Source: Prorocentrum cordatum
Taxonomy: Eukaryota
DNA: 47,758 bases
Assembly (NCBI GenBank): GCA_963575745.1
Contig: CAUYUJ010000137.1
Coordinates: 620,001 to 667,758, forward strand
Direction: 5' to 3'
The position numbers were made by a program, and so were the translations under genes. The notes under the pieces were generated by a model that had not been told where the DNA came from, made no database searches, and was given only the letters and a program-made list of their open reading frames with translations. This document shows positions 1 to 47,758 of the stretch, piece after piece; position 1 is the first letter of the stretch; each line of letters begins with the position of its first letter.

Positions 1-660
1 TACCACAGGTCGGCTGGCGACAAATATACCACAGGTCGGCTGGAGACAAATATACCGCAGGACGGATCGTGATTGGATGGCCGCTCGGGAGGCGCATGTA
101 CGACACGTCGACTGGAAACAACTATAGCGCAGGACGGATCGAGACAAATATACCACAGCCCGGCTGGAGACTCATATACCACAGGTCGTCATCGTCATCA
201 GCATCAACATCATCGTCATCAGCATCATCATCATCATCGTCATCACCATTATCATTAGAATCAGCATCATCATCACCATTGTCATCAGCATATTCATCAT
301 AATATTGTCCGTTCAAAAACCCTCGAGACTGCACTTATTTGAGGATGCCTCGAGCGGAACGCATACTTCCGAGAAAAAGTGTTGAATAATCATTGTAGAT
401 TGTTTTTCTTTAAGGGTTTGCCTCTTGGGCCGTCTTGGGTGTCCTCCAGGAGCGCCCCCCAAAGATGTCGCAAGACAGCTTACTCAACAACTCATTTGCT
501 TGAGGATGTCTCAGGCGAGAGCTTCATTTTTGAGAATATAACGAATTCGCGAGCTCCCTGGACATTCCCGTGTTTGGAGGATTTCTCTAGCGAGAGGTCT
601 TTCGTTTCCACCGCGGCGCCCCAACAGAACTTGCCACGATTTCGAACTCACTTTTTTTTC
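1..660. repeat. Partial copy of the ~0.9-kb macrosatellite family, with ~27-bp ATATACCACAGGTCGGCTGGAGACAA subrepeats and a (CAT)n tract
   Basis: Shares GAGGATGTCTCAGGCGA and GGTCGGCTGGAGACAAA motifs with 4850-10425. Confidence 0.75.
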
Positions 661-1743
661 AGAAAATCAACGTGTTCTATAACACACATCGTGACCCCAA
701 ATCACAGGCGATGGCGCGAGTAGGGTCGTAGTGGAAATCACGGGAGAAGCGGGCGCAGCAGGGGTTGGCGGAGAGAGGGGGGGGGGAACGACCCTGGCCG
801 CCACGAGGGGGGCCCGAAGAGGTCTGATAACATTCTGGCGCGCTCCCTGCAAGAACGGGCGATTTGCACACCCCCGGGGGTCAACGCCCGAAACGACGAA
901 TTTAACGCACCTTGACACAGCAGCCGCGAACACAAATATTGGATTGTGACCAGTATAATCATCGAATCGAACCTGCGTGTGGCTGGACCTGCAATTTATC
1001 CTAATTGGTTTCGCTGAGCGGCTGAATATATAGAGTTTGTTTTATTTAGTGTGTCCACGCTATATGCAAAGAACGCTGGCAAAACAGAAGACGACGAGGA
1101 GGACGATCGCCCGCCAGGAGCGCCCCAACCACGGGAATTACCTGCACATGCTCCGCGTCGGCGGGGACACACGTTGCAGTTACCCCCGCCCTCCTCCCAC
1201 CCCCATCCGCCGCAGAGGAAGAAAAGGGGAGCATAATGAACGAGAGTGAAGAGGATGGGAGGAAGGCGCGGAAAAGGAGCGGAGGGAGCGAATGACAGGA
1301 GACTGGGAGACAAGCGAGGGACGGTGGGAAGGCGTATCTGGGCTCTCTCGGGCTCTCTTGAAGCTCTCTTGGGCTCTCTAGATCTGTATGAGGGGCCTCG
1401 GCGAGGCCCCAGGGGGGGCTCTTCGAAGCCTTCTTCAGTACCGCCTGGGGCTCGCCTCACTACAGCTGCCTGCGTGTTGGCGCGGTCGGAGTCGAAGTTC
1501 GTTGTTTCAAGCGCTATCTACGCATGTATCGAAATCTGGCTTGCTTGTATTACACCGCATATCAGAAATACGCAATGCAAAAAGTGCCAGCACTGTTTGA
1601 TGAAACTATTTCGCACGATCGCTATGCTCGCGTACAGGCAGTGGAACTTCGCATTTCCTCGGAATCGCGTCGCGATTGCGAAGCGCAGACGCATATCACC
1701 AGGAAGCTCCCGCACGATTGCGGCGCACAAGGCCAAATAAGCA

Positions 1744-2070
1744 AGGCCCAAGAGGGCTCTAAGAGGGCCCTAAAGGGCCTCCAAAAGCAGTGAAAGTGAA
1801 GACACTCGAGCGCCCTTTCGCGTGACATAAGTTACATTCCTCTTGGGGGCCTGTTGGTATTTTCCCGGGGCTCTTTTTGGCCTTTCTGGGGCCGTTAGGA
1901 ACGCCTGTGGGGGTCCAAGAGAACCCCCGGAGGCCCCCAATGGAAGTGAAAGTTAAATCACGCGAAAGGGCGTTCGCGTGAATTCACTTTCACTGCTTTT
2001 GGGTGCCATTCGAGGCCCTCTTGGGCCTCTCTTGGGGCCTCTGGGGCCCTCTTAGAGCTCTCTTGGGGCC
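1744..2070. repeat. Foldback / MITE-like inverted repeat
   Basis: AAAAGCAGTGAAAGTGAA (1783-1800) is the reverse complement of 1983-2000; CGCCCTTTCGCGTGA pairs with TCACGCGAAAGGGCG; arms about 1744-1851 and 1932-2070. Confidence 0.7.
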
Positions 2071-2969
2071 ATCTTATGGCCATCCTGAAGCTCTCCTGGG
2101 GCACTCCTGGCGCCCTCTTGGGGCCCCCGCCGTAGAGTATCTCAAACGTCCGTTTAAAATCCTCTACCGCGGGGGGACTCTAGGAGCGTCTAAAGCCTCC
2201 AAGGGCGTGTCTTGGGGCCTCTGGGGCCCTCCCGGAGCCCTCTCGGGATCCTCTTAGGCCTTCTTGGAGTTTTCTTGGAGCTACCCCACGGCACTATATG
2301 CATGGACTGACCGCTCCATGACAAGATAAGGCCCTGGGGTTGGACCGCTCCGGCAGCGAGGCCGGACATTTCAGGCGAAAAATCTCAGGCCTCAAAGCAG
2401 GGTACTTGAAGCTAAACTTTTCCAGCCTCAAGGCCGGAAAGGCACGGCCTTCCATCAACATCATTACTCCGATTTTCAACCTCCGCCCCGACGGTTCTGG
2501 CTACGATTTTGAACACCCGCCCCTACGATTTTCAAACTACCCCACGACGATTTTGGCTACGATTTTCAGGATCCGCCCCTACGATTCTGAATGCGGGGTC
2601 CGCGAGCCGCCAGCACGATTTCGAAATGAGACCCTACGCCTAGAGAGAACGATTTGCGCTAGAATCTGGCGCCCGATCCGAAACGATTTCAAATACAATT
2701 TTGGCAAACAAAAATTTCGTGGAGAAGTCTCAGGCAAGTCGCCCGAAAAAATCGTATTGCAAAATCGTGTGCAAAATCGTGGTTGGTTTTTATGCTTCTC
2801 AGGGGAAGGCCCAGGGGACTCTGAAACACCACCATCAACACATGCTCATCATCATCCTCATTCCGCCAGCCGTTCCTCCGAACAGTTCCCCCCATAACAT
2901 GCTGTCGGTGACAGCTCCCAGAACGAATGCGCCGCTAAACCACAACCGCCATTCAACGCACCAAGCGAC

Positions 2970-3515
2970 GGTGGCCGTCGTCGCCGCCGTAATGTTCGTC
3001 ATCGTCAGAACGCCCGTCGCTCTTGTCGTTGGAATGCTCGCCGCCGTCGTCACAACGCTCGCCATCGCCCTCGTGGCGGTCGCCGCGTTGGTCGCCGTAG
3101 CACTCGTCGCCGTCGTCGTCGTAATGCCCGTCGGCGTCGTCGTCGCAACGTTCGTTGCTGTCGTCGCCGAAACGCTCATCGTCGTCGTCGCGAAACTCAA
3201 CGGAGCCGTCATCGCAACGCTCCGCGTCGCCGCGGTCGTCGGCACGCTCGCCATCGTCTCGGCAATGCTCGTCGCTGCCGTCGCCGTCGTAACGCTCGTC
3301 TTCGTCGGTTTAAAAATTCGTCGCCGTCGCCGTCGCAGCGATCGTCACCGCCGCCGCCGCAGTGTTCGTCAATATCGTCGTCACCGTCGTCGCCGTTGCG
3401 ATCGCAACGCTCGTACCCGTCCTCGCCGAGACACTCGTCGCCGTCGTGGTCGTCGTACTGGTCGTCGTCGTCGTTGCAACGCTCGTCGCCGTCGTCGTAC
3501 CAACGTTTGTCGTCG
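2970..3515. repeat. Degenerate (GTC/GCC)n low-complexity tract
   Basis: Repeated TCGTCGCCG units; these generate spurious Val/Ala/Arg-rich ORFs. Confidence 0.8.
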
Positions 3516-4849
3516 GATAGCCCGCTCCCCGGGGACTGAACGCGAAGGCAGATCCCCCTCAGTGGAGAAACCAGAAATGCCCGTCACACTGCATAATTAC
3601 AGGGGCACTCTTTGAAAATCGTTGCTGGAGACGCGCGGAGACGGACAACGAAGCACCTGGAGGCCCGGGCCACGGAGAGGTTCACTGGGGATCCTAGCGA
3701 TGGGCAAAGTGAGAAGGACCATGACGACGCTCTGCACACATGACGAACAGTTGCGATATAGTTGCGATTTTCCGCCAGCCGTTCCTGCTCCCCCTCCCTC
3801 GCCCTGCACAAACCCAAAGGAACATTTGTAAAAACCTAGAAACGCTTTCTCTGTTTCAAAACACGCAAGGAAACCGCATCGCAACTACGGATTATGGGGA
3901 ACCTACCAATCCCACACCCTCCGCCGCCTGCGCGCATCCAGAAACCATGTTTGAAACTCTGAAAGCAGTTCCGGGTCAACAACACATGATGAGATTGCGC
4001 AACTATGGTGTTTTACCGAGCTCCCTCTTCTCCGCTCTCCTAGACGCCCTCTGGCCGCAGCGACAAATATTCCAAAACATGTGAGCATACCTGCATTTCG
4101 TAAAACACGATTGACAGACTCGCGAACGCCCCCGGTTAAAACTTACAACAATTATTATACATACAAACGTTCGTCGGTTCCCCATGTTTCTTTGTACACC
4201 GCGTTGGCATGGTCAAACCTTCAAACGCTCAAACTACAAATACGAGCAATCGTTCACGCTTCAAACTTACACTGTTCGAAATGGCAAACTGCTGTGGCGT
4301 GTTTTCGCGGTTGAAGCAATTTTGCCATGCTTGGCAATTTAGAAACACTGGAAGTTTGAACACATGACATATGTGTCATTCTGGAATAAGGGCACGGTCA
4401 GTTTGACCTTCTCGACCAAACACATACTGTATATCCAAGAGTTTGAGACCTTCAGACAATTCCAACATGTCAAACATCATAACATCAAGTGCTCACCCTC
4501 GGACCCATGTATACATGAAAGAACCTCCTCTTTGTAAACCTATGAAATGTCAAACCTCAAAACACAACGAAGCTACATGCGCATCACCCTCAGAGGGCAT
4601 GGGGGGGCCTGGCCCCTCCCGTTGGCCCTCAAGTCCCTGCCCCATGCATGGGGCAGGGGGCCCGATCTGGGCGCCTGCCGATGATCTCGACGAACAGTCG
4701 GCACGAACGCGTAGACGGCCGTGTCTTGCGGGACGCCGAATGTGCGACGTTTAGGTGAACGCGCTTCTCACGAATGCAAAACAATCCTTCTCGCGCCAAC
4801 GATTCGACTTCAAAATCGTCTGTTGGGCGCCGGGGGCATGATCTTTCGG

Positions 4850-6299
4850 CATCTGATTTGTTGGAGGATGTATCAAGCGAAACTGCCATGTTCGAGGATC
4901 CGGAAATTAGGCGAGCGATTTCAAGATCTCCATGTTTGGGGTCCCAAGCGAAATCGTCATTTTTGGACATAAAACGTCTTAAACGATAACCCCCAACATC
5001 CAGACTTTGTTAGGATGTCTCAAGCGAAACGCTTATTTGGGGAACCTTCCTTGACATGACCAGGACGCGGGTGAAATCAAAGAGCTTGGCAAAAACGTGC
5101 ACCAACATCAAGTTCGCATGTCGCGTAGGCGCTCTTCCCGAACGTCCACAAGGGGTACCAGGTGGACTTCGCTATCCGCGCAAGCTCAGACATGCCGCTG
5201 ACCCCGAACGCCCGTAAGAAGAGCCAGATGTAGTTCACGATCCGCGCAAATTCCGACGTGCCGCTCACCCCGGACGTCCACAAAAGATACCAAATGGAAT
5301 TCACCATCCGCGCAACTTCAGTCACCGCTCACCGCGAACGTTCACAAAAGGTACCAGGTGGAGTCCTCTACCCGCGCGAGTTTAGACGTCAAGCTGACCC
5401 CGAACGCCCACAAAAGATATCAGGTGGAGTTCGCTACCCGCGCGAGTTCAGATTTTGTTGGAGGATGTCTCGAAGAAACGCTCTGCGTTTAACAAAACAC
5501 TTGAAAACCAATGGGTTTTTCGCCTTCGAGGACCCGTCCGAATGCAATTGCTGGAGGATGCCTCGAGCGAAACGCCCATTGTTTAACAAACCTGTTGAAA
5601 ACCCATGGGTTAAAGAAAACCGCTTCTTGGGCCATCTTGGAGGTCATCCGAGATCGCTCCGAAAAGATGCCTTACAAGAGCACTTGGCGCATCCCATTGT
5701 TCGAGGATGTTTCAGGTGAAACGCCCATTTTCGATGATTCGAAAATTAGGCGAGCGATTTCAAGACCTCCATGTTTGGAGTATGTCTCGGGCGAAACGCC
5801 CATCTTTAGCAACATACGTCTTAAGATACGACCCCCAATTTCACGATTTGGCGAGGATGTCTCAAATGGAACGCTCGATTTTGGCGGAACCTTTCCTGAC
5901 AGGAATGGGAAGCGCGTGAAAGAGAAGAGCTGTGCAAGAACGTGCAGCATCATCACGATGAACCGTAATGTGAGCGAGCTCCCCGAACGTCCACAGGGGA
6001 TACCTATGGACGTGCGATCCCCGAACGTTGACAACCCCGCTCCTGAATATCCTACGAAAGTCTTCTCTATGGCGTGGTGTTTTTAACCGGCGTCGTCCTT
6101 TGAACCGAACCGTTTCACCCACATGTCGGCTGGAGACAAATATACCCCGGCGACGACGACGACGATGACGACGACGATGACAACGACGACGATGACGACG
6201 GAGATGACGACGACGACGACGACGATGACGACGGTAACCACAACGACGATGACGACGAGGAAGACGACGATAGGGCCATCATAATCATTATAATCATTG

Positions 6300-6331
<32 letters not shown>

Positions 6332-7044
6332 GTCATCGTCATCAGCATCAACATCATCGTCATCGTCATCGTCATCAGCAGCATCATCGTCATCGTCATC
6401 GTCATCGTCATCATTTTCACCAGCATCTTCATCAGATTGAGGACCCGTCCGAAGGCAATGATTGTGGGATGTCTCAGGCGAAACACTTATTGTTTAACAG
6501 AGTTGTTAACAACCCTTTGGCTTTTCAACAGTTTCGTCTTCTTCGGCCATCCTGGAGGTCATCCGATATCGCTCTCAAAAGATGCTTCAAAACAGCCCTT
6601 CATACACCCAACTGTTTACAGGATGTCTCAGGCGAAAACCACATTTTCGCGGATCCGAAAATTAGGCGAGCGATTTCAAGATCTCCATTCTTGGAGGATC
6701 TCTCAAACAAAATCATAATTTTTGACATAGAACATCTTAAACAATAACCCCCAATATCCCGATTATGTTAGGATGTCTCAGGCGAAAGTTGTTTTTTTCC
6801 AAACCTTTCCTGACATGAACGGGAATCGCGTAAAAGAGAAGAACTGTGCAAGAACGTGCAGCATCATCACGATGAACCGTAATGTGGGAGAGCTCCCCGA
6901 ACGTCCACAGGGGATACCTATGGACGCCGGCTGCCCGAACGTTGGCAGCCCTGTTCCTGAGTATCCTACGAAAGTATTCTCTACGGCGTGGCGTTTTGAA
7001 CCGGCGTCGCCCTTTGAACCGAACCGTTACCATACGACGACGGC

Positions 7045-7079
<35 letters not shown>

Positions 7080-10000
7080 TGACGACGATGATGGAGACAA
7101 CTATACCAACAGGTCGACTGGAGACAAACGCCCACAAAATATACCAGATGGGGTTCACTACCCGAGCGAGTTCAGACGTGGCGCTGACAGGAGAAGAAGG
7201 AGGAAGAGGACGAGGAAACCTGATGGTATCGAGGACCCGTCCGGAAGCAATGTTTGGAGGATGTCGAGGATGCCTCGAACGAAACGCTCTGGTTTTGACC
7301 AAACTGTTGAAAACACTAGTTTTGTTTGCTAATTTCTCTTTCGAGGACCCGTCCGAATGCAATTGTTGGAGGATGTCTCGAGCGAAACGCTCATTGTTTA
7401 GCAAAGCTGTTGAAAACCCATGGGTTAAAACAAAAACCGCTTCTTGGGCCATCTTGGAGGTCATCCGAGATCGCTCCGAAAAGATGCCTATCAGAGCTCT
7501 TGGCGCATCCCACTTGTTCGAAGATGTTTCAGGCGAAGCGCCCATTTTCGAAGATCCGAAAATTAGGCGAGCGATTTCAAGATCTCCATTCTTGGAGGAT
7601 GTCTCAGGCGAAATTGTCATTTTTGTGACACAAAACGTCTTCAACGAGAACCCCCAAAAGCCAGATGTTGTTAGGATGTCTCGAGCGAAACGTTCCTTTT
7701 TCAAACCTTTCCTGACATGAACGGGAATCGCGTAAAAGAGAAGAACTGTGCAAGAACGTGCAGCATCGTGCAGCATCATCACGATGAACCGTAATGTGGG
7801 CGAGCTCCCCGAACGTCCACAGGGGATACCTATGGACGCGGGCTGCCCGAACGTTGGCAGCCCTGTTCCTGAAAATCCTACGAACGTCTTCTCCACGGCG
7901 TGGCGTTTTGAACCAGTGTCGCCCTTTGAACCGAACCGCTACCATACGACGACGGCGACGACGACGACGATGACGACGATGATGGAGACAGATATACCAC
8001 GGGTCGGCTGGAGACAAACGCCCACAAAAGATACCAGGTGGAGTTCATTACCCGCGCGAGTTCAGACGTGGTGCTGACAGGAGAAGGAAGAGGAGGAGGA
8101 GGATACTTGATGGTATCGAGGACCCGTCCGACGACAGTTTTTTGGGAGGATGTCTCGAACTAACTCTCTGTTTTAACCAAACTGTTGAAAACCCATGGAT
8201 GTTTCAATACTTTCGTCTTCGAGGACCCGTCAGAATGCAATGTTTGGAGGATGTCTCGAGCGAAACGCTTTGATTTTAACAGAACGAGCATCTTTTCGCT
8301 TGAACGATCTACCCTCAGATTTTTCAATAATGTCGCTTCTTGGGCCATCTTGGAGGCCATCCGAGAAAGCTCCGAAAAGATACCTTACAGGAGCTCTTGG
8401 CGAATCCCAGTTGTCCTAGGATGTCTCAGGCGCCCATTTTCGAAGATCCAAGAATTATGCGAGCGATTTCAATATCTCCATTCTTGGAGGATGTCTCAGG
8501 CGAAATCGTCATTTGTTGCATTAAACGTCTTAAGCGATATCCTCCAATATCCCGATGTTGTGAGAATGTCTTGAACGAAGCGCTTCCTATTCTGACATCA
8601 ACAGGAAGCGCGTAAAAAAAGACAAGCTGCGCAATAACGTGCAGCATCATCACGATGAACCGTAATGTGGGCGAGCTCCTGTTCCTGAGCATCCTACGAA
8701 CGTCTTCTCTACGGAGTGGCTTTTTGAGCTGGCGTCGCCCTTTGAACCGAACCGCTACCATACGACGACGGCGACGACGGCGACGACGACGATGACGACG
8801 ATGATGGAGACAGATGTACCAACAGGTCGAATGGAGACAAACGCCCACAAAAGATACCAGGTGCAGTTCACTAGCCGCGCGGGTTCAGACGTGGCGCTGA
8901 CAGGAAAAAAAGGAGGAAGAGGAGGAGGAGACCTGATGGTATCGACGACCCGTCCAAAGGCAATTGTTGGAGGATCTCTCGAGCGAAACGCCCTGTTTGT
9001 AACAAAACGAGTGAAAACCCATGGGTCTTTTAATGATTTCGCCTTCGGGGACCCGTCTCAAGGCAATTTTTGAATGAGGTCTCGAGCAAACAACTATTGT
9101 TTTGACAGAACTGTTGGACAACCGTTGTTTTTGTTGAATAATTTCTCTTCATCGTTCCGAAAAGATGCCTTACACGAGCTCTTGGCGCATCCCACTGTTC
9201 CGAGAATATATCAGGCGAAACGCTCATTTTCGAGGATCCGAAAATTAGGCGAGCGATTTCAAGATCTCCATTCTTGGAGGATGTCTCAAGCGAAATCGTC
9301 ATGTGTTTGCATAAAACGTCTTACAAAAAAGCCTCCGAGATCCCGGATTTGTGATGTCTCAGGCGAAACGCCGTTTTTTCTCAAACCTTTCCTGACATGA
9401 ACGGGAAGCGCGTGAAAGGGAAGCGTTGCGCAAGAGCTTGCAGCATCATCGCGATCAAATGTAATATAGGCGAGCTCTTCGAACGCCCACAAGGGATACG
9501 TATGGACACGCGCCCCCCGAACGTTCACAAGCAGATTCCTGAATATCCTCCTCACTCTTCCGCGTGAGGAGGACGACGGCGAAGACGACTACCAGGGGAG
9601 GAGGGGAGTGAGAAGGAGGCGGAGGAGGAGGAGGAGGAGGAGGACCAGCAGCAGCAGCAGCATCAGTGGAGGGGGCGGAGGACGAGGAAGATGAGGAACA
9701 GGAGCAGGAGGAGGGGGAGGAGGAGGACGAGAAGGAGGAGGAGGAGGAGAAGAAGAAAGAGGAAGAACGGGAGGAGGAGGCGGAAGAGGACGAGGAGGAG
9801 GAGGAGGAGGAGGAGGAGGACGAGGAGGAGAAGGAGAAAGTGGTAGAGAAGAAGGAGAGGAGGAAGAGGAGGAGGAGGAGGAGGAGGAGGAGGAGGAGCA
9901 GGAGGAGGAAGAGGACAAGGAGGAGGAAAAACAGGAGGAAAAAACCATGGGTTGTTTTGTACGTTCGCCTTCGAGGACCCGTCCGAAGACAATGTTTGGA

Positions 10001-10425
10001 GGATGTCTCGAGCGAAACGCTCATGTTTAACAACAGTGTCAAAACACCCTTAGGTGTTCAACACGGTCGCTTCTTGGACCATCTTGGAGGTCATCCGAGA
10101 TAGCTCCGAAAAGATGCCTTACACGAGATCTTTCGGCATCCCACTGTTTCGAGGATGTCTCAGGCGAAACGCCCACCGTTCGAGGATTTGAAAATTAGGC
10201 GAACAACTTCAAGATCTCCATTCTTGGAGGATGTCTCAGGCGGCATCGTCATTTGTTTGCATAAAACGTCTTAAACGAGAACCCCCAAGATCCCGAGTTG
10301 GGGGGGATGTCTCAGGCGAAACGCCCCTTTTCTCAAACCTTTCCTGACATGAACGGGAAGCGCGTGAAAGGGAAGAGTTGCGCAAGAGATTGCAGCATCA
10401 TCGCGGTCAAATGTAATATAGGTGA
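4850..10425. repeat. Tandem macrosatellite, about 7 diverged units of ~790-950 bp
   Basis: Anchor AATTAGGCGAGCGATTTCAAGATCTCCA recurs near 4905, 5744, 6660, 7561, 8452, 9243, 10193; core GGAGGATGTCTCRRGCGAAACG recurs several times per unit. Confidence 0.9.
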
Positions 10426-10426
10426 A

Positions 10427-11878
10427 CTAGAACCACGCGCGCGCTTCGCGCGCGCTCAGGTTCCAGCGAGCCCCATTGTAGTCTAAAGTGTTCGGCATCG
10501 GGTGACATTGATTGTCACAAGAATCATGCACCTCAGGGGGCTCCACCTGCGGCCCATCAGACAGGCTTGGGCCCCCAAGCCCATGCCGGCACACCCTTCA
10601 CAGGGATCGCGTCCCACAGGGACCCCAACGTGATTCCATCCCTAGAGACGAGGTTCGCATAGTGGCACGTCCCTCAGGAGGACCGTACCCCGCAACTAAA
10701 TGCATCTGCGGCACCAGAGGGGAATTTCATAACATCGGCCCGCTCAGTTCGGCGTACCTCTCATACGGATCGTGGCCCGCAAGGACATCCACGGACGGCC
10801 CCAAAGACAAAGTTCGCATCCCGCCGTCCCGCCTACTTCGGCACACCTCGCACACGGATCGTGATCGTGGCCCACAGGGATCTCCACCCACGGCCCCCGA
10901 AGCAAGGTTCGCACTGCGCCCCCCCCCAGCCATGGCGGTACATCCCGTCACGTGGATCATGCCCACAAGGAGCACCACCGAATCAAAGGCCCCGAAGGTT
11001 CGAACAGCGCCCCCCCCCGCCCATGTCGGCACACCTGTCACGCGAATCATGCTCCAGAACGGGCATCTTTGCATGGCGCCCCCGCGCCCATTTCGGAACA
11101 TGTTTGGCACGGGGCGTGCCCGGAGGAGGTCCACATGCGGCCTCAGCGGGCGTGTTCGCGCGACACTTCACGCGGATCGTGCCCCACAAAGAGTTCAGCG
11201 CACCCGTGCACGCGTGCCCCGCGGCAGCCATCTTTCCGCATTGCCCCGGCCTCTTTGGCTGTCTCACAGCGTTCCTGGCCCGTCGGACGCTGCAGGAAGT
11301 CGTTTTTGAGGCCTGTCTTCGCCGTCTTCGAGCCCGCTTGGAGCGCTTCGTGGCTGTCTTGGAGGCAATCTCAGGCGTGTTGAGTCCTCTTGAGCCGTCT
11401 TGGGGCCCTCCTGGGGCCATTTTTGGTGTTTCTTGGGCCGTCACGGGGCTATCGTGGAGGCCTCTTGGGTGCTCTGGGAGCGATCTTGGGGGCCTCGTGC
11501 GCCATCTGGACCGTCAGCAGGCCGAAAAAAAAACAAATGCAAAAATATTCAAAAACCAACGGGAAATCGATTCATTTAGCTTTTTCTGGATTTCCCAACG
11601 GATGTCTTGGAGGCGTCTTGGCCGCCTCGGAGGCTATTTGGACTTATCTTGACCCCATATTGGACCGTGTAGGGTACCTCTTGGAGCCATCGAGGGCTCT
11701 CTTGAGGCCATCTTAGCGTTCTTGCAGGCATTTCTGCAGCCATCATGGGTCATCTTGGCCGTCTTGGAGGCCATCGAGGCCGTTTTGGACCGGGAACGTG
11801 GGGTCCTGGAGCCCCGGTCCCGCCGTAGAGAAATGAGGCAGGCCCCCCCCCGGGGACCTGGAACTCCGGTGTCCTATA
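10427..11878 (-). mobile_element. Putative non-autonomous Helitron-like element H1 (3' end at 10427; other boundary uncertain)
   Basis: Minus strand ends GCGCGCGC-GAA-GCGCGCGC-GTGGTT-CTAG|T (hairpin plus CTRR); abruptly truncates the macrosatellite. Confidence 0.5.
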
Positions 11879-12460
11879 TCTATATATATGTATATATATA
11901 CATATATATGTGTATATATACATGCATTTATACATACATACATACATACATGCATACATACGTACATACACACATACATACATACACACGTACATAAATA
12001 CATACATACATACATACCTACCTACCTACCTACCTACATACATACATACATACATACATACATACATACACATACATACATACATACATACATACGTGCA
12101 TACGTGCATACGTGCATACGTGCATACGTGCATACGTACATACGTACATACGTACATACGTACATACGTACATACGTACATACGTACATACGTACATACA
12201 TACATACATACGTACATACATACATACGTACGTACATACATACATACAGGCATGCATGCATACATACATACATGCATGCATGCATGCATGCATGCATACG
12301 TACAAACAAACATACATGCATACAGACAGACAGACGAACTGATAGGCATACATACATACATATATACATACATGCATACATACGTACATACATACATACA
12401 TACATACATACATACATACATACACATACATACATACATACATACATACATACATACATA
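11875..12460. repeat. Compound microsatellite (TA)n/(CATA)n/(CATACGTA)n/(CATG)n/(CAGA)n
   Basis: Directly visible. Confidence 0.95.
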
Positions 12461-13296
12461 CTAAAACCACGCGCGCGCTTCGCGCGCGCTTAGGTTCTAG
12501 CTAGGAGGCGAGCTTGAGTCAACGAAAGTCGCAGGGAAGGGGGCAGGGGGAAGAAGGCCAGAGAGCGCTGAAGGATACAAATACTGGAACCCTCTTGTGA
12601 TTTTGTGGGGGGCCTCGTCCGGCCGCTCGCTGGGAGTTTGACGTAGCTTCTCGGGAGCCTCTGAACCTGTCGGGGGCCTCCTGGAAGCAGGTTCGAAGCA
12701 TTTTGGGGGCCGATTTGGGGCTTCTCGGGGCCTCCTTTGGGCCTCTTGGGGGTCTCCTGGGGCCTCTTGAGGGGCCTCCTTGGGGCCTCCTGGCGGCCTC
12801 TTGGGGCGGAAGGCTCGAGCTTGCGGTTCGTGGTCCCCCTCTGGGCCCCCTCTTGGGCCCGTCTTGGGGCCCTCTTGGGCCATCTTGGGCGCCTCTTGGG
12901 CCGTCTTGGGGCCCTCTTGGGCTGTCCTGGGGCCCTCTTGGAAGCTTCTTGGGCCGTCTTGGGGCGGTCTTGGGCGCCTCTTGGGCCGTCTTGGACGCGG
13001 TGAAAGCCCAAGAGGCGAACATGCGAAAAAAATACGTTTTCCCATAGGAATGGCACGATTTTTGCTTCTTGGGCCTCTCTTGGGCTGCCTCTCGGAGCGT
13101 CTTGGAGGCTTCTGGGACCTTCTTGGTGTCATGACAGGCGTCTTGGAAGGCATCTGGAGCCATCGGAGCGCGTTCCGAAGCCGCCTGCGAACGATCTTGG
13201 ACGGCGTCCGGCGGTCCGACGAGCCTCCGGGCCCCCCGGGGCCCACATTTGTGGTCGGGGTCCCGGCCCCGGGCCCCCGGACCCGGTGCGCCGTTA
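12461..13296 (-). mobile_element. Putative non-autonomous Helitron-like element H2 inserted in the microsatellite
   Basis: Absent from duplicate copy B; left end nearly identical over ~40 bp to the H1 end (hairpin plus TTAG|T on minus). Confidence 0.6.
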
Positions 13297-14694
13297 TATG
13301 TATACATGCATGCATGCATGCATGCATGCATACATACATACTGGTAGAGACGCACCGCTTGGGGCATACTCGCCTGGTAAGTAATCCAAGGGTGCGCACA
13401 CAAAGCGTAGCGAAACTCCTCGCTGCCCCTGGAGCGAAAAGAGTGAACAACAGGACATGACATTTATATTTTCCGACGGAGACGCATCAACCTGGCGCGC
13501 ATTTATCTGGTCGATTGCCCACGGGGGTGCACGCAAGGCGAAATGAAATAAACGATCGCCTCCGCGGTGAAGAGAAAGAAGCTGCACTTGCGGGGTCTCG
13601 CGCCAGAGACACAACAACCTCGCGCGCACTTATCTGGTCGATTGCCCAAGGATGTGCGCGCAAGGTGGAGCGACCCGCTCTTAAAAGTAAAGCAAAGCAC
13701 TGGGCTGACCGCAGGCGGACGTCACCTGCAAGCCAGCATTGCAGCCTGACGCGCCTTAGCGCGAACGGCACACATACTGAGGCGCCGACCAATTCCCTTT
13801 CTGAACATTCGAACGCCAACAATGAAACTCCGCCACCCTGTCGCAGGCACGTTGGGGCCATATGAGAGCGCTCGTTGGCTTTCGGGAAATGTTTCTGCTG
13901 TTCTCTGGGAGCGACGCCCCCCTGCCGCGCGCATCCACACAAAATCGCGCCCTCTGCACTTTGCTCCACGGCTCCACGGCGCCCTGAGCCAGAGACCGCC
14001 TCAAAACGGCCGCAAGACTCCCCAAGCCCGTCCAAAGACGGCCCAGCGGACTCTCTTGGCCCTCTCTTGAAATCCCGTTGGGATTTCTTGGGACCCTCTT
14101 GGGCGGACTCCGGAACCTCTGGGGCCGTTTTTGGGGTCCTGTTGGGCCGTCCTCGAGCCCTAGGAAGGGGGGGGGAGGAGGGGCCAGGCGGAGCGAAACA
14201 AACGATTGTCTCCGCAGCAAGCAGATAAAATCCGAGGTTGGGAAAGAGATCGACGTGAACAAGAGACCCCCCGCCAAGAAGTCGTTTTCGGTTTCGTGTC
14301 GTGCGTGTGGGCGAGGCGAGGCTGCTTCGGCGGGCGAGGGGGATGATCCCGCCGTGCTCAGGCAAAACCGAACAAAATTCTGCTGCGCCCCCCGGTTGGC
14401 CAGTGGTTGCCCGGGGGTGTCCCGCGGTGTCCCGTGGTGTGACAGAATCCGAGGTTGGGAAAGAGATCGAAGTGAACAGGAGCCCCCCGCCAGGAAATCG
14501 TTTTCGGTTTCGTGTTCGTGTCGCGCGTGTGGGCGCGGCGAAGCTGCGTCGGAAGGCGAGAGGAAAGAACCATCTGTGCTTACGGCAAAACTGGGCCAAA
14601 TTTTGCTGTGCCCCCCGGTTGGCCAACAGAGGACCGGGGGTGGCTGGCGGTGGCCTTGGGGTGTCCCGCGGTGTCCCGCGGTGTCTCGTCGTGT

Positions 14695-14975
14695 CTGGTG
14701 CTATGCGATGTTGTGCTGTGCTGTGCTATGCCATGCTGTACAATTCTACGCTATGTTATCAATGCGATGCTGAATTATGCGGTCTGATGCGATGCGATAC
14801 TATGCTGCGCAATGCGATGCTATGCTATGCTACGCCGTACTGTGCCATACGATGCTATGCTATTATATGCGATGCGATGCGATGACATGACATGCTATGC
14901 AATGCTATGTTGTGCTATGATACGCGATGCTCGTCTATGCTGTGCTATGCGATGCTATGCGATGCTATGTTGTAG
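14695..14975. repeat. Degenerate (ATGCT/ATGCG)n pentanucleotide satellite
   Basis: Directly visible. Confidence 0.85.
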
Positions 14976-15369
14976 CTCCAGTTGGTCCCCCTTCCTCCCC
15001 CACACCGCCACACACACAACCTCCTTATCACCCGAAGGGTGCTCGTACATGTAGGTATGCACTGGCAGGATCTCGCGGCCAGAGACGCAACCGCCTCGCG
15101 CACACCTGCCTGGAGCGGGGAGGGATGGGGAGGAATGGGAACGATCTGGGAGGAGCGGGGAGGGGTATGGAGTGAGGTGCCTTGTGGGCCTCTTGGACTG
15201 TCTCAGAGCGCTCTGGGATCCACAGGCGCCTACGGAAGTCGTCTTGGAGGGCTCTGTTGGACGTCTTGGGGCGATCCTGGGAGCTTCTTGGGCCGTCTTG
15301 GAGGCCTTGTTGGGATGTCTTGCGGCGCTCTTGGGGTTCTCTGAGGCCGTCGTGGACGCTATTTACTTC

Positions 15370-15490
15370 TATATATATATATATATATACATACATACAT
15401 ACATACATACATACATACATACATACATACATACATACATACATACATACATACATACAAGCACACACACAAATATTTATATACATACAA
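15370..15490. repeat. (TA)n/(CATA)n microsatellite
   Basis: Directly visible. Confidence 0.95.
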
Positions 15491-15849
15491 ATAGGAACGC
15501 ATAGGCCAAACATACGAGGAATCAGGGCGATGTGTGTTCCTTGCGACCCTCATAAGGGTCCTCTTGGAGCCCTCTTCAAGCGCTCGGGGGGCCTCTCGGG
15601 CCGTCTTGAAGCCATCTTGGGCGTCTTGGCGCACTCTTGGACCGTCTCGGACGCCTCCTGGACCGTCTGGGGAGCGCCTTCGGGCCCTCCGAAAGCCCCC
15701 CGAAGGACCCCGAGGGAAACAGTGGGCACCGCGGGGGGAGGGGGGAGTTTGGGAAAAGTGGGCAGCCTCGGGCCCCAGGGGCCTGGTCGCGGGGTCTGCA
15801 TGGTGATGGGCAACTATGATGAGCGCTTGCGCACTGCAGTCAGAGCCAC

Positions 15850-15871
15850 CTTGAGCCAAAATGGCTACGGA
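15850..15871 (-). other. Perfect dinoflagellate spliced leader (DinoSL) sequence, probably a relic of retroposed mRNA
   Basis: Minus strand reads TCCGTAGCCATTTTGGCTCAAG, a 22/22 match to DCCGTAGCCATTTTGGCTCAAG. Confidence 0.92.
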
Positions 15872-15971
15872 TGCTCGTGGGGCGTCTTTTGGGGCTCCTG
15901 TGGGGCCTCGTGGAGCCTCTAGGGGGCCTCTAGGGGGCCTCCTGGTCTCTCTTGGGGGCCTCTTGGGGGCC

Positions 15972-16967
15972 TTCTCCACCCACGGCCCCCGAAGCAAGGT
16001 TCGCACTGCGCCCCCCCCCAGCCATGGCGGTACACCCCGTCACGTGGATCATGCCCACAAGGAGCACCACCGAATCAAAGGCCCCGAAGGTTCGAACAGC
16101 GCCCCCCCCCCGCCCATGTCGGCACACCTGTCACACGAATCATGCTCCAGAACGGGCATCTTTGCATGGCGCCCCCGCGCCCATTTCGGAACATGTTTGG
16201 CACGGGGCGTGCCCGGAGGAGGTCCACATGCGGCCTCAGCGGGCGTGTTCGCGCGACACTTCACGCGGATCGTGCCCCACAAAGAGTTCAGCGCACCCGT
16301 GCACGCGTGCCCCGCGGCAGCCATCTTTCCGCATTGCCCCGGCCTCTTTGGCTGTCTCACAGCGTTCCTGGCCCGTCGGACGCTGCAGGAAGTCGTTTTT
16401 GAGGCCTGTCTTCGCCGTCTTCGAGCCCGCTTGGAGCGCTTCGTGGCTGTCTTGGAGGCAATCTCAGGCGTGTTGAGTCCTCTTGAGCCGTCTTGGGGCC
16501 CTCCTGGGGCCATTTTTGGTGCTTCTTGGGCCGTCACGGGGCTATCGTGGAGGCCTCTTGGGTGCTCTGGGAGCGACCTTGGGGGCCTCGTGCGCCATCT
16601 GGACCGTCAGCAGGCCGAAAAAAAACAAATGCAAAAATATTCAAAAACCAACGGGAAATCGATTCATTTAGCTTTTTCGGGATTTCCCAACGGATGTCTT
16701 GGAGGCGTCTTGGCCGCCTCGGAGGCTGTTTGGACTTATCTTGACCCCATATTGGACCGTGTAGGGTACCTCTTGGAGCCATCGAGGGCTCTCTTGAGGC
16801 CATCTTAGCGTTCTTGCAGGCATTTCTGCAGCCATCATGGGTCATCTTGGCCGTCTTGGAGGCCATCGAGGCCGTTTTGGACCGGGAACGGGGGGTCCTG
16901 GAGCCCCGGTCCCGCCGTAGAGAAATGAGGCCGGCCCCCCCCGGGGACCTGGAACTCCGGTGTCCTA

Positions 16968-16998
<31 letters not shown>

Positions 16999-17017
16999 AT
17001 ATACATAGATATGCATG

Positions 17018-17054
<37 letters not shown>

Positions 17055-18419
17055 GTGCATATACATACATACATACATACATACATACATACATACATAC
17101 ATACATGCATGCATGCATACATACACACATACATACATACATACATACGTACATACGTGCATACGTGCATACGTGCATACGTACATACGTACATACGTAC
17201 ATACGTACATACGTACATACGTACATACGTACATACGTACATACGTACATACATACATACATACGTACATACATACATGCGTACATACATACATACATAC
17301 ATGCATGCATGCATGCATGCATACATACATGCATGCATGCATGCATACATACAAACATACATACATACAGACAGACAGACAAACTGACAGGAATACAGAC
17401 ATACAAACATACATACATACGTACATACATACATACATACATACACATACATACATACATACATACATACATACATGCATGCATGCATGCATGCATGCAT
17501 GCATGCATACATACTGGTAGAGACGCACCGCTTGGGGCATACCCGCCTGGTAAGTAATCCAAGGGTGCGCACACAAAGCGTAGCGAAACTCCTCGCTGCC
17601 CCTGGAGCGAAAAGAGTGAACAACAGGACATGACATTTGTATTTTCCGACGGAGGCGCATCAACCTGGCGCGTATTTATCTGGTCGATTGCCCACGGGTG
17701 TGCACGCAAGGCGAAATGAAATAAACGATCGCCTCCGCGGTGAAGAGAAAGAAGCTGCACTTGCGGGGTCTCGCGCCAGAGACACAACAACCTCGCGCGC
17801 GCTTATCTGGTCGATTGCCCAAGGATGTGCGCGCAAGGTGGAGCGACCCGCTCTTAAAAGTAAAGCAAAGCATCAAATTCACTGGGCTGACCGCAGGCGG
17901 ACGTCACCTGCAAGCCAGCATTGCAGCCTGACGCGCCTTGGCGCGAACGGCACACATACTGAGGCGCCGACCAATTCCCTTTCTGAACATTCGAGCGCCA
18001 ACAATGAAACCCCGCAACCCTGTCGCAGGCACGTTGGGGCCATATGAGAGCGCTCGCTGGCGTTCGGGAAATGTTTCTGCTGTTCTCTGGGAGCGACGCC
18101 CCCCTGCCGCGCGCATCCACACAAAACCGCGCCCTCTGCACTTTGCTCCACGGCTCCACGGCGCCCTGAGCCAGAGACCGCCTCAAAACGGCCGCAAGAC
18201 TCCCCAAGCCCGTCCAAAGACGGCCCAGCGGACTCTGTTGGCCCTCTCTTGAAATCCCGTTGGGGTTTCTTGGGACCTTCTTGGGCGGACTCCAGAACCT
18301 CTGGGGCCGTTTTGGGGGTCCTGTTGGGCCGTCCTCGAGCCCTAGGAAGGGGGGGGAGGAGGGGCCAGGCGGAGCGAAACAAACGATTGTCTCCGCAGCA
18401 AGCAGATAGAATCCGAGGT
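15972..18419 (+). repeat. Duplicated segment, copy B (resumes at 24355-24494 after the copia insertion)
   Basis: Near-identical to copy A; includes the microsatellite at about 16965-17514. Confidence 0.9.
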
Positions 18420-18563
18420 TGTTAAGCTTTATGCGAGGTGGGGCCTGATCCTTTTCACCTCAGCCCTGGGCGAACTCGATCACAAAATGGCTTCGGCCAA
18501 CCATACAAACGTGCATGCATGCAATACTCATTATCCTCGCTCGAAACCCCTCGAATATCTGCA
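18420..18563 (-). repeat. 3' LTR (144 bp)
   Basis: 141/144 identical to 24206-24349. Confidence 0.97.
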
Positions 18564-18572
18564 CGCCCCCTG
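18564..18572 (-). promoter_or_regulatory. Polypurine tract
   Basis: Minus strand CAGGGGGCG immediately before the 3' LTR. Confidence 0.6.
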
Positions 18573-18764
18573 AGGGCGATGTCGGAGGCTCAACGAGGCG
18601 GCTGATCAGACCGCTCAACGAGGAAACAGTGCACCAAATCAAAGAAAACCTGGTCCTGCGAACCGCAGGCAAAACATGCTGCTGCGGTGTCGCTCAAGCC
18701 CTTCCGCTGGGGTCCTCTCGACTCTCCAGCGGGATACCGCATCAAATCACTCTACTCACTCACT

Positions 18765-20642
18765 TCACTCACCGCACTCAGGCCAGGCCCCCTGAGCTCT
18801 CTCTCCCAGTGGTGAAAACCTCGAACTCTCCCGATGCCAGGAGTACGTCACCTGGCTCTGGGTCGAGACGGTCCTGTACTCGACCTTCAGCTTCTTGGTC
18901 TTGATGGCCCTCTGGTTGAGCTCTACTTTCTCTTTCTCCTGCCTGCTCTCGCTCGTGCAACTCGGCCTCATGAAATAGCCGATGCACCAGCCCGCACAGC
19001 CACCGACTGCGCATGCAACGATCATGATAGTGATCATGACCATGATGAGCATCATGCCCTGGAGGTGCACGCCAGTCTCTTGACGGGTGTCCTGCAGGGC
19101 GATCTCCTTCCTGTCCTTCTCGTAGCCGTAGACGTCGCACTCACCGTCCGCTCTCACCGAGCCCAGGCTGTCCAGGAGAGCGATCAGGGCCGCGCCGACC
19201 CCCGCCATCTTGGACGTTGTGTCGCTCACGATGTTGACCCGAACAGCCGTGCTCTCCTCCACGTCATCCGCGCCAGCCAACGGCCGTCGTCCCAGCTGTG
19301 CTCTCAGCCAGTGGAACCTCTGACTCGTCAGCGCCTTGGTACCCACGTCGGCCAGGTTGGTCTCCCCAGCGTGCTTGTTCACCACCAGCTTCTTGTCTCG
19401 CACCTTGGCTTGGAGCCACAGGGTGCGGACATCAAGGTGGCGGATCCTTCCCACTCCAACGCGGTGGCAGACCGCCTTGCCCGCAGAGGAGTCTACGCGG
19501 ATCCTGATCTTCACGTCCATGTCCAGGAAACCCATCGCACTCTGGAGGTGGATTGCCTCGGCGGCTGCTGTCACCGATGCGTGATACTCGGCTTCTCCTG
19601 AGCTCAGCGCTCGGGTACATTGACCGCGCGAGTACTCGAGAAGCGTGCAGCCACCGCGGCGCAACACCCCACAAGAAATACTATTTCTGTCGATGGTGTC
19701 TCCAGCCCAATCTGAATCAGTGTAGCACTCCAAAATCTCTGTCTCTCCAGCTCTGGGAAAGAACAGTGCGTAGTCTCGAACTCCTAGTAGGTACCTGCCG
19801 AGATGCTTGAGCCTCTTCATGTCGTTGTCGGTGGGCGTGGCCAACCTCTTGCTCAGCACGTGGACAGCGAACGTGACCTCCGTGTCATAGTTGACCATGT
19901 ACCTTGCGATGCCCACGCACTGCCTGTAGAGACTGGTCTCCTCGGCGTCCAGCGGATGCTCGAAGTCCTCCTGCAGTAGCTTCGTCACAACTGGCGTGGG
20001 CGAGCTCTTCGCCTTGTCGAGGTTCAGCAGTTCCACGATCTTGCCCGCGTACTTCCTGTTGCCCGTCAAGAACATGCCGTCCTCGACTCTCACTCGCCCT
20101 CCTTTCAGATGCTGGTCCTTCGCGCCTACCCTGAGTAGCTTCCTCACCTTGATATTGACCTTGCTGCTGAGCTCCGTCGTGAACGCTTGGAGGTTGCTGT
20201 CATCAGCTGTCGCGTAGATGTCATCCTGATGAAGCTCCAGGTCCACTGAATCCCGCTCTCGGCGGTAGAAGCATGGCTGATCAGGACATTGTTCAAACTC
20301 CATCTCTGAGACGAGGGTGCGGTTCATGAAGTCACTGAAGCCCCTGCTCGCGTCCCTCTCGCCATAGAGCTTCTTCTTCATCCTCCACGTCGTCCTCGTA
20401 GTATTGCCCTTTATCGCCTCGGCCCCGATCCACTCCCGAGGCGGCACCACCACCACGAGCCTGTCTTGTTCAGCGTGGAAGTAGGCATTGACAGCGTCGA
20501 TGATGACGGTGGGCTGGTCTCGCTTCACCGCCTTGAAGTCAATGAGCCTGCCAGTCGTGGGTTCGCTGGCCGGCGCGAATAGCCCCTCACGCTCGGGGTC
20601 CATGCTCTTGAACTCCCTGGCAACGAAGCGACAGCGAATCTC
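18765..20642 (-). pseudogene. pol: Copia Pol C-terminal part: reverse transcriptase, RNase H and a hydrophobic tail; separated from upstream Pol by an in-frame TAA
   Basis: RCRFVAREF, IDAVNAYFHA, KKLYG and LHQDD (RT); YTDSDWAG, SSGEAEY, VDSSAG, RIRHLD and NLADVGTK (Ty1/copia RNase H). Confidence 0.93.
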
Positions 20643-23205
20643 TTAACCATTCTCCTGGTACACCCACTTGGTTGACAACCTTGTCCACGTGGAATCTATC
20701 TCATCAGGCGACACCGCCTCAAACACTCCAAACTCCTGCATCGTATTGATCTCCTTGCACTTGCCTGCCTTGATGAGTTCCACGTCATACTCTCCCTCGT
20801 GCCAGTCGATGTCCATCTCTGGATCCATGACGGGCATCGGGTCGATCTCGTCCATCACGAAGCCGTCGACGCCTCCGACGGTGCCCATCTCAACCTCTGG
20901 GACCTCCGGCTCCCCAGTGGGCTGGGCAGGACGTGATGACGAGCTTCCGCCTGCGTCTTGCCTCGGTGTGGGGAGCGCCACGTCGTCCATGTAGCCACTG
21001 CCTGTCCTACTCCTGGCACTCGCATAGCTGTTCCAGTCCTCGGCAACTCCTCTCTCCACCGTGGGGTCTGGAACTCCCTTCTCCTCCTTGGTATCGTCGA
21101 CCTCAGTCTCCCCTTGCTTCTTCTCAGGTGGGGCAGTCGGGAGAATGACCACCCTCGTGCCTTTCGGCCTTCCAATCTGGCCAATGCCTCGGTCCCAGGG
21201 GACCCCAACTACCTTGGCCACGAGCTCTAGGTCGCATTGGTCCTCCTCTGGGAGCCTGCGCACAGTCCTGACCAAGTGCACCCCGCTGCTCGTACCCATG
21301 AGGAACTCGTCGCTCTCGTAGGTCTTGCCCAGAAAGACGCCCTTCTCCCACATCGGCTTGGACTTGCGACTGCGTCTGCCTCCTGTCATGTGGCCACTCG
21401 ACGACATCGGATGCTTGAACATGGCGGCCTCTGCGAACTTCAGGACGACGACATGGTATTTGGTGCCAGTAGCATCTTGATGAGGAGTCCGTCCGTTTGA
21501 CTTGATGTGGAACATCTCCGTGATGAAGCCTACGTGTCTAACAAGCCACGGCCACAGAACATGACCTGGCCCTATCTTGATGCCCAGCATCTTCTCTGTT
21601 GCAGCTCGGATGGTTCTGGTCTGGCCCTGCAAGATCTTCTGCTGCGCCCCCACAGCTCCGAGCGACTGCGATGAGTACCTGGGGGTCTGCTCCACTGTGA
21701 CCTTGTAGCCATCGAACTTGAGTCTCTTGGCCGCCACCGCATTTGCTATGCTGACAATGCTCGGCTCTCCGTCACTCCTGAGCCTGAGCTGAGTGGCGCC
21801 CAGCCTCCTGAGAAAACTCACGATCGAGGTCACAGTGTAGTCGTGGTTGCCTCCCTTCTCTGGGAGGCTGAGCTGTAGAGGAACACCCGTGTCGCAGTCG
21901 ATGACGGCCAGCGTGGTGGAGAAGCGGTTGGCCGCGTCCTCGGTCTCCTCGCCATCGTCCTTCAAGAAATGGTAGTCGATCTGCACGACGGGCACCTCTG
22001 GCTCCTTGTCCGTAAGAAACTGAACTCCCCGATGGGGTGCGGCATCTCCCTTTCCGAACACGCACTCCAGGCACCAGGGCAGGAACTTCGCGTGAGTAAG
22101 CTCGTGCTGCCGTACGGTCTCCGCGTCAGGCCTCCCTGGGATCTTCAGTGTCCTCGGTACTTCGGGATCGACGCCTTCTTGGAGTCGCCGTTGACGCTCC
22201 TCGAGGGCCTCCTTGGCCTTCATCTTCTCATCTAGCTGGTGCTCGCACTTGACGAGCCTCTCCCACAGCTGCTTCTTGGTGCCGTAGATGGCCGCATCGA
22301 TAATCCCAAGCCTCCTGAGCTCCTTCAGGCGAGCTCTCAATGCCTCGACTGACGACTGGGAGCCCAGGATCTCTCGTGGCTGTCCTGCTTGTGGTGGTGG
22401 TACAGGTACGGCTTGAGGTTCTGGCGGTGCAGGTGCAGCTTGAGGTTCTGGTGGTGCAGATGCAACTTGAGGTTCTGGCGGTGGTCCTGGCGCTGGCTCT
22501 TGCTCATGAGCCGCTTGATCGATCACAGGTGCCACTCGATGCCTGCGAGCACCCGCCTCCAGCACCCGACACCTCGCGTAGAAGCTCTTCCCGATCATTG
22601 TCAGGTGTATCTTCCTCTGGACGCCGTTCACGCTCGGCGGGGCCATGTAGCTGTTCCCCGTCTCCAAGTGAATGACTGCCCCCCTCATGACTCTGATGCC
22701 ACAGCTGAGCACGGGCTTGCTGAAGTCGCCGATGCGAAATCGGTTCGTGGCCATCACCTCGTGGCCAGTCTCGTCCAGAAACGCGATGCCGACGTTCCGC
22801 TCGCCGTAGTCCTGGATCTCGTCGTTGGTGGCCGTCCTCAGCTCCACCTCGGTGGGATCCTCGACGTCGTCGCTCGAGTGACCAAAACCGAGGGGGCACC
22901 CGTCAGCGTCCGACCCGCTATCAATCGAGACCCACACGTACTTGCTGTCGTCGTTGATGGTGTTCACGCTCTCGGCGACACCCATGACCCACAGCTCGTC
23001 CTGCTCGTTGACTATCCTCTTGACCTCAGCATTCTCTGGCTTCGACCTGCACTCTGAAGCTTTGTGGCCCATCTTCCCGCACTTGTCGCACTTGATGTGT
23101 GACCTGCAATCCTTGGCCTCATGACCTGGCTTCCCGCACTTGTCGCACTTCTTCTTCTCTTTACCTCCTTTTCCGCCTTTCGCGTCCTTGCCCTTGCCTT
23201 TGTCT
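20643..23205 (-). pseudogene. pol: Copia polyprotein middle part: two CCHC knuckles, aspartic protease, integrase
   Basis: CDKCGKPGHEAKDC and CDKCGKMGHKASEC; IDSGS protease motif near 22915; HELTH..WCLEC zinc domain; VQIDY and RSDGEP catalytic Asp motifs. Confidence 0.92.
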
Positions 23206-24166
23206 GGTTGGCTGCTCCACCTCCTGGGGCCCAGCAATCCCTTGACCAATGGCCTCGTTTGCCGCAGTTCTTGCAGGTGTCGCGATCTGAGTCCCGACCC
23301 TTGCCAGCGTCCTTCCTCGACTGCTTGCCGTGCCCCTTCGGTGGCTTGAAGACGCCGCCAACGTCTCCATTCCCGTTCACCATGCCGACGCCCATGGGCA
23401 TGGGTCCGTCGCACTGGATGCCGCGGGGTGCTCCCGTGGTCTCGTAGACCTTGCCACTGGCGATGTAGTCCGTGACGACCTTGGCCAGCTTGTTGTAGTC
23501 CTGGCCGATCGCCCCCAGGGCTTGGCGGACCACGGCCTTCACGTCCTCTGGAGCCCATCTGGCCACGACAGCAATCCTCGCACCTTCCGTGACTCTCTCC
23601 AGGGACTGGGCCTCGTAGAGCGAGACACTCTTCTCCCACTCCTTCCAGGCAGCTTCCCACGTGCGGATGCCGCCTCTGATGGCCGTCTCCCACTCTGGCT
23701 TGAGCACTCCCATCAGCATCGCCGTCAGTCTCCCGCCCGACTTCGGTTCGTACTCGTCCTTGAGCCTCTTCCAACCTATGGCACCGTTGTTCTTTGGCGC
23801 CATCTGGAGGATCGTGAGGGCCTTGCCTCTCGCCGTAGCGATCAGCAAGTGATACAGCACCTTCATCCACAGTTGGACTCTCTCCGTTTGAGTTGCCCAG
23901 CCTAGCTCCGTCTCGTCTGCGTTCTCGCAGTGAGTCATGACCTGCTCTAGGTCGACGAGCCCTGCCGTTGACTCGAACGCGAAACACCACTGCCTCCATT
24001 CTTCATCTGCGCCTGAGAAGACTCCTATCCTGCTCAGGATCTTCGCGTCAACAATGCTCTCAAGCCGTCGGTCCTCAGCCTGAGATTCTGGTCTCTCGGT
24101 CAGCCTCTGGATTCGGGCCGCCTGCTCTCCAACAATCCGCTGCAGCTCTTGCAACGCTGCCTCCAT
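23205..24166 (-). pseudogene. gag: Copia Gag (ATG at 24166), frameshifted into the downstream ORF
   Basis: MEAALQEL start about 40 nt after the 5' LTR; NGAIGWKRLKDEYEP copia-gag-like motif; PMGVG; CKNCGKRGHWSRDC knuckle. Confidence 0.88.
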
Positions 24167-24190
24167 CGCGCAGCTCTGGCTGCGTCTGAA

Positions 24191-24205
24191 CACGCTCCGC
24201 TACCA
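24191..24205 (-). promoter_or_regulatory. Primer-binding site, likely initiator tRNA-Met
   Basis: TGGTAGCGGAGCGTG directly after the 5' LTR; complement ends CTCCGCT-A-CCA, implying the A1:U72 initiator signature. Confidence 0.8.
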
Positions 24206-24349
24206 TGTTAAGCTTTATGCTAGGTGGGGCCTGATCCTTTTCACCTCAGGCCTGGGCGAACTCGATCACAAAATGGCTTCGGCCAAACATACAAACGTGC
24301 ATGCATGCAATACTCATTATCCTCGCTCGAAACCCCTCGAATATCTGCA
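24206..24349 (-). repeat. 5' LTR (144 bp)
   Basis: TGCAGATA...GCTTAACA on minus, followed by the PBS. Confidence 0.97.
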
Positions 24350-24894
24350 GAGGTTGGGAAAGAGATCGACGTGAACAAGAGACCCCCCGCCAAGAAGTCG
24401 TTTTCGGTTTCGTGTCGCGCGCGCGGGCGAGGCGAGGCTGCTTCGGCGGGCGAGGGGGGCGATCCCGCCGTGCTCAGGCAAAACCGAACAAAATCCCACC
24501 AGCCCTTTGGGCGTGAGTGGTTTAGAGAGCTCTCTCTGTCCTCAACCCCCCTTCTTCCCCTTCGGGGGGGGTTTACCCCTCCCCCTACCCCCTCCCCCTG
24601 GGCCTGGACAGGGAGTCCGGGGCGTAGTCAGGGGGGGTCTTTTTTGACTCCTGGGAGGGCCAAAAAACGACTACTCTCACGAGGATTCTGGCCCCGTCGG
24701 GGGGATACAGTTTGGCCCCTCTGCTCTTCTTGGAAGCCAAAATCATTGGTGTGACTAGGGTTTTGGCCCCATTTTGGCCTCCTGAAGGGGGCCGCGCTTC
24801 TCTTCCCTCATAGCAAAAACATTGATATTAGGAAGGTTTTGGCCTCATTTTGCCCTTCTCAGGGGGCAGCTCTCCCTTGCGCTTCTGCGGAGGT

Positions 24895-25155
24895 CGCAAG
24901 AGGCCCCAAGATGGCCCCAAGAGGCCCCCAGGAGGCTCCCAAGAGGCCCCCAAGAGGCCCCCCAGAGGCCCCCAAGCGGCCCCAAGGGGCCCCCAAGAGG
25001 CCCCCAAGAGGCCCCACGAGGCCCCAAGATGCCCCCAAGAGGCCCCCAAGAGGCCCCCAAGAGGCCCACGACGCCCCAAGAGGCCCCCAAGAGGCCCCCA
25101 AGAGGCCCCCACGAGGCCCCACGAGGCTCCAAGAGGCCCCCAAGAGGCCCCACGA
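24895..25155. repeat. (CCCCAAGAGG)-type minisatellite
   Basis: Directly visible ~11-bp units. Confidence 0.85.
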
Positions 25156-25560
25156 GGAGCCCGAACGACTCACATCAGGACGAGGGGCCCGAACGACTCA
25201 CACCACGAGAGCCCGAACGACTCACACCACAAGGAGGGGCCCGAACGACTCACACCAGGACGAGGCGCCCGAACGACTCACACCACGAGGAGCCCGAAGG
25301 ACTCGCACCACGACGCGGGCCCCGAACGACTCACACCACGAGGAGCCCGAACGAGTCACACCAGGAGGAGGGGCCCGAACGACTCACACCAGGATGAGGG
25401 GCCCGAACAACTCACACCACGAGAAGCCCGAACGACTCACACCAGGACGAAGAGCCCGAACGACTCACACCACGAAGAGCCCGAACGACTCACACCAGGA
25501 AGAAGGGCCCGAACGACTCCGACCAGGACGAGAAACCCCAAACGACTCAAACCACGAGGA
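25155..25560. repeat. Minisatellite, about 15 units with a CCCGAACGACTCACACCA core
   Basis: Units alternate at about 25 and 28 bp. Confidence 0.9.
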
Positions 25561-25989
25561 GCGCTTTCTCTCCCTCCTCCTTCGCCTCGTCCTTCCCCCG
25601 CCCCCCCCCCCCCACAAGGGGGATGCGCAAGGAGGCGGGGGGAAGGAGGAACAGGGGGGATATGCGGGGCCAAGCGGACACACGCCTGAACAACACGACT
25701 GTCGGCATGCTTCGCGAGAGTTGCTGCTGTGAGATGGGCTGGCGGGGATGCGCGAAGCGTAAAGAATGCATTTTGCGCGCCTCATCCGCGCACGTGGTCT
25801 CGCATTTGCAGAATCCGCCGGCCTCATGTTGGATGCCCTCTTCGCGCCAAGCACGTGAAAACGCATCCCAAACGCGCCCGCGCAAGACGCACGTCGAACC
25901 CTTTTCTTTCGGGCGCCTGCCGAGTGCCCCGAGCGGGGCTGCCCCAGACCCCCTGTCTTCTGACCTCGCCGCCCGTCGCCGGTCCAGGG

Positions 25990-29030
<3,041 letters not shown>

Positions 29031-29051
29031 GCTGGCCCCCCAAGTCCCCTG

Positions 29052-29879
29052 TCAACGCGACGTTTGCGCATTCCCGGCAGACGTTTTCTTATTTTCCCTC
29101 TGGGCCGCGGCCGCCTTCTCGAGCTTCTGCCGCTTGGCGTCGATGTCCACGGCAAGGGTGTCCGCCTCCTCGACGAACTCGAACAACTCTTCTTCCGACA
29201 TCTCTGGGTCCGTGGTGACAACGCGCTTCCTCCCTATGCTCCTCCGGATGCCCAGCTCCTGGCGCTCCAACTTCCGCAACTCGGCGACGGCCTCCACGGG
29301 GATGCCGCCCTTGCCCACCTGCATGTCCTTTTGTTCCGGCTCCTCCTCCTCGCCCTCGGCGATGATGCGGCGAAGCGCTGCGACCCCGTTGATATCCACC
29401 TGCAGTTGCTGCTGGCGCTTGTCGAGGTTCCCTTGGCCGTCTCCAGCTTCTTGGTCTCGACCTCGATCCTCTAGGTCTCGCGCTCGATCCAGCCCTTCTT
29501 CTGCTCGAGCTTGGCAGCCGCACTCGTGCTGTCCTTCGCGGCTGTTTTCTGCTTCTCCAGGTCCTTTTCGATGTTCTTGCGGGCCTCGGCAAGAATGGGG
29601 TCCGTGCCCAGGGCGGCGAGCGCCTCCTCTAGGATCGTGACCATGGCCGCCGCCTGCTTGCGGGAGTCGCCCAAACACCGCGGTTTCCGGCGGCTTCTGC
29701 ACGTTCTGGACATGATCAGCACAGCCACGGCAAGTCTGGCGGCTCATCCAATTGCCCATGCCACAACGCAGGCAAAGACACTCGTCCAAGCACCGCCAGC
29801 CGGAACAGCGCCGTCCGCGATATCCTCCGCCGCTGATATACTGCCATCCCATCATTCTACAGAGAACCCTACGGCGCAA
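29052..29879 (-). pseudogene. LINE ORF1 relic: RanBP2-type zinc finger plus coiled coil
   Basis: CLRCGMGNWMSRQTCRGC fits C-x2-C-x3-N-x6-C-x2-C; charged helical segments in two frames (29471-29728 and 29052-29440). Confidence 0.65.
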
Positions 29880-29957
29880 CTGTGAGGGGGCTCCGCGACG
29901 GGGCCCGGCGGCGTGTCTGAGTACTAGCTTGAATCTTTATCTTGAGCCTCAAACCCT

Positions 29958-30028
29958 TTCTCTCTCTCTCTCTTTCTCTCTCTCGTTCTCTCTCTCTCTC
30001 TCTATCCCTCTCTCTCTGTCTCTCTCTG

Positions 30029-30064
<36 letters not shown>

Positions 30065-30160
30065 AACATTTACATATATATACACATCTATATATATATA
30101 TACATATATATATTTATATATATTATATATATATATATATATAATATATATATATATATA
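29958..30160. repeat. (CT)n then (TA)n microsatellite
   Basis: Directly visible. Confidence 0.95.
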
Positions 30161-30446
30161 TCCGTGCACGTAGTTAGTTCAAGTGCGAAGAGTCCACCGA
30201 ACACATGATAGGTATCCTCCAACCTGGGGGCACTCTGAGCGCCAGACGCAATGGGGAGAACACATTCGAGATGCATGCGAGCAACACGCAGACTGGAGGC
30301 CCCCTGGAACATTGATGTCCCCAGAAGATGAATCAAATACATGACCATAAACTTTCGGAGGTCCTCACGGAATTCTCGGACCCGCCTCCCTGGGGCGCAG
30401 ACCGCGCCACGAGCGGCGCCAGAGGCGCCGCTCCCAAGACATTCGC

Positions 30447-31525
30447 GCGGACCCCTGAACATTCGTCCGTTATGCACGGCTGGCTCGTGTCGCGACTCCG
30501 GCGTTGGTTTCTGCCGCCGCGTGGCTCGTTCGACCTGGAACGATCGGCAGATCTTCGATCGCTGGATCGTCCCAGACTGGCCGAGTCTGGGCCACTGGCG
30601 GCGTTCCACCCTGAACGCCCGCGGCGCGGCCGCTGGCGCGTCGACTGGACACGAGCCTACCGTAATTGCTGGTTCGTCGGCTCCCTGCCTCCTCCCTTCC
30701 CCCCTCTTATGGGGAAGCCAAAAGGTACCGATAGCTGCTACTCCCCGTCAACAAACAATGGCATAAACACAACATGTCCGAAATCATTGTTTGTTCCCGT
30801 AGAAACACGGTGCCCACATCGCTACCCGTCCTGAGCTTCCCCCCTTTCTGGGTTTCCGGGGAAGCCCTCGTCGCCACCGCTGGATTCGCCTCGAAGTCCC
30901 GGTCAGAACGCGCCCCGGGAGAGGTCTGGGGGGCAGCGGTATCGGTACCTGTTGGTTTTCCCAGATGCGTCCCCGCTTACCTGCAGGTCCACCAAAGACT
31001 GTTCTAAGAACCTTCTGGTTTGCACGACATGTTCTCAGAGCATATCATGCTGAGGCCGTCTTGTTTTGACACATCGGCCTTATACTTATGTTCTACGAAC
31101 TTTGTTTTCGATCTCAGGACATTATTCGGTTCTAAGACCATCTCGTGGTAGGCCTATAGGAATGCCGGGACGAACGGGCCCTTCTCAAAGAGGGGGGAAG
31201 ATCGCAGGAGGAAAAGTTACCCATACCGCTACCCTTTGCTCGTTTTCACCCCTGGATAGGTCCGGGGAGTAGCAGCTATCGGTACCTTCTGGCTTCCCCA
31301 GAAGAGGGGGGAAGGGAGGAAGCAGGGAGCCGACGAACCAACAATTACGGTAGGCTCGTGTCGAACGCCGCCAGTGGCCCAGACTCGGCCAGTCTGGGAC
31401 GATCCAGCGATCGAAGATCTGCCGATCGTTCCAGGTCGAACGAGCCACGCGGTGGCAGAAACCAACGCCGGAGTCGTGGCGACACGAGCCAGCCGTGCAT
31501 AACGGACGAATGTTCAGGGGTCCGC
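30447..31525. repeat. Long inverted repeat, arms 30447-30747 and 31263-31525
   Basis: Arms are highly similar reverse complements; the left arm has about 40 extra bp. Confidence 0.9.
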
Positions 31526-31594
31526 CTTTTGGTCTCCCCAGAGGCGTCCCAAAGCCAGGGGAGGCTAGGCGGAGGAGGAGGGGGAGGCAGAGGA

Positions 31595-31627
<33 letters not shown>

Positions 31628-33003
31628 AGGAGGAGGAGGAGGAGGAGGAGGAGGAGGAGGAGGAGGAGGAGGGGGAGGGGGGGAGGGGGAGGGGGAGGGG
31701 GAGGGGAGGGGAGGGGAGGGAGAGGAGGAGGAGGAGGAGGAGGAGGAGGAGGAGGAGGAGGAGGAGGAGGAGGAGGAGGAGGAGGAGGAGGAGGAGGAGG
31801 AGAGGAGGAGGAGGAGGAGGGAGGAGGAGGAGGAGGGAGGGGGAGGAGGGGAGGGGGAGGGGGAGGAGGGGGAGGGGAGGAGGAGGAGGAGGAGGAGGAG
31901 GAGGAGGAGGAGGAGGAAGGAGGAGGAGGAGGAGGAGGGGAGGAGGAGGAGGAGGAGGAGGGGAGAGGAGGAGAGAGGTGGGAGGAGAGGAGGAGGAGGA
32001 GGAGGAGGGGGAGGAGGAGGGGGAGGGGGAGGAGGAGGAGGAGGAGGAGCTTCCTCCTCTGAGCCTCGCCGCTGCTCGACCCTTCGCTCGCCGCGCGGCC
32101 CCGCGGGGCCTGCCCGGGAGGTGCGGCTGCGCGGCCCGCGGCCCGCGGTCGCCGCCGCCCACGGCCAGCAGGGCGCCCCTGGCGGGAGGGCGCGGGGCTG
32201 CGGGAGTAAGGAGTCCACGAAGGACGTACGCGCCCAGCTATGTGCATGAACACGGCCCCTCGATTCGCGAGACCGGCCGCGTTATACGAACATTTGTGCA
32301 ATGCGTGCTCTCGAAACCAGCGTGGATTCATGTACATGTACGTCCTTCTTTCGCTCCTGAGGGAGGGCGCGGGGCTGCGCGTGCGGGCACTCGCAGGGGA
32401 TATGCCGACCCCTATCCCAGGCTTCGTGGGGTGTTCGAGTGGACCAGAAGTCTGGGGCCCGAGCATCGGGATAGACGATAGGGGGGGCGTCCATCCTCGA
32501 TGTAGGGGTGCGTCCGAACAGCCAGGGTATCCCTCCTTCTCTGAGCGGCCAAAAACTTTTCGGGCGGAGCTCGGGGATGGGAGCAGAAAAACCGCCTGCG
32601 AGGCATCGTGCCTGGAGGCCTGGAAACGGGCACCAACACCAGCACAGGGCGTTGCCTCCACAGGGGGGAAGAGCATCCCAGATTTCGGTGCTGGAAGCCA
32701 GAATATTGCCACCATCACCGAGATCGGAATGTCCTTCCCGCGGTGGAGGCACACCGCCGATATTGGTGTTGGTGTCAACCTCCAGGCCTGTGACGTTCGG
32801 TTGAGCAGGGACCGACCGTCCCGGCAATCCTAATAGGCCTACCACAAATAGTTCTTAGAACCCAGAAGTGTTATGGAAACAACAAGTGTTCTCAGAGCGT
32901 AAGCCCGATGCATTGAACCGAGACGGTCTCGGCCAGAAATGTTCTAACAACATGTCGTGCAAAAGGGCCTTAGAACACTATCTGATGGGCCTATAGGCGA
33001 GCC
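30975..33003. repeat. Diverged inverted repeat, arms about 30975-31188 and 32801-33003
   Basis: TTGCACGACATGTT pairs with AACATGTCGTGCAA; GTGGTAGGCCTATAGG..TGCCGGGACG pairs with its reverse complement. Confidence 0.75.
31570..32049. repeat. (GGA)n purine tract
   Basis: Directly visible; similar tracts at 9600-9940, 35335-35705, 40600-40725 (complement) and 41680-42235. Confidence 0.95.
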
Positions 33004-33230
33004 AGGCCGCTTCGCCACTGCTTGATTCGGCGAGACGCACAGCCGGACCTGGGCCAGAAGAACATCCGTCAAGAACATCTTGTGAGGAATCCGCCGACCC
33101 CTTGGGGTTCATCGGCGTGTGAGATGTTCCCCCTCCCCAAACCCCTCCCCCGGGAGCCCGGTCCGGTCCATTTGGAGGGGGGGGGGGTCCGGCCGGACGG
33201 GCCGGAACCCCCCGGAGGTCTCATCCGCTC

Positions 33231-35320
33231 CCGAAAAACGTGAAAAAACACGCGAAATTCGTGTAGGGACGCGTCTGGTGGCCTCGAAATGGGTTTGGGA
33301 CGCCCCACGAGCGCTCCAAGACGTCCAAGTTTGCCCGAAGACGGGCCACGAGGCGTCCTCGACGGCAGAAGAGGTCCCCACGAGCTCCCCTGAGGGCCTC
33401 CGAGATGCGCTCCACAAGGGTCCCTAGACGCCAAAATTGGGCCATTCCCTTCGTGAAATGTACATTTTAAAAAATTCAGCTTTGGATCTTTCCGATGCTC
33501 CCCGACGGCCCAAGAGGCTCCCAAACCCGCTCCCAGACGGCCCCAGAAGCCTCGCAGAGGGTCCCCCACAGACCCCTAGAGGGCCCAAGATGGGCCAACA
33601 GGCGTCCAAGACGGCCCAAGAGGGCTCCGAAAACGGCCCCAAAAGCGTTCCAGGAACGCTCCGAGATGCTTCCCCGAAGCTCCACATGGTCCCAGACGGT
33701 CCAAGAGCGATCATAAACATCGACGACGACCTCCCGACGGCTCACGAGGCCTCCCCAGACGCCCCCACAGGCATCCAAGATTCCCCCCAAGAGGCCCTCT
33801 AGACGCAAAAAATCGTTTGTTTCCTTCGTAAAACGTTTTTGTTTTCACACGTGCGCTTTTGGGGGTGACGAAAAACGTTGAAAAACACGTGAAATGTGTG
33901 TAGGGACGCGTCTGGTGGCTTCGAAATGGATTTGGGACGCCCCACGAGCGCTCCAAGACGTCCAAGTTTGCCCGAAGACGGGCCACGAGGCGTCCTCGAC
34001 GGCAGAAGAGGTCCCCACGAGCACCCCCGAGGGCCTCCGAGATGCGTTCCACAAGGGTCCCTAGACGCCAAAATTGGGCCATTCCCTTCGTGAAATGTAC
34101 ATTTAAAAAAATTCAGCTTTGGATCTTTCCGATGCTCCCCGACGGCCCAAGAGGCTCCCAAACCCGCTCCCAGACGGCCCCAGAAGCCTCGCAGAGGGTC
34201 CCCCACAGACCCCTAGAGGGCCCAAGATGGGCCAACAGGCGTCCAAGACGGCCCAAGAGGGCTCCGAAAACGGCCCCAAGAGTGTTCCAGGAGCGCTCCG
34301 AGTTGCTTCCCCGAAGCTCCACATGGTCCCAGACGGTCCAAGAGCGAAAAGAAACATCGACGACAACCTCCCGACGGCTCACGAGGCCTCCCCAGACGCC
34401 CCCACAGGCATCCAAGATTCCCCCCAAGAGGCCCTCTGGACGCAAAAAATCGTTTGTTTCCTTCGTAAAACGTATATTGTTTCACACGTGCGCCTTTGAG
34501 GGTGACCCCCGCTCCTGCACGGCCCCAAAGCCCCCCAAACCCGCTCCCAGACGGTCCAAGACGCCTCCAAGAAGGTCCGTACATAGGCCTCGAGGGCCCC
34601 AAGACGCGCCAACACACGTCCAAGACGGCCCAGAAAGGGCTCCGAAAACGGCCCCGAGAGCGCTCCAGGAGCGGTCCGAATGGCCTCGAAGAGAGCTCCA
34701 CATGGTCCTCGACCGTACAAGGGCGATCAAAAACGCTGACGACGGCCTCCAAACGGCTGAAGAGGCCCCCAAGACGCCCCAAGAGGCATCCACGATGCGC
34801 CCACAGAGGGCCTCTAGACGCAAAAAATCCTTCGTTTCCTTCGTCAAACGTATATTGTTTCACACGTGCGCCTTTTGGGGTGCCCCCCGCTCCTGGACGG
34901 CCCCAGAGCCACCCAAACCCGCTCCCAGACGGCCCAAGACGCCCCCAAGAGGGTTCCCACAGAGCCCTCGAGGGCCCCAAGACGCGCAAACACACGTCCA
35001 AGACGGCCTAAAAGGGCTCCGAAAACGGCTCCGAGAGCGCTCCAGGAGCGGTCCGAGCGGCCTCGACAAGAGCTCCACATGGTCCTCGACGGTCCAAGAG
35101 CGATCCAAAACGCTGACGACGGCCTCCCGACGGCTGCAGAGGCCCCCCAAGACGCCCCACGAGGCTTTCACTATGCGCCCCTGGAGGGCCTCTCGCTGTA
35201 TAAAATCGCCCGTTCTCTTTGTAAAACGTGTATTTTTCGTACGTGCGCCTTCTGGGGCGCTCCGGGGCGGCCCGAGAGCCTCCCAAGACCGCACCAAGAC
35301 GGTCCAAGAAGCCTCCACGA
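33231..35320. repeat. Tandem array: two ~637-bp units followed by ~378-bp sub-units
   Basis: Unit starts near 33231 and 33869; GACGCAAAAAATC anchor near 33802, 34439, 34817. Confidence 0.85.
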
Positions 35321-37088
35321 GGGCCCCGCGACAGGAGAAGGAGGGGGTGGGGAGGAGGAGCAGGAGGAGGAGAAGGAGGAGGAGGAAGAGGACAAGGAGG
35401 GGGAGGAAGAGGAGGAGAAGGCCGGGAAGGGAAGGGGGATAAGGAGGAGAAGAAGGCGGGGGAGGAGGAGGAGGAGGAGGAGGAGGAGGAGGAGGAGGAG
35501 GAGGAGGAGGAAGAGGAGGAGAGGGACGAAGGGCGGGAGGAGGAACAGCAGGAGAAGCACAAAAAGGAGGAGAAGAAGGCGGGGAAGGGAAGGGAAGAAG
35601 GACGTGGACGAGGAGGAGGAGGAGGAAGGGCAGGAGAAGGAAGAGGAGGAGAGGCAGAAAGAGGAGCAAGAGGGAGGAGCAGGGGGAGGAGGAGAGGAGG
35701 AGAGGGAGCCGATCATCGTCATCAGTGTCGTGATCATCAACGACGTCATTGCCATCGACAAGGTCAGCCCAAACATCTCCGAACATTAACAGTTAGCGGG
35801 ACATCCCGCTTGGAAACCGCCGACAACCGTAAGATGTCTCCGGGGTGTAACATACTTCCCTGGCTCCGGCACCCGTGCAAGGCCCAAAACACAACCCAAA
35901 AAACCTCCCTGTGCCGTCTTGGGGTTCGCTTGGGCCGTCTGGAAGCCCTCTGGGCCAGTTTGCGACCCATGTCGGCTCCCCTTCTCGCTGTGACGGGCCC
36001 TGAACAACCTCATTTTCCCACGGTTTGCAAGGAAGCTGTGGTGAACGATCCCGGGGAAAATCCAAGGGGTCGGCGGATGTGGCGGAAGCCTGAAGAATCA
36101 CCCTCCTCCGGCTCTCGTTCCTCATCCGATGTCTTGGAGATCTCGTGGGATTCTCTTGGGGGCCTTCTGGAGACGTCGTAGTAGCCACCTTGGAGGCCCT
36201 TGGGGGCGTCTCTTGGGGTCTGTCGGGGGCCTCTTGGGCCTGGTGGGAGCCTCTTGGGACCTCTTGGGCGTCTCCTGGAGGCCATTCGGAACCTCTCGGA
36301 GGCATCTTTGGGGCCTCGTGGGGGCCCCCCTCGGGCTTCTGGGAAGCCTCTTGGAGCCTCTCGGGGCGGTTTGGGGCGCCTCTCGGGAGAATCTTGGGGT
36401 GCTCGTGAGGTCATGCGGCAGCCTCGGAAGGCGTCCAAAACCGTCGTGAAGCCCTCCCGGGGCGCAAGCCCAGGAGGGCGGTACCGAGGATTTGCCGAAG
36501 ATGTTCCCGAGGTGGGCGGGGCTGGACGGGGAGTCGTATGTGAGTATACCACAGCCCCCGCAGTTTCGAATAAGAGTGACGGGACGGCGGGGTCGTCGGC
36601 AGTCTGCGAGGCCCTGAAGAGGCCCTCAGCAGGCGCCGACTTTAAATTATCCCGGCAAAGCAACCTAACAGCGATGTGTAGAAGCATAGCTGGAAACATT
36701 GCCTGTGGTATTCATGTAAGAGTGCTGTTGTAGAATTATGGTGTTCTCGCAGTCGCATTCGGATTCGCAGTGGCAGTCGCAGTGGCAACATCAGCGGCAG
36801 TCGCAGTGGCACTGCCAGTAGATGCAGTAGCAATAGCTACACTAGCAGCAGCAACAGCAGCAGCAGCAGTAATAGTAACAGTAGTAGTAGCAGTAGAAGT
36901 AGTAGTGATGGTAGTAGTGGTAACAGTGAAGTAGTAGTTGTAGTGTGTGGAGTGAACGAGTAGGAGTGATGGGAGCAGTGGTAGTAGCAGTAGAAACACT
37001 GCTTTCGATAACGGTATCTCCAAATGAGATCTTTGTATAAATGCATTGAGGTCTAAACAAGACACTGCTATCAACGGATGTGATTCCG

Positions 37089-37442
37089 GCGGGCATTCAA
37101 AATGTGGCCCGGGAGTGGAGTTCTGGGAAGTGGAAGAGCACGAAGTGGCCCACAATTGGCTCCGGGCATTCAAAATGTGGCCCGGGAATGGTGTTCTGGG
37201 AAGTCCAAGAGCACGAAGTGGCCTACAGTCAGTTGGCTCCGGGCATCCAAAATGTGGCCCGAGAGTTGAGTTCTGGGAAGTCGAAGAGCACGAAGTGGCC
37301 TACAGCTGGCTCCGGGCATCCAAAATGTGGCCCGGGAATGGAGTTCTAGGAAGTCGAAGATCACGAAGTGGCCTACAGTTGTCTCCGGGCATTCAAAATG
37401 TGGCCCGGGAATGGAGTTCTGGGAGGTCGAAGAGCACGAAGT
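37089..37442. repeat. Tandem repeat, 5 units of ~73 bp
   Basis: CCGGGCATTCAAAATGTGGCCCGGGAATGGAGTTCTGGGAAGTCGAAGAGCACGAAGTGG repeated. Confidence 0.9.
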
Positions 37443-38127
37443 GTGTGACTGTTTGCTTAAAACGAGCCCGGCCCTCGCCTGTCCGGCTCCAGCCCAGACC
37501 CCCCTGGGGAGTCATCAGATGCTCTCTTTTGACCCCATTAGAAACCTATCAGTCTTCGCTGTTAGGTAAAAATGGCACGCCGAGCCCGCCACAGGGGACG
37601 AATGTTCGTCAAAACAGAATGGGTGGGGTTGTGTGAGGGTCGCGTGTGGGTCGCGAGTGAATCGCGGGTGGGTCGCGGGGTGGGTCGCGGGGGTGAGTCG
37701 CGGGCGAGGACGACGACAACAAACACACGAGCAAACAAACGAACAAACAAACATAACCAGCGCCGCGGAATTCCATTTCAGCTACGCACCAAGGGACCAA
37801 GGGACAGTAAGTGACCGTGCTGCCCCATCACTCTGATATGTTAGTCAGCGTCGCTGCGCTGGGTGGATCCGCCGAAGTCGCGCCACTTTGCCACCCGTGC
37901 CACCTCATGGGCGCTCGTGGGCGCCACGTGTGCTGAGCGTACACCGCAGAGCTTGCACCCCATAGAATTCATGGAATACGTAGCACACCGCAGATGCGGA
38001 TAAGAGTGAGGGGACGGTGGGGACGTCGGCAGTCTGCGAGACTCTGGAGAAGCCCGCCGCAGGTGCCAAAGTTTCACAAATCATACAACGAGCCCGCCGC
38101 AAGCGCAGATTTTTTCGTTAAACCAAT

Positions 38128-38410
38128 GTGGGTGGGTCGCGGGTGGGTCGCGGGTGGATCGCGGGTTGGGTCGCGGGTGGGTCGCGGGGTGGGTCGCGGG
38201 ATTGTCGCGGGTGGGGTCGCTTGGTTGGTCGGTGGGTCGCGGGTGGGTTCCGCGGTGGGTCGCGGGGTGGTTTGCGGTGGGTCGCGGGCGTGTTGGGTCG
38301 CGAGTGGGTCGCGTGTGGGTCGCGGGATGGGGTCCGTTCGTGGGGTCGCGCGGGGGGTTCGCGGGGTGGGTTCCGGGGGTGGGTCGCGGATGGCCCGACC
38401 GACTAAAAAC

Positions 38411-38449
<39 letters not shown>

Positions 38450-38468
38450 AACAACAACAACAACAACA

Positions 38469-38555
<87 letters not shown>
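38128..38555. repeat. (GTGGGTCGCGG)n minisatellite followed by (CAA)n
   Basis: Directly visible; related tracts at 37635-37705 and 39844-39950. Confidence 0.9.
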
Positions 38556-39872
38556 AAACAATCATTTTACCCGAACGCTCAGTGTTCTCCCCAGTGCCAG
38601 GGTTTTCATGCGACGCCAGCCAATACCCCCACTTCGTGGGGGGGCAATGCAAGCTCTACCAAACATCCACACGACTCTAGGGAACCACCCACACCCAGCT
38701 TCCCGCCCTATGACGTCAGGACACTTCACTTCGTGGCGCGCGGACGATCGTGGACGATGTGACAGTGATCAGTCGGAGGCTTCCTGGGGCCGCTTGGGGT
38801 CCTCTTGGGGTAGGGGGGAAGCCTCCTGAAGCCGCTTGGGGTCCTCTTAAGCTTTGGGGGGCTTCTTGGAAGCATCTTGGGGCCTCTTGGGAGCTTATTG
38901 GGTCCTCACGGCGGGCTCTTGAGGCCTCTTGAAGGCCTCCTGGGGCAACGTATGGCGCAACCAGTAGGGAGCGGTTTATTCTCGGCGGCCGAGGGCGCAA
39001 CCTATGGCGCAACCAATAGGAGGGCGTTTTATTCTCGGCGGCCGAGGGCGCAACCTATGGCGCAACCGCAAGGGATTCTGGCCCCTGGCAGGCGCGCGAA
39101 CCCCGTTGCAAGAGCGTGCGAAAGTAGCTCGCGCGAGCTCATGTCACATAAATATTGGAAAACCATTGGTTTTTTGAGGATTCGGACAGCGCGCGCGGGT
39201 GGAAATTTTGAAAAGTCGTGCAGCTGTTTTTCGAGGACCTACGGTGCGATTCGTGTGATTTTATGATGCGCGGTGGTAAAATTCTTAAAAACCCAATGGT
39301 TTTTGTAGATTTCGGCGCGCGCGCGCCAACGAATGTGTCCCGCATGGTATTATTTGACAGGGATGATGGCCCTGGCAGTTGCGCAACCGTTGTCGCAGAA
39401 GTTTGAAAAAGTTGCTCGCGAAAGCCCGTTTGACAAAATTGTTTAAAAAGTGATGGTTTTCCTACGAATCCGCAAGAGCGCGCGGGATGAGATTTTGACA
39501 ATTTTTTATTTAAAAAACCATTGGGTTTTTGATGTTTTTATGTTGAAATCGTTCCGAAACCTAAGGTTTTGGAACGATTTCGTCTTGCACGCGCGAATGT
39601 CCACTTTAGCTTATTTTTTGCAAGGGATTCTTGAAATTGGATTACATTTGAACAAGAAATTTCATTTTATAGTGTTTTTTGCAAGGGAAAACGGGGGGGA
39701 ACAAAACAACCGGATCCGGTACTAATCCACTTTTCTGAAGCTTCCGCGAAAAAATGATGAAAATGTAGCTGCGGCCTAGGTTTTGGAGGGGGGTCGTGTA
39801 CCAGGGGCCCCAACAATAATTATTCTTTAGAAGTAATAATGTTCAACAACAACAACAACAATGACAACAACC

Positions 39873-39908
<36 letters not shown>

Positions 39909-42799
39909 CCAACACCAACACCAACACCAACAACAACAACAACAACAACGCAACAAGCATAATCCTCACCACGGATTCCCACTTCAGCCACGCACCCAAG
40001 GACAATGAATGACCGTTCGGCCCCCTCACTCTGATCTTACAACGGATAGCTTGCACACCTCAGCTTGCACAGCACAGCATAAACCACATTACTTACACCA
40101 CATGGCGTTCACCTCCAACTCAGACCACACATATTACGCGACATAGACTATACCACATAGCCTACACCGCATAGCTTCCATCTCCATAGCTGACTCCACG
40201 TAGCTTTCGCAACATAGGCTTCACAACATAGCTTACACCGCACAGCATCCACGTCCACAGAGCAATGACTCAATGCTTGGGACGCTGGCTCACATGTAGT
40301 TGTCCTGCCGAGGGTTAAGAGACTGCGCAGGGGCAGGTGGAGCCGAAGAACGAGGACGGAGGAACGGCCTGAGGAAGACCGGCGGCTGCCAGACGCGGAG
40401 GCACCGCCCCCCGCCGGGGGCTCGGCGAACGAGTCGACGGCGGCCGTCAGGGCGGAAGGAGAACCTCGGCGGCCGCCGGTGCTGCAAGGCCGGAGACCGC
40501 GCCGAGTCTGCCCGTGGGTGGAGGCTCTAAGTCGGGTAATTACATCGGCTCGGGGGGCGTAACCACCACCTGCGTTTCTGAGGTTTTCTCGCATCCCCTG
40601 CCCTCCTCCTCCTTCTCCTCCTCCTCCTCCTCCTGGCACTCCTATTCCTTCTCCTCCTCCTCCTCCTCCTCCTCCTCCTCCTCCTCCTCCTCCTCCTCAT
40701 CCTCATCCTCATCCTCGTCCTCCTTCAAAAGCGGTCCCACCCTTGAGCCCAAGACGGCAGCAGGCAAGCGGCGCGTGCGCGGCCAAGATGCGAGGAGGGG
40801 GACGCGGGGAGTCTAACTTTGCTTCACCTTTGTGAATCCGAGTTTGTTTGGCTCGTCGTCGGCGCGGCTGGCTGAATCGTCACTGCCCTCGTATTCCTGC
40901 TCCTCCTCCTGGTCATCCTCCTTGTGGTCCTCCTCCTCTTCCTCCTCCTCCTCCTCCTCTTCCTCAGGGGGGGGGAGGATAACGCTGGAAATCAAACAAG
41001 CACAAGGAACAGACAAAACAACCAAAGAAACTGAAGTACTGGCGGCAGGAGCTTTAGGATCACGATGGGTAACCAATACCAGAGGAAGCCGCCCGAACCC
41101 GAAGGGCCTCCTCCTCCTCCTCCTCCTCCTCCTCCTCCTCCTCAGGGAAAGGAGGATGGCGCAGGAAAGCCGAACAAACGCAATGACCCCCCCCCCCAAC
41201 AAAAAAAAACACATTGGCGGCAGAAGCTGTTAGGAAAACCATGAGACTATCCAAACAACAACCCACAAAAAAACATATTGGAGGAAGCCGACCGAACCCG
41301 AAAGGAACCGTCCGAAGGGAAATCCTGCATTCTCAATGGAAGCTCTGTGGTGTCGGTTGTTCCTCTGGTTTTTTTAATTTGTCCTGCTGGCTTACTCAAG
41401 TTTCTTTGGTGTTTGGTGGTGTTTTGCTCTGCAGGTTTTCCTGCAGTTCTGACCCCCTCTGTCCCCCCTGTGTTCCCCGCGTCTCCCCTGTGTCTCCCCT
41501 GTGTCCCCCATGTGTCCCCCCTGTGACCCCCCGTGCCCCCCTCTGTCCCCCTCTGTCCTCTTGTGTTCCCTGTTGTCACCGTCTGTCCCCCATTTGTGGG
41601 GGAGCAGGAGGAGGAGAAGAAAAATGCAGGGGGGGAGTAGGGAGCGGAATGGAGAAGTGTTCCCCCCCTGCTTCTGCCCCAGAGGAGGAAGAGGGGGAGG
41701 AGGAGGAGGAGGAGGAGGAGGAGGAGGAGGAGCAGCAGGAGGAGGACGAGGAGGAGCAGGAGGAGCAGGAGGAGTCAAGAATGAAAGGCGGGGCGTGATG
41801 GGGGTGGGGAGGAGGAACAGGAGGAGCAGGGGAACAAGCAGGAAGAGAAGGAGGAGAAGGACCACTCCTCCATTCCTCAGGAGGAGGACCACTCATCCAT
41901 TCCACTCCTCCTCGACTCCACTCCTGCATCCCACTCCTTCTCCATTCCACACCCCACACACCCCCACACCCTTCTCCTCTTCCTGCCCCCCTCCCCCCCA
42001 TAGAGCAAAACAAATAGGGGGACGGAAGGAGGGGGGGAGCAGGAGGTGGAGGAGGAGGAGGAGGAGGAGGAGGAGGAGGAGCGAAGGGTGAGGGTTGAGG
42101 GGTGGGGGGGGCGAGGAAGAGGAAGATGAGGAGGGGGGAGGAGGAGGAGGAGGAGGAGGAGGAGGAGGAGGAGGAAAGAGGAGGAGGAGGAGGAGGAGGA
42201 GAAGGAGGACGAGGAGGACAAAGAGGACAAGAGGTGGAGTAAACAATGGATTGTGAGTTGTCTGTTTGGATGTTTCGTTGGTCGTTCGAATCGTTTGGGT
42301 TTGTGTCGGCGGTCTGCCTGGAATATCTGTGTTGTTTGTCGCTGGTGGTTCCTTCGATGTTTGTTGGAACTCAGCGCCTCCATACGGAATCGCCTCGTGA
42401 ACCCCCGCAAAGGATTATGACTGCGAAGTGTTTCATGTGAGTCCCTTATGTGGTGATTTCCGAAAACTTCATTTTGTTACGCTTTTCAACAGGAACCTGC
42501 AATACTACGCTCTAAAAGGTTCCTGTAGTGAGGCTTTCCGCTAAGAAGCAAGTTGGTGGAGGCTTCCGAAGGATTCCTGGCGCGGTGAATTCCAGTAGGA
42601 AGCCCCACTCGTGTTTTCCAAACGAATCAGCTGGTTGTGAGGCCTACCAGAAGAACACACTCGTTGCATGCTCCATTTCTTCAAACGAGTACACAAACAC
42701 ACACACACACACACACGACCGTACTTCCGCATCCTCTCGCCCTCGCCCTCCCAGAGCCAGCTCAAGGAAACATAGGGCGGCTATACATCCTGAACCTAC

Positions 42800-42990
42800 A
42801 CCATATATATATATATACACAGATGTACCTGCGTACATACATACATGCATACACTCCGACATACATACATATATACCTACATACATACATGCATGCACAC
42901 ATACATAACAGCAGACATACCTGCACACATGCATACATGCATGCATGCATGCATGCATACATACATACATACATACATACATACATGCAT
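42800..42990. repeat. (TA)n/(CATA)n/(CATG)n microsatellite
   Basis: Directly visible. Confidence 0.9.
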
Positions 42991-43289
42991 ATGGACAGGC
43001 ATACATGCGCTTCCCCCCGTCAACCCGTTGCAAATCACACTATGCGCGCACATTCGTTGATCGCAAACCATCAATGTTCAAAAATCCCTTGCCACCAAAA
43101 CAGACCAAACCTGCACGCGCGTGTCGTCGCTCGCGCAAGGTGGAATCCTTCAAACGCCGTGGGTCGCGTGAAGATGTTAAATTCGCGCGCCCTGAACCCA
43201 ATTGAAAAACCTGTTGGGTTTTGTAGCACGATTATCAAAGACATGCGCGCCTACAAATTCTAATGAGAACCGTCGGCTTTGTAACACTT

Positions 43290-45665
43290 GCATCATGCGA
43301 CCGAGCGGGCCTCTCGCGCGCGCGTGCCGACAGCATTCGAACGCCCTTGCGCGCGAACGGTGGGGCACGACCCTTGTCAACGGATGCAGTATGGGCGATA
43401 CGCGTCCGTCGGCCGCGCGCGCACGTCGAAATCCTTCCACAGCCTTCATCACCGACACGTTCACACAATCATCGTCAGATTGGGTCGATTATGGCAAACG
43501 CGACCGCCCGGGAATCTTCGCAAAATCGCCCCGTGTATTCCCGAGAATCAGCAATCCCCATACAACTGTCTAGTGAACATCAAAGAGAAGTCGTAGCGCT
43601 TTAAATATTCGGTGAATCTCCTAACAATTTCCGCGCCTAAAAAAAAACACAGCGGCGGATCTACAAAACATCTCCGCGCCTTATAGTGGCCAGCGAAATC
43701 TCCGCCGAAAGTGTTCTAGAAGTGTGCCGGAAATGTTCCATACATCTCCCGGATCTTTCCTGCACATTGGAGTCTTTCTAAAGATTTGCTGGATATCGTC
43801 CAAAAATTCCCTAGAAAGTTCTACACGCCAAACTTCGCCGGAGATTTGCCCGAGATTGTCCTAAGATTCCCGCACGTCCGAATGTTTGTGGAGAATTATG
43901 CGGGGATTTGCAACCCCCTCAATTCAACGGAAATGCCCCCAGAGATTTTAGCCCATGGAGATGTTCCAAAATTTCTGGGGGGAAATACAATTTGAGAATT
44001 CCCCCCGACATGTTCGAAAGGATGTTAATCCACATGGCCCGGGTCGCGTTTGCCGTATTGATCATATCTGAAATCATCGCCATCGGCGTAATCAGCATTT
44101 TCACCGTCGTTGGCCTTGGCATCGCCATCGTCGTCGTCATCCGCATCGGTACTATCATGATCGTGTCTGGCGACGTTGACGCCGCCATAAAACCGCGCCC
44201 GCCTGGATCACCGACTCGCCCTGAAGCGCCCGCAAATTAGTGCGGCCTACGAGACGCGCTGGGAAAAAACCCGACGGTCAGAGCCACCGAGGCCGCGTCG
44301 GCCGCACCAGATTAGCCGGCCGCTATGCGCACGACTTCGCGCGCTAGGGCGGCCGCAGCGATGTGCAAACCAGCGCCATACAGCCATCGCAATCGCAGCC
44401 GCATGGGTTTTGCAAACCAAACTGCGGGCGGGTGGGCGGCAAGACTGCGCGAACACTCGGTTTGACATCTTCACACCCGGCGGAGTGAACTGCGCTCTCG
44501 CAAAATCGAAATACCCAACCATTAATGCTTCAACATGTTCATCACATGAACCCAATCGGGCCTCTCGCGCGCGCGGGTTGTAATCATTCGAACACCCTTG
44601 CGCGCGTGCTGGTTGCAATCTCTCGGCTGTTCATTCCACGTGCATGTTGTCGACGTCGTGCGTGTACTGTTTCGCAAAACTGTTCAATATGTTCTTCGAT
44701 GGTCGTCGCCGAAGAAACAACGCATGCTGAGGGGGGGTACGACCCGTGCCACATGGCACTACGCGAGCCAATCGCGCGTGCTGGCCGCGCGCGCATGCCG
44801 AAATTCTACCTAAACGATCATCACCGACACATGGACGCCATCAGTGTCATCGGCGTGATCAGCATTCTCGCCGTCGTCGTCATCAGCGTCGTTGCTATCA
44901 TCATCGTTTTTGCCGCCTGCCGTTTTCGACGTCGCCATGATACCGCGCCAGACCGGAACACGGACTCGCATGGAAATCTGGCGCGTCAGCGCGGCCTGTG
45001 GGACGCACGGGGAAAAACCTAGCGGTCAGCGCAACCGCTCTGCGCGCGAGCTTACGCGCGCCAGCACGGCCGCAGCGATGTGCCAGCCAGCACCAAGCAG
45101 ACATCGCAATCGCCACCGCATGGGCTTTGAAAACCAAGTTGCGGGTGGGTGGGTGGGATAATTGCGCGAGCAGTCGAGCTGACATCTTCACACTCGGCAG
45201 TTGCAGTCCATATACCGCACCATATAGATTGCGCGCCCTCTTGCGAGTTCGTAAGACAACCATGAACGTTTCAACATTTCTCAAAGCGACCAAGCGGGCC
45301 TCTCGCGCGCGCGCATAGTCATCATCATGCGGACGCCCTTACGCGCGTGCTGCTTGCCATCGTTTGGCCGTCCATGTCCCGTGTTTGTTGTCGACGTCGT
45401 GCGTGTACTGTTTCGCCTGATGGCCTAAAATGGTCTTCGATGGTCCTCGCCGAAAAGAGACAGCACACGTCCGAGCGATGCCAACGCTGGGGTGGTACGA
45501 CCAGGGTCAAATACCACCATGCGGGCCACTCGCGCGCGCAGGCCGCGCGCGCATGTCGAAACCATTTTAGGCCGTTCATCCTCGACACGTGGACACCATC
45601 ATCGTCATTGGCGTGATCAGCATCGTCGCCGCCGTGGGCATTGGCGTCGTCACTATCATCATCAT
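43290..45665. repeat. Diverged ~730-bp tandem repeat family
   Basis: CGGGCCTCTCGCGCGCGCG near 43305, 44557, 45295; TGTTGTCGACGTCGTGCGTGTACTGTTT near 44645 and 45387. Confidence 0.75.
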
Positions 45666-46436
45666 CACTGTAACACATAAGCTGCACCACGCAGATTACA
45701 ACACATAGGTTGCACTACTTAAATTGCACCGCATGGGCTGCGCCCCAGCATTGGACTGCACTGCGTTGCATGCACCATGTATGTTGCGAGACATTGCAAA
45801 ACATAGTTGCGTTGCCCAGCGCAGATTGCACAACATATATTGCAGCATACTGCGCCGCAAAATTTGCACAACTGAAAATGCACAACGTATTTCGCACCAC
45901 ATCGGTAACACCACGTGTATTGCCAAAACTAAATGATCTTTCCTTACAAAATAAATGTGAGCCCCCCCGGGGTTATCCGTAACTCCTTACATATTGCAGA
46001 ATACATGTGATTCTGCGCCACCGCCCAGCCGAAATATGAACTCATACCACCCCACCCAGGCCGGTATCAACACCCCCCGTCACGCACTGCAAAAACTATG
46101 CGCGCACACCCGTGTATCAAAAATCATCCGTGTTCAATAACACCTGGGGAAAAATAGCCTAGCGAAGGACCCAACCATATGCAGTTGTGCATACCGCATT
46201 GGTGAATACCATCTTCGCCCGCGCTCCCTATGTGGCCACGGCTTCCCGCCGGAGCCCGACATGCTCAGGAACGCGTTCGTGGCCGTCTTCGCGGGCGCCG
46301 ACGACGACAAGGACGGCGTCCCTCTGACCGAGGAGCAGAAGCAGGAGAGGGCTTTGAGAACCATGGAGGAGGAAGGCGTTGCACGCCGACAAGGCGGAGT
46401 GCGACGCCCACGCGCGGTTGTTAAAGCAGAACAACT

Positions 46437-47580
46437 ATGGGGACACGATCCTCGTGACGGGTGTGCCGCAATGGCCCGGGGCCGCCATGCGAAAACTGCC
46501 ACTGGCGCCTTCGGTGGAGCTCCCCATGGGGCCACGATCCTCGTGAGGGGTGCGCCGAAATGGCCCGAGGCCACAATGCGAACCCTGCCACTGGCGCCTT
46601 CGGTGGAGCTCCCTATGGGGCCCAATCCTCTTGAGGGGTGTGCCGAAATGGCCCGAGGCCGCCATGCGAACCTTCCCACTGGGGCCTTTGGCGAGCTCCC
46701 TATGGGGCCACGATCCTCGTGAGAGGCGCGCCGAAATGGCCCGGGGCCGCCATGCGAACCCTGCCACTGGCGCCGTCGGTGGAGCTCCCTATGGGGCCAC
46801 GATCCTTGTGAGGGGTGTGCCGCCCGAGGCCGCCATGCGAACCCTGCCACTGGCGCCTTCGGTGGAGCTCCCTATGGGCCCAATCCTGCGCGAGGTTGAT
46901 GCCGAAATGGATCCCTGTGGGCCGAGGCCGCCATGCGAACCCTGCCGATTGGGTGCCTTCGGTGGAGCTCCCTTTGGGGCCAGCGATCCGTCGTGTAGGA
47001 TGGTGTGGCCGACGATGGCGCCACCGATGAGACGTCCATGCGAACCCTGCCACTGAGGCCTTCGGTGATGTGATCGGCTTCGTTGAGCCTCCCCGATGGG
47101 GCCACGGTCCTTGGGGTGTGGGGTGTGTGAGGTCCAGACTAAATGTGGCCGCGGGTGTTCTGGTATGTAGCCGGGCTCCATGCGAACCCTGCCACTGGCG
47201 CCTTCGGTGAAGCTCCCTATGGGGCCACGATCCTCCTGAGGGGTGCGCCGAAATGGCCCAAGGCCGCCACGCGAACCCTGCCGCTGGCGCCTTCGCTGGA
47301 GCTCCCCATGGGGCCACGATCCTTGTGAGGGGTGCGCCGAAATGGCCCGAGGCCGCCATGCGAACCCTGCCACTGGGACCTTCGGTGGAGCTCCCTATGG
47401 GGTCCTCGTGAGGGGTGTGCCGAAATGGCCCGAGGCCGCCATGCGAACCCTGCCACTGGAGCCGTCGGTGTAGCTCCCTTTGGGGCCACGATTCTCGTGA
47501 GGGGTGTGCCGAGATGGCCCGAGGTCGCCATGCGAACCCTGCCACTGGCGCCTTCGCTGGAGCTCCCTATGGGGCCACGA
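46437..47580. repeat. ~90-bp satellite array (about 12 units)
   Basis: GGGGCCACGATCCTCGTGAGGGGTGTGCCGAAATGGCCCGAGGCCGCCATGCGAACCCTGCCACTGGCGCCTTCGGTGGAGCTCCCTAT repeated. Confidence 0.93.
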
Positions 47581-47758
47581 AACGCTGTACTGGGTGGGTG
47601 AAACGCAAGGAGGAGAGAGGAGGGGAGGAGGGTCGGAAAGAGGAGGAGGAATGAACGCGGGGCACCGTCTCTTCAAAACGAAGACCCAACACCACAGGAT
47701 GGTTGGGAACAAAAACACATTAGCCTGACGAAGGACCCAACCATATGCAGCTGTGAGT

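Follow-up and report, generated by a model that had tools for sequence, protein, structure and literature searches.

Sequence resembling the host spliced leader at the presumed start of R in the LTRs of dinoflagellate copia retrotransposons

The two LTRs of a Ty1/copia element lying in the window (the whole stretch of 47,758 nucleotides of Prorocentrum cordatum DNA that was analysed, to which coordinates refer unless a locus is named) carry near their middle a short segment that is almost certainly derived from the dinoflagellate spliced leader (DinoSL). Comparison with distant copia loci points to an architecture common to many dinoflagellate-type copia lineages, in which the PPT would be followed by U3, by a copy of the leader whose last 11 nt (TTTGGCTCAAG) are near-invariant, by a further 21-67 nt and by the PBS. 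The 23-mer of the window would be a diverged instance of that leader copy, located where U3 meets R in a short LTR of the Ty1/copia type. That such LTR retrotransposons have an R starting with sequence of the host leader is partly supported.

The element and the leader-like motif of its LTRs

The element is a genuine copia insertion of fairly recent date, and it has been mobile recently. Its features are the following:

18420-24349, minus strand: Ty1/copia element, with an LTR pair, TG..CA ends, target-site duplication, PBS and PPT
24206-24349, minus strand: 5' LTR, 144 nt, TG...CA, member of a direct repeat pair of 98% identity
18420-18563, minus strand: 3' LTR, 144 nt, differing from the 5' LTR only at LTR positions 63, 100 and 129
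24261-24287, minus strand: segment of very probable leader derivation in the 5' LTR, the extended 27-mer TTTGGCCGAAGCCATTTTGTGATCGAG (LTR positions 63-89)
18475-18501, minus strand: the corresponding segment of the 3' LTR, with G instead of T at LTR position 63
24194-24205, minus strand: PBS TGGTAGCGGAGC, adjoining the 5' LTR; exact and single match in the window
18564-18572, minus strand: PPT CAGGGGGCG, adjoining the 3' LTR; a homologous invariant G-run is present in related families
18765-24193, minus strand: gag-pol coding region, from open reading frames and Pfam matches to RVT_2 and zf-CCHC
18451-18455, minus strand: AAAAG, candidate polyadenylation site and putative end of R (LTR positions 109-113, 20-24 nt past the motif)
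24350-24354, no strand assigned: target-site duplication GAGGT (plus-strand letters) on the 5' LTR side, 5 bp, read from the sequence
18415-18419, no strand assigned: target-site duplication GAGGT (plus-strand letters) on the 3' LTR side, 5 bp, read from the sequence

In the sense of the element the LTRs start with TGCAG and end with TTAACA. The 12-mer of the PBS is also found after the LTR in related loci, and from its likeness to the PBS of plant copia elements it is probably of the initiator-methionine type; ARAGORN found no tRNA genes in the window. The translation of gag-pol contains zinc knuckles, a protease-like DSG, an HHCC-like motif, RVT_2 and an RNase H-like DSDWAGD. The RVT_2 match (E 5.1e-10) is above its Pfam cut-off; for the integrase there was no Pfam match at E 0.01 or better, the HHCC-like motif upstream of the reverse transcriptase being visible in the translation only. 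In this copy gag-pol is no longer intact, for the frame changes close to 23200 and the reverse transcriptase is interrupted by an in-frame TAA (20643-20645); one contig of the X1 run has an extra A behind 23202. Contigs of X1, X2 and X4, which are DNA runs from two of the three studies, join 18414 directly to 24350, and the 5935 nt missing from them correspond to the element plus one GAGGT. Because this empty site stands in the contigs of the three runs, the insertion is polymorphic among samples. On the element itself lie 563 X1 contigs with identities ranging from at least 99% down to below 90%, and the element therefore belongs to a multi-copy family.

The earlier note had described in both 144-nt LTRs a DinoSL-like motif matching 19 of the 22 leader positions with one inserted base, and the motif was recovered in the same places. 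It reads GCCGAAGCCATTTTGTGATCGAG on the minus strand, at 24261-24283 and 18475-18497 (LTR positions 67-89 in both copies), and is found nowhere else in the window at up to three mismatches. Its strand is that of gag-pol, and the PBS stands 55 nt downstream of it. The edit distance to the 21-nt DinoSL core is 4, made up of three substitutions and one inserted T. Shuffling the window 1000 times with its dinucleotides preserved (47.76 Mb in total) gave 56 matches at an edit distance no greater than 4. This rate of 1.2e-6 per base corresponds to 1.7e-4 matches expected for each strand of a 144-nt LTR, which bears out the claim that the match is better than chance. When the limit was set at 5, both strands of the real window gave only the two LTR copies and a perfect DinoSL at 15850-15870. 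The LTR motif is followed by TTCGCC, the GT splice donor of the SL RNA gene being absent at this place. Among the differences listed for contigs of four DNA runs aligned to the window, no variant falls inside the motif.

The leader block in distant copia loci

Relatives were gathered with the RT/RNase H protein of the window element and then aligned, those that bear a name being dinoflagellates (Amphidinium, Prorocentrum). The collection comprised 80 loci from metagenome contigs (DNA or RNA assemblies, 418,282 nt), with pol set to the plus strand and about 30% identical to that of the window. Most of these contigs run in the order pol-LTR-gag, which reflects copies that are collapsed or in tandem and not one insertion. 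An exact match to the final 10 nt of DinoSL, TTGGCTCAAG, is present in the 80 loci 34 times in sense (in 33 loci) and never in antisense, with about 0.4 occurrences expected per strand; the 21-mer, at an edit distance of 5 or less, gave 31 sense matches against 4 in antisense. With at most one mismatch the block stands within 1.6 kb of pol in 25 of the 35 loci that have at least 1 kb of sequence downstream of pol, and is missing from the other 10. In 19 loci it precedes a PBS-like 12-mer, mostly the same as the PBS of the window element, by 21-67 nt, a range that includes the 55 nt of the window. Scanning of the 150 nt upstream of PBS anchors gave a leader-like match at an edit distance of 5 or less for 12 of 41 anchors, compared with 20 of 2000 windows drawn at random from these loci and with none of the 111 PBS 14-mers in viral contigs. 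The positional conservation of an SL-like motif across copia LTR families, a test of which had been put forward beforehand from the window alone, is thus strongly supported, both in the strand bias of 34 to 0 and in the fixed short distance to the PBS.

The loci that bear the motif fall in at least 12 deep lineages of a quick RT tree. The window element is placed on a long branch together with L002, L009 and L010, the contigs of which do not reach far enough downstream to be of use. One two-LTR element, L005, has the block in both of its LTRs; the LTR pairs of L049 and L058 have no clear leader copy. Prokaryote genome bins, when searched for the pattern of block, 20-50 nt and PBS, gave 4 matches against about 2 expected; the four stand in an LTR-PBS-gag context, two of them with a copia RT downstream, and in L195 the leader is kept at 21 of 22 positions. 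These four loci (L192-L195), with their copia LTR-PBS-gag order and leader block, are on contigs filed as bacterial bins, one of them 2.87 Mb long, which suggests that the bins contain eukaryotic sequence. In viral contigs a protein-guided scan gave no relative, and neither the 23-mer of LTR end and PBS nor the pattern of block and PBS had a match.

Seventeen non-identical instances bear the motif without a PBS of the initiator type. A second class of loci, in which the block stands between pol and gag but neither a PBS of that type nor a following A-run is present, is seen in L019, L020, L024, L026, L030, L031, L033, L043, L044, L046, L051 and L061. Its members have a second CTCAAG-like word 7-10 nt past the block, as in TTTGGCTCAAGACTCTCAAG, which is perhaps an older and shorter relic. 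Head-to-tail diverged copies, 86-90% identical and with a single LTR between them, were observed in L040 (232-1050 and 6155-6979) and L033 (1-1259 and 8835-10093). Tandem copia arrays, or chimeric assemblies, are frequent among the metagenome contigs, and several others close on themselves with identical ends of 123-141 nt.

When seven diverged families were aligned, with LTRs of about 150 nt that are similar in length to those of the window, the only invariant sequences between pol and gag were the PPT, TTGGCTCAAG and the PBS. Over 37 non-identical instances, counted without gaps from the terminal AG, leader positions 12-22 were matched in 73-100% of cases and positions 1-11 in 11-57%, positions 13-22 having been the criterion by which the instances were selected. 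The upstream half of the leader nevertheless scored better than its own shuffles (mean 1.49 against -0.10, a value reached by none of 5000 resamples), and near-complete leader copies are present in L011, L018, L027, L047 and L195. On these two grounds the alignments indicate that the whole leader was once copied, and that its last 11 nt are maintained while the remainder decays. In several near-complete copies (L011, L013, L195) the internal TAG of the leader reads TCG and the internal AG acceptor is lost, which may reflect either selection against splicing within the copy or a variant of the leader.

Two pairs of close relatives, L020/L031 with L026 and L033 with L043, differ by an exchange of U3. 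Identity is 99.6-99.8% through pol and the first ~50 nt past the PPT, the following 120-143 nt are unrelated, and in both cases identity returns exactly at TTTGGCTCAAG and stays at 95.5-97.9% from there onward. The exchanged blocks are:

L020, 4416-4545, against L026, 7756-7875: swapped U3 block
L033, 5013-5155, against L043, 4583-4694: swapped U3 block

The U3 block of L043 consists of about 2.5 tandem repeats. In both swaps the unrelated stretch stops exactly where the block starts on its 5' side, so that this edge appears to behave as the U3/R border, and the two independent events agree with the earlier supposition that the motif lies where R would start. No promoter-like word is shared upstream of the motif, the most frequent 5-mers being present in at most 8 of 18 sequences, which come from related families. 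The dinoflagellate polyadenylation-site motif is given in PMC2488372 as A(3-6) followed by G/C. Such an A-run starts no more than 12 nt past the block in 13 of the 19 loci of the PBS class, compared with a background of 12% (binomial P 1.5e-8, a value that ignores relatedness among the loci), and in 2 of the 17 instances of the second class.

A possible part of the leader in replication and its alternatives

The copy in the window departs from this pattern. It keeps 14 of leader positions 1-15, its 3' part is non-canonical in both LTRs, and the block that is exact elsewhere is matched at 9 of 11 positions in one register or, in the alternative register, at 5 of 7 with one base inserted. LTR positions 63-89 can be read as a tandem of DinoSL 12-22 and a relic DinoSL 8-22 with 5 edits over 26 positions, a fit that none of 20,000 LTR shuffles reached. 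The support that this reading adds to that of a single leader consists of the four bases TTTG (P ~0.005 by composition), in place of which the 3' LTR has GTTG. A search for the same tandem of leader and relic in the 80 loci, at 8 edits or fewer, gave 76 sense and 44 antisense matches and was too noisy to use. The new piece of the tandem would also begin at leader position 12, and the junction would be the signature of two rounds of trans-splicing and recopying in the ancestry of the element. Since the two LTRs share two plus three departures from the canonical leader, the last template RNA carried the encoded version and no fresh leader. Recopying from a canonical leader was therefore inactive at the last transposition of this copy, and what its family now has at the presumed start of R is a relic passed on by inheritance, or a mimic.

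First-strand transfer in LTR elements depends on the RNA 5' end, the very part that trans-splicing exchanges on nuclear RNAs; the literature searched does not address how the two coexist in dinoflagellates. A leader copy fixed at the U3/R border and conserved like the PPT and the PBS would be a simple answer to this conflict. The RNA of the element would be trans-spliced at the AG that ends the leader copy encoded in the 5' LTR, or at the internal AG of the leader, and its 5' end would be the host leader. The minus-strand strong-stop DNA would hence end in the complement of the leader, and would land on the encoded leader copy of the 3' LTR, near the polyadenylation site, the leader acting as the start of an R of presumptive extent. 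In LTR replication, as established for retroviruses, both new LTRs receive an R that is copied off the RNA's 5' end. Each cycle on a spliced RNA would then recopy at least the last 11 nt from the host leader, and the 5' half and U3 would drift. The exact identity of the block across lineages whose proteins are ~30-50% identical would arise because the host leader rewrites the block in each cycle.

Taken in its general form, in which the leader forms the start of R and reverse transcription tolerates or uses trans-splicing, this reading is slightly favoured by the comparison of sequences. The particular form in which dinoflagellate copia elements use the host leader as their R repeat, with trans-splicing providing the 5' R, the encoded copy near the polyadenylation site providing the 3' R and the last 11 nt recopied in every cycle, is offered tentatively and must be considered somewhat doubtful. 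Against the mechanism stand the sharp limit at leader position 12, as standard strand transfer should refresh all 22 nt; the U3 swaps, which do not look like the product of a simple intermolecular first jump; the window copy, non-canonical exactly where other families keep the block exact; and both the 10 of 35 loci without block and the 17 instances that lack an initiator-type PBS. In Polarella about 70% of the full-length cDNAs with a leader begin at its position 2 or 8, according to PMC7245778, so that in vitro, at least, the leader is commonly copied incompletely.

The resemblance to DinoSL is short and many sequences were scanned, but chance is hardly credible as its source, given the number of matches expected per LTR strand from the shuffles and the recurrence of the same position and orientation in many independent lineages. 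A different possibility is an encoded mimic without trans-splicing, in which transcription would start at or near the motif, the RNA would be natively leader-like, with a gain in translation, export or stability, and R would be encoded in the genome. The window copy suits a mimic, as the preservation of leader positions 1-15 and the same non-canonical 3' half in both LTRs fit an inherited encoded 5' end. A precedent exists in a +ssRNA virus of Symbiodinium, since a transcript with DinoSL at its 5' end was interpreted as molecular mimicry (Levin et al. 2017, cited by PMC9651163 and PMC10235124). The other families, however, have a degenerate cap-proximal half and an exact 3' 11 nt, which is the reverse of what a 5'-end mimic predicts, the conserved block stops precisely at the AG of the leader, and the junction of leader 12-22 and relic 8-22 in the window would require past trans-splicing at the internal AG of the relic; a mimic is thus regarded as unlikely. 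The earlier note had proposed that the RNA either looks pre-spliced or keeps SL homology after trans-splicing. The former suits the window copy better, for which the latter is disfavoured by the non-canonical 3' half common to its LTRs, and the latter suits better the families with a canonical block.

The leader may also have been brought into the LTR when a trans-spliced RNA of the element was once reverse-transcribed, and have hitch-hiked since then without a role. Relic leaders are common in dinoflagellate genomes, as stated in PMC7245778, the window copy has 4-5 departures from the canonical leader and a broken coding region, and with only three differences between its LTRs, none of them in the motif, it has no power to show constraint. 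Neutral decay would nevertheless be expected of a passive relic, yet a block of 10 nt is as invariant as the PPT and the PBS across families whose LTRs are otherwise unalignable, and neither the complete strand bias nor the fixed distance to the PBS agrees with it, so that this explanation has a small probability, below that given to the mimic. As a further alternative, the 3' half of the leader could act as the intragenic promoter of SL RNA genes and have been borrowed by the LTRs to drive or position transcription. Nematode SL RNA genes have an intragenic promoter. The conservation of the 3' 11 nt alone, with a variable 11 nt upstream, would fit a factor-binding site downstream of the start site, and the TTTT motif in DinoSL has been noted as a TATA substitute in PMC9651163. 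A co-opted promoter is nonetheless quite improbable: both U3 swaps have their breakpoint at the block's 5' edge and not ~11 nt upstream, where R would then start, the tandem junction of leader and relic in the window is left unexplained, and the motif of the LTR is followed by TT instead of the GT donor of the SL RNA gene.

If the use of the host leader as the start of R were confirmed, retrotransposition would be coupled to trans-splicing, and the element could do without its own start site when it lies within a long transcription unit of the host. The same R would be present on every host mRNA, with a built-in homology for switching of the reverse transcriptase between element RNA and host mRNAs, and such switching by a shared R would provide a concrete mechanism for the leader-tagged retrogenes of dinoflagellate genomes.

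Relation to known systems and neighbouring features

The closest known phenomenon is the relic DinoSL of mRNA recycling, which is likewise a genome-encoded copy of the leader, in sense and upstream of a coding region, and originates by reverse transcription of trans-spliced RNA. The junction in the window can be read as a leader followed by a relic that starts at position 8, which would be the known signature of trans-splicing at the internal AG of the relic followed by reverse transcription. The copia copy differs in that it is present in each of the two LTRs of an element of autonomous type, where its distance to the PBS is fixed, and in that its block is conserved over deep lineages like a replication signal, whereas a retrogene relic occupies the 5' end of one retrocopy and decays. 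Searches for retrogenes by their upstream relic leader will also catch copia elements. SLACS, CZAR and CRE, site-specific non-LTR elements inserted in the SL RNA genes of trypanosomatids, are also retroelements tied to the SL system, but there the SL RNA gene is the target and the leader is not part of a terminal repeat. With the R region of retroviruses and other LTR elements the block would share its position between U3 and U5 and near the PBS, and the variability of U3 ends at its 5' edge. Known R regions are the element's own sequence, set by the start of transcription, whereas the start of the copia R would be the host leader, possibly acquired via trans-splicing.

Cer1 of C. elegans is an LTR element in a host with leader trans-splicing and its RNAs meet an SL1 acceptor; for its full-length RNA to form the SL1 site has to be skipped, SL1 is carried by a subgenomic spliced RNA alone, and no leader copy in its LTR is reported in the passages of PMC3315495 consulted. 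The Symbiodinium RNA virus, as described in PMC9651163 and PMC10235124, is similarly a selfish dinoflagellate element with the host leader at the 5' end of its RNA. It differs in that the leader on its RNA is canonical and may simply be trans-spliced, whereas the copia copy is encoded in the DNA of the LTR and mostly limited to the last 11 nt. Ty1/copia elements have been named as a candidate engine of dinoflagellate retroposition, for which direct evidence was said to be lacking (PMC5585692 and PMC6050394), and the term 'RNA-dependent DNA replication' is enriched among leader-tagged retrogenes (PMC5585692). An architecture with the leader inside the LTR would yield exactly such an enrichment. 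No description of a leader copy inside an LTR was found in the open full-text literature searched, and the paper on heat-activated copia elements of Symbiodinium does not mention the leader.

A perfect 22-nt DinoSL, TCCGTAGCCATTTTGGCTCAAG, lies elsewhere in the window (15850-15871, minus strand), with GT directly after it and an ATG in good context ~45 nt downstream. Rfam gave no match on the whole window, and the fold of this locus is ordinary (z -0.78); the locus represents an SL RNA gene, an SL RNA pseudogene or else a relic of unusual integrity. The element is flanked by arrays of short-period tandem repeats (17001-17460, 24883-25189 and 25181-25557), with periods of ~8, 10-11 and 25-28 nt. 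G/C-rich repeats of the type GGCCCC(A)AG are present throughout the window and also in locus L058 (9200-9650).
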